Shown here piece by piece: positions 1 to 64,000 of a DNA stretch of 64,000 nucleotides. Numbering within the stretch: position 1 is the stretch's first letter; each line of letters opens with the position of its first letter. Below the pieces are notes generated by a model. The model searched no databases. It was not told the DNA's origin and saw only the letters and a program-made list of their open reading frames with translations. Source of the stretch: Eledone cirrhosa. Its lineage: Eukaryota. Location of the stretch: NCBI GenBank assembly GCA_964016885.1, contig CAXHJY010001675.1, positions 19,157 to 83,156 on the forward strand. The letters are read 5' to 3'. Position numbers and translations under genes: made by a program.

Positions 1-1032
1 ATCACTTATATCTGTACTAAATTATTCTGACAATTATGTTTTAAATAGAGAAGTATATGAAGGGAATTTTTTTATTAATGATATATTCACTCAAGAGAAG
101 AGTATATTCTCTTAAAGAAATTTCTAGAAAATGGAAAAGATCTGTTGATTTATTTGACACTTTGGACAGACAGCTGAGAAATATATTTGTCCAAATGTGG
201 TATTACATTGCTGTACAGTTATATTTGAATAAAATACATAAACCATTGCAGAAAATATTTCATCATAACAAAGGTTACATGTATGAAATCTTGTATGTGT
301 GTTCTTATATTTTATATACATTCTTTCATGTTTCATATATTCTGGTGTGAAGTTTATAAGGATTCTTTTGTTATATTCATAGCATGAGCTTGTCATAATT
401 CTTTTGTCTTATATATAGTATGAGTTTGTCACAATTCTTTTGTATGTTTTGAAAGAGAGGAAGGGAAAATGAAGAAAGATTGCAGTGGTTTGATACTAAA
501 CCAGCCTGGGTTCTATGATACAAAATTGTTTGTATACAGTCCTATGCGAGCAAGACAACCACTCTTGCCTCAAGTGGGAAAACTCCTGTCCAAACCCATG
601 CAAGCATGGAACACGGACGTTAAACGATGATGATGATGATGATGATCTAAAAGCCTTCCATCATAATTTTTTGCTAAATTATGTTCCAAATATCAATTTC
701 ATAATCAGAAAATTATATTAAATTTCTCAAAATCTGTATCATTAGAATTGTGATAACAAAAGAGTTAAAAAAGATTGAAGTTGTTTGTGAATTAATGAAA
801 TTTGTGAAGGCTTGTCCCTTAAATAGGGAAAACTATCCATGAGTGTGTTGAAGCTTTCTCAATTGGCTGATATTGAATCGGGGTAATATGCTAGAAAAAA
901 ATAATGCATTTTCTCACATTTAGAAAGGAAATCCAACTACTTACGGCAGAGCAGAAGGCCATGATTGTTTTGGGGAGAAAAGACATGGGAGTCAGGAGGT
1001 TTGTAATGCTCAATCAACTTGCAACAGTTTAA

Positions 1033-1251
1033 CCCTTTAGCATTTACATTACTCTATATCTACTATTGTATTTTTGTGGCGAAGGCTTTATCTTACATAA
1101 TTATCTTACATAATACTGAATCTGAGATTTTGATATAATTTATTTTTAGAACAATACCTCAACATCAGTATGAGCGGCCGGTTATAACTGGTTTGAACAG
1201 AAAGGGGTAAGAGAATTCTGGGTGGATATGGCCGATTTAAATGCTAACTGG
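1033..1251. mobile_element. piggyBac-type MITE
   Basis: TTAA on both sides, TIR CCCTTTAGCATTTA / TAAATGCTAACTGG. Homologous copies at 41819 and 63494. Confidence 0.75.
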
Positions 1252-1483
1252 TTAAGCAGAACATGAACAGCAACAATCCATTTTTGGAGGAGCTGTGAAG
1301 GCCATGAATGTTACTCTTTTCCCCCAAGATACCAAATAAAAGAAAATGTGAAAATGTGTGAGCTAGCCTTAGTAATGGAGATGTTCATAAAGTGTCAAGG
1401 CAGAGCTAAAATTCAAAGCTGGATGGAAATAGTTTATTCCTAATGTTCTATAAAGTATGAATCTGGTTTAGGTCCAGTCAATT

Positions 1484-1578
1484 GGCATGGCTGTGTGGTT
1501 AAAATGTTTGTATCACAATCATGTGGACTTGGGTTCTATACCATTATTTGGCATTTTGAGCAAGTGGCTTCTACTGAC
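1484..1578 (+). mobile_element. Degenerate tRNA-derived SINE head
   Basis: A-box-like TGGCTGTGTGG, B-box-like GGTTCTATACC, then TTGAGCAAGTG. A similar remnant lies near 31890. Confidence 0.5.
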
Positions 1579-2001
1579 AACACCATGATAAATGCACCCA
1601 TTACATCTTGTAAGGTGGTTGATGATAGGATGAGCATATTACTGTAGAAACCATACCAAAATGTTCATGAGGACTCTTAGCCTTGTCAGAGGTACAACAA
1701 CCTCTCTAATGTTGGTGAACTACATAATAAATGCACCCAGTAAACTCTGTACAGTGATTGGTGGTAGGAAAGGCATCCAATTGTAGAAAACCTGCCAAAC
1801 AAAGGGTTGGGAAAACTTCAGCTATACCAAAAACATGAGAACTTCCTTAGAGTTGGTGCCACTGTAAAAGGCATTTGGTTGAGTGCAGGATCATATGCTG
1901 AGTCCATAGCCCACCTGGAGTTTAGAGGTTCTACTTGAGTATTGACCAGTCTGTGATGATATGTACAACCTTTGCTAGCATGGAAAGTGGATTTTAAATA
2001 A

Positions 2002-2160
2002 TTGTTTCTACTTTTGGCACAAGGCCAGCAATTACCCAGTACATTACTGGTACTTTATTTTATCGATCCCGTAAGGATGAAAGGCAAAGTTGACCTTGGC
2101 GGGATTTGAACTCTATGCGTCAAAGCATGGCGTCCGACCCTCTACCGATCCACCGTCCCT
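2002..2160 (-). mobile_element. tRNA-derived SINE (Meta-domain-like core)
   Basis: B-box GAGTTCAAATCC, core AACTTTGCCTTTCATCCTTACGGG.TCGATAAAATAAAGTACCAG, tail GGCCTTGTGCCAAAAGTAGAAACAATT. Confidence 0.75.
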
Positions 2161-2859
2161 AGTGGATGTTAAATAATGATATATAGCATTTTGCCATCAA
2201 AACAATTTAAACTTGATTGTAAGGCTTATATGCATTGAAATAACCTCTTTAGTGTTCGTGATCTACACAATAATCATATCCTGTACACACTAAAATGATT
2301 GAAGATAAGGGCATCCAGCCATAGAAAGCCTGCCAAAGAGTTTAGAGGACTCTTCAGTTGTGTCAAAGATATGACAACCTCCTTAATGCTGGTGCCATGA
2401 TTAAATGCATTCAGTGTATGTAATTGAGATATAGGACACTAGTTTGTATCAGAGGTCAGTAGCTTCTCTTGAGTACTTGACAATCCATCCAAACTTTGCT
2501 AACAGAGAAAATGAGTATTGAATATTGATGATGTATATCACAATAATTAAAACATGATCCTGTGACAACCACTTTGAGCCTTATTTGACTGGGAAGTATC
2601 GAGTTGTAGAATAACAGCTATTTATTTATGGTCATTAAAAGCATTTATCAATCTATCTACCTACCAGCTTCTGTGTCTGTTTACTGATCTATTTATTACC
2701 TACCTATATGTGTATCTATCTGTCTAGCTATCTGCTTATCTATTTATGTTTATTTCCCATGAATCCAATAGCAGTCCGAAGATAGATAGACATATATAAC
2801 AAAATCATCGTCATTTGGTGGATATATATTTGATATAAGATTAAAGAAATGAATAATAA

Positions 2860-3108
2860 TAATGAAAATATTGTGCACAATGCTCAGGTGCACTACAACT
2901 CATCAAAAGTGTATGTATAGTACATAGGGTAATGTACAAACGTCAGGAAAATGAACAGTGCATGAGTCATGATATACACATGTGTGGAAGGGGGGCGTCA
3001 GGTGTGGTTTTGGCGAATTTCGGGAAGCATGAGGGTTTTAAAGGATGCAGTGTCTCGGCAGCTAACAACTGACGCAGGCAGTTTGTTCCATGCTTCAGCA
3101 ACTCTAAG
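2860..3108 (-). mobile_element. CR1-type LINE 3' end fragment
   Basis: Near-identical to the 3' end of the 40780-41724 element. Confidence 0.75.
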
Positions 3109-3706
3109 AAAATTGATTTAATTAATGCAAAATAAAATCCAGTTGATATTTTTAAATACGTTACTTTATTTCGTTATTTTAGTTATCTTTTAAAATTTTA
3201 ATATTAAATCAGGTGATATCGTGCTTTAAGGCACACTCAAAGGGACATAACTTATGAAATATTAAATCGAAACATAGCTGTCATGTCACAACGGCGATTA
3301 CCAGAGTTATAAGACGAATGAGGTCAAGGAAATTTGGGAATTCAAGCACCTTTACATAGAATGTAATAATAAAGAAAATTATTAAATTAAATAATTTTTT
3401 TACGGATAGTATGTTAGTATATGTGTGTACGTGTCACTTCTCTTATCTTTCTTCCGGTACCATAGTTATTAAAACAGGAAAGAAGTAAACCTCATTCTGA
3501 ATAAAGAGGCTTTGCTTCGCCATTGTTTTCTTAATCAGCTTTCAATTCTGTGTCCTGGCTACCCGCTACAATATTTCTCTTGCACATCAGGTGTTGGTGC
3601 TGTCAAAACCAAGTAAAAACACCATCACCGGCATGTAAGAGGGTTTCTCCGATATAGAAACACATAATATTTGTATATATTTCACAACCAGGCTACATTG
3701 ATATAT

Positions 3707-4972
3707 GTAAGTATTATATTGAATTATCAATAGATCTCGAAATGAAAAAATCTCGCCACACACACTATGTTAATTCATGTATAAATGAATTAGTATGTTG
3801 GACAGATTAAATATATAACACTTATAAAAAAAAAATAATGGAATTATTGTGTGCAGTGCTCAGGTGAACTACAATTAAGAAAATGATTAAATATAGTCAG
3901 TGTACCTATGCATATATGTATTAGTATGTATAAATAAATGGTAAATTTTAACATAAACACTCGTCTCGGGTTCGAGTAAAAATTTGTTTTGTTTTGTTCC
4001 TTTCTGTGCTTTTTTAACGAATCTGACTTCGAAACCCGACAGAAATTATTTGTGATATCAAAGAGGGAAGAATATTTTGAAAAACAACAAATTCGAATGC
4101 CCATATTTGACACGAAGCCTTTCTGATACTCATAATTAAAAATGAAACTGATAAAACGAATAATTTCAGATAGTTTTGAAGGTTAGATTCGTTTGAAACA
4201 CACTAAAAAATCTAGGAAAGATTGTAATGAAATATTCGAGGATGGGTAAGTTCGAAGTTCGCCCCTTTTCTCCTCTTTGTATCTGAAAAACAAGTAGTAT
4301 CTGACTGGTTTCGAGGTCATAATCGTTGAAAACACACGTAAAAAGAGGGGGGCGGGGTCTGTGTATAGTATCTCCTGGCCAATGCAATTTCATTCATAAT
4401 GTGGTATTGCATAATATTGAGCCCGTGTAACACAACGCCAGGAATTGCATTTGAGATAACACAGCATCAAAAGGGCATGGAAAAACAAGGGAGTGTCTTT
4501 CGACTACGACAGCAGGCAAGTTGTGCAAATGATAGCACCTATTTTCCCTGGTAGCAAGTCAGTACGGAGCTACTAACATCTCAGACAGGGCAGAGGCCTC
4601 ATCTCACTCTATAGTTGTATGTATGTATGTGCATATATATATATATATATATATATACTCGAGTAATAGTCGATCTCATATAAAAGTCGACTCCCTATTT
4701 TTGGCCAAAAAAATTGGGAATTTTCTCGTATCAAATTCGACCCTAGTATTTCACGAACATATAAATTAAAGAAAAATTTCTGAAACGAGATCGATTGTCA
4801 ATGCTATCCATATATATGTGTATATCCAGTTTAGAATAAGTATACAATATATAGCAATGTTAAAGGTTTTTATCTATAATTTATTAGTATATAAATGTAG
4901 TAAAATTTCCACTGTTGAATCTCTACTTTTTAAGTATCCTCACTTTCATACACTATTTCTTTATTATTTCAG
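3707..4972 (+). other. Putative 5'-UTR intron of the ZNF gene
   Basis: GTAAGT donor at 3707 and a pyrimidine tract ending TTTCAG at 4972, upstream of the ATG at 5416. No transcript evidence. Confidence 0.35.
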
Positions 4973-5415
4973 ATTATCTGATGACATTGGCATAAAATTA
5001 TTTATCATCTTGTGGAGATGTTACATAGAACCTTGTTTATATAAATCTGTGGTTGAATTACTGTGAAATATTTCCTCTGAACTGAGATTAATATCAACAT
5101 TTTTCTACCTCACTCACTGCCTGGAATATGTATAAGATAATTTTATATTACCTTTAATTTTAGGCAAAATTACTATGAAGATATAATTGGCTTCTCTACC
5201 AAAAATTTCAAATCTGGATACATCTTGATAATGGGTTTTAAATTACTGGTTGCTCCTTATAACAAGATAGTTTGTTTTTAATTGTTTGTAGCATCTTCAC
5301 ATTTTAACAAAGATCACAGTTGATCAAAATACAGTTGGAGAAATATTTGTTACAAATCAAATATATATCCTAACACAAGAGAAATATATGTATATTGTAT
5401 TGAAAGAAGAAAATT

Positions 5416-7362
5416 ATGGAAACTGAGTTATGTGAAAACCAGATTAAATATGAAACGGACACTATTGTTTTTCCTGATGAAATATTTAAACAGATAAAAA
5501 AACCACCATATCACTGTGATATCTGTAAAAAGTCATTCTCTAAAAATAGTAACTTAACTCGACACAAACGTATTCATACTCGAGAGAAACCATATCACTG
5601 TGATATTTGTAAAAAGTCATTCTCTAAAAAAAGTAACTTAACTCGACACAAACGTGTTCATACTCGAGAGAAACCATATCACTGTGATATTTGTGGTAAA
5701 TCATTCTCCACAATAGTTCACTCAACTTCTCACAAACGCATTCATACAGGAGATAGGCCATTTCAGTGTGATGTCTGTGATAAATCATTTGCTATCGATA
5801 GTCACTTAACTATTCACAAACGTATTCATACAGGGGAGAAACCATATAACTGTGAAATCTGTGGTAGATCATTCTCTCAGACAAGTCACTTAACTACTCA
5901 CATACGTATTCATACAGGAGAGAAGCCATTTCACTGTGATGTTTGTGGTAAATCATTCTCTGTAACATGTAGTTTAACTAAACATAAACGCATTCATACA
6001 GGAGAGAAACCATATCATTGCGATATCTGTGGTAAATCATTCTCTATAGATAGTCACTTAACAACTCACAAACGCATTCATACAGGAGAGAAACCATTTC
6101 TCTGTGAAGTATGTGGCAAATCCTTCTCTCGAAGAAGTTACTTGACTTCTCATGAACGTATTCACACAGGAGATAAACCATATTACTGTAGTACCTGTGG
6201 TAAATCTTTCTCCCAAAATGGGGACTTAACTATTCACAAACGTATTCATATGAGAGATAAAACATATCAGTGTAAAATCTGTGGTAAAACATTTTCTAGG
6301 AGGGGTCCCTTGACTTTTCATCAACGCATTCATACAGGAGATAAAACAAACCACAGTGATATTTATGGTAAATCATTCTCAACCACCATTCTCTCAACTT
6401 CTCACAAAGGCATTCATACAAGAAAGAAACCATTTCACTGTGCTAAATCAATTTCTATAGATGGTCACTTAACTACTCATAAACCTGTTTGTACTGCAGA
6501 GAAACCATATCACTATGAGATTTGTAATAAATCATCCTCTCTAGATAGTCACTTAACTAAACACAAACAGATTCATACAAAAGAAAAGCCATATCAATGT
6601 GATATCTGTGGAAATTTATTCTCTACACATAGCCAATTATCTATTCATAAACACATCCATACTGGAGAGAAATCATATCAATGTGATATTTCTGGTAAAT
6701 CATTTTCTCAAAGTGGTAGCTTAACTACTCAGAAACTTATTCATACAGATGATAAATTGTATATCTGCAATATGTGTGGTGAATCATTCTCTCAAAAAAA
6801 TGTCTTCATTGCTCATCAATGTATTCATAAGGGAGAAAAGCCACATCACAGTAATATCTCTGATAATTCAATCTCTACAATAGCTCACTCAACTTCTTAC
6901 AAATACATTAATTCAGGAGATAGGCCATTTCAGTGTGATATCTGTGATAAATCATTTGCTATAGATAGTCACTTAACTATTCATAAACGTATTCATACAG
7001 GGGAGAAGCCATACCAGTGTGAGATCTGTGGTAAATCATTCTCTCAAGCAAATCATTTAACTACTCACATACGTATTCATACAGGAGAGAAGCCATTTCA
7101 CTGCAATATCTGTGGTAAATCATTCTCTGTTACATGTAGCTTAACAAAACACAAACGCATTCATACAGGAGAGAAACCATATCATTGTGATATCTGTGGT
7201 AAATCATTCTCTATAGATAGTCACTTAACTACACACAAACGCGTTCATACAGGAGAGAAGCCATTTCTCTGTGATATATGTGGTAAATCATTCTCTCGAA
7301 GAAATTACTTGACTTTTCATGAACACATTCATATTAAAGATACCATATATACTAGAATATAA
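5416..7362 (+). CDS. C2H2 zinc-finger array protein, 648 aa, 22 finger units (17 intact, 5 degenerate)
   Basis: Uninterrupted ORF of CxxC-x12-HxxxH repeats with TGEKP-type linkers and no recognisable effector domain. Units 11-13, 15 and 17 have lost Cys/His ligands. Confidence 0.95.
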
Positions 7363-8127
7363 TCCGAGGAATGTGTAGCCAAAAAACCAATGGTAAAATG
7401 TGGACTTATATTCAGCGTCTATATTTTGACGATTTTCACCAACTCCAAATTCTACGTAAATAAGGTGCTAAAATATCTGGAGTGATTATTTCACAATAAA
7501 ACACTGTTTTTCTACATTTACTATATTGTCAGTTTTATTTATGCATTGCCTTGAGAACATTCCCAACAAATATTTGAACTTTTTAAGACATAAATATCCC
7601 CTACACATATATGCATGTGCAGCAACCATTTTTCTCTGACTAAATTATACTTTTTCTTTCAATCTTGATTTGTTTTATTTTGCTTGCTCTCTCTTGCTTG
7701 TTGTCTCTTTCCTCCCTCTTCTACTCTGAATCCTTACACAGTGTTCTCTTAGTTGATCTCTTTCAACTATTCCATTTTTATTTTTATTTCCACCACCACC
7801 AAGGGTTTTTAATGATCACCATAACAGTTAAAGAAAGTCTTTTTTTTTTAAATAATACCTTAAACTAAAAATATATCTCTATTTCTTTATATTGTATTAA
7901 TATGAAATTTTCTCATGCTTTTATTTTCTAATTATAAAGAAATAAAAACGACACTTAAACATTTTAAATATCAAAACATTAAATCTTCATAAATATTTTC
8001 TCCACTCGTGAGAATTTCAAAACCGTGCCATATGTGTTAAGCTGCCTTGGCTTATAAACAGAGTTTGGACTTTTGCTGATTTCTAAGACATAAAGTTGGA
8101 TTGTGGGTGGGGGCTGCTTATATATGG
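7343..8127. mobile_element. Tc1/mariner (pogo/Tigger-like) non-autonomous element inserted in the ZNF array
   Basis: TA at 7341-42 and 8128-29, terminal inverted repeat CCATATATA...TATATATGG. Removing it restores the zinc-finger reading frame. A related end (TATATACTCGAGTA) lies near 4652. Confidence 0.8.
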
Positions 8128-8129
8128 TA

Positions 8130-8315
8130 AGTCATGTCATGGTGATATATGTGGTAAATCATTCTCTGAAAGAAGCCAGTTAGCTACTCACGTGTGTATT
8201 CACACAGGAAAGACTCTATAACACTGATGGCTGAGGTAAATTTTCTCTTTAAAATCTAACTTAGACACAAGCATCATCACAGATGAGAAAAGCCATATTG
8301 CTCGTATGTAAATCT
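8130..8315 (+). pseudogene. Orphaned, decayed 3' zinc fingers of the 5416 ZNF gene
   Basis: Reads [30 protein letters not shown], followed by further eroded finger sequence. Confidence 0.8.
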
Positions 8316-8507
8316 TTCTTATGCTTTTTTTTAACAAAAGATTAAGTGTAACACTGAATAGCATTGTATGAAAGATATACCTTATTTAACTAAAATTGAC
8401 AAGAGAGCAGATATAACAGTGTGATAACAAACTTTGAACACTTTTATATAATGACATGTTTCTACTTTGGTGAGATTAACTTGATATAAGTATTCTTTCA
8501 AAATACT

Positions 8508-9166
8508 TATATAAGTGAGAAATTAGGCATAAGAGGGATCAGATGCAGTTTACTTGAGAGGATATTACATCAGTATGGTCATGTGATGCGTATGAAGGAT
8601 GACAGCTGTATAAAAAAGTGCAGGGCAATCAAAATTGATGAAGCTATGGGGTAGGTAGATCAGAAAAACCTGAGACGAGGTGATAAAAGCTGACCTTGCA
8701 CACTTGCACCTCTCTAAGACAATGTCACAGGATTGAGATCTTTGGCGCTTTGTAGTAATACAGAAAACCCGTCTTCCCTTACGTGTGAACTTAAACCTAC
8801 AGCCAGTAGGCACCTCTTAACCCAATATACACCCTACTCCTACACCTCCCTCCCACTTCCGCTCACACCACCCTTCCTCTGTAAAGTTATGTTGGTACTA
8901 CAAAACATCCAGCCGACACTGTAAACTGGTTATGTAGGTGTCACGACGAAAAGCACCCAGTCCACACTGTAAAGGGATCATGTAGGAGACAAGGCAAAAA
9001 TCATCCAGCGCACACTGTAAATGTGGTTGGTGCTAGGAAGGGCATCTAGCCGCAGAAACAGTCTTATACGAGCGAGACACGGTCACCCGACCCAACTTGC
9101 CTCAAGTGGCACAAACCCGTCAAACCCATACTAGCATGGAAGATAAATGTTAAACGATGATGATGA
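8508..9166 (+). mobile_element. RTE LINE 3' end with (GAT)n tail
   Basis: YGHVMRMKDDSCIKKC remnant, shared 3' UTR, ends TAAACGATGATGATGAT. A tail-only copy is at about 540-646. Confidence 0.8.
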
Positions 9167-9369
9167 TATATTCCATTTTTAAAAATTTAGAGAAGGAGAA
9201 ACAGTCGTGTTGATATTTTCGTCAATGTGGACAAGCAACTATCCCTGAGATTACCTTCAGGGATAGTTGCTTGGATGATGGATCATGCCTTAACCACTCG
9301 TATTGTAAACCAAGTAATACAAAATGGTGCCATACCAATGACTAGCATAGCAGCAGAATCGTCAACTGC

Positions 9370-11022
9370 TACAAGGACAAGGAGATGATCTTGACAAAGA
9401 AAACTATAGAGGCATCAAGTTGATTGACCAGATGATGAAGGTCATAGAAAGAGTTATAGAACAGCTGATCAGGGACTGAGTTAACCTAGATGAGATGCAG
9501 TTTGGACTTGTGTCAGGTAAAAGTACTATTGATGTCCTCTTCCTTGTGAGGCAACTACAGAAGTACCTAACTAAAAGTAAACCCCTCTACTTGGCATTTG
9601 TTGATCTGGAGAATGCTTTTGACAGTCTCCCCTTCCATTACATGGTGGGCTCTTAGAAAACTATAAGTAAATGAGTGGCTTGCAAAAGCAGTACAAACCA
9701 TGTGTAGAGGAACAGTCAGCAAAGCTAGAATTAATAACGACTATAGCAAAGAATTTAGCATGCAGGTAGGAGTCCATCAGGGCTCTGTTCTTAGCCCTCT
9801 CCAGTTTATTATCATCCTGCAGGTTATAAAAGAAGTGTTTAAAACTGGTTGCCCATGGGAACTTCTGAATGCAGATGATCTAACCCTTATAGCTGAATCT
9901 ATGGCAGAACTAGAGAGGAAATTCCAAATCTGGAAGCAAGGCCTAGAATCTAAAGGTCTTAAAGTCAACTTGGCAAAGACGAAAGCCCTAGAATGTAGAA
10001 ATGAGAACAGGGCCCAGATTCCCTCATGGAAATGGCCTTGCTCAGAGTGTAGGAAAGGAGTAGGTAGAAATTCCATCCTATGCCCCAACTGTAAACTATA
10101 TACACAAGAGATGTAGTGAGATTTCAGGTAGGCTAACAATGAATGCATGTTTTATATGTTGTTGCACAGGTGCAGTAAGTAGCAAGAGCCCACAGGATAC
10201 TAGCTCCTTCAAATGTCCAGAGGTCTTGGTAGAAATAGTTGATAGTTTCTGTTACTTGGGCGACCAAATCAGCAACAAAGGTGGGTATTACAAAAGTACA
10301 GTAGCCAGAGTGAGAACAGGATGGAGAAAGTTCAGGGAGCTACTACCATTGATAATTACTAAAGGATTTTCCCTCAAAATGAATGGTAGATTGTATGATG
10401 TGTGTATGTGAACAGCAATATTACATGGTAATGAGACCTGGGTGCTGTGTGCAGAGGACCTGCAAATATTGGAAATATGTGACGGCAAAGCATAATTGAA
10501 CTGAGAGAGAAACTGGGCATAAGAGGGATTAGATGAAGTGTGCAGGAGAGAAGAATGCGTTGGTATGAACATGTGATGCATATGAAGGACGAGAGTTGTA
10601 AAAAAAGATGCAGTGCATTCAAAGTTGATGGAAGCTATGGAGTAGAAAAATTGGGGATGAAGTGATAAAAACTGACCTCACACAATTGCACCTCTTGAAG
10701 GCGATAACACAAGATCGAGATCTCTGGTGTTATGCAGTAATACAGAAGACCGGCCTTCCCCTGTGCATGGGTTGAAGCATTCATCTTGTATGCACTACCT
10801 ACCCCTACCCCTTTAATACATCTCCCACATCCTAACACTCCACCCATGTCCTAACAACCCACACTTCATCCATGTCCAAACCCCCACTCAGTCCCCAGTC
10901 CACACTGCAAAGTGGTCATTTAGGTGTCACCACAAAAAGCACTCTAAATGTGGTTGGCATTAGGGAGGACATCCAGCCGTAGAAATCAAGCCAGAAATAG
11001 TTCTGTATGAGCAAGACACAGT
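9370..11022 (+). mobile_element. Degenerate RTE LINE (RT, PHD finger, 3' UTR)
   Basis: QVGVHQGSVLSPL, ELLNADDL, WPCSECRKG, with multiple stops and frameshifts. Confidence 0.85.
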
Positions 11023-11084
11023 CATATATATATGTATACACACACACATGTGTGTATATATGTATATAAATGTATGTATGTATG

Positions 11085-11116
<32 letters not shown>

Positions 11117-11117
<1 letters not shown>

Positions 11118-11540
11118 CTTTTTCATCTTAACTCTCCTGCTCTGAGCCAGTGTTACAGTAAGGTGCATACAATAGTCCACTGTAATGATAAAAAGGTAGG
11201 GAGCCAATGTATCTCCCTGGAGCACTCCAGCACGTATCTCAAAGAACTTCATCATGCCATCAGGTGTAATCACTTGGGCTTTGGTGTTGGTGTAGAGCAG
11301 TGATATCAGGTCCACTATCTTCTTGGGGATTCCATAAGCCTGTAAGATCTTCATCAGGCAGTGACGGTCCACAGAATCAATGATGCTGAATTTGCCGACG
11401 ACATAGTTCTGGTACAAACAGAGTGAAGGAGGCAGAGGAGTTGATGCATGAGGCGGACACTGTGTCGATGGGGAGGGGGGGGAATGAATGAGATTAAGAT
11501 GAAGTATCTGGTAGAGAATATCAAGAAGCCAGAGATTATG
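11117..11540. mobile_element. RTE-like RT fragment of another family with an internal inversion
   Basis: Minus strand 11379 to 11117: DSVDR...GVLQGDTLAPYLF...SRRVKMKK. Plus strand from 11382: DAEFADDIVL. Confidence 0.7.
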
Positions 11541-11544
11541 AATG

Positions 11545-12180
11545 TAGGCGGGAAGTCCCCCCAAAGCATTTGGGATGCCATCCAGTGCAGCCTGGCCTCA
11601 GACAGGCTCACGTGCTGGGTCGACCAGCACCGCCTTGCTTATTTCATGCAGCCTCCAAACCCCACAGTGGTGCCTGGCTCCATGCCTTGCCCTCCTTCTC
11701 CACTGGCACACAGCTGGATAACGATAGCCTGCGCATCGGCGTTTCTTTGAGGCTTGGCCTCCGGATCTGCGAGCCACATAAATGTTGCTGTGGATCCACC
11801 GTGGACTCTTTCGGCCTCCACCCGCTTTCCTGTCGCCACAGTGCCGGCCGCCTTCCACGCCATGCTGCCCTCAGCAAGGTCATAAAGCATGGCTTGGATG
11901 CTCCAGGCTTCCCTTCCCAGCTCGAGCCGGTGGGACTGGACCGAGGGGATGGCATGACCATCTTCCCGTGGATGGCAGTGGAGACTTCTGGTGTCCTTGG
12001 CCCTAGGGCTACCTGCCTACTCACCACCATAGGCCCTGAGCTGGCCAGCCGCAGATGTGAGCCTCGCGAGTTGGAATGGCTCTTTCAGCGCATCTCCCTT
12101 ACCATCCTCCGGGGAAACGCCTTCTCCATGCTGTCCGCCGGGGCTGTGGGGAGGCCAGCACGTAGGACCCCATTTGCTCA
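11545..12180 (+). mobile_element. CRE-clade (restriction-like endonuclease) non-LTR retrotransposon 3' fragment
   Basis: SGAWLHALP...LRLGL..CEPHKCCCG....GLHPLSC...RH...EP.GL.RGDG..TIFPW, AVET.G..G and QRIS..ILRGNA are hallmark CRE C-terminal motifs. Confidence 0.8.
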
Positions 12181-12534
12181 CCATACGGAGAAATGGAGAG
12201 GGCCAGAGAGATGGAGGCAATGACAGTGGGAGGTCGGCTGTTCTTTCATGTTTGCTTAGGTTACAATTACATTGTGATAGAAGCTGTGATAACCCTCTAA
12301 TGGCAATATTACATAGAATGTGGTTGTGACATCAAGCAGCTGAATCAGACGATATGTTGCAGTTACTTAGCGCAAATTTTTTTCTGCCTTTGTATCACTA
12401 TTTTTCTCTAAATATAGATTTTAAAGAATCCCCTTCTTTAAATCCATCAACCAATTACCCCAACCCATCCCAATCACCACCCTCTCCTACCACCAGAAAA
12501 TGTATAAATACCACCATATTACATTGACAGTCGT

Positions 12535-12581
12535 CTTCCTGGTGATTTCTCCCCAATGAAACAGTTCTAGTCTTGTAGAAG
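12535..12581 (+). ncRNA. Type-I hammerhead-like motif, family B (degenerate core CUGGUGA)
   Basis: CTTC-CTGGTGA-(damaged stem II)-GAA-ACAG/TTGT-A-GAAG. TATAAATA lies about 30 nt upstream. Downstream 80 nt are shared with 46953-47074. Confidence 0.55.
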
Positions 12582-12683
12582 CCATTTCTATAGTAAGTAC
12601 TTATACTCTACTATGTATTGAGTACCTTACTTACTGTGGTTACCCCCGATTGAACCTGGGATAAACACACACACACACATATA

Positions 12684-12930
12684 TGTTATATTTAAACTGA
12701 GTGTGGCTTTTCATAGATGCCGCTAAATCCCACTGCTGGTTTCTCCTCTTCCACGTGCGTCCAACTCATTAACACCGGGAGCTGCCAAAACTCATGTCCA
12801 CACCATTGCTGGTCACCACTAGAGAGAAGCCGATCTGCTGGCCCTTCCGGTCGAGCATCCTTCCGGCCAAGCACCCTTCCGGTCGAGCACTCCCCTGCTT
12901 CCGGCCACCGCACGCCACACCATACCCACA
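12684..12930 (-). repeat. 3' LTR
   Basis: TG...CA termini, direct repeat of 16503-16733. Confidence 0.9.
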
Positions 12931-15900
12931 CGCCCCCCTGATCTCAAGGATCAATTTCCCCCCCGTCCTTCTGCATATGAAAGTCTGCTGTCCAGGTTGG
13001 TGGTTTGCGACTTCTTTGCGATCTCCGCAGTGTTGGGCCACACTTTGGGTTTCCTCTTCCTCGGAGTCCGTTGACACAGTGATTCTACGGACATCCAGGA
13101 CATGACATGGTACTCCGTCCATGGACACATTTTTCTGGGAATTTATGGCCGTCACAGTTCCCCTTCCCCATTGAGATGTGCAACGTGCATCTGGGGGCTT
13201 AACCCAGACTTCTTCGCCCACCTGCACGAATGCACTCTCTCTCCCCACTGGCCGTTGAGGTGGCGTGCATGGGTGCCGCCACTCGTATCTGAATACTGCT
13301 CTGTGTGGCACCGATTCCTCGATCTGTCCCACCCAAGGGGACATGTTGTACCAGAACACTGCCTCCATTGGTGAGATATGGCCCCGCTCCGCCATTGCCT
13401 TGATCGTCCGGTGGTGTCGCTCCACAATTCCATTCCCACTCAGCCTGTGCGCTGCTCTGAAGAAACGGTCCACCTTCCATCCATCGAGCATCTCCCTCAG
13501 CGCCTCCAAGCAGAACGCTGCGCTGTTGTCCATCAGCAGTTCGTCCACAGGGCCCCGCTCCAAGAACACCTCTCTCAACGTCCGCATGATTTCCTCGGAA
13601 GTTCCAGTCTTCATCTCCCTCCATATCACCATCCGTCCTGGTCCACAGTCGACCATCGAGAGGTACGTTCCCTGTCGGTAGTGCGTTACATCCACCGCCA
13701 ATCACTTCCAGTCGCGATCCACCGGGAGGCTTCCCATTTCGTGCACATCCGGGGCGGGATCAATGGACTGACATAGGATGCAGCCTCTAACCACGCTTTG
13801 AACACTGTGTTTGTTAACGTCCGAGTCGATTCTCCTGGCTAGGAACAGGCTCCTATCCACTCCCATGTGGTGCATGTCATGCAACCCTTCAGATCCGACT
13901 CGGTCAACCGACACACGGCAGCTATCTCATCTTCTACCTCCTCCGGCGCTTCCATCCAGGCTTTCTTCACCCTAGTTAAGACGTCCGCCCTATTTTTCTC
14001 TGAGGGCATGAAAACTACACTCAGCCTCAGGTCGAACTCGGTGGCCAGCTCTCCTAAAGTTCCCAGGCAGCGCTTTATCAGCATCTCCGCCGCCCATCTC
14101 GTTCGCACTCTCTTCTCACTGGTGAGCACTGATCTCACCCATCCGAGTACAGTAGCCGAGTCAGTGCGTATCTCTATGGTGCGCAATCCCCACCTCAGGG
14201 CGAGGTTCACCCCTCTCAACACTGCGTCCAGTTCGGCCACATTGTTGTGGTTGCTGTCGTCCTTCTTCCTAAGCCAGGCTGCATCCTCGACCTCAACACC
14301 TCGCATCTCCAACATGACACCCAGCGCTATGCTGCTGGCATCGCACCATACGGTCCCGCTCTGCAATTTGGAACATACCAGCGTCCCCGCACTGGGTCAT
14401 CGGCCTTCACCCTCCCCACGATCTCCTGCCCCCACGATCTCCTGCATCATGGCCACCGTCCTCTCTCCCACTCTGTCACTCCAAGTCACTCCTCCCGCTC
14501 GTCTCTTGACATAGCTGCATGCCGTCCATAGCCACCCAGCAATCGGGTAGTGACCCACCAACTTTCCACACACCGAGAAAAGCTCCCGCCTACTCATACT
14601 TGGGCCCAGTTCTGGAACTTCATTTCCCCTCTGGAATACCAAGACGCCCGTCCTGTCTCGCCGTAGCCTAAGTCCCAGCGAGGCTCCTCCCTCCAACGCT
14701 TCTGACGGCTTCGCAGCCAGTCCATACCCCTGTAAATGGCTCGTGACCTCCGCCGCCAACACCACCAACTCGTCCACTAAGATGTCGTCAATGTAGGAGT
14801 TAATGGCCCTCTTCATCTTATTAGCCTTTCCCAGAATGGTCTTGAGGGCCGCCGCCACGATCTTCGGTGCAGAGCTCAGCCCGAAACCGAGCCTGGTCAG
14901 GCAATATGTCCGGCCCTTATACCTGACCAGCTGATACTGCCAGAGCTTCTCATCTATATGCAATTGCAAGTATGCTGACCTTAGATCTACGATTGCTGAA
15001 CCCCCCGTCATGTGTCTCCACTCACGCAGGGTTTCCCCACAGACATCCGTGACCTCGCCACCCATGTGGAATGACACGCGCTCGTTCAGCTCCCGAAAGT
15101 CCAGCACCGGCCTCACCTTGTTCTTTGTGGGTTGCGCCACCGCCATTAACAGCAATACTCCGCACTTCACCTCCTCTTTCCAGGGAAGCAGTATGCCCCC
15201 CTCAATCCATCTCTCTACCTCACGCTCAAACTCGCTCCTAATGTTTCCCTTCAATGTGTGTTGATAGCAGCCCACTTTGGTCTTCAGTTTTGGTGGTTCT
15301 CCCTTCCAGTACCACTCAACAACCCATCACTGCCCATCGAACACGGCCTTGAAGTCTTTGTCCTGCACAGTGTAAGCGGGGTATTTCTCCTCGTGGGCCT
15401 TCTGGTTCTCCTGTCGCGTACTCACAGCGCATACCGATGCAGCGCCGTCAAATGACACACCAACGTTGTTCACTGTGATGCCTCCTAGATGGCCAATTGC
15501 GTCCATGCCCATAACCATGCCGATCCCATCCACCACGCTGTTCACTACGATGGCAGAAAGCCTTATTTTCCTTCCCCGTACCGCTATTTCCATCTCGCTG
15601 CAACCTCGGCATTCAATTTTCCTACCATCGACTGCCCTTACGCTGCTCTTCCCTCTCCACGTCTGCACCACCCCCGCGGTCACCTGTGTCGTCGTACATA
15701 TTATTTCCGGCCTTGAGTCTCTACAGTCTCTAGCCATGTGCGGGCCCTGGCACCTAAAACAGCGACCTCTAAACGTTCGCGGGCGACCGCGTGCCGTGGT
15801 TGCCTCCCTTTCACCATTTCACTGCCAGCTGTCTTGAGCCTCTGTAGTTGCTATCGCCTCGACACTCTTCTTGGCATCTTCTGCTATGATCCGGGCTTGT

Positions 15901-16502
15901 TGCACCAGTGAACGCATTTCCATTTCTTTGTAACCCGGGACTTGCTGCAGTTTCACCGCTATGTCGTCTGCAAATCCATTTATGAACGCCAACCGCACCG
16001 TGCGTTCGCATTCCACCTGATATCCAGCCAACATGGCCAATCGCCGTATTTCCGCTGCGAAAATGTCAACGCGTTCACCGTTCCATCTAATTCTTGCCAG
16101 CTTAGCGAAAGCGGCTAACGGTCCCTCTGCGAACGCTTCCATCATGCGCCTCTCAATCTTTTGCGCATCTCTTTGGCTGTGTTCATCCAACTCAAGGAAG
16201 AGTACCAACGTGTCCCCTCGAGGTACAGTGCCATGAGGCCAGCCACATCTTCTATCTTCTGTAAGCTTACGACCAGCCGGACTTTTCGCAGCCAAGCGAC
16301 AACATCACCTTCACCGGTAAATGCCCTGATCGCTTCGCTTGTTCATAGTCTCGTCGCCATCCTAATTTGTCTTGTGGTACGTGATAAGAAAAACAACAGA
16401 CTCCTCTGTTTTTCCAGTAGCTTTTTTTTTTTTTTTCAATCAGATCTCAGTTTCCAGTGCCGAAATAGCTTGTGGTTAGAAAAAGCTATCTCACTTACCG
16501 CT

Positions 16503-16733
16503 TTTTATATTTAAACTGAGTGTGGCTTTTCATAGGCGCCACTAAATCCCACTGCTGGTTTCTCCTCTTCCACATGCGTCCAACTCATTAATACCGGGAG
16601 CTGCCAAAACTCATGTCCACACCGTTGCTGGTCACCACTAGAGAGAGGCCGATCTGCTGGCCCTTCCAACCAAGCACCCTTCTGGTCGAGCACTCCCCCG
16701 CTTCCGGCCACCGCACGCCACACCATACCCACA
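16503..16733 (-). repeat. 5' LTR
   Basis: About 12 substitutions (counted by eye) and one 16-bp unit fewer than the 3' LTR. Confidence 0.9.
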
Positions 16734-17029
16734 CTGAGCATAGATTATATTTGAAGAGAGAATAGATTATATTTGAACTGAGCATAAATTATATTTATTC
16801 TTTTAAATTTTGCAAGTGAGGATAGAAAGTGGGTGAGGAGATGAATAGAATTGATTGATAAATCTCTTAAAATATACTTTATATCTGAAGTAAAAGTGTC
16901 AAAATATCATTATCTCCATCCTCATCACCACCATCAGTTCACTGTTGGTGGTCAGCATGATTGTATAAAATAAGATTTTATAAGATTTTAACATGTTCAG
17001 TTTCAGATTTTAGATGAAATACAGTGGTT

Positions 17030-17222
17030 ATTATTAGTCGTTAGTAATTAATTCGTTAATCATTATTCATTGACCATTAGTCATTAATCACTAGCCATTA
17101 TTCATGAATCATTATCCCTTATCCATTAATCATTAGTCATTAATCAATATTCGTTAGTCATTAACCATTAGTCACTAATCACAAGTCATGAATCATTATT
17201 CATTAATCATTAGTCAATCAGT
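17030..17222. repeat. Degenerate 7-mer minisatellite (TCATTAA/TCATTAG)
   Basis: Tandem TCATTAA, TCATTAG, TCACTAG and CCATTAG units. Confidence 0.8.
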
Positions 17223-17926
17223 CACACACCACAAGGGTCATCGGATGCACTTGGTGGTGAATTGATGTTATTTTTGTTTTGCTTTTCTCTCGCTTTGATT
17301 ATTTATTTTGGGGCATTATATTTATAAACTTCTTAACAATAATTAATTGTATATATAATTTGTGTTTATATATTCCTTCTGTAAGAATTATAAATAATTC
17401 GTAACGCTATTTATATAACTGTGAATATAAACATATTTTACCTTAAATTATATCGTGAACTGTTAAACACATAACACCGGTATCATTCAGGAAAGAGAAA
17501 TATTGTGAACGATACCGCGCTCTTGCTATCTTAATTACAACTTTAATTAATCTAATTATTCTATCTTATGTAGTTATTATCTCATGTTAAGGTGAACGTT
17601 ATTATTTGTAGATAACACGGGTGACCTACATGATTGAATATTTCATTTCATCAGAAACTATGCTACATCCTGATATGGTTGTTCCACATTTTACAAAAAT
17701 CACTAACGTCTGAAATATTAGCTATCCTGGCCTTTTTTGACTTTACACTTGGATTTGAAATATATATTGTGCGCTTTTCTACATTTCGTGGTGTACAATC
17801 ACGATTTATTAGGACAACCACACAGTTATATCTATATACATAGACACACATACATTTTTTTTTCTACCCAAAAGTCACTCTTACACTGTCAAATCTATTC
17901 TCAACTTTTAAGAATTCTTTATTACT

Positions 17927-18751
17927 ATGGAGGACGTTAAACACTTGGACATTTCTAACTCACCTGTTTCTACAAATATGGATGCAGTTACACAGATATA
18001 CAGTGGTGAGAAACCTTTACGTAGTGAAACATGTACTGAACAAGGATCATTACACAGAACTATTCCTGAATATAGTTGTGAGATTTGTAGGAAAACTTTC
18101 TCATCAGAACATGAAGTATCCACACACAACAACATACACATTAAAAACAAATCATGTCATTGTTATATATGTGGGAAATCTTTCACTAATAAATTTCATC
18201 TTGTTGAACATATACGCTGTCACACAGGAGAGAAACCGTTTCATTGTGAAATATGTGGAAAATCTTTCCCTAATAAATCTCATCTTGTTGTCCACATACG
18301 TAGACACACTGGAGAAAGACCCTTCCATTGCGAAATATGTGGGAAATCTTTTGTCGAAAACAGCAATTTAATTGCACACAAAAGAACACACACTGGAAAA
18401 AAGCCTTATCGTTGTGAAACATGTGGGAAATCTTTCACCCAGAATGCGAATCTTGTCGTACACATTCGTATTCATACTGGAGAAAGGCCCTTCCACTGTG
18501 AAATATGTGGGAAATCTTTCACTAATAAACATCACGTTGCTGACCACATACGTATTCATACTGGAGAAAGGCCCTTCCACTGTGAAATATGTGGGAAATC
18601 TTTTGTCTCTAACACTAATTTAAATGTACACAAAAGTACACACACTGGGGAAAAACACTTCCATTGTGAGATATGTGGGAAATCTTTTGTCTGTAACAGT
18701 AACTTAAATAAACACAAACAAACACACACACACTGGAGGGAAACATTTTAA
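17927..18751 (+). CDS. C2H2 zinc-finger protein, 274 aa, 8 fingers
   Basis: Eight CxxC-x12-HxxxH units with [14 protein letters not shown] linkers, single exon. Confidence 0.88.
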   Translation: MEDVKHLDISNSPVSTNMDAVTQIYSGEKPLRSETCTEQGSLHRTIPEYSCEICRKTFSSEHEVSTHNNIHIKNKSCHCYICGKSFTNKFHLVEHIRCHTGEKPFHCEICGKSFPNKSHLVVHIRRHTGERPFHCEICGKSFVENSNLIAHKRTHTGKKPYRCETCGKSFTQNANLVVHIRIHTGERPFHCEICGKSFTNKHHVADHIRIHTGERPFHCEICGKSFVSNTNLNVHKSTHTGEKHFHCEICGKSFVCNSNLNKHKQTHTHWRETF

Positions 18752-19464
18752 CTGCGGAACATGAGACACCCTTACTCTTAGAAATCTAAACATCCTAACT
18801 GAACCTTTAGCATTTCTACAGACTCCAAACATTGTTTGCCATTTTTTAATTAAAAACTTCTCTTTTAATTAAATTCTTCTCTTCTTAAATTGATATTAAA
18901 TCGAAAACGATGTCTTCTTCATTCACAGTTGTATAAATAATGTTACAAATTGTTTATAATTTTTACAGAATGAAAATATAAACACAAATAATATATAATT
19001 AATTATTCCTAAGAACCTTATACATATACACAAAAATATATAATCAAAGCGAGAGCGAGAAAAAATCAATTTACCACTAAATGCGTCAATTAGTCACACC
19101 ACAAGGGTCGGAAATTTTTTAGACAAGCCAACACGCTTGCAACATTACCGCGGGTGATGGCGAGGCTAAGGCGCTGAACAACCAGGCACCCTCATTTGCA
19201 TCACCTGACACCTCGGTAAGGCAAGCCGCTAATGATAAGAACTTCGCTGTCAGCGGCCGAGTTCCACCAAACGTCTCGAACCCCAAGAATTTTGAAGGGG
19301 TTTTGTTTCTTTTGCAACACCAACATTCCCTGTTTTAATGTGTAAATAAGGTACACTCTATCACCTGATATAAAGCCGTATGTGTTTTGTCTTGCCTCAA
19401 AAAGTTGCAAACCAACATTCTATGTTGTAGTGTGCATGTATGTGTTTTTGTCTTACTATCTAAT

Positions 19465-19640
19465 AGTGAAATGTATTGAACAAGGAGCATTACACAGAAA
19501 TATAGCTGTGAGATTTGTAGAAAAACCTCATCAGAAGATGAAGTATCCACACACACAAAGACGAATACACTGGAGACAAACACTTCCATTGTGAAATATG
19601 TGGTAAATTGTTCACTAAGAAATCTCATCCTGTTGAGATC
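19465..19640 (+). pseudogene. Decayed paralogous fragment of the 17927 ZNF 5' region
   Basis: Aligns by eye to about 18023-18208 (GAACAAGGA.CATTACACAGAA, GATGAAGTATCCACACAC, CATTGTGAAATATGTGGTAAA) with indels. Confidence 0.75.
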
Positions 19641-20159
19641 AGAGGATCACTTCAGGTAAGACACTACTCTGAATTGAGAGATCACAGCTCCGATATTATG
19701 GACAAGTGGTTGGAATGTCTTGGGGAAAGAATTTCTGGACACATTTTGAGGACAAAACCAGCCAGCAGAAGACCCAGGGGTAGACCCCAAGAAAGATGAT
19801 TGGATAACATCTATGAGTTCAGCTGGTCTCATTTGGGGAACGAGCAGGATCAATTGGAAACCGTTGTTTCTGACAGGGTTCACTGGAAGACAAGCTTAAG
19901 GACTCTGCATCCACAACCCTCCCAGGAATAAATATGTCAAGAAAATTATTTTTGTTTAGTCCCAGGTCAACTCTGATAAAGCAATCTTATTATGTAAGGT
20001 GTCTTTCCTTTTTTTTCAGAAGACAATAGACTGTGGTTTGAAGGAGACTTGGTTGCTATTTCTAGCAAGTTGTGTAAACACATAGAGGCTCATTTGTGAT
20101 TTTCTGTACATGTTTATCATTAGGTATCACTGTTTTATCTTATATTTATGACAATACTT

Positions 20160-20435
20160 CATTCATCATCATCATCACTGTTTTACGTCCATTCTTCCAC
20201 GCTAGCATGGGTTAGACGGGTTGTCCTGTTGTGGGTAATGCTAGTTCAGCTGACCATGTGTTGCTCATACAGAACTGATTTTGGCTTGATTTCTACAGCT
20301 GGATTCCCTTCCTAAAACCAACCTCATTAACTGATTACTGGATGCTTTTTTACTGTGGTGCCTACACGACTGCTTTACACTGTGGACTGGGTGCTTTTTG
20401 TTGTGACACCTACACAACCACTTTACAGTGGGAGG
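20160..20435 (-). mobile_element. RTE 3' UTR fragment with (GAT)n tail
   Basis: CATCATCATC followed by the reverse complement of the shared RTE 3' end. Confidence 0.7.
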
Positions 20436-20999
20436 GGGCAGGGGCATACTGTCTATATGCTTCAGCTTCGGCTTGTACCCCTGGGAAGTCCTGTTGATAT
20501 ATGCTAGTGGCATACCTAACATGTGGAACTGTAGTTGTAGCACTCTCTAATTTGCTTATATTTCTTTTAATATCAGATGTACTATTGTCAAGAATGTTAA
20601 AGGTGTATTATCATTATCTGATGAGGATCCACATAAGCCTAAAGTTGAAAGCTGTGTGAACTAGAACTTCCTGAGAATCTGAACGTTTCAAAATCAAATA
20701 AATATACGTTCTGTTTAACTCTTTAATACTACTATTTTCTTTATTAAATTAAATATAAGTAGCAATGGAGGTGGATGTTCTGAAAATATAGTAGCCAGAA
20801 TGAGAATGGAATGGAAAAAGTTCAGGGAGCTAGCATCACTGCTAGCTAGAAAAGGTTTTTCTCTCAAAATGAAAGGCAGAATGTATGGAAGTAGACTTGA
20901 GTAATATGTGAAAAGGACCTACAAAGATTGTAAAGAAATGAAGCTTGCATGCTTCATTTCTTTGCGATGCCACAACAAAAGTACTCAGTCCAACTGTAA

Positions 21000-21845
21000 G
21001 GTGAGCATTTCACCAAGTCACCCTCCTTCTTGACAGGATCTTGATCCAGCTGCAGATCTGGCTCATGGCTTCCAACAGGTTGTCCCATAGAAATTCCTAA
21101 CTTTTCTGTTATATGTTCCCCATCTCTTTCTTACTGTTATAGGCATCAAGTAGGATTTCTCTGAATTTGTTATCTAAAGAAGGTTCTCTGACCTTCCATG
21201 TCTTCCTTCTCCAGACTGTCTTTTGTCTCTTGGTCCACCTAACCCTTACTCTAAGGTCACTAACAACTAATCTATGTTGAGAAGTACATTCCTCCCCAGG
21301 AAAGGACTTGGCATTTACAACAATTTGCTTGTCTCTTTTCCTGGTGAGAGTGAAGTCTATTTGGCTTGTGTGTCCACCTGAGTGGTAAATGATCTGGTGA
21401 CTGACTGGTTTCCTAAAGTTTGTGTTGCAGATAGTTAGCTTGAGAGCATTACAGAACTCCATTTTTTGTATTGTAATTGTAGCTTCCATGTATGCCAGGA
21501 AATCCATTATAGTATTTCCCAACATGTCTGTTGAAGTTGCCAGCTGCAATTTCAAGATCACTGCCATTTATCATTGAGGTAGTCTGCAGAACTTTATAGA
21601 AGTGGTTTTTCTGCTCATTTGCAAGTTCAGCTTATGGAGAGTATAGTGGCTGTTGTTTTGCCAGAGGCTTGTCTAAGTTTAATTATTCTATCACACACTC
21701 TGACTACTCTCAATTACCTAGTTTCAGCTAGTAGTATACCTACCCCACCCACCCCTTTTTTGCAATCCAAGAAGAATTTGTACCAGTGTTCATTACCTGA
21801 GATGAATCTAGCCGAGGTGCCCTCCACCTCATCATGCACACAGCC
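21000..21845 (-). mobile_element. RTE LINE AP-endonuclease remnant
   Basis: GVGGVGILLAE, ICNTNFRK, SQIDF.L, ECTSQHRLVVSD. Confidence 0.8.
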
Positions 21846-22630
21846 CACATCTACTCGTGTGTGTGTATATATATATATATATATGTGTATACATCCCTTC
21901 TCCCTAGACACTATCAGCCACCACTTCTTACTCATCGCCCTGCCAAATCACTGCATTCACCTATAACTTTATACTTATCACCCTTTCCTATCACCTCCCT
22001 CTCCAGAGCAGAGAGGGCTCTTAAGTCATGACTATGGAAAACAACCTCTCTAGTGACAGTGCTATGAAATTGCACCTTGTAAGATGGTTGGCAACAGGAA
22101 GGGCACCGTGCTGCAGAAACAATGCCTAACAGGTTTGAGTAGGACTTTCAGTTGTATCAATGACAACAACTTCCTCGTGTTTGTGATCTAAATGAGAAAC
22201 GTATTCAGTACTTATTGTAAAGTGGTTGGTAATAGGAAGGGCATCCAGCCATAGAAATCTTGCCAAACAATGGGTTGGGAGGATCCTTTACTTGTGTCAA
22301 GGACATGAAGGACCCTTCATTTGTGTCAAAGACATGACAACCTCACTAGTGCTGATGCCATGATAAAATACACTTGGTAGAATGTGGAACCGTTTGTAAG
22401 CAATATGCGAACTCCCAGCCTGTCTGGGAGGTTTGTGGCCTCGATTCAGTACATACATGATCTGTGAAGACGCATCCAACACTTGCTAGCCGGAAGAGTG
22501 GATGTTACATGATGATGTTAATTGTGAATGGCATCTGGAATAGACCTGTTTTTTCTCTAAGAATTTTTTTTTCTTTCTGCCACTGCCCACTCTCCTCTAT
22601 CTTTCTATTTCTTTTTTAATTTACGATTCT

Positions 22631-22668
22631 ATTTTCTGATGATAGGTTAGCACCTGAAACGTTAAGAT
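22631..22668 (+). ncRNA. Minimal type-I hammerhead-like motif, family C
   Basis: ATTTT-CTGATGA-T-AGGT(TAGC)ACCT-GAAACGTT-AAGAT: intact core, stem I ATTTT/AAGAT, palindromic AACGTT in place of stem III. Confidence 0.65.
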
Positions 22669-22764
22669 TGTTTTCCTATTCTATCAAGTGTAAAACTAAT
22701 AATATATTTCTTCATTGTACTGTGTCGTTTGTTTTGTTATTTCTGTTTGTCTTTTGTATATATT

Positions 22765-23420
22765 GTATACGAACAGCAATGTTACATGGTAGTGAGACCT
22801 GGGCATTGTGTGCAGATTGGAAAGAAATGAAGCATGCATTTTCCATTGGATGTGTAATAGTAATATACACATACAGCAAAGCATAAACGAACTAAGTGAG
22901 AAATTGGGCATAAGAAGGATCAGATGCAGTTTACTAGATGGGAGATTGTGTTGGTCTGATCATGTGATGCGTATGAAGGATGACAGCTGTATAAAAATGT
23001 GCAGGGCAATTGATTGAAAAAAATTGATGGGAGCAATGGATGAGGTAATAAAAGCTGATCTTGCACACTTGAACTTTAGAGAGGATCAAGATTTTTGGTG
23101 CTATGCAAGTAATACAGAAGACCTGCCTTGTAAGCACCTCTTAATCCAATTTACACCCTACCCCCACACAACCCTTACCCTGTAAAGTTATGTTGATACC
23201 ACAAAACATCCAGTCCACACTGTAAAGTGGTCATGTAGGAGACATGGCAAAAAGCACCGTAAATGTGGTTGGCATTAGGAAGGGCATCCAGCTATAGAAA
23301 ACTAGCCCAAAACAGTCCTATATGAGCAAACACCCAACCAAATTGCCTCAAATGGAACAAATCTGTCTAACCCATGCTAGCATGCAAGATGGATGTTAAA
23401 TGATGATGAGGACGATGATA
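22765..23420 (+). mobile_element. RTE LINE 3' end
   Basis: TAMLHGSETWAL, HVMRMKDDSC, 3' UTR, GAT tail. Confidence 0.8.
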
Positions 23421-23447
23421 TATATATTTATTATAAGAACATATTGA

Positions 23448-23495
23448 TGTTTAAGTAAAGAATTGCTGCTTTCACCCTTATTGAGGCCTCTTCGG
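23448..23495 (-). ncRNA. Type-I hammerhead-like motif, family A (partial, CCGAAGA core)
   Basis: Minus strand CCGAAGA-GGCCTCAATAAGGGT-GAA-AGCAG..TTACT-T-AAAC. Homologous to 47099-47174; the stem I 5' strand is missing. Confidence 0.5.
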
Positions 23496-23528
23496 ATTTT
23501 AGTCTTCACATTTATTACTATATATATA

Positions 23529-23853
23529 CAGTGTACCCCGGCATTTGCGGAATTTTATTTAGAACTTAACTAATGATTGTTTGTGGAAACCACCGCATAT
23601 TCACTGAATCATAAATATCTTCCGCAATTTTTTTAATGGCTTTTTTCGTTGCAATATATTTTTTAATGCTAGATTATTAATAATAATATACTGTGTTTGC
23701 TGGCCTATTGGATGCTCCCTTTTTTAAAATTATATTTTACATTATATTTTGACATTTATAGGCATTTTTATGGATCATGTCAAATATTCAAGGTTTTTCA
23801 GTCTTCACGGGTGCTCTAGGAATGTAACCCCTACAAATACCAGAGGACAACTG
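23529..23853. mobile_element. Tigger-like (Tc1/mariner) MITE
   Basis: TA-CAGTGTACCCCGGCATTTGCGG...CCTACAAATACCAGAGGACAACTG-TA imperfect TIRs. Confidence 0.6.
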
Positions 23854-23904
23854 TATATATATATGTATGTATAGTATATTTGTATGTGCATTTATACATA
23901 CATG

Positions 23905-24060
23905 ATAGGCCGCAAATTGGCAGATCATTAGAATGTTATATAAACTGCTTTTCAGTATTTATTTCACCTCTCTGCAATCTGTGTTCAAATCTCGCAGAGG
24001 TCAACTTTGCCTTTCATCCTAACGAGGTCGATAAAAAACGTATCAGTCCTGTACAGGGGT
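23905..24060 (+). mobile_element. SINE, same family
   Basis: GTTCAAATCTCG...AACTTTGCCTTTCATCCT...GTCGATAAAA. Confidence 0.65.
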
Positions 24061-25099
24061 TGATTCTTCCTTTATGTCTCTTTTTCATTTTGTCTCTATC
24101 CTTCTTTAAAAGAAACCGGTTGTGTTCAGACGTGGAAAAATGATGAACTCAACCAAGTTTAAATGCCAAAGGCTATGTCACTACGGCACCCCAATGACTC
24201 TATTGGGAATTACGGGTCCATACAAACACACATAAACATACATTCATATATACATAATCACATTCATATATACAACATGTAATAACTACATGTACACGTG
24301 TACAAAGAGAAACATGTTTATGTACACAAAACTCAAAACAAATCCACACATGCAATGGCATTAATATCTGCACACATACACAAACAAACATACATAATTA
24401 CCTAACTGGCGAATCTCACAAGGGCGCTTGGTTGTTCCAGCGCATTAGCCTCGCCATCACCTGAGGCAACGCTGTGAGTGTGCTGGCTTGCCTCAAAAAT
24501 CATTAGAGAGGTTGCTCGGTACTCCACGCGACATTGCTGTCTTTTGCTCTGTTGTTGGCTCGGTTGTTCACCCCTTCCTTTAGATTTTCTTTAATATTGT
24601 AACATTAAAAGAATATATCTTTCTGAAAGAATCGCAAGCAATTTATAATGTTATCTAAGCATTTGTAATGTTATTTATGTATTTATTTAAAACATATTTG
24701 TTGTTATTCTACTGTAAATTTATTTATATGCTCTGTATAATAAAATAAGTCTTGTTTCTGTGTTAGAAACTGGCTCACTCTCTCTTGGTGAAAATTTCTA
24801 AAAAGAACATACATAAATGATGATTGCTTCATCTTGTCAGATGTTAGCCATCTCAACATCACCTCATTCCTACAAGTCTACACCTTCTCATGTGCACAGA
24901 GGTAACTTTTCAATGAAGCAACAAAAATCAAGACCCAGACCCCACCCCCTGGCACTGATACCACTCCAATATAGAACACACCAGCACAGGTGACTTGGCA
25001 CCTGTGGTTGCTCCTGCCAATACTACACCTCCTGAAATGGTCCTTTGCTTCCAGTGAACTTACTGAGCATTCTGATACCAGCCAGGGGAATTTTTTGTT

Positions 25100-26135
25100 C
25101 CTACTCACAGATGCATTGTTATACTTATGATTAAGGAGTAGGGTAGGAAATGAAGATGGGATAGGAGGTGTTGGCATGTTACTAGCTGACTGAAAAGTGG
25201 GTAGATAAGGTGATAGTGGTAGTTAGAGTAAATGACAGAATCATCAAGCTCAGAATAGCTGTAGGAAATTGAATGGTGACAATTACATCTATCTATGCTC
25301 CACAGGCCGGACAAGGAACTTTTACAGACAACTTTAGGGCCTGATGAAAGAGACAGCATCATCCTCGAAGGTGACTTCAATGGAGATGTGGGATTAGTGA
25401 GGAATTCAAGGTACTAGTAGGAGTTCATCAAGGTTCGGTTCTTAGCCCACTGCTGTTCATCATAGTCCTCCAGGCTATAACGGGAGTTTAAAACTGGCTG
25501 TCCATGAGAACTTATCTATGCAGATGATTTGGTCCTTATAGCCAAATCCATAAAAGAACTAGAAAATAAGTTCTGACTATGGAAAGGGAATTTGGAATCA
25601 AAAGGGCTGAGAGTAAATTTAGCTGAAACTGAAGTGCTAGTGAGTAGGAAAGAAGATAAGACCTTGATTCCTTCAGGGAAGTGGTCCTGCTCCATATGTA
25701 GAAAAGGAGGCAGAAACTCCATACAGTGTACACAATGTAAATATTGGGTACACAAAAGATGTAGTGGGATAACAAGTAGACTAACAGGAAAGGAAGACTT
25801 TGTATGTAGATGCACAGGAGTAATTGAGGGAAAGAGCATCAGTGATATAAACCCCTTCAAATCACAGGAAGGGTCCATTGAAGTGGTTGGTAGCTTCTGC
25901 TATTTAGGTAACTTAATTAGCAGTGTAGGAGGGTACTCTGAAACCATAATAACTAGAATATGGATAGGATGGAAGAAGTTTAGCGAGCTACTCCCACTGT
26001 TGACAACAAAAGTTTTCTCCCTACATATAAAAGGAAGATTGTATGATGCCTGTGTGCAAAGTGCAAGGTAGTGAAACATGAGCAGTGACTGCAGAAGATA
26101 TGCATAGACTGGAGAGAAATGAAGCAGCCATGCTT
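25100..26135 (+). mobile_element. Degenerate RTE (EN remnant joined to RT/PHD region)
   Basis: IYAPQAG, GDFNG, GVHQGSVLSPLLF, LIYADDL, WSCSICRKG...VHKRC. Confidence 0.8.
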
Positions 26136-26139
26136 CGTG

Positions 26140-26972
26140 TATGAGGCCTGTGTTCTTACAGCCCTGTTATATGGATGTGAAACGTGGACAACTTAAAGGC
26201 ATCATATCAGGCAGTTGGAAAGATTCATCAGCATTATGTATGATCCATCCTGAACATCAAGTGGTCTTCTTACACACCTGATGCTGCGATACTGAGTATT
26301 GAGAGGAGGATTATAATGAACATGGTGTGTTGGGCTGGTCATGTGGTCAAAATGGAAGATGCAAGGCTGCCTAAACAGCTTTTTATGGGGAGCTGACCAG
26401 AGGAAAAAGGCCACAGCATAAAGCAAAAAGAATTATTATGGAAAACTGGGAGAGACTGGCTGAAGGCCATACATCACAGAGAAAGATCATCAAGTATGGA
26501 TGTGATGTCTTTGCGAAAAAGCGAGTGGAGCATGCTGTTTTGAAGTGTTCAATTCGTAAGCGGGACTCAAGTGCAATGCCTGCAAAAATTCAGCAAGAAT
26601 TAAGGTGCAATGTATGTGGCCGATTTCTCCTAACACCAACTGGTTTTGTTAACCATCAGAAATCACACGAGCCAGGAAGAAATAGAGCCAACTGTGAGAT
26701 GGTTCTATCATCACAGACTCCATGGTATATTTGCAGTGAGTATGGCTTAATTTGCAAGTCAGCGAGTGGTCTGACCAGAGATGGTAAAATGCATGAAAAC
26801 ACACCCCAGCCAGTTTTACCAGAAGACGAACAGTTCAAGTGTTACATCTGTGAACATATCTGCAAAAGAAAAGCTGGTCTGAAAAGTCACCTGCGTACAC
26901 ATGACTGTACAATGTTCAATGAAGGGATGGCATTTTTTTGACAAGTAGCAATCAACATGTATGTATGTACGT
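26140..26972 (+). mobile_element. Old 3' fragment of the zinc-finger-tailed RTE family
   Basis: YGCETW, WAGHVVKMEDARLPKQL, then three C2H2-like units ending KAGLKSHLRTH, short (TATG)n tail. Confidence 0.8.
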
Positions 26973-27788
26973 ACCTAATCAGCTACATATGAGTAAAGAT
27001 AAAAAATATTCGTCATCAAATGACAAGGACTAAAAAAGAAAAGGGCGCATTAGTTGGTCCCTTTAATATTTGAATCTGCTGCAATACATTAACACCAATG
27101 CATTAGTATACATTAAAATTAATTTAACTGATTCCAAAAATATCATTTTACGTCTGTTTTCCATACTTGCATGGTTGAAACGTGATTTAGTGAGCGGGGG
27201 TAGTATTGTACAACGGGATGCTCTTCCTTCATCTCCTCTGTGGCATTTATTCTATTGACACGGGAGGGGCGAAAGACAAAGGCAACCTGACATTACGTTG
27301 AATTATTAAATTAAATACTATAATACACTACTATTTCTGTCACTCCACTACTAACTCACGCATGAAATAGGGCAGTGTTTCCCAAAGTTGGTTCCACGAG
27401 ATAGGTATTTTTTGACAAAAATTAAGTTTTTTTTCTAAGAATAAATTCTCTCTTAAAAAAAAAAAAATTGTTGTTCCATTCAATGTTTTATTAAAATTAA
27501 GGTGGTAGCGATTACCCGTAAAACATAGATATGGGTTCTGTAACTTAATATCGTAAAGCGTTTTATCTGGCGCTCTATCGATTCTGCTATCCACCGCACT
27601 TGTAAATAAAAATAAAGGAGATGATAATAATAAAAACATTAACTGTAAAAGGTTCCACACCATATTTCTTTCCAAAATTCTCAATAACTATTATGTGGGT
27701 GTGTGTGCCACAAAAACACTAGTAACCAGAACTTTTGTGATACTCGTAACTTTGATTTAATTCGGGTAGACATATATCTTTTGATTGT

Positions 27789-28760
27789 CTAATAAGGGAT
27801 GTGGAACGGATATTCCGGGTGCTTCGACAAGTGTGGAACAGATTTATCAAATGTGAAATACCTGAAGACAATTTTCTCTTCTTTAATAGATGTCATGTCT
27901 TCTTTTGGGAGCTGAAAATTAAATATATCAAAATTTTCTTTGATCCGATTTGGATTGCTGCTTTTTGGAATGACTCTAATATCACACTGGATTAGATACC
28001 GCAACATAACCTGAGCAGCAGTTTTCTTATATTTCTTTCCTATTGCTCTCAGAGTGGGGTTTCGTAAAACTTCCAAGTCTGTGTCGCAACCTTCTACAGA
28101 GACATTAATCCTTCCTGGAGAACCTAGAGGAGCAAAAGCAGTGAGGTGAATATTTTTTTCCCGGCAAAATTTCTGTAGTTTTTTCTGATTTAGGTAAATA
28201 TGGCATTCAACTTGGTTCGTAAAAGGTTTGATTTTTTTGGCATTCTTACAGATTCGTTCAATTTGAACAGAGTTAAAATTCGATACGCCGATAAAACGGG
28301 TTTTGCCTTCATTCACCAAGTTCTCCAAAGCGTGCCATGTTTCAACAAAATCGTAATTTGCCAAAATCAATTGATTGTTTTCATCTTTGGGTAATTTAGT
28401 CCCATCTCCTATATTCTTTATTCCAAAAGGAGCATTTATTAGAAAGAGATCAAGGTAATCAAGTTGGAGATGTTTCAGGGATTGCATCAGAGATGGCCTC
28501 ACATCTTTTTTCGCCATGTCAGTCATCCATAGTTTGGTGGTGATGAACACGTCATTCCGTGACAACTTACCCGTTTTGAAATATTTTTTCAGGGCCTTAC
28601 CTATATAAGCTTCGTTGGCGAACAACTGAGCCGTGTCGATATGACGATAGCCAACATCTAGAGCTGTGGTTATAGCTAGTTCGACTTCTTCCTCATCTGC
28701 TGTATCCCATGTGCCAAGACCGATCATGGGCATGTCGATGCCAGTTATTTTAGCAGCCAT
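27789..28760 (-). CDS. Aldo-keto reductase family protein (AKR1-like), intronless, with catalytic Tyr->Phe and His->Asn
   Basis: MPMIGLGTW, GYRHIDTA, FITTKLW, LQLDYLDLFL, IGVSNFN, NQVECH, PLGSP, AQVMLRY, IPKS..RIKEN, HPEYPF. Full-length 323-aa ORF. Confidence 0.93.
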   Translation of the reverse strand: MAAKITGIDMPMIGLGTWDTADEEEVELAITTALDVGYRHIDTAQLFANEAYIGKALKKYFKTGKLSRNDVFITTKLWMTDMAKKDVRPSLMQSLKHLQLDYLDLFLINAPFGIKNIGDGTKLPKDENNQLILANYDFVETWHALENLVNEGKTRFIGVSNFNSVQIERICKNAKKIKPFTNQVECHIYLNQKKLQKFCREKNIHLTAFAPLGSPGRINVSVEGCDTDLEVLRNPTLRAIGKKYKKTAAQVMLRYLIQCDIRVIPKSSNPNRIKENFDIFNFQLPKEDMTSIKEEKIVFRYFTFDKSVPHLSKHPEYPFHIPY

Positions 28761-29739
28761 AGTTTGAAATAAACTTTAAAAAATTGTAAAAACAATAAAA
28801 GGGTCGAAACTATATTTTTTAAAAGGTGGCAGCTAGTTGTCGTTGAATCGATGTATAGAACTTTAAACAATTTAAATACACAATTTTCAAAATTTTTTGT
28901 GCGATATTATTTTTTCAGCAATCTTGATAAGTATATATTGTATTAGGATGAAAGACTTAACCGAAAAACAAAAGCGAAACAATAACATAGATAATTCAAG
29001 ATCACTGATATCAGGTGTGGCGAAATGAAAACAAAATAACGAACAACTCGGATAACCGACTGCGCTGGTCAACAGTAAGAGGAGAAGTAAAAAGAGGGGG
29101 GGGGGAATAAAGAGAATAAGTTAGAGATTGAATTATAGAAAAAAAATTAAGAGAAGCTGAGAGAAAGAAAACAAATAAATAAAGTAAAGCTGAACGGCGT
29201 TGCTAACTGTAGTAAGAAAGAGATAGAGAATGATGAGTAGTAGTAAGTGGAGATGTCATAGATAAACTAAAGATAAAAGGTGAGGGAGAAAAAACACATA
29301 TACACAAAGTTAGAGGAGTAGCGAATTAAGAAATCCTAAAAGCCTTTGTTATAACCCATTCAGTATATTTAAAATATGGTGACAATAAGGAATACATTAA
29401 CACACACTTTGACGTTGCTATCAGCATTATGGTCACGGCCTCACCTACTACTATCATTATTACTTTCTGCGAAGCACTCACAATACTTTACCAGCCAGCC
29501 AATGTAATCGATAACTGGAAAACAACGTTTACTTTCTGTTTTGATGGATTTATGGACCCTCCATTGTTTTCGACGATCACCCGAACGTCCGATTCGTGAA
29601 TTAATGTGTAAGTGGTTGAGTATTCTACAGACATATGTACCTATAACGTAATTCTCAAACAGAATCACCATGACAATATATGACAAAGATGAACCTTAGT
29701 ATTACAGATACAATCGATCTTACTGACTTCCAAACAGTT

Positions 29740-30060
29740 TCTGATGGCTCTGGGTGTCAATAAAGAGTCTGAGCAGATTAATCTGCAAGATGTTCAATTT
29801 TATTTTAAAGATGTCAAAACATCCTTGCATAATGCTACTGAGGGAACATTACTAGTTCAAAACCAGCGCTACAAGCATGGAAGTGCCAACAGCCAAACCT
29901 GTCCAAGATGTGTGCAGGACAACGAAACTTTTGCCTAAAGTTTTTTTTAATTTTATTTTTATTTCTATGGGATTGTTAAAGTAAATATCTGTTGCTGTCA
30001 GAAGATGAAGGGCAGCATCAATGACCCTTTTCAAAGTATCTATGACTAGTGGGAATAAGA
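29740..30060 (+). mobile_element. Possible L1/Tx1-type LINE C-terminal remnant
   Basis: L.VQNQRYKHG....TCPRC.QD.ET resembles the RT-associated zinc-binding motif; heavily eroded. Confidence 0.35.
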
Positions 30061-33000
30061 GAGAAAGTTATCTTCAGAACATAGACCTAAGCAGGATGCT
30101 TGTAAAGCCAGCAACAGATTGTTATTTGGCCTAGGTCATTTCTGATGGAGCAGATCTATGAATTAAAAGCATTCTGTCCAACTTTTTGTAAACCGAGAAT
30201 ATCATTGTCCTATACACCCAATATGTCAATTTTTAAAGATGCTAGGGTGTAATTTCAGGAAAATTTACTTGCTATTTCTGGCAGTTTCTGTAACCACACA
30301 GACTTCCTCATTGGCTCATCAAAGTACCACTAATATAGATGGATTGAATCCATTTACTATAGTTCTCCACTATCTCCTTAGAAATTTGTCTTTGCAAACT
30401 ACTTAAGAAATCAATGTATATACTAACATTGTTTAAATCTGAGTGTTTCTCTAGTATTAGTGAGCTATCCTTACAAATGTTTACAGATACCTGAAGAACT
30501 CTGGACATCTAGTCCTTGCTGAAGCTTAAACAACTACCACCTCCAGGACACTACCCTATCTGTTATTCATGTTCAGGACTTTTTTTCTTTTTTAAGTTAC
30601 CCAATTCAATCTATGCCTACCAAAGAATAATGTAAACCTTGTCCCCACCCAAAAGAGGTGCATGTGCAGGAAACCCTAGTCTTTCTGGTGGTTATCACTA
30701 AAACTGCCACCAAGAAAAGGACTGGATGGCACTGATGCCACTACTTTTCAATGATGCTGCCTCATATTTAAAAAATATAGTTTATAAAAAAACATCCTGA
30801 AATATGTTCTTTGTAAAAGAGATTTCATCCAGAATATTCTGAAGTCCCCTGGGCACCAAAACCTAGCAGTGGCCTTGCTATCCCATCAGAAGGCCACTAT
30901 GTAGTGAAGGGGCTGAAAGTTGAAATATACTAGGGTGATAAGAGAAGGAAAGACATGTGGGTCTAAGTATGCGGGTAGTTATTTCAAAACAGCAAATAGA
31001 AGAGACAGAGACAAGAAACAATGCTGTGAGATAATGGTTGAAGCCTTATGGTAATGGAAGTTTTGCCAAATCACTGAAATAACTTTCTTTGGGATTCAGA
31101 TTAGGGTATTAGTGTGTGTAACAGTAGAGCTCTCTCGTAGACATGAATATTCAATATGGATCTAACTTAAGCTTAAAGAATTAGCAGCTAAGAGTTGAAG
31201 TACTTTTTGGTTCTAAACAGGAATCCCAATTTTTGTGATACAGTTTGACAATGTTGTATATGTGGGAGTCTCTATGAAAAATCATTTACTGGTAAGCCTA
31301 GCATTGGTAGTGCCTGGAGGGTTTCAGTTGTGTGTTGTCTGTAACTAGAGAGTGTTAAGTTCAAGACTGTTTCTTTGATAAGTGCTGTGGTTTTTGTAAG
31401 TTAGATGAGTAACAGTACCCATGGCCTTTACAGACGTTTCAAGACAGATGACATAGATGTGACTGATGCCTAACCACTGACCCACCAGCAGGTCAATATC
31501 TGCTGGAAAATATGTGGGTGATAAGGAATAGAGACTATTATTCAAATGCTGACAACAGAGTGAACTCCACTAAAGGCAGGAGGTGTGTTAGGCATACTAC
31601 ACAAATAAAAGTATTGAGTTTTTGAAATAAAAATAGTATAGGCATGTGGGGGCATTTTTAGAATTGACACATAGAAAATGATTTTTTAAAAATAATTATT
31701 TGGAAATAAAGGAGACATAATATTTTCATTATTTTATGTTTGTGTTCGTTAATGCTTTTATTACTAAACATTATCATTTTGTATCATAGTTGGCTAAATG
31801 TAAACTCAGGAAATCGTTTCAGTGTACCTTTCAATTTCATGTTGATCATGAATAAAATCAATGAGGATAATATTGATTCTTAAGTTCTTTGTTGTGTGGT
31901 TAAGAAGTTTGCTTATCAAGCGCAGAGTTCTGGGTTGACTGATAATTTGTAAATGAAATTCGGTAATCGAGAAACTGCCGTGTCATGTATATGCGTTTGT
32001 GTTTATGTAAAACAGTGTGTCAAGTTCGGCCCTTTTACGTAAATCTGACCTTTAATTACAGTAGGAAAATATTCTAATTGAAAGGGGTTTTCTATTTGCT
32101 TTTCTTTTCAGGGCGACAGAAGTCAAAGAAGCCATTAGAAAGATGAAAAAATGTGAAATGTGGGATGTAGTCTGGAAGAAAACTTAATTTCTTGTCTGAT
32201 ATTTCACTTTCAGCACTTATTTCTTAATGTCTTATTGTTGCTGAGACAATGGAATAGTGAAGGATACAACATTATTATGCTTACGGGGTCGATAAAATAT
32301 AGTACCAGTAATGCACTGAGATAATTGCTGGCCTTGTGCCAAAGGTAGAAACAATTATTTAGTCTTAACCTGGACTTGCTCAAATGGATGTGTTAACTAG
32401 GAATCCTCTTTGTACTTAGGTAAGGAATTTCCTTAGTAATAAGACAATCCTGACGACAGTGACATCAATGTTAATATTCAGAACTTGACCAAAAACACCC
32501 AGTTCAAATACCTAGGTTCACTGATGTTCGAATGCGTGTTAATGTTGCATGACTGAAGTAGAGACAAATGTCTGGAGTTCTCTGTGATCGGAAGACAAAC
32601 CTGTCAACTCTCCCCTTCCGACGGGGAAATCTCCCACCCACTTTAGAGTGGGTGAGAGATAATGGGTATAGCTTTCATTATGTAAAATCTCCCCATTTTG
32701 CCTTATTTCTCCCCGTTTCGAGGCACTTGTTTTCGTGGGTTTTTAGAGGTTGGCAGGTTTGCAGAAGATGCCTATTCATTTAAGACGGGAATGCACCCAC
32801 CAGTGTCGCTTGTCGAGCAACTGAGAAATATCAACAGACCCGCCATGGAAATGCGGATATTACATTGAGCGTTGTGGGTTGATTAGACAAGACTAGACGA
32901 CATCAAAAACGTATATAAGCTGGTGGTCGTAGAGGTGACCTCCGATGTTATGGACACGTGAAACGCAGTGATGAACAATCGGTAACCCATACAGCTTTCA

Positions 33001-33739
33001 GAATCAGATTAACGATCGACGACCACGGCGTTGGTTGAATTGATTGAGAGAAGATATGTGACATTCAATATTTGTCATGGGACACCCTCGACTATGGTCA
33101 CTGAAAGAAGGAAGGCAGAAAATGGATCCCATTCATGGAATAAAGCAGATTTGATGTATTTTGCCTTATGCTCTAACGATTCGGCCAATCCGTTTCCAGC
33201 AAGAAGAAAAAATAACAAAAACAACACAAAGATGCAATACACTAACCACAGATACACTTGGGAAATTAGAGTACTCTCCTGTCCCTGCAATCTAAGCCTG
33301 AAGCCAATCAAATATTCTAAAAACGAACGAAATAAAACAGGGAGCTACATTCATCTGCTTACAGTTCACATGGGTAATTTCCGGTTGAAAGAAATATAAA
33401 CAAATTAGCATTCCAATATTCTTTATTATATTTTTTTCCGAAAAACCTGCCAGAAAGAAATGTTTAAATTTACTTCTCTTTTATAGTACACAAATTTATT
33501 CATTTGTAAACTTCAATAATTGATATTTTGCTGGCGCAGACTATCTACTTGTTTTCTCAGTCTTTCTTTTATAATTTACTTCAAACATACAATTCCTTCC
33601 AACCCACCTTTACATTATAACATTATAACCCTCCACCCCGAATCAGTAGCAAGCAGTTGATAACGCCTATGTGAATCCAGTAGTTACTGTATAATTATTA
33701 ATAAACGGCCATTATTGTTCAATAATCATTTATTTTGTA

Positions 33740-34101
33740 TATGACTGCCAGAACGACTACAGTTTCTGTTTTCGAACGGACGTCATAGCAAGTGTCGTGC
33801 TATGTGCAACGAGTAATACATCGCTACTAATAGTAAACACTAGTGTAAGATTGCAAAAGTATCTAGAGTGGTATCCCAACGACTGACTGCACCAATTGTG
33901 GGAACGTGATGATGATTGTAAGATTCGAAATTTAACGAAAGTAATGAAGTATTTGTGACATCTATTTGTTACCACACGGTGAAAGGGGCTGAAACGAATG
34001 ACGTAACACACACTAATAAATGACGCAAAACGCACTCTGTGGTTAATTGGAGGAAATAACAACAGTCGTGTCGAGATTCTCCTATCCATGACGAGGTAAG
34101 T
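33740..34101 (+). promoter_or_regulatory. Candidate promoter and first exon
   Basis: CpG-retaining unique sequence with CRE/ATF-like sites at 33779, 33999 and 34021, then ATG ACG AG|GTAAGT at 34088-34101. Confidence 0.4.
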
Positions 34102-36309
34102 CCTGTTGACTTTTCCACCTTTTTTTTATGTTTATAATTATCTTCGAAAACACTCTTCGTGTACCTCTACTAATTAGATTAGTTTAGCTTGCAAACGATA
34201 TATTTGTTGTGAAATTTACGAAGCTTTATAGCTACACAGATTTTTATGCCAGGTTTCTTGTCATCGTCGTTGTTGTTGTAGAAGCTGCTGCTAGAAAATA
34301 AACAGAACACTATGATCGATTTGTTTACTTTTGAATACGTGATGTATATTTGATTTTATTTTTATTTCATAGTATCGTTAAATATATATCTTATATAGTT
34401 TCACATATTAATTTGTGATTGTAGTTAGAAGAAACATGGCCCTTGTCTATTTATGATGATTCGTCATCGTCTGGCGTGAGAGAGACTGATGTGACGGAGA
34501 GAAAAAGAATTTGAGAGTAGACTACCTGTGCGATGAGTAACAGGGCCACTAAATTGTTTTTAACTCCTTTCAGGCATCTCACGTCGACGTTCTTTTTCTC
34601 CCCAGTTTCTTTCCCTTTTACAATATAACGAATTGTGCCCTTTTTTGTAAATTTATCCCCCCCCCCCACCCTCAGATTGAGGTTAAAAGCTGGACCTCTT
34701 ATCAGTATAACGAATCTAATGTTATGGTGGATGGTTGTGATGGCGTTGTGTGTGTACTCAACTTGTGGATTGCTCAATGATGTGGTCATTGTTGCGTAGA
34801 GTGTAGGCGGAGGTAGTTTAATGTGTCTGTGCGTGTGTGACCAGAGATTGCGGGTGTGCAAGTAAGCGAGTAACATTGTTCCTAATGATGATGATGATGA
34901 TGATGATGTGAAGATTCCTTGGGTAAGTGATTTACCCTAATCACATTGGTAATGATATATAAAAACCACAATAACACAGAACCACTATGTTAATACTTTA
35001 ATAAATATAACTTTCATCGAAGTTATAATGACAATACACGAAGAACAAATAACAGTTGAATTGCGTGATGTTATGAATCAGATGTGATGTGTATACGTGA
35101 ATGCTATAGTAGTCTGAAAAGATGCTGTTGTTAAAATCGAACGAGAGCATGACTGTCTCGGCCTGCTGGCCGAAGTGAATATCTTTGACAACTACATTGT
35201 TCTGGTCACTGGAACAAACTACTGATCTGACAGCTGGACAGCAAAGGGCGGACTATTTTATGACGATAGCGTTACTCCTGGCAATCTGCAGTTGGCCTCC
35301 AGAAAATCATTCCTCCAGATAACCTGGTGACACTAGTCCCAAACAAAGGAACCAAATATCTGAGGCCAAAAGGTCAGTATGTGTGGTCGCAATGACCTAC
35401 CTACCTAACCAACATAGGAACAAAAGTTGCTGTCAGTCTGGTTGCATTCGCTACATCAGAACCTTATATCATGCATTTAAAAAATTGAACCTACTACCAT
35501 AGTTCTTTTTTTTTTTTATCAAATGAATTATCGTTAGTTTTAAGCTAAATATCTGAATATTATTTTGCTTTTCCTTTAAAATGCGATTTTGTTTTTTGTA
35601 TATGTAACTGAAAGACAACGCCCCCCCCCCTCCTCCGATTACAGTGGAAAATATTTTTTTTGTGTGTTATCATAAAATGAAGGTTGAAGAGGGGGGACAG
35701 TCGGACTCTTCCCTTCCCCCTGATTTAGCGTTGGGGTTGGGAGTAAAGAAAACTTCGGGAGAGGGTATGTCCTAGGATTCCCCTTTTCCAGGGAAAAAAA
35801 TTCTTTGCACTTTATTAGGAGGTAAATTTAATTTATAGCACGCGAAAAAAATGAGTAAAAAATTTATTCCCCACTGAAATCGGGGGTCGAAAAGTCTTAG
35901 AGTTCCGCCTCACCCCTCCCTTCTCCGGGGAAAAGTCTTTTGCAATACTATCCGGAAAAAAAAGAAGATAAGAACGGTCCATCTGGAACACCTTTGATAG
36001 TAAATCAGCTCCATTGATCAGAATTAACCTGGGACTAAACAATAATATTTCTCCATAGACAGCCAAAACATACCTCTGAAATATATATTAGCATAATCAC
36101 ATTATCAAAGCACAACTTTTGGGTGTATCTCTAGCAATGCTCTCTGTTAATCCCCCTTTGTAATACAGGTTTTAGTTCCATGATGAGTGAAAAACTGTGA
36201 ACTTGGAGTAGCAATAGAGAATAATCTCAACATTATAATAAGCATAAGTATAATAAATATTAATGGACTTATGTAACATCTGCTGTATCTAATTAGATAT
36301 TTAACAGAG

Positions 36310-38190
36310 CTTTGATGAGTTTGGCTTTGTGCCAGGGAGAGGTGCTTCTGATGCTGTCACCCTACTGTGACAACTGCAAAAGTACTTAGCTAGAAACATG
36401 CTCCTATACTTATCATTCATCAGTCTGGAAAAGGCTTTGACAAAGTTCCACATTTTGTAATCTGGAGAAGTTACAGTTGGCTGAATGACTTTTAAGGGCC
36501 ATACAAGCCATATAGAAGGTACAGTCAAAGGGTGAGAGTTGGCAATGATTTCAGCTTAGTCTGCAGTCTTCCATACCTTAACAGAGTAGTTTTAAGACAT
36601 GCTGTCTGTGGAAACTCCTGTATGGTGATGACATAGTCCATATAACAAAATCTGTAGAAGAAATTTCAAACATGGAAGCAAAACCTGGAATAAAAAAAAG
36701 CCTGAAAGATTAAAGAGGTATAGTGGAATCAGGTAGGCTGTCAGAGAAGATAAACTTCATTTGTGGCAGATGCACAAGTCTAGTTAGCAACAAGAATAGA
36801 TGTGAAATATAAATTCCTCGAAATGCCCAGAAGACTCACTAAGCGTAGTTGATAGATTTTGCTACCCGGGAGATAGAAGAAATGAATGTACCAAAAGCAT
36901 AATAGCTAGAATGAGAATGGAGTAAAAAATGTTCAGGAAGAGACATGGGCATTACGTACAGAGGACCTGAGCAGACTGGAAAGGAACGAAGCATGCATGC
37001 TCCGTTGGATGTGTAACAGTAATATACGTGAACGGCAAAGCATAAATGAACTAAGTGAGAAATTAGGAATAAGAGGGATCAGATGCTGTTTACTTGAGAG
37101 AAGACTAGGTTGGTATGGCCATGTGATGCGCATGAAAGACGACAGCTGTATAAAAAAGTGCAGGGCGATCAAAATTGATGGTAGTTACGGAGTAGGTAGA
37201 CCCAGAAAAACCTGGGACAATCTGATAAATTCCGACCTTACACACTTGCACCTCTCTAAGACAATGTCACTGGACCGAGATCTTTGGCGCTACGCTGTAA
37301 TACAGAAGACCCACTTGCCTATGTACAAAGCGAAACCTACAGTCAGTAGGCATCTCTTAACCAAATATACACCCCAATCCACTACCCCTACCATATCCTC
37401 CCACTCCCACCAACACCACCCTCTCTCTGTAAAGTTGGTACCACAACATCCAGTCCAAATAAATAAGATAATGAGATCGAGATCATGTAGGTGTCACGAG
37501 AAAAAAAACACAGTCCACGCTGTAATGTGGCCGTGTAGGTAACATGGTAAAAAGTTCCCAGTTCCACACTGTAAATGTGGTTGGTGTTAGGAAGGGCATC
37601 GGGCCGTAGAAACCCCGCCAGATAGTCCTATATGAGCGAGACACGGTCACCCGACCAACCTTGCCTCAAGTGGGACAACTCCCGTCTAACCCATGCTAGC
37701 CTGGAAAATGGATGTTAAACGAAGATGATGAGATGATGAAACTGTTATCTCTGTTGGCAACCAAGAGTTTCTCTCCTAGAGTGAAGAACAGATTATATGA
37801 TGGTTGTGCAAACTGTGATGCTGCAAGATAGTGAGATGTGAGCCTTGAAAGAAATCAAGGGAGCATGCTTTGTTGGGTGTGTAATGTTAGTGTGCATAAA
37901 AATGGAGCACTAATGAGATGAGAAAATATATATATAAAAGGAAATTAGATGTAGTGTACAAGAAAGAGAATTGTGCTAATATGGGTATATGATGCACATG
38001 GAAGATATCAGTTGCATGAAAATGTGCCAAGTCCTTGAAGTGGATAGAACCCGTAGAAGATGGAGACTAAAGCAGGACAAAATAGTGAGGACAGACATTA
38101 AGAAGTTCAACCTCATGAAGGAGATAACACAAGACAGTGGTGACCGAGATAACACACAGTACCAAAGAAGACTCAATGCAAGCATAGCAA
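36310..38190 (+). mobile_element. Old RTE remnant with a younger RTE 3' end (about 36935-37740) nested inside
   Basis: Eroded RT motifs flank an intact MLRWMCN...WYGHVMRMKDD...GRPRKTW segment with 3' UTR and GAT tail; the older element resumes at about 37741. Confidence 0.75.
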
Positions 38191-38678
38191 AATGGGCGTT
38201 AATATAGAGATAAAGACTAAGATCAGGCCTCTTGTTCATTATAATCCTGTTAAGTCTCCATCTACTGCTCTTTTCATTACCCCTCCATCTATCACCCCCT
38301 GTTCTATTCATTGTACCCTGCTGACAAGAGAGGACATTTCACCTCCTATTATTATCACTCTACCTCTCTCTCACCATCACTCCTCTACCACCACACCTCC
38401 AACCATTATCATTATAGTTTCTCACCAATTCTCTACCACTTTACTTAACTACTATCACAATACCTGTGTAATGTGGAATGGCATTAGACCTGTCCATATT
38501 CAGTACTGTCACCCTCATTTACCACTTTCTCTTACTATCACACATATCTCTTGATATCCATTTCTTTTATGATCATTGATACCCATATTTTTTTATACCT
38601 GTTAGTCATGTGTGTCCATATTCAATACCACTACCCTCTACTACTACTAGCCATACATCTCTCCATGAGACTCTAAGC

Positions 38679-38817
38679 CAGAGTTTCTAAAAAACATTAT
38701 ATACTATATACTATTATATCGTCTCTACAGCCCACCATCTCCCCCTTAGGCCCCAGCGCCCCCCTGGACCTTCTCAAGACCTCTGGGTCACAGTAGTGCC
38801 CACTTTGAGAACCTCTG
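38679..38817. mobile_element. hAT (Charlie-like) MITE
   Basis: Perfect 8-bp TSD CTCTAAGC at 38671-78 and 38818-25; TIR CAGAGTTTCTAAAA / TTTGAGAACCTCTG. Confidence 0.8.
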
Positions 38818-39523
38818 CTCTAAGCTATCATTTACAATTCTTACTTATTGTCACTTTTTGTGTAGTTCTCCATCACTAGCTTTTTCCTGTTATGACCCAT
38901 CCCTATTCCTGTCCTATTACATTGCTCATGTTATTTTCTACTCAACACCCTTTCAATTACAAAACCTTATATACACATAGAAATTGTACATATTTATTAC
39001 TCTAGATTTGCAGATAATGAATTCTTGAGTACAAAGATCATTTTTATTAATCATTTAGTGTAAAACCTACATTAAAAATTCAATGCTGCTATTTTGTGTT
39101 AGTGACTTTTATATTGAAAGAAACTTGACCCAATAAAGAACAATTTTACTGAAGAATGAGAGAGGGAGATGTTTTAAATAATTAAAATAATTAAAACAAT
39201 AAATAACCCTTGTCCTGTTCTTAAATTACAACCCATGGCTCAACTGGGACAGTCAATATTTCAATTACTTGAATTTATTGATCACATTATCTTGATACAA
39301 ATAAACTGTTTTGTTTTTCTTTTAAAGACAAACATAAAAAATAGGTACAAAACAAAACACAAATACTCAAAATGGAAGACCACCTGCATATGTGAGTATT
39401 ATACTCACACAATCCCTTTCATAACCTGACAGTCAGATGCCCTTTTTCATACCAACCTGATGTTTTTATTATTATTAATAAGGTTTAACCGCTAAGCAGC
39501 AGGTTCTCTGTTTTAGTGGACAC

Positions 39524-39985
39524 CTTGCTTCCCTGGGCTTGGATACATTGAAGCTCCGACGTCTGGCAACTGACTTGGTAAACACCCACAAAATTATTAA
39601 CCATCTCGCCCACAACAACCCTGAGTACCTTTTTGATTTCCATGTGTCTAACACATGTGGACATACTCACAAAGTCAGAAAACAGCACAGCTCCCATGAC
39701 TTTCGGAAACATTTTTTCACGCTCAGAGTTGCTGAAGCATGGAACAAACTACTTGCATCAGTTGTTAGCTGTCGAGACACTGCATCCTTTAAAACCTCCA
39801 TGCTTCCTGAGATTCGCCAACACTACACCTAATGTTCCCTCTCCAAACACACACACACATGTATATCATGACTCATACACAGTTCACTTCCCTGACATTT
39901 GTATATTATTGTATGTACTATACATGCACCTTTGACGAGTTGTAGTGCACCTGAGCACTGTACACAATAATTTCATTATTATTAT
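39524..39985 (+). mobile_element. CR1-type LINE 3' end
   Basis: LKLRRLATDL...HFFTLRVAEAWNKL, 3' UTR, (ATT)n tail. Confidence 0.85.
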
Positions 39986-40624
39986 TATAAGTAAAGTACC
40001 AGTAATACACTGGGTGATTGCTGGCCTTGTGCCAAAAGTAGAAACAATTATTATTATAAACAAATATTACCACCTGTGAATATTCAACATGAAGAGACAA
40101 ACAAACATAGAAACATAGACTTGCATGCATACACACACATACATGCACATGGTTCAGAGGGGAGATTTATCTTTATTATAGGTTTCACATCATGGTTAGA
40201 ACAGGGCAGCAGCTATTAACTACCCAACAGGTAGTTTAAATAATAGATTATTAAGATTTTTGCATAGTTACAATAATTAAAAATCTCTATCATCATCATC
40301 ATCATTAATTTATTTCTTCCGTGGTCTGGATAGTTTGCAGTATGTTTTTTTTTTTCAGTCCTCTTCTCATCTATTAGAGCTCACATTATTCATACAAATG
40401 GTTAGAACTTACAATTATTTTAAAAAGAGAGAGAGAAAGATGAGACCCTACAATTGTCTCAATCCATTATTGACTTAGTGTTCTCAGTTTTTTTTTTAGT
40501 TTTGTATGTTCTTTTATGTTACTAGTAGAACAGTGGCATCAATAATGACTGCAATGGCATTGAATCTAATCAATTTTTTGGAGTCCAGGATTCTTATGTC
40601 ACATAAACCAGCATTAATAGATAT

Positions 40625-41715
40625 ATAATAATAATAATGAAATTATTGTGTACAGTGCTCAGGTGCACTAAAACTCATCAAAGGTGCATGTATAGTACAT
40701 AGAATAATGTACAAATGTCAGGAAAATGAACAGTGTATGAGTCATGATATAATAATGATAACAATAATGAAATATTGTGTACAGTGCCCAGGTGCACCAC
40801 AATTCATCAAAAAAGTGCATGTACAGTACATAGGACAATGCACAAACATCAGTAAAATGAACAGTGCACGAGTCATGATACACACGTGTGCATGTGTATG
40901 GAAGGGGTACATCAGGTGTAGTTTTGGCGTATTTCGGGAAGCATGAGTGTCTTAAAGGATGCAGTGTCTCGGCAGCTAACAATTGACGCAGGCAGTTTGT
41001 TCCATGCTTCAGCAACTCTGAGCGTGAAAAAATGTCTACGAAAGTCATGGGAGCTGTGCTGTTTTCTGATCTTGTAGGCATGTCCACGTGTGTTAGACAC
41101 ATGGAGATCAAAGAGGCGCTCAGGGTTGCAATTGGCGAGATGGTTAAAAACTTTGTGGGTATTCACCAAGTCCATTGCCAGACGTCGGAGCTTCAATGAA
41201 TCCATGCCCAGGGAAGCAAGGCGTTCAGAGTATGGTAGGTGTCTGATGGAGGGTATGCGCTTGGTTGCATGTCTCTGAACAGTTTCCAGGAGGTCAATGT
41301 TCTGAGCAAGATAGGGGTTCCAGACTGATGATGCGAATTCCAAGTGTGGTCGTACCATAGCTGTATACAGTTTTAAATAAATGGCTGGAGAGCGGCTAAC
41401 AAAGGTCTTGCTGAGTGATGCCAAGACACCCTCGGCCTTCTTGACAATCTTAGAGACATGCTTTGTCCAACGCAAATCGTTGCTGACAGTAATGCCCAGG
41501 TCACGTTCACAAGAGGACTTTTTGATATCAGTGTTGTGGAGGGAGTATGTGGACGCTGGATTTTTCCTTCCAAAATGCATGGTGGTACACTTGTCCACAG
41601 CCAGCTTCAGTTGCCAGTCTGTGATCCATTGCTGCATTGTGTCCAGGTCTGATTGTAGGAAAGAGTTGTAAATTTCAGGATCAGTCCTTTTGATTTCAAG
41701 GTACAGCTTGATGTG
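40625..41715 (-). mobile_element. CR1-type LINE, 5'-truncated, with an extra tandem 3' UTR copy
   Basis: LQSDLD..W...WQL, ERDLGI, VRPHLEFASSVWNP, TRGH, FFTLRV..WN.L. The 3' UTR is repeated at 40625-40750. Confidence 0.9.
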
Positions 41716-41818
41716 AACAATCATACAAACTGAAAAATTTGTGATTTGATAAATTACTAATTTGTATAAGAGAAACCCTATAGTTTATGTTGATTACTGA
41801 CATGTAGAAGTGATTTAA

Positions 41819-42029
41819 CCTTTTAGCATTTAAACCGGCCATATCTGGCCAGAATTCTCTCACCTCTTTCTGTTCAAACCAGCCGCTAATACTGATGTTA
41901 AGGTCTTGTTTTCAAATTAAATAATATCAAAATCTCATAGATTCGATTTTATGTGAGATAATCGTGTGAGGTAAAGCCTTTACTGTGAATATATAATAGT
42001 AAATATAGAGTAATGTAAATGCTAAAGGA
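41819..42029. mobile_element. piggyBac-type MITE (same family, inverted)
   Basis: TTAA-CCTTTTAGCATTTA...TAAATGCTAAAGG, internal sequence matches the 1033 copy in reverse. Confidence 0.7.
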
Positions 42030-42944
42030 TTGTGGTAAAAATGCTATTCTAATAATTTATTTATAGGATATAATTAAATAAATGTTCAACATATATATAT
42101 ATAAAAATGACATTAATTGTATGAGTAACTTTGGAGAAATAACTATTTATAGGGATAAATGTAGGGTTAGAACCCTGGACTTTGTGATTGGAAAACAAAC
42201 TCATTTTTGTTGCAGCATGACTAAGACAGGAAATACATCATATTATCGTTGGGATTATACCTTGTCTAAAATGAAAAAAAAAAGATTGGCACCATATTAT
42301 GAATATAATCATAGAATAAGCATGTTTATAGTCATTCTTTATTAACATAATGCCAATGTTTAATATTTTCATGCATTCTTCCTAAATCAATTTTATATGC
42401 ATAATTTGTGCAACCTATGCTTACATGGATAAACAAACGTTAAATGATGATAATGATGATGATGAAAAAACACTACATTTAAGCATATTGATACATTTTA
42501 CATATATTATATATGTTCATAAACATATTTCTTATGGTATAAACACATCCTAGCTTGCGCTCTTTAGAGACCTATCATGTAAAATCCAGGCATGTATTTG
42601 TGTGTGTGTTTGTATATATCTATAAGCAGTTCTGTATGAGCAAGACACAGTGACCTGATCTGACTTGTCTCACAACTCGTCTAACCCATTATACTGCATC
42701 TCATCTAATTTGACGCTTTCTCTAATCAGTTGCGCTAATATTCTCTCTGCCACTTTCATAACCTGATCCATCAGCTTTATGTCCCTATAATTGCTCCTCT
42801 CTAGAGCATCCCCTTAACCAAAGTAGCAATTTATGAGAATACTGCTGTATGTATATATATATATGTATAGATGTATTTTTATTATTATCATTATTATTAT
42901 ATATATATATATGTATGTATGTATATATATATATATATGTGTAT

Positions 42945-43541
42945 GTGCTGGTGCTACTGGTAACATGTATCCCAGTACAACCTGTCTCATGGTCGGGTCG
43001 TTGGCGACTAAACTGGCAACCCCACCAAGGTTTCTTGGTGAGGAGGGTGACTTTGGACATCCTGCAGGACTAAAAACAAAACCTGTCAAACGGCAAAGGA
43101 GTTCTTAAGAGTCAATGGCCATCCAAAATCACCGGGAGAGATGACCCCTTAGCCTTTGTCAAGGCAGAATTCTAGAAGGAAAACTCTGATATAACACCTG
43201 CAACCCTGATGGTATCCAATGATGTTGACTTATTCTTCCCTTTGGTAAATATCATCTTGGTTAAGAGAGTGGGACTGGCTTTGTGCAGTGCCTTTGCTCA
43301 CTATAAAAGCTTCACGGCACAGGCATTGCTTTATATCTGGAGATCTCTCTGCACTTGTCGTCACATGGTACCAAGGGCCCAGCACTATGTGTCAATGATT
43401 GTCACAAGTGTAGTGTTTGTACCAGAGTTTTCAAGTCGCTGGCTGGACTAAAAAGTCACACTCGTTCAGCGCATCGATAGGGGTTCTCCTACATGGATAT
43501 AAAGTAGTGGCCGTACTCGAAAACGAGTTGGCAGCCACCAT
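42945..43541 (+). mobile_element. Internally deleted, non-autonomous derivative of the zinc-finger RTE
   Basis: 43125-43328 is homologous to the 5' UTR at 49240-49468. 43405-43480 encodes [25 protein letters not shown] (TATG)n array follows. Confidence 0.7.
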
Positions 43542-43642
43542 ATGTGTATGTATATATATATGTATGTATGTATGTATATATGTATGTATGTATATATATA
43601 TATGTATGTATATATATATATGTATGTATGTATATATGTATG

Positions 43643-43697
<55 letters not shown>

Positions 43698-43766
43698 GTA
43701 TATATATATATATATATATATATGTATCTATGTATGTATGTATATATATGTATATATATGTATGTA
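43541..43766. repeat. (TATG)n/(TA)n microsatellite
   Basis: Direct reading. Confidence 0.97.
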
Positions 43767-44775
43767 TCATCATCATCATCATCATCAACGTTTAACGTCC
43801 GTGTTCCACGCTTGCATGGGTTTGGACGGGGGTATTCCCACTTGAGGCAAGAGTGATTGTCTTGCTCGCATAGGACTGTCTGGCAGGTTTTCTACAGTTG
43901 GATGCCCTTCCTAACACCAACCACATTTACAGTGTGGGACTGGGAGGTTTTTACCGTGTTGCCTACACGGCCACATTACAGCGTGGACTGTGTGTTTTTG
44001 TCATGACACCTACACGATCTCATTTGTTTCGGCCTGGATGTTGTGGCACCAACATAACTTTACATAGGAGGGGGTGGTGTGGGTGGTGGGACGGGGGTGT
44101 ATTTTGTTAGAGATGCCTACTGGCTGTAGTAGGTTTTACTATGTATTTAGGTAAGGCGGGTCTTCTCTATTACTGAGTACCGCCAAAGGTCTCGGTCCAG
44201 TGACATTGTCTTGGAGAGGTGTAAGTGTGTGAAGTCGGAGTTTATCAGCTCGTCCCAGGATTTTCTAGGTCTGCCTATTCCGTGGCTACCGTCTATCTTT
44301 ATTGCCCTGCACTTTGTTATACAGCTATCGACTTTCATGCGCATCACGTGTCCGTACCAACGTAGCCTTCTCTCGAGTAAACAACATCTGATCCCTCTTA
44401 TTTCTAATTTTTTCCTTAGTTCGTTTATGCTTTGCCGTTCACGTATATTACTATTACACGTCCAGCGGAGCATGCAAGCTTCGTTCCTCTCTAGTCTGCG
44501 TATATCCTCTGCGCACAATGCCCAGGTCTCACTGCCATGCAACATTGCTGTTCATATGCAGGCATCATACAACCTGCCTTTCATTTTTAGGGAGAACCCT
44601 CTAGCGGCTAATAGTGGTATAAGCTCTCTGAACTTTTTCCACCCAGTTCTGACTCTAGCTACTGTACTTTCGGAGCACCCTCCCCCACTGCTGATTTTGT
44701 CACCCAGGTAACGGAAGCTGTCCACTATTTCTATAGAGCCCTCTGCGCAATTGAAAGAGTTAGTATTTTGTGGGC
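43767..44775 (-). mobile_element. RTE LINE 3' portion
   Basis: [36 protein letters not shown], 3' UTR, (GAT)n tail. Confidence 0.9.
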
Positions 44776-44777
44776 AT

Positions 44778-44778
44778 G

Positions 44779-44809
<31 letters not shown>

Positions 44810-45010
44810 GTATATATATGTATGTATATATATATATATATATGTATGTATATATATATATGTATATATATGTATGTATATATATATATATATATGTATG
44901 TATATATATATATGTATATATATGTATGTATATATATATATATATATATGTATGTATATATATGTATATATATGTATGTATATATATATATATATGTATA
45001 TATATGTATG

Positions 45011-45041
<31 letters not shown>

Positions 45042-45046
45042 GTATG

Positions 45047-45077
<31 letters not shown>

Positions 45078-45200
45078 GTATGTATATATATATATGTATG
45101 TATATATATATATATATGTATATATATATGTATGTATATATATATATATGTATATATATATGTATGTATATATATATATATGTATATATATGTATGTATG

Positions 45201-45235
<35 letters not shown>

Positions 45236-45306
45236 GTATGTATATATATATATATGTATATATATGTATGTATGTATATATATATATATGTATATATATA
45301 TGTATG

Positions 45307-45337
<31 letters not shown>

Positions 45338-45342
45338 GTATG

Positions 45343-45377
<35 letters not shown>

Positions 45378-45821
45378 GTATATATATATGTATGTATATA
45401 TATATATATATGTATATGTATGTATGTATATATATATGTATATGTATGTATGTATGTATATATATATATATGTATATGTATGTATGTATATATGTATATA
45501 TATGTATGTATGTATATATGTATATATATGTATGTATGTATATATGTATATATATGTATGTATGTATATATGTATATATATGTATGTATGTATATATGTA
45601 TATATATGTATGTATGTATATATGTATATATATGTATGTATGTATATATGTATATATATGTATGTATGTATATATGTATATATATGTATATATGTATGTA
45701 TGTATATATGTATATATATGTATGTATGTATATATATATATATATATGTATATATATGTATGTATGTATATATATGTATGTATGTATATATATATATATA
45801 TCATTATTCGATGTTCAAAGT
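44778..45821. repeat. About 1-kb (TA)n/(TATG)n array
   Basis: Direct reading. Confidence 0.98.
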
Positions 45822-45929
45822 GAATATTGTTATTATAAAATAAATGTTAACAACTCAATCATGACATTATTCTTTTCAATAAACTACCCTACAAAGAATA
45901 CCACTTATCCACTACATATATATCATCAT

Positions 45930-46095
45930 TAGGGTCGGACGCCATGCTTTCACACATAAAGTTACGGCTCTTGCCATTCTGAGTTCAAATCCCGCCGAGG
46001 TTAACTTTGCCTTTCATCCTTACGGGGTCGATAAAATAAAGTACCAGTAATACACTGGGTAATTGATGGCCTTGTGCCAAAAGTAGAAACAATTA
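45930..46095 (+). mobile_element. SINE, same family
   Basis: GAGTTCAAATCCCGCCGAGGTTAACTTTGCCTTTCATCCTTACGGGGTCGATAAAATAAAGTACCAG plus the shared tail. Confidence 0.75.
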
Positions 46096-46880
46096 TTTTA
46101 ATGTCCTTTTCCTTGTGCCACCAACACAACTACTTTACAGGGTGGACTGGTGCTTTTTGTTGTGTCATCTTTGATAATGGGGCTACCCATATGTTTATTG
46201 TATTGGGTCATTTTTCATCTTCTCTAGCATTTTCTCAGCCATACCTTTTTCTTGGTCTTATCAACTACAGTAAGCTTTTGTTTAGTCTATATTTTGTACA
46301 AGTACTTCTTGATCCTTTTTGACAACCCTACTGCAAGTTTCTATGGAGAGACTCAAGGATCAGCTTCTGCATACCAATTGGTTTGAACTCTGTTCAACAG
46401 ACTCTCAGACCATGTCAATAACTTCCTGTATATGCATCATGGGTTGTCCAGAATAAGTAGGACGATTCTCAGACATTGTATTGAATTTCTCTACTTCTAC
46501 ATAGGTCTCAGACTTCACCCGGTTTATGTATACTGACTTTGAAAGAAGATTGGTCCATTCCAAAAACTACATGAAATTCATCCTGGCCCTGCTTTTATGA
46601 GTCATATTTATAGTAGTGTTTAACACAGAAAACCTGGGGTTGGAGCTCCCATTGGTGTGTTGTTGGCTTCTCAGTCGTTGTATCGGTTATGTCCTAAAAT
46701 TTAAGGTTGATTGGTTGGTTAGAAAATGAATATACAGTGGCATAACGTGTGTTCAGAGCCAACTTTTTTGGGTCCCCTTGTATATATATATATATATGTA
46801 TATTTATGTAAGTGTATCTATGTATCTATGTAGGAATATGTTTACATATCTGTATGCTTATTAAGATATATGTATGAGTG

Positions 46881-46955
<75 letters not shown>

Positions 46956-47033
46956 CGGGTTGAATCGGAGGTAACCACAGTAAGTAAGGTACTCAATACA
47001 TTGCAGAGTATAAAAGTTTTAATATAGATGAGA

Positions 47034-47074
47034 TTCTACAGGACTAGAACTGTTTCATTCTTTAGAAATCATCA
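47034..47074 (-). ncRNA. Type-I hammerhead-like motif, family B (5'-truncated at C3)
   Basis: Minus strand TGATGA-T-TTC(TAAA)GAA-T-GAA-ACAG(TTCTAGTC)CTGT-A-GAA, with a GUA cleavage triplet. Confidence 0.6.
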
Positions 47075-47098
47075 TATATATATATATTTATTAAAATA

Positions 47099-47174
47099 AC
47101 AGATTAAAGTTTAAGCAAAGAATCGCTGCTTTCACCCTTAACGGGATCTTCTGAAACTAACAAAGTCAATCTGT
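47099..47174 (-). ncRNA. Type-I hammerhead-like motif, family A, with extended bulged stem I
   Basis: Minus strand ACAGATTGA-CTTTGTT-AGTTT-CAGAAGA-T-CCC(GTTAA)GGG-T-GAA-AGCAG(CGATTCT)TTGCT-T-AAACT-TTAATCTGT. Confidence 0.65.
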
Positions 47175-48467
47175 AAACGCAGAAGTGGATATTTCAAAAA
47201 ACGTTGCAACCGGAGGAAGACAGGAAGACGATACTTTGGTTCGTGGTAACGTTCCCTGGCGAAGAACGGGAAAAAACGAATAATACGTCATTAATAGGAG
47301 CGGTGAAAAACAATTACGCGCAAAGACAAAACCACGTTTATGGTATAAAAGAGGTCGTAGACTAATGTTCTCTTAGGTGGTGCATAGAGACGTTCTCTGG
47401 CAATGAACGAAAAAACGAAGATAATAAGTCGTATGTGGACCGTGGAGAACAATAGCACGCAAAGACAAAACCACGTAAATGGTATAGCAGAAGTCGTAGA
47501 CTAAAATTCTAACTAGGAGACCAAATAAATCTCCGCTTCAGAGTTAAGAACAAAGTAAATAAATACAATACAGAAGTAATAGAAACAAATAAATACATAC
47601 ACGCAAGCAGATACGTACATACACAAGCATACGCCAAACCTTACCATGGGTATACAAAACCACGCACATATAAATATGTGTGTGTGTGTATGCATGTGTA
47701 CAAATAAATAAATAATTATATAAACGTATATAAGTAAATAAATACGTATATAACAAGCGCACACGCATACCTACATATAAATACACGAATGTTATGTGTG
47801 TGTGTGTGTGTGTATATATGTGTGTGTGTGTGTTTGTGCATATATACATATATTTATGTTTATAGTGCACATATACATGTATATGTGTGTGTGTGTGGAA
47901 GATATTTGATATGGCCACTCTATTACCAGGGCAACTTAATTCCTCACAGTATACTTCTGAATGGTACTTATTACGATTAATAGGGACTGATGATTTTATC
48001 TGATTTATGGCAGTAAATGTACAAATGTGTGAGTGTATATGTAAGAGGTTTTATTTATATAGTATCTGTTTATCTATTCCTTATTATTTTACCCCCACCC
48101 CCACCTCTCTTGCACCCTCTACCCCAACCCACCCCCTACGGTAGTCTAGATATCTCCATGTCCTTTAACCTGTATATTTCTATCTTTTCAATAAAGTTTC
48201 CTGTATGTATATTATACATGTATGTATGTATGTATGTATGTATGTATGTATGTATGTATGTATGTATGTATGTATATATAACAACAGCGGCATCAAAACA
48301 TAAAAAAAAAAAGAAAAGAAAAGGGGAAGGGAAAAAAAACCCCAAAAAACTCAAAATAACAAAACACACACACACAACACAACAACATCAACTGCCACCA
48401 CCACCACCGCCGCTGCCGCCATCACCATCACCAGCGACCGGGCCTTAAGAAAACAACTTTAATAATA

Positions 48468-48935
48468 ATTTTTCTGCTTTTGGCACGGATCCAGCGACTG
48501 GCCAGCGCATCACTGGTACTCTCTTTTGTTGACTCCGTGGGAATGAAGGGCAAGGTTGATCTCGGCGGGATTTGAGCTCAGAGCGTGGAGAGCCATAACT
48601 CTATGCTGTAAAGCAATTATAATAATTGTTTCTAATTTAGGCACAAGGCCAGCAATCACCCAGTGCATTACTGGTACTTTATTGGACTGTAATACGATCG
48701 GCTTCAACTATACAAACTCTTGAAAGTCAACAGTTGACATAATCTTGTAATCTTGTATCAATAATTGTTTCTACTTATGGCACAAGGCCATCAATTACTG
48801 GTACTTTATTTTATCGACCCCGTAAGGATGAAAGGCAAAGTTAACCTCGGCAGGATTTGAACTCAGACCGCAAAGGGACGTAACTATGCTGGAAAGCATG
48901 GCGTCCGACCCTCTACCAATACTGCCAATCCACAA
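48468..48935 (-). mobile_element. Cluster of 2-3 SINE copies/fragments, same family
   Basis: Reverse-complement core and tail at about 48470-48600, 48625-48685 and 48762-48935. Tail-only pieces also near 32280 and 39990. Confidence 0.7.
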
Positions 48936-49014
48936 TGACGGTAATATATATATATATATATGTGTGTGTGTGCGTGTAAGTGAGTAGAGTAATCTTATAT
49001 CAGTAATGACGGTA

Positions 49015-49045
<31 letters not shown>

Positions 49046-49158
49046 CGTGTAAGTGAGTAGAGTAGCTTGTGTGTGTGTTTGTTTGTATGTATGAGTGTTG
49101 CTGTGTGCGCGCATATGTATGCGTGTGTGTGTATGTCGTACGTATAAGTGTCAATAAG

Positions 49159-49191
<33 letters not shown>

Positions 49192-49194
<3 letters not shown>

Positions 49195-52100
49195 GCGGGG
49201 ACATAGAAATAATCGGGCTGGATGCCCGATCGCGCAGTTAAACCACTGGGAGTGAAGAACCCCTAGCCCTTGTTAGGGCATTCTTCTAGGAGAAGGCATC
49301 TCAGGAAACTGGGTTAACTCCGATATAAAACCTGCGGCTCAGTAGTTACCGATGATGTTGATCTTTTCTTCTTTTCGGGTTATAGCTGCTGTCGCTCAGA
49401 GAGTGGGATTGGCTCAGTGCACAGTCTTTCCTCACTTTAAAAATATTCGTCACGCACAGGCATTGCACGAGTGCATTAATAATCATTAATAGTGTACTAT
49501 TATTATTATTATTACTATTATTATTACTTTTTTTTTTTTTTTTTCCAATTCAATGATATTCCAGAACAATGTAAAAGAGATAATTGGCAATTTAGGTTCT
49601 GGAACAAAAAAGATCATTGGCAATAAGGGCAGGGGCCCCAAGTTATCACAGCCTGGGCCCGCTTGTCATCGTGCCACAGGGCATTTAGTCTTGGCTGCTG
49701 GAACGTACGGACGCTGCTTGACAGGGATTCTTTGGAGCGTCCTGAACGAAGGACCACTCTTGTTGCAAAGGAGCTTCGACGTTACGATCTTGACATCGTG
49801 GCTTTATCTGAGACGAGGTTAGCTGGAGATGGTCATCTTACGGAATTTTGTGGAGAATATACATTCTTCTGGAAAGGAAGAGATGAAGGAACCAGAAGAG
49901 AGGCTGGGGTAGGATTTGCTGTTAAGACTGTACTTGTGAATAAATTAGAAGAATTCCCAGTAGGGATTAGTGAGCGTCTTATGTCCATGAGAGTTCCGCT
50001 GGACAAGGGAAGATATGCTACCCTGGTGAGTGTGTATGCTCCAACTATGAATTCTGTCGATGAAGAAAAACTGTCCTTTTACCATGCCTTGAAAGGTGTT
50101 CTAAGAAATATCCCTCAGGCAGACAAAGTCATCGTGCTTGGTGACTTTAATGCTAGAGTGGGTAGGGATTTTAACACATGGAATGTAATCGGAAGGCATG
50201 GGGTGGGAAAGTGTAACAACAATGGTATGCTCCTGCTGCAGATGTGTGAGGAGCTGGATCTGTGTGTTACCAACACCATGTTCCAACAAAAGAACAAATT
50301 CAAGACCACACGGATGCATCCTGCATCTAAGGAATGGCATCTTTTGGACTACGTCCTAGTCAGGATGCGTGACAGACAGGATGTGCAGTGTGTTCGTGTT
50401 CTTCGTAGAGCTGAGTGCTGGACGGACCACCGCCTCGTACGCGCAAAAGTGAAACTAATCACCAAACGTAAAATCCGGGCTCCTGGTGTTACCCTGCCCA
50501 AAAGATTGAATGCTGCTCGTCTTAAGGATAAAAATGTGAAGAGGACATTGGAAGAAGAGATGCAGGCTGCAGATCTTGGTGAGGATTGGCCGACCCTTAA
50601 AAAGTCGGTTTATGATGTAGGCAGGCGTGTTCTGGGATTGGTGCAGAGAAAACATCAGGACTGGTTTAATGAGAATGATGTACATATAGAAGACTTGTTG
50701 GCTGATAAGAGGCGTGCTCTGTCACGCTACTTGACGGCAAAACCACAGGAGAGGAATACGTTGCATGAGGAGCTCAGGGATGTAAAATCACGTGTTAGGC
50801 GGAGTCTTTCTCAGATGAAGGATCAGTGGTGGAGTGAGAAGGCTGGTGAGATACAAACTGCGTCTGATTCCAATAACACAAAGCTGTTGTACAGTCTCTT
50901 GCGTGAGGTTTATGGACCGTCTTCTTCTCTGGTGACACCGCTTCACAGCAAGGATGGCAAAGAACTTCTTCGTGACTCACAGGGAATTCTATGAAGGTGG
51001 CGAGAGCACTTTGATGATCTTTTGAATCAGCCGTCTGTCGTCAGTGAAGATTTCCTCAATCTCATTCCAGAAAGTCCTGTGAAAGTAGCTCTCGCAGAAC
51101 CTCCGACGCTTGTGGAGGTTGCAGTGGCTATTTCGAAGCTGAACAGTGGAAGATCTCCAGGTATGGATGGCATACATGCTGAGCTCCTACAATATGGTGG
51201 TGAGAGACTCCTGCAACATCTTCACTCTTTGTTTGGAAGGATATGGGATAATGAATCCGTGCCTGAGGACTGGAGAGATGCAGTAATGGTGGTCTTGTAC
51301 AAGGGAAAGGGTAACAGGAATGATTGTGGGAACTACAGAGGTATATCATTGCTTTCTGTCGTAGGGAAAGTTTTATGTAGGGTGCTTCTGGACCGTCTGC
51401 TGACACACATTGCAGATTGTGTTCTTCCTGAAAGTCAATCTGGTTTTCGTGCTGGACGCGGCACTACTGATATGATCTTCTCAGCTAGACAGCTCCAGGA
51501 GAAGTGCATGGAGCAAGGTTTGGATATGTATCAGGTTTTTGTCGATCTGACAAAGGCTTTCGATACTGTCAACAGAGATGCATTATGGAAGGTTCTCCAG
51601 AAACTTGGTTGCCCTGATAAGTTCCTTGCTTTAGTTAGGTCTTTCCATGACGACATGAAGGCTTGGGTTAATGTCGGAGGTAACATATCGGAGCCTATCT
51701 CAGTAAAAAATGGAGTGAAACAGGGGGATATTCCAGCACCGACCCTGTTTGCCATATACTTCGCAATGGTTTTCTGTATTGCATTCAGGAATTGCGAGCA
51801 TGGTGTTTACATCCGATATCGAACCTCAGGCAGCATATTTAACATCAGGCGCTTTGCTGCGAAGACAAAAGTATTTACATCAATCATAAGAGACCTCTTG
51901 TATGCAGATGATTGCGATCTTGTAGCGCACACAGAGAGTGATATGCAGCACATTTTGAATGCATTTTCTGACGCTTGCACTGCCCTGGGTTTGACTGTCA
52001 GTCTCAAGAAAACCGTCGTCATGTACCAACCTGCCCCTAGTAAGCAGTACACTGAACCAAACATCTATGTGTATGGCAAACGACTTGGAGTGGTTGATCA

Positions 52101-53110
52101 GTTTGTCTACCTGGGAAGCACTGTCAATCGATACGGCAACCTTGACAGTGAAATCTCACTTAGGATTAGGAAAGCAAGTGATGCTTTCGGAAAGCTAGAA
52201 AGGCGACTCTGGGGTCGGCGAGACATATGCAGGAGGACAAAGGTAAAGGTGTACAGGGCATGTGTACTCTCTTGTCTTCTTTATGCCTGCGAGACCTGGG
52301 TCACATATCGACGCCACCTTAGGCAATTGGAGCGTTTCCATCAGATGTGTCTCAGACGGATCCATGGCGTTCACTGGAGGGACCACATCAGTGATGTCGA
52401 GATTTTGGAAAGCTCTATGTGTGACAGTATAGAAGCTCTTGTGCTTAAGCAACGACTCCGTTGGAGTGGTCACCTTGCCAGGATGAAGGATTCTAGAAGA
52501 ATACCAAAACAACTCTTCTATGGAGAGTTGGTTAAAGGAAAACGACCGCCACATAAACCAAAAAAGAGGTATAAGGATTCCTTGAAAGCCTCTCTGAAAG
52601 ACGCTAACATCTCTGCTGATACATGGGAAAATATTGCTGCTGATCGTAATAAATGGAGAAAGACTGTATATGAGGGAAAAGTTGCCTTTGAGGCATCTCG
52701 AATTGCACACAAGAAAGTAAAGCGGGATGTGAGGAAGGGCATTGCTGTTGCACTTCCAGACGGCGAGGGTCCTCCTATGGTGCTGACATGCAGCGTCTGT
52801 GCGAGACTCTGCCTAAGCAAAGCTGGACTCGAAAGTCATCTTCGCAGTCATAAAGTAAGACCAGTGGTTGACTCCCAGGCTGCTGTTGGAGATGCTACTC
52901 ATCATGCTTGCCAAACATGTGGTAGAGAATGTAAATCAGCAGGAGGGCTCAAGCGACATGCAAAAGTACACAAACTCCAACCACAACCGACTATTCCCAG
53001 TGAATGTTTTGGTTGCCGACTCTGTGCAAGACATTTTAGATCATTGGCTGGGCTAAAAAGCCACATTCGATCGCAGCACTGTTAGTTGCTATCGTGTGTG
53101 TGTGTAGATA
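49192..53110 (+). mobile_element. Near full-length RTE LINE (APE-RT-3xC2H2) with one in-frame stop
   Basis: GCWNVRTL, ALSETR, VYAPT, LGDFNARVG, LDYVLV, TDHRLV, FVDLTKAFD, GVKQG, LYADD, YLGS, three C-terminal C2H2 fingers. ORFs 49663-50994 and 51022-53085 share a frame across TGA 50992-94. Confidence 0.95.
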
Positions 53111-53376
53111 TGCTTGTGTGCGTGCGTGTGTGTGTATATATATATGAATATGTATATTATTATTGTTGTTGTCGTTATTATTATTATTGGTATTATTATT
53201 ATTATTATTATTGTTATTAATGTATGTGTGTGTATGTGTGTGTGTATGTGTATGTATGTGTGTATGTATATATGTATGTATGTATATATATATATATATA
53301 TTTTTTTTTAAATTATTTATTTATTATTATTATTATTTTTATTTTTATTTTTTTTCTTCTCGTGCAATGGCCATAC

Positions 53377-54400
53377 TCATCATCATCATTGTTTAATGTC
53401 TATCTTCCATGCTAGCATGGGTTTAGATGGGAATTGTCCCACTTGAGGCAAGATTGGTTGTTTTGCTCGTATAGGACTGTCTGGCGGGTTTTCTACGGCT
53501 GGATGCCCTTCCTAACACCAACCACGTTTATATATATACATATATATATCGTAGTAGTAAACTGGGCTAATAGGGGGGGGGGCAAAGAATGGTAAGTGTA
53601 TCCGTACAGGCAAGGGGTCAAGAGAAAGAAGTGGTGTGGGTGGGGGTAGGGGTGTTTAAATATACATATTATCATCATTATCATTGTTGTTTAAACAGGT
53701 GCTTTCCCTGCTAGCAAGAGTTGGATGGGTCTACACAGACCAATCAGTACCAAGGTGCAGCTACTGATCTTCCAGACAAGCCAGGGATCTGTCGTCTCAC
53801 TTATGTATGCTCTCTAGTTCTATCGAGTGTATAGGAGAGTTTGTCATGTCCTTTTCATGACTGAGGGGGTCCTCCCAGCCCTCACTTTGCCAAGTTTTCT
53901 ATGGCTGGATGCCCTTCCTATCACCAACCACTTTACAGAGTGTACTGGGTATGATTATCATGTCGATCACCAAGCACTAGGAAGTCTGTCATGTCCTTGA
54001 CATAACTGAAGGGTCCTCCCAACCCTTTGTTTGGCAAGCCCTCCATGGCTAGATGCCCGTCCCATCACCAGCCACATTACAAGTGGTCAGTGGCTAGGAA
54101 TGTGTGTGGGGTGGGGTGGCATAGGGTGGGGATGCAGGGGTAAGACAGGCCACATTGAATGCTACAGGTCAGGTCTTTTTCAGCATTGCACAATATCTGC
54201 CCTCACGGTCTTTTGTCATTTCTGTTGTGAGGTTTAATTTTTTAAAGGTCAGTTTACATGACCTCTTCCCAAGTTTTCCTGGATCTGCCTATTCTTTGTA
54301 TCCCAGCCACTCAGGTTTCCCTGAAGTTCTGTATGCATCTGTCATCTTCCATGCACATCACAAGTTCATACCAACTCAGTCTTCTGTCTTACACACATAT
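53377..54400 (-). mobile_element. RTE 3' UTR and 3'-ORF fragments
   Basis: Shared RTE tails at 53377-53530 and 53690-54400, with tandem sub-repeats containing GGATGCCCTTCCTA. Confidence 0.65.
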
Positions 54401-54416
54401 ATAATATATATATCTC

Positions 54417-56190
54417 ATTATGAGAGACTGATGAATGTGGAGAACGAATGGGAGAGAGAGAAATTACCCTTGGTAGATCCGACAGAGGGACCAGCTATTG
54501 AGATTGACGAATATAGGGTCCAAGAGGCGATTAGGGAAATGAAAAATGGTAAGGCGGCCGGACCATCGGGAATAGTTGCTGAGATGCTGAAGGCATCAGG
54601 GGACGTAGGCACTAAACTGGTTGCACGCATCATCAATCAGGCTATATATGGTGGTGTCATACCCAAAGACTGGTGCAGCAGTATTCTCATAAATTGCTAC
54701 AAAGGTAAAGGGGATGCTTTGGAGAGGAGCAATTATAGGGGTATAAAACTGATAGATCAGGTTATGAAAGTGGCAGAAAGGATTTTAGCACAACTAATTA
54801 GAGAAAGGGTCAAACTAGATGAGATGCAGTTTGGTTTTGTGCCTGGGAAGAGTACAACAGATGCCCTCTTCTTGGTGAGACAAATGCAAGAGAGGTTCTT
54901 AGAGAAGAATAAGCCACTATACTTAGCCTTTGTTGACCTAGAGAAGGCCTTTGATAGGGTACCCCGATCTGTCATCTGGTGGTCCCTAAGGAAGCTAGGT
55001 GTTGAGGAATGGCTTGTGAGGACAGTGCAAACTTTGTACAGAGGTTCTCTCAGTAAAGTCAGGGTAGGTATGGAGTTTAGTGAGGAATTCCAGATACAAG
55101 TAGGGGTACATCAGGGTTCGGTCCTCAGCCCGCTCTTGTTCATTATAGTCCTCCAAGCCATAACAGAGGAGTTTAAGACTGGCTGTCCATGGGAACTTCT
55201 CTACGCTGACGATCTGGCTCTTATAGCAGAATCAGTAGAGGAGCTAGAGAATAAATTCCGGCTATGGAAACAGCAGTTGGAAGCAAGAGGACTGAGAGTA
55301 AATCTAGCTAAGACAAAAGTGTTGATGAGTAGAAAAGAGGACAAAACCCTGATTCCGTCAGGGAAATGGCCATGTTCGATATGCAGAAAAGGAACTGGCA
55401 TAAATTCTATAAAATGCACACAATGCAGGTCCTGGGTACACAAGAGATGTAGCGGGATAGCAGGCAAACTAACAGGTAGGGAGAAATATGTATGCAGTAG
55501 ATGTACAGGGAAATTAGACAGTAGAAGTCGCACTGATAGACACATTTTTCAAATGCGAGAGGGCGCTATAGAAGTGGTGGATAGCTTCTGGTACCTAGGA
55601 GATCAGATTAGCATGGGAGGAGGGTGTTCCGAGGCCATAGTATCTAGAATAAGGACGGGTTGGAAGAAGTTTAGGGAGCTGCTTCCTCTGTTGACGAAGA
55701 AGGGTTTCTCCCTGCGTACGAAAGGCCGGTTGTATGATGCCTGTGTGAGGAGCGCGATGCTGCATGGTAGTGAGACATGGGCAGCAACCGCAGAGGATAT
55801 GCGACGGCTGGAGAGAAATGAGGCAAGCATGCTCCGTTGGATGTGCAATGTAAATGTGCGTGAACGACCCAGCATAAATGTGTTGAGAGAGAAACTGTGT
55901 CTGAGAGGGATAGAATGTAGTGTACGGGAGAGGAGACTGAGGTGGTATGGACATGTGATGCGCATGGAGGATGACCGATGGGTGAAGAAGTGCCAGTTGA
56001 AGGAAGACGTGGTAGAGGTAGACCACGAAAAACATGGGCGGAGGTGGTGAGAACAGACCTCAGATCATTGAAGCTCACGGTGGAGATGACGAGGGACCGT
56101 GACGAGTGGAGAGATGCTGTGCTGAATAAAACCCGTCCCACCCTTGCAAGCAGGGAAAAGCGGACGTAAAATGATGATGATGATGATGAT
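54417..56190 (+). mobile_element. Young 5'-truncated RTE LINE (RT with embedded PHD finger)
   Basis: Stop-free RT (NYRGIKL, FVDLEKAFD, GVHQGS, LYADD), a C4HC3 finger, one frameshift near 55995, (GAT)n tail. Confidence 0.93.
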
Positions 56191-56479
56191 TGCTTTATAT
56201 TTCTTTGTACATATATTCTCAGCACTTCAAAAGCCAAAACTTCAGCTTCATACATTATTTTATATATATATATATACATATATATATATAATAACTAGAA
56301 ATTGATTAACATATAAATAAACATGAATAATCACAGGAGATAATTTTTACAAGTGTGTAACCACACATAGCTAGGTAGATAACTAAATAAAGTTGACCAG
56401 AACTTCAAAAATAGATACCTTATGATATGATTAATCTTCCCTGTATATATTCCATTAAAGAAATATATTTCACCAATTA

Positions 56480-56652
56480 ATCGGATGGTAAACCACGGAA
56501 GTGGAGACTAATTTCTACAGCTGAGTAAGCTGGAGCAACGTGAAATAGTGTGTCTTACTCAAGGAAACAACACATCGCCCGGTCTGAGAGTTGAACTCAC
56601 AACCTTTCGATTGCGAGCCCAATGCTCTAACCACTAAGCCATGCGCCTTCAC
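56480..56652 (-). mobile_element. tRNA-derived SINE, second family (CORE/V-like middle)
   Basis: Minus strand: A-box TGGCTTAGTGG, B-box GAGTTCAACTC, then TCCTTGAGTAAGACAC. No 3' acceptor stem, so not a tRNA gene. Confidence 0.6.
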
Positions 56653-56718
56653 CTGTTGGGACCTGACAGCTGAGCTATTGCCATTTCAACAGCTAGCTCC
56701 ATACTGATTGCTGAAGGG

Positions 56719-56759
<41 letters not shown>

Positions 56760-56762
<3 letters not shown>

Positions 56763-56900
56763 AACTGATCAAGCCAGATCAGTTCCTGTATGAGCAAGGC
56801 ATGGTCAGCCGACCAGACACTGCCCACAACAGGACAACCCGTCTAACCCATGCTAGCGTGGAAGAACGGACGTAAAACGGTGATGATGATGATGATGATG
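56760..56900 (+). mobile_element. RTE 3' terminal fragment
   Basis: CCGTCTAACCCATGCTAGCGTGGAAGAACGGACGTAAAAC followed by (GAT)n. Confidence 0.75.
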
Positions 56901-61086
<4,186 letters not shown>

Positions 61087-61088
<2 letters not shown>

Positions 61089-62262
61089 CTCTTTTACTCT
61101 TTTACCTGTTTCAGCCATCCGGCTGAGGCCATGCTGGGGCACTGCCCTTGTTGCTACACATTTTATCTCCAGCCTGTATAGGTTGGCCACTGGTGTAAGA
61201 GGGAGTTTGTTGCTGCTGCCCTTAGGTTTCCCTCGTGTCTTGCTGTGGGCTCATCCGGGATCCTGGATAACAAGGTGTCGAGATGTTTCTTAAAGACATC
61301 CACCTCCACGTCATGCAAGTCTTTCAGATGCCTCGGCAGCCTGTTGAAGAGTTGAGGGCCCTTGAATCCCAGGCTATTGCAATACCTGCTCCTTATTCTA
61401 GATGTGGAAGACGGGACCTTTGGCACCACACAGTGACGTCCTGTTCGACGGTTGGTCCAGCTCCCAATGCCAAAGTTTGGTGCTAGTCCCTCCAGGATTT
61501 TCCACATGTAGATCACTGCGTATCTCTCCCGTCTTCGCTCCAAGGAGTAGAGGTTCAGTTCCTTCAGCCTCTCCCAGTAGCTTGTCTCCCTCATCTTGGC
61601 AATCCTCTTGGTGTAGCTTCGCTGGATTGCCTCAAGCTCTGTGGTTAGTTTCACACTATGGGGTGACCACAGCTGGGAGCAGTAGTCCAGGCGGCTTAGG
61701 ACAAAAGTCCTCCACAGTGTCAACATGGTGTCTCGATCTCTTGTAAGGAAAGTCCTCAAGATCCAGCCAGCGAATCGTCTACATGCTGTCGCCACCTTCA
61801 TGATGTGTGAAGAAAAAGATGCATCATCGCTCATGTCTATGCCCAGGTCTCGTATCGATTTTGACACGGGGATATCGGTCCCTCCTGGTCCTGTGTAGCT
61901 GTGTTCCGCTATATTTGTGTTTGTGTTTGCAGGTTTGTATTGTAGGGCTTGGAATTTGCCAGCATTAAACTGCATGTTGTTTTCTTCCGCCCATCTGTAT
62001 ATGGCATCCAGATCCTGCTGTAAGAGGGCAGCGTCAGCCGGGTTTTTGATTGCCTGTGCTACCTTAGTGTCATCAGCATAGCTAGTGAGGGATGTTGTTG
62101 CATGCACCACAGAGGGCATGTCCGAGAGAGCCACCAAAAACAGTAGTGGTCCCAGGACTGTCCCCTGAGGCACCCCACTTGTTATCGGTGTTTCCCTCGA
62201 GAGGGCCCCATTTGCTGCGACTGCCTGGCTTCTGTCCCTCAGGAAGCCATGCAGCCACTCAC
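61087..62262 (-). mobile_element. CR1/L2-group LINE, 5'-truncated, intact RT 3' half
   Basis: [50 protein letters not shown]; tail of (GAGTAAAA) units. Confidence 0.9.
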
Positions 62263-62263
62263 C

Positions 62264-62365
62264 TATATGTATGTATATATATATATATATGTATGTATAT
62301 ATATGTATATATATATGTATGTATATATATATATGTATGTATATATATATATATATATATGTATG

Positions 62366-62396
<31 letters not shown>

Positions 62397-62445
62397 GTAT
62401 GTATATATATATATATGTATGTATATATATATATATGTATGTATG

Positions 62446-62484
<39 letters not shown>

Positions 62485-62595
62485 ATATATATGTATGTAT
62501 GTTTATATATATGTATATATGTATGTTTATATATATGTATGTATGTATGTATGTTTATATATATGTATGTATGTATGTATATATATATATGTATA

Positions 62596-62641
<46 letters not shown>

Positions 62642-62690
62642 GTATGTATATATATATATATATATGTATGTATATATATATATATATATG

Positions 62691-62728
<38 letters not shown>

Positions 62729-62737
62729 GTATGTATG

Positions 62738-62768
<31 letters not shown>

Positions 62769-62789
62769 ATATATATATATGTATGTATG

Positions 62790-62884
<95 letters not shown>

Positions 62885-62926
62885 GTATGTATATATATAT
62901 ATATATATGTATGTATATATATATAT
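62264..62926. repeat. (TA)n/(TATG)n array
   Basis: Direct reading. Confidence 0.98.
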
Positions 62927-63150
62927 CATCATCATCATCATCATCCTTTAACGTCCGTGTTCCACGCTTGCATGGGTTTGGACGGGGGTTTTCCCACTTG
63001 AGGCAAGAGTGATTGTCTTGCTCGCATAGGACTGTCTGGCAGGCTTTCTACAGTTGGATGCCCTTCCTAACACCAACCACATTTACAGTGTGGGTCTGGG
63101 AGGTTTTTACCGTGTTGCCTACACGGCCACATTACAGCGTGGACTGTGTG
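62927..63150 (-). mobile_element. RTE 3' UTR, near-identical to 43767-43995
   Basis: About 220 bp match with only a few substitutions. Confidence 0.85.
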
Positions 63151-63493
63151 TAATGGCAATACAATATGAAAACAAAAAAGGAAATAAAGGAAGGAAAAAA
63201 AAATTTAGCAACAGGGATGGAGTGAGATTCTACACCCCAGTCTGAGCAGTACATTTCAGTTGTGCCTCACAGACAAAATGACAAAGACACTGCCTTAGAG
63301 AATTTCCAGCAGTACTCACTACAACAGTCACCCTAGATTGTGGAGCTAGTAAGAATGTTCATCGCAATACTGTTATTTTAAATATCTATTAAATTATAAT
63401 GTTATCTACTAAACTATCTTCATTATAATGTAATCATCTAAAATCTTATCTGACAAACTATAAAGTAAGAATTTTCATTGTATCGTTATTTAA

Positions 63494-63681
63494 TCCTTTA
63501 GCATTTACATTACTCTATATATACTATTGTATTTTCACTATAAAGGCTTTATCTCACCTGATATTGAATCTATTAGATTTTGATAACAATACCTTAAAAT
63601 AGGTATGAGTAGCCGGTTACAGCCAGTTTGAAAGAGGTGAAAGAATTCTGGCCAGATATGGCCTGTTTAAATGTTAAAGGG
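63494..63681. mobile_element. piggyBac-type MITE (same family)
   Basis: TTAA-TCCTTTAGCATTTA...TAAATGTTAAAGGG-TTAA. Confidence 0.75.
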
Positions 63682-63702
63682 TTAAAATGTTATCCAGCAT
63701 AC

Positions 63703-63811
63703 CTCCATTAACAAGAAGAGCTCTGCAATAAATAAAGACATTCTACAAAATCTTGGGACTGTTGCTGGAGATGATATCAATTCTGTTCTTGAGTTATATG
63801 CTTTCTCACAA
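63703..63811 (-). CDS. PAIP1: Internal coding exon of a MIF4G-domain gene, PAIP1-like
   Basis: Pyrimidine tract + TTTCAG acceptor, GTATGC donor, 109 nt encoding CEKAYNSRTELISSPATVPRFCRMSLFIAELFLLME. Resembles (from memory) vertebrate PAIP1 CRTEYE...RFHAFVLFLGELYLNLE. Confidence 0.6.
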
Positions 63812-63925
63812 CTGAAATAAAAGAGAAGAAATATTGAAGGATTAAATAACAAACATACATTGTTCATTATATGTCAGCCAAGACAATTTCCATATAGATA
63901 TGAAAGAGAAAGAAAAAGAGCCAAC

Positions 63926-64000
63926 CATCGGATTCGATCAAGGAAACCGTTTCCATTGGTCTTTCCATTGCTGATAGTATCTACTGGGCACAACAGAAGT
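63926..64000 (-). CDS. Probable preceding exon of the same gene (runs off the window)
   Basis: Open frame LLLCPVDTISNGKTNGNGFLDRIR, phase-2 donor GTTGGC compatible with the next exon, 114-nt intron. Confidence 0.4.

Follow-up and report, generated by a model that had tools for sequence, protein, structure and literature searches.

Aldose reductase activity is nearly abolished by the Y48F replacement, and Kv-beta proteins carry Asn at the position of the tetrad His. The Tyr of the canonical AKR1 tetrad, Asp-Tyr-Lys-His, is a proton donor (title of PDB 2ACU; accessible text of PMC8524200), and the same accessible text states that the His orients the substrate in aldo-keto reductases (AKRs) and that the codeinone reductase tetrad mutants D51N, K86M and H119F show trace activity only. 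The portion of PMC3499756 that was available yielded nothing on tetrad mutants, and a literature search in which subscription papers lay mostly outside the scope returned no Y48F/H110N kinetics. Natural tetrad variants are described: AKR1D1 has Glu in place of His, and poppy DRR has Pro in place of His and Met in place of Lys (PMC8524200, in part). Kv-beta/Hyperkinetic (AKR6) is an AKR that holds NADP(H) and reports its state (PMC9317154, in part). The tetrad Tyr is regarded as essential, and according to these partial sources AKR1D1, DRR and Kv-beta all keep it.

Here we describe an AKR1-like gene in the window, by which we mean the whole 64-kb stretch of DNA that was analysed. Like AKR1D1 and DRR, its protein combines natural tetrad replacement with a retained fold and cofactor site; those two keep Tyr and are active enzymes, whereas the window protein has neither Tyr nor His (PMC8524200, accessible text). 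Kv-beta also retains the catalytic Tyr (PMC9317154, in part), which the window protein does not, and the best matches of the window protein in sequence and fold are AKR1-type, unlike the AKR6 Kv-beta. Judged from sequence and predicted structure, its fold and descent make it an AKR, though not a canonical AKR1 reductase. Our preferred reading, to which we assign a probability of about 0.45, is that it is a constrained NADP(H)- and ligand-binding pseudoenzyme predicted to have little or no ordinary carbonyl-reductase activity. A selected gene without Tyr and His would reveal other uses of the AKR barrel, and it comes with built-in comparators, namely sister-clade proteins that have Tyr/His (59% identity) and a paralogue (90%).

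The gene and its catalytic residues

The gene is a single intact, unbroken open reading frame of 323 aa on the minus strand (28760-27789; Table 1), and a PF00248 match covering residues 13-294 (201 bits against a cut-off of 24) places it in the AKR superfamily. Its tetrad reads D-F-K-N. Alignments with pig aldose reductase and a termite AKR are without gaps at both substituted sites, identifying F47 with the catalytic Tyr and N109 with the catalytic His and ruling out misalignment as the cause. The four residues had been named in an earlier note made from the sequence, and the reading frame, the codons and two runs of one sample agree with it. Read contigs of run X1 (28285-28658) and run X2 (28424-28657) span both codons with 0 deviating letters, which rules out sequencing or assembly error; the two runs represent one sample, possibly the window's own source, and not a second animal. 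From a different sample, run X4 contributed two 151-base records (27948-28225) that match exactly and do not reach the catalytic codons, and RAD-seq run X5 contained almost nothing over the reading frame. The matching runs listed included no RNA run, which carries no information on expression.

The same note had maintained that A-to-I editing could restore neither residue, and the codons confirm this: A-to-G changes leave TTC as Phe and convert AAT only among Asn, Asp, Ser and Gly, so that rescue of Tyr or His by editing is ruled out. As a separate observation, editing of AAT (28434-28436) would in principle turn Asn109 into Asp, Ser or Gly; AKR1D1 has an acid (Glu) at this position. By the definition of a pseudoenzyme used here (PMC10211241, in part), the sequence qualifies, since conserved catalytic residues are absent.

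Table 1. Positions of the gene, its tetrad codons and associated features in the window
Feature	Position	Strand	Basis
AKR1-like (beta/alpha)8 barrel, single-exon ORF, 323 aa	27789..28760	-	ORF, PF00248, predicted model
D42 (GAC), tetrad Asp, retained	28635..28637	-	alignment
F47 (TTC) at catalytic Tyr position	28620..28622	-	gap-free alignment; Phe in 0/159 background homologues
K76 (AAA), tetrad Lys, retained	28533..28535	-	alignment
N109 (AAT) at catalytic His position	28434..28436	-	gap-free alignment; His in 159/159 background homologues
Codons 19-26, beta1-alpha1 loop; 6/24 bases differ from second copy	28683..28706	-	listed differences
Codons 264-276 (IPKSS..R..EN), NADP(H) adenosine/2'-phosphate end, retained	27933..27971	-	sequence comparison
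T-rich tract, its final AG 13 nt upstream of the ATG; putative 5'-UTR intron splice acceptor	28774..28803	-	sequence alone
Stretch also present as second copy, ~10% diverged	27673..28891	.	paired contigs, same sample

Fold, cofactor site and pocket

An AlphaFold model built on a 100-row alignment (mean pLDDT 92.8) predicts a (beta/alpha)8 barrel that matches aldose reductase 1AH3 at a TM score of 0.91; a model with such an alignment indicates compatibility with the fold, not function. AKR1B1 (1AH3, 1ADS, 2ACU) and the termite AKR 5KET have the same barrel (TM 0.91-0.92, 40-45% identity). The tetrad Asp and Lys and the cofactor residues of AKR1B1 align with those of the window protein, whereas Tyr48, His110 and Lys21 are replaced by Phe, Asn and Asp. 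Trp111 is also replaced by Ala and Asp216 by Gly, both of which are common to the Tyr/His sister clade.

Every motif quoted in the earlier note (GLGTW, SNFN, NQVE, PLGS, IPKS and RIKEN) is present in the translation, so its view that the cofactor motifs are preserved stands for those motifs and not for residue 19, an atypical Asp. Apart from this residue, the NADP(H)-contact residues are conserved in sequence, binding itself being a prediction: G16, T17, D42, S160, N161, Q183, F209, P211-P215, I264-S267, R272 and N276 are those of the background or of the sister clade. Within codons 264-276, we take the residues other than the Lys of the IPKS stretch to contact the adenosine/2'-phosphate end of NADP(H). 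The equivalent Lys has a role in binding this end (PMC8524200, in part). Asp was found at position 19, Lys in AKR1B1, in 0/159 background homologues; the cofactor site is therefore not wholly typical, and Asp19 could weaken cofactor binding.

The pocket changed along the branch leading to the window gene (F45Q, Y47F, H109N, F123L and F301Y). Together with the retained nicotinamide contacts, Asp42 and Lys76, this remodelling would suit a non-canonical reductase that carries out Tyr-independent hydride transfer to quinones, iminium ions or similar pigment or defence intermediates, any proton coming from Lys76 or water. Y55F and Y55S mutants of an AKR retain quinone-reductase activity (PMC11202113, accessible text); Tyr-to-Phe mutants can thus keep such activity, and calling the protein dead may be wrong. 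The Y55F mutant of AKR1C2 has been reported at one tenth of wild-type efficiency, a value doubted by the citing review (PMC9915212, in part). DRR reduces a C=N bond despite its replaced Lys and His, yet DRR and AKR1D1 each retain Tyr (PMC8524200, in part), and the literature examined, part of it in partial text, contained no natural AKR lacking both Tyr and His with measured activity. We regard a non-canonical reductase as unlikely.

Relatives of the gene

The closest full-length proteins among the matches listed are ENA/Logan clusters P0003, P0005, P0006, P0007 and P0009 (56-59% identity), which form the sister clade, probably come from other cephalopods by their place in the tree, and retain Tyr and His in 5/5. 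A search for shorter proteins added Octopus bimaculoides XP_014788932.1 (P0219; 69% identity over residues 198-323). In a 29-row tree, this protein and the window gene pair at 100/99 and the pair is sister, also at 100/99, to the P0003-type clade; in a second tree, the window group is nested in a mollusc AKR1-like clade. From these placements we take an octopod to be the likely host. The cephalopod setting assumed earlier is thus borne out by the clade with the O. bimaculoides fragment. A check of relatives for F47 and N109, proposed in the same place, went the other way, as the presence of Tyr/His in the five nearest full-length relatives argues against a broadly conserved pseudoenzyme. In these comparisons the Tyr and His change is confined to the branch of the window gene, at some depth along it.

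XP_014788932.1 shares derived residues with the window protein, such as N281, but consists of a C-terminal fragment (142 aa, from a contig of 1,775 bases) without the catalytic region. Four conserved residues that the window protein retains are lost in it (P211L, P265S, L284F and a deletion at K246), and its end branch measures 0.38 against 0.097 for the window gene. Being fragmentary, with these losses and the longer branch, it looks decayed. The best 120 matches of either homologue search included no full-length named Octopus protein, and this, together with the decayed relative, suggests that the gene may be dispensable in octopods.

Rarity of the double replacement

Among the best 120 homologues, His was present in 120/120 and Tyr in 118/120. 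The homologue set listed 187 distinct proteins, 164 of which (295-360 residues) were kept and 23 excluded by length; the tetrad of these 164 reads DYKH in 162 and DDKH in 2, with His in all and Tyr in 162, which puts the state of the window protein far from chance. Position 47 is Tyr in 157 of the 159 background homologues and Phe in 0. Two clusters with Magallana gigas members, P0094 and P0114, have Asp aligned to the catalytic Tyr and a Tyr two residues before it; the Asp of these oyster proteins may mark a shifted or a lost catalytic residue.

In a more distant set, 147/150 50% representatives were scanned, the other three having been part of the first set. The aligned domains that cover the four tetrad sites number 169, of which 138 read DYKH, 11 are gapped and 20 carry a substituted residue; Tyr and His are both replaced in 7/169 and DFKN occurs in none, with the caveat that distant degenerate sequences may include pseudogenes or faulty gene models. 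The closest analogue, P0265 (DFKQ, 47% identity), resembles the window protein in having Phe for Tyr and an amide for His. Its place in the tree is outside the mollusc clade, and grouping it with the window gene was rejected (p-AU 0.038; quick tree, simple model), so that shared ancestry is rejected and DFKQ is likely convergent. On these sequences, the double loss of Tyr and His is rare but likely of more than one origin.

Degenerate tetrads (DFKQ, DHKQ, DNKQ, DDKN and DYKN) were seen in the AKR1-like proteins P0265, P0365, P0388, P0259, P0336 and P0398, and P0259 and P0336 each consist of four tandem AKR domains, all degenerate. Degenerate proteins of this AKR1-like kind thus turn up repeatedly in animal-type sequences, so that the result of a single assay would bear on a larger group. 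No exact copy of the 323-aa protein was found in the protein collection searched, and the search of 50% representatives gave nothing nearer than the earlier homologues. In a scan of metagenomes, none of the 80 loci returned was close (35-43% identity), and no second AKR piece was found within the window.

Selection along the branch

Sites with at least 80% conservation in the background were treated as conserved, and changes were polarised with 16 mollusc outgroups, excluding 16 sites at which the change lay on the sister stem or was ambiguous. On the branch of the window gene, polarised changes affected 5/80 conserved against 22/56 variable sites (Fisher p 4e-6); in all, 37 polarised changes fell on this branch and 17 on the sister stem. 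The unpolarised counts were 7/82 and 36/70. Where three sister proteins agree, the window protein differs at 3/48 near-invariant sites and then, with falling conservation, at 4/34, 22/71 and 36/70. The three near-invariant changes are Y47F, Y106F and H109N; the chance that three such changes include both Tyr and His is 0.003, and that they include any two tetrad residues is 0.015.

Sequence tests on the branch and between the two copies described below agree in detecting purifying selection. The barrel core and cofactor contacts appear to be under purifying selection, and the gene under constraint as opposed to being a simple pseudogene. A neutral pseudogene with a frame open by chance, which we consider very improbable, would not be expected to accumulate long-branch changes that shun conserved sites (p 4e-6). 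An open frame by itself says little, P(no stop) being 0.16, and this value, the decayed look of the O. bimaculoides relative, a copy-to-copy dN/dS near 1 and the equal divergence of coding and flanking sequence would all be compatible with neutral decay. Avoidance of conserved sites after duplication (P 0.007; p 0.008-0.055) would nevertheless speak against it, as does the lack of coding gaps in either copy across 768 bases. The retained pseudo-enzyme proposed by the earlier note is upheld as regards constraint with both acid-base residues replaced; the dN/dS near 1 between the copies leans against a broadly conserved one.

A second, diverged copy

Paired contigs of the same sample run along the gene and its flanks (Table 1), one identical to the window and the other ~10% different, the likeness of the latter ending 131 bases upstream of the ATG. 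The window-identical contig has a depth of 13.5-15 in X1 and 8.8-11.1 in X2, against 6-7.5 for the diverged contig, so that the second copy reaches ~half (X1) to two-thirds (X2) of the depth of the window copy. This lower depth suggests that the second copy may be hemizygous or the window copy doubled. From the 10% divergence and the unequal depth, we infer that the second copy is a paralogue and reject an allele.

The paired contigs share their starts and ends and the listed differences begin 31 letters in, from which we infer identical ends of 30 bases. One pair begins at 28424 with its first listed difference at 28454, and the end 28424-28453 contains N109; His was therefore likely lost before the duplication, and N109 is likely common to the second copy. 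The Tyr-to-Phe change may be recent and private to the window copy.

The listing gave 19 of about 80 coding differences between the copies, across four pieces. Of these 19, 15 are nonsynonymous and 4 synonymous, giving a dN/dS of about 1.3 (1.2-1.45; 95% interval 0.43-5.6). Coding divergence (80/768, 10.4%) equals that of the flanks (9.2% and 10.5%), which with a dN/dS of ~1 would argue against strong overall constraint. The dN/dS check that the earlier note had proposed thus came out near 1 on a small sample of 19 changes, against a broadly conserved pseudoenzyme. By contrast, only 1/15 amino-acid changes between the copies lies at a conserved site (p 0.008 counting the identical contig ends, 0.055 otherwise), and the identical ends fall on conserved motifs (30/62 codons against 65/261; permutation p 0.005). 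The 768 coding bases compared are free of gaps, whereas gaps are listed within the 131 upstream bases. In the window copy, conserved-site changes after duplication number at most 3, against ~10.6 expected in ~50 neutral substitutions (P 0.007 if the two copies evolve at the same rate). Constraint seems to have persisted after His was lost, and a fixed core with fast-changing variable sites would fit the copy comparison best, a pattern that is also in keeping with a Tyr-independent reductase.

The 24-base beta1-alpha1 pocket loop holds 6/19 listed changes (binomial p 0.03, the region having been picked post hoc). Residue 19, Asp in the window copy, is Asn in the second copy and in 4/5 sister proteins, indicating that Asp19 is derived in the window copy.

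These results bear on a further explanation, that a working, Tyr-using AKR with His already replaced by Asn was duplicated and that a single base change recently removed Tyr from the window copy, which also acquired Asp19 and is beginning to decay, with the second copy being the enzyme. N109 is likely common to both copies, the derived Asp19 contrasts with Asn in the second copy, and the decayed look of the O. bimaculoides relative fits; a very recent loss of Tyr would not disturb the constraint signal, and active AKRs tolerate replacement of His (Glu in AKR1D1, Pro in DRR; PMC8524200, in part). However, the time since duplication would be a small part of the branch (by estimate, roughly 0.1 changes per column per copy against 0.55 for the whole branch), the window copy has no further sign of decay and has the deeper coverage in both runs, and Tyr and His are among only three near-invariant changes, which fits a single joint change of role. 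Recent inactivation is thus a serious competitor, to which we give perhaps one chance in a few. If the second copy keeps Tyr, the window gene would be a commonplace case of a duplicate in decay, and the enzyme it copies only slightly unusual.

Origin of the single-exon gene

The earlier note called the gene intact and intronless and proposed that it was retro-derived. The coding frame is unbroken, and the coding region has no introns; intronless is valid for the coding region only. Retroposition itself was not borne out: matching read contigs held no spliced joints and no spliced or intron-bearing parent at 80% likeness or above, a search by which a distant parent would be missed, no poly(A) tail was visible after the reading frame in the window sequence, and the repeats around the gene were all short and AT-rich, the best being a 13-mer with its copies 2.3 kb apart, none of them convincing as a target-site duplication. 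In an old retrocopy both of these traces would be gone. P0003, which has Tyr/His, is called whole on a 62,385-base ENA contig, which suggests that the sister clade is single-exon as well and that this state is old. The gene looks like the representative of an older clade in this lineage, and retroposition, if any, was likely old and separate from the catalytic loss.

A proposed mode of action

In our preferred reading, a constrained ligand-binding pseudoenzyme, NADP(H) would still be seated on S160/N161/Q183/F209/K266/R272/N276, and Asp42 and Lys76 would be retained for their second role in holding the cofactor ribose. In place of Tyr and His, Phe and Asn would preserve the shape of the pocket while supplying no group that protonates a carbonyl oxygen; with no acid in the pocket, an aldehyde, ketone or steroid-like ligand that bound there would stay in place without being turned over. 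The His-to-Asn change would likely be earlier than the gene duplication, and pocket loops that diverged between the copies afterwards would fit different ligands.

Frog rho-crystallin and the enzyme-crystallins of cephalopods are precedents for enzyme recruitment, and a lens crystallin or bulk structural protein would be a special case of this same pseudoenzyme reading. The predicted fold is stable and catalysis is likely lost, but only two gene copies were seen, and we consider this special case a long shot. The literature search, with subscription papers mostly outside its scope, linked no AKR to cephalopod lenses and found no cephalopod AKR of this type.

Rather speculatively, an octopod lineage could have converted a housekeeping AKR1 into a small family of diversifying NADPH proteins that lack Tyr and His and serve as a redox sensor or as a hydride donor to quinone or iminium metabolites, pigment intermediates for example, an idea we hold with little confidence. 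If true, the family would constitute a natural, selected double knockout of the active site that combines a fixed cofactor core with fast-changing pocket loops, and at least one convergent counterpart would exist among other animals.

Surroundings of the gene in the window

Two C2H2 multi-finger genes, each a single open reading frame, lie at 5416-7362 (+; 648 aa) and 17927-18751 (+; 274 aa). A GC-rich block (52-55%) at ~12000-16150 (-) contains broken reading frames with RVT_1 and DUF7047 matches, together with a piece resembling an integrase, and is likely a decayed LTR retroelement. LINE-type elements were seen at 49981-53085 (+; endonuclease and reverse transcriptase with C-terminal zinc fingers) and 54431-56050 (+; reverse transcriptase carrying a PHD-like finger), and a LINE-type piece with a zinc-finger tail lies 850 bases downstream of the AKR gene (26438-26941, +). 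Very long TA/TG microsatellites at ~56900-61100 and 44730-45800 yield spurious long reading frames, and GC content is only 6% in 58001-60000, within a TA/TG tract. Single-exon C2H2 genes and long TA/TG repeats fit octopus genomes.

What the first reader, a model, noticed from the sequence alone, without database searches (positions are those of the whole stretch)
47099..47174. Full type-I hammerhead ribozyme fold with a variant core (family A)
Seen: on the minus strand all three helices pair. Stem I is AGUUU/AAACU, extended past a 7-nt bulge by a 9-bp helix (ACAGAUUGA/UUAAUCUGU). Stem II is CCC/GGG and stem III is AGCAG/UUGCU, around CAGAAGA...GAAA...CUU. An AAUAAA follows within about 10 nt, and a second copy lies at 23448-23495 with a CCGAAGA core. 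Known: a bulged stem I contacting loop II is the architecture of natural type-I hammerheads, which in animals occur in Penelope-like element repeats and retrozymes. Inference: this is a dispersed self-cleaving RNA family. Neither copy has the canonical U4, and this copy closes stem II with U-U, so it may be a variant core or decayed copies.
Basis: partly seen in the sequence, partly recalled or inferred. Interest (0 to 1): 0.8.

Follow-up and report, generated by a model that had tools for sequence, protein, structure and literature searches.

The report
Penelope retrotransposon hammerhead with A4 core
This is the hammerhead-shaped RNA motif at the end of a very abundant Penelope-type jumping gene; the whole family carries an A where hammerheads normally have a U, which likely slows self-cutting, and the motif likely sits at the very start of the element's capped RNA.

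Summary
The fold at 47174-47099 (-) is as described. It is the terminal-repeat (pLTR) hammerhead of a Hydra-clade Penelope-like retrotransposon: 18,837 exact core matches in this genome, and full-length copies encode an RT plus GIY-YIG protein. The U-U closure of stem II is normal for the clade (14 of 25 published families). A4 is not decay: 100 of 100 listed copies have it, non-A copies number 155 with no U excess, and older subfamilies keep A4, core and stems while loops changed. Short copies start at the first base of stem I, often with an extra G; a sister family has a TATA box 30 nt upstream of the same base. So the motif likely opens the capped transcript. No copy starts at the cut site, but none does in the canonical-core sister family either. 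Cutting is untested; no RNA run was available. I found no natural U4A core in print. An earlier scan note reports a similar family-wide core change in another genome (unchecked).

The parts
47084..47793 (-). 5'-truncated copy of the Hydra-clade Penelope-like element (family A): 3' UTR, hammerhead and short tail; no coding sequence
   Evidence: 95-98% identity over 710-722 nt to other genomic copies; maps to the last 708 nt of full-length L083; tblastn of the family ORF finds nothing in the window
47099..47174 (-). Type-I hammerhead fold with A4, U10.1-U11.1, 5-bp stem III with 7-nt loop, bulged stem I
   Evidence: sequence
47147..47153 (-). Core strand C3-A9 with A at position 4 (47152)
   Evidence: 100 of 100 listed genomic matches have A4; 155 non-A copies
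47154..47160 (-). Initiator-like heptamer; predicted transcription start at 47158, the first base of lower stem I
   Evidence: modal 5' junction, with extra G; initiator consensus recalled, not tested
47112..47113 (-). Predicted cleavage site after U17 (CUU triplet)
   Evidence: position in the fold; 0 of 55 sampled copies start here
47087..47092 (-). AAUAAA at the common 3' junction with the (TA)n target
   Evidence: loose-end hot spot at the matching place
47249..47510 (-). Two diverged repeats, 139 nt apart, in the element's 3' UTR
   Evidence: 78% identity over 125 nt
46942..47074 (-). Adjacent truncated copy of a second Hydra-type family (B) with canonical U4; begins at U4, so it lacks C3 and the 5' strand of stem I
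   Evidence: 96-98% identity to L132/L136
23424..23480 (-). 3' half of a family-A hammerhead (loop II to tail), 5'-truncated
23476..23528 (+). Inverted piece of the family-A tail (5' UTR); source of the false CCGAAGA 'core'

Best explanation
This is the pLTR hammerhead of a high-copy Hydra-clade Penelope-like retrotransposon whose lineage has fixed A at core position 4; it is likely a slow, attenuated ribozyme that the element keeps as a folded RNA structure but likely does not need to cut in order to be copied. Shown: layout pLTR-hammerhead-5' UTR-ORF-3' UTR-hammerhead with a 3,259-nt unit; insertion in (TA)n with inverted, 5'-truncated partners; A4 in old and young subfamilies; copies that run intact across the cut site. 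Inferred: transcription starts at the first base of lower stem I and the RNA is capped there; reverse transcription primes at TA-rich sites 3' of the ribozyme and either stops at the cap (short copies with an extra G) or continues into 3' UTR on longer templates; the cap-proximal hammerhead lacks upper stem I, which only the downstream copy can form; A4 removes the U-turn uridine and is predicted to add a pair with U11.1 that favours an inactive hairpin, so cutting would be rare and the cap mostly kept.
For: Family and layout. Clade motifs RWR, DKT, CxCx5C, CxxC, CxH and (TA)n targeting match PMC8557442 section 11. A4 fixed. Fold kept: old (6 copies) versus young (96 copies) majority sequences differ at 9 of about 21 bulge/loop columns and 0 of 57 stem/core columns (Fisher p about 1e-6). 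Uncut template: 0 of 55 copies start within 3 nt of the cut; PMC11167929 shows hammerhead mutants do not affect insertion in vitro and uncut RNA is the main substrate. Start site: 18 of 55 junctions lie 38-50 nt upstream of the cut, mode at 46; G precedes 4 of 6 junctions there and 2 of 27 elsewhere; 20 of 28 in a targeted sample; 53 of the first 100 of 2,606; extra G marks the cap in L1 insertions (PMC11702581); family B has TATAAATA 30 nt upstream of its stem-I start and 10 of 30 copies begin there. Attenuation: changes in CUGA gave low activity (PMC9901934); natural U4C is much slower yet viable (PMC3088659); alternative helix probability 0.2-0.4 with A4 against 0.02 or less in a natural U4 copy.
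Against: No cleavage or RNA data. The junction test does not measure activity: canonical family B also has 0 of 30 copies at its cut site. The old-versus-young comparison is biased, since 4 of the 6 old copies were picked by a core pattern; only L274 and L277 were tail-anchored, and there is no compensatory change inside family A. The hammerhead fold has low predicted probability with U4 as well (0.0011 against 0.0006). Part of the junction peak can come from template switching between the two strands of stem I; in family B this also explains the G, and in 3 of 15 inverted family-A junctions the G is supplied by the inverted arm. I saw no rate for U4A itself.
Confidence: 0.52

Rival explanations
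1. The ribozyme is dead. The fold and sequence are kept for non-catalytic reasons: core promoter around +1 and an RNA structure bound by the element's protein.
For: A4 hits a U present in all 25 published Hydra families; CUGA mutants are weak; A4 favours an off-hairpin; the conserved block overlaps the predicted start site; cleavage is dispensable in vitro.
Against: All other core positions, U17 and both strands of four helices are unchanged between subfamilies while loops drift, more than a promoter alone would need.
Confidence: 0.25
2. A4 is a fully working natural core variant, rescued by tertiary contacts of the bulged stem I or by the element's protein. It cuts both repeats, giving unit RNA that can circularise and template more-than-unit copies.
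For: Long-term conservation; stem III has a 7-nt loop, so a monomer could fold, unlike the 1-3-nt loops; the anole element's hammerhead needs protein to cut; circle model in PMC4209133; another family in this genome shows C4 cores with intact helices.
Against: Extra-G junctions show capped RNA with an uncut 5' hammerhead; linear templates suffice because masters with a 3' tail exist; U4 changes lower activity in the papers read.
Confidence: 0.19
3. Decayed copies of a canonical U4 master.
For: 95 copies with U4 exist.
Against: They are about 0.5% of copies, no commoner than G4 or C4 (35 U, 38 G, 27 C of 100 listed), share no diagnostic flank, and several are inversion junctions.
Confidence: 0.03

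Closest known systems
Hydra clade of Penelope-like elements and their hammerheads (Craig et al. 2021, PMC8557442, section 11 and File S2)
   Same: Single ORF with RT and C-terminal GIY-YIG, RW(K/R), DKT, CxCx5C, CxxC and CxH motifs; (TA)n targets; inverted 5'-truncated partners and tails; type-I hammerhead near the 3' end; U after A9 and U before G12 (14 of 25 families); U17 (10 of 25).
   Different: All 25 listed families have U4; this one has A4. Loop III is 7 nt here, 1-3 nt there. Unit is 3.26 kb against generally under 3 kb. Two short motifs of this family are absent from the supplement (FASTA line breaks could hide them); the listed cephalopod family Hydra-1_Obim has a different hammerhead.
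PAc, Poseidon element of Anolis carolinensis (Frangieh et al. 2024, PMC11167929)
   Same: Hammerhead at the pLTR-ORF junction; two 3' junction sites defining a tail; AT-rich targets; uncut RNA as template.
   Different: Different clade; canonical core; its ORF starts inside the hammerhead, here about 200 nt after +1.
Natural hammerhead core variants (Perreault et al. 2011, PMC3088659)
   Same: U10.1-U11.1 occurs naturally; a viroid U4C variant is slow but viable.
   Different: No U4A in the passages read; those variants are rare, this one is fixed in tens of thousands of copies.
Drosophila virilis Penelope promoter (Schostak et al. 2008, PMC2377424; Cervera and de la Pena 2014, PMC4209133)
   Same: Start site with initiator inside the pLTR, upstream of the ORF.
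   Different: There an intron lies 46 bp after the start and ends at helix I; here +1 itself is inferred to be the first base of helix I, with no intron evident.

Membership tests
Type-I hammerhead ribozyme | Three helices around the core, open at stem I | tested here: met
   same architecture with different helix sequences in family B
Type-I hammerhead ribozyme | Core CUGANGA | tested here: not met
   A4 instead of U4, family-wide; C3, G5, A6, G8, A9 present
Type-I hammerhead ribozyme | GAAA strand, A15.1-U16.1, H17 | tested here: met
   47133-47130, 47114, 47113
Type-I hammerhead ribozyme | G10.1-C11.1 pair | tested here: not met
   U-U; a known natural alternative
Type-I hammerhead ribozyme | Match to Rfam hammerhead models | tested here: not met
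   none among the 150 listed of 155 window hits or the 6 local hits at E up to 10
Type-I hammerhead ribozyme | Covariation in helices | tested here: inconclusive
   stems invariant within family A; two-sided changes only between families A and B, read by eye
Type-I hammerhead ribozyme | Self-cleavage | not testable with these tools
   no RNA holder listed; needs an assay
Hydra-clade Penelope-like element | Single ORF, RT then C-terminal GIY-YIG | tested here: met
   708 aa from ATG in L095 with YRDD and a VY..AYIG nuclease motif; no Pfam hit, so domains are read from motifs
Hydra-clade Penelope-like element | RWK, DKT, CxCx5C, CxxC, CxH motifs | tested here: met
   RWR, DKT, CNCRNRADC, CDLC, CKH
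Hydra-clade Penelope-like element | (TA)n insertion, pLTR, inverted truncated copies, tail | tested here: met
Hydra-clade Penelope-like element | Phylogenetic placement with reference Hydra RTs | not tested
   reference sequences are in the paper's supplement and were not available to the alignment tools
Non-LTR retrozyme | Non-coding 150-400-nt tandem monomers (recalled size range) | tested here: not met
   the motif ends a 3.26-kb coding element

The most novel reading that the evidence does not exclude
A natural, working U4A hammerhead, placed so that transcription begins at its first helix base. The capped 5' copy lacks upper stem I and is held off by an A4-U11.1 hairpin, while the downstream copy, or the protein-bound RNA, cuts. 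This would be a built-in switch between capped mRNA and cut or circular template, shared by Hydra-clade elements.
Probability: 0.2. Interest if true: 0.72.

Novelty: new variant of a known kind. Interest (0 to 1): 0.45.

Why it matters
What hammerheads do in Penelope-like elements is an open question. This genome offers a natural pair: two Hydra-type families (50.6% identical proteins) with the same ribozyme architecture and position, one with canonical U4 and one with A4, both amplified to thousands of copies. If A4 is dead or slow, the more abundant family spread without efficient cutting, which supports in vivo what was seen in vitro for the anole element. If it is active, standard CUGANGA searches miss tens of thousands of ribozymes and the U-turn uridine is replaceable. 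The inferred start site at the first base of stem I means cutting would remove the cap 46 nt in, a testable reason to dampen the ribozyme.

Tried and rejected
Rfam scans gave only microsatellite-driven hits, no hammerhead. DNA search of the own genome found nothing because common words are skipped; patterns were used instead. No RNA holder listed, so expression and RNA ends were not tested. Contigs of four runs of unknown kind showed loose-end hot spots at the tail junctions and none listed at the cut site, but 430 rows were not shown; the two low-depth runs are not treated as independent species evidence. The junction-at-cut test was rejected as a measure of activity because canonical family B behaves alike. 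A 3' splice site at the stem I start was considered: the upstream tract looks like one, but the junction copies show no shared upstream exon, only one G; not excluded without RNA. One search was a mis-designed control (the variable letter fell on the master's G) and serves only as a denominator, 21,915; the control was redone on stored loci. Alignments A1 and A2 had wrong coordinates and were not used. Pfam found no family in the ORF. Homologue search gave 1,201 proteins at E up to 1e-20; the 120 listed are 39-57% identical and nearly all unnamed. Searches for a published U4A core and for cephalopod Penelope hammerheads found none; only 20 of 132 papers were listed. Lunse et al. on Penelope hammerhead variants (PMC5785218) is not held and may list position-4 variants; supplements and figures of PMC3088659, PMC4209133 and PMC9901934 were not seen and may hold U4A data. 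The host looks like a cephalopod mollusc by impression only; not tested.

Full report
Observation. A relaxed hammerhead descriptor finds it once in the window and never in 100 locally shuffled windows. Energy alone would not pick it: the hammerhead fold is 2 kcal/mol above the predicted minimum and the z-score is -0.74, and Rfam reports no hammerhead. The second copy is not a second core. BLAST against fetched loci splits it into a sense piece from loop II onward (23480-23424) and an antisense piece of the element's tail (23528-23476) that happens to read CCGAAGA. Locus L228 shows the same kind of junction.

What it is. The 31-nt core pattern has 18,837 exact matches in the 3.0-Gb genome, and the 24 nt after the cut site 39,443; reversed controls are 0. 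The window copy runs 47793-47084 and is 95-98% identical to others. Of 20 longer regions examined, L083 has the full layout (hammerhead, 5' UTR, ORF, 3' UTR, hammerhead; 3,259 nt between hammerheads) and L095 an open ORF of 708 aa from the ATG. The protein has RWR, DKT, YRDD, CxCx5C, a GIY-YIG-type motif, CxxC and CxH, the diagnostic set of the Hydra clade in PMC8557442 (section 11 read). Copies sit in (TA)n and often carry an inverted truncated partner, as that paper describes (passages). Clade placement rests on motifs; no tree was built.

The variant core. File S2 of PMC8557442 (supplement parts 1-2 read) lists 25 Hydra families. By my count 14 have U after A9 and U before G12, 10 have U17, all 25 have U4, and all have a loop III of 1-3 nt. 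PMC3088659 (passages) also reports natural U10.1-U11.1. So U-U is ordinary and A4 is the real departure. All 100 listed matches have A4. Non-A copies number 155, and of the 100 listed 38 have G, 35 U and 27 C (hand tally), the pattern of mutation after insertion. The 20 U4 loci inspected, of 95, fall in different sequence backgrounds or at inversion junctions. Older subfamilies also have A4: 86 of 100 listed, and all 3 tail-anchored sense copies that retain the core among 30 loci. Majority sequences of 6 old and 96 young copies differ at 9 of about 21 bulge and loop columns and at none of 57 stem and core columns (p about 1e-6). Four of the six old copies were selected on the core, so this is suggestive, not clean, and invariance is not covariation.

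Position in the transcript. Copies anchored downstream of the cut were traced to their 5' junction. None of 30, and none of 55 in a wider set that includes most of them and leaves out copies chosen for their core, starts at the cut. Eighteen of 55 start 38-50 nt upstream, with the mode at 46 nt, the first base of lower stem I. There the preceding base is G in 4 of 6, against 2 of 27 at other junctions. Genome-wide, 2,606 copies have a non-master base at that place; 53 of the first 100 have G (hand tally), and 28 of 30 fetched are true junctions, 20 with G. An extra G marks the cap in full-length L1 insertions (PMC11702581, one passage). The surrounding bases fit an initiator (consensus recalled). 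Family B, a second Hydra-type family with canonical U4 (9,001 core matches; 50.6% protein identity over 451 aa), has a TATA box 30 nt and a CCAAT further upstream of its own stem I start, and 10 of 30 copies begin within 1 nt of that base. I infer that both families start transcription at the first base of stem I. Template switching between stem I strands can add to the peak and explains G in family B, but in family A it would give A.

How it likely works. A capped RNA begins with the hammerhead, followed by about 200 nt to the ATG with no earlier ATG in L095. The upper 9-bp helix needs bases upstream of +1, so only the downstream repeat can form it. Reverse transcription starts at TA-rich sites after the ribozyme, giving the short and the tailed 3' junctions, as shown in vitro for the anole element, whose hammerhead mutants still insert and whose hammerhead cuts only with protein (PMC11167929, parts 1-2 of 4 read). 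A4 should weaken catalysis: CUGA changes gave low activity in a mutational scan (PMC9901934, passages) and natural U4C is slow but viable. A4 also extends a competing helix with the U11.1-GAAA strand, predicted at 0.2-0.4 against 0.02 or less in natural U4 copy L082, which differs only at that base. I therefore favour a slow ribozyme kept under structural constraint (0.52), over a dead one (0.25) or a fully active, assisted one (0.19), the last fitting the circle model of PMC4209133 (parts 1-2 of 4 read). Against over-reading: family B also has 0 of 30 copies at its cut, so genomic junctions say nothing on rate, and the active fold is predicted rare with U4 too.

Novelty. The element class and its hammerheads are known. 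A family-wide U4A core did not appear in searches, and a start site at helix I was not in the passages read from PMC2377424, PMC6765202 or search 64. Passages of PMC6962438, PMC11014351, PMC6155905 and two preprints added nothing. One key paper on Penelope hammerhead variants was not held, and unseen figures and supplements may contain U4A data. Verdict: new variant of a known kind, interest 0.45.

Noticed in passing
window 46942-47074 (-) and 12415-12664 (+): Family B Hydra-type element with canonical CUGAUGA core, U-U closure, 8-nt loop III, TATA box at -30 and CCAAT; 9,001 exact cores. The 12.5-kb copy is diverged (76%) with a changed core.
   Followed up: partly
window 22636-22675 (+): Another candidate hammerhead with CUGAUGA core, U-U closure and 2-bp stem III; family not traced.
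   Followed up: no
L009, L010, L012, L022, L138: A further repeat family with C4 cores (CCGAAGA / CCGAUGA), long stem II and intact helices; position 4 seems to vary between several Penelope-type families in this genome.
   Followed up: no
L051:2733, L044:1861, L041:2332, L032:1269: At least three more hammerhead families with canonical U4, two with U-U closure and very short palindromic stem III.
   Followed up: no
L251-L280; L083:2032: Many inserts consist of the tail only, starting at an internal TA run of the 5' UTR.
   Followed up: no
window 43400-45800 and 56900-62900: Very long (TA)/(TATG) microsatellite arrays, 6% GC at 58-60 kb; they cause all top Rfam hits.
   Followed up: no
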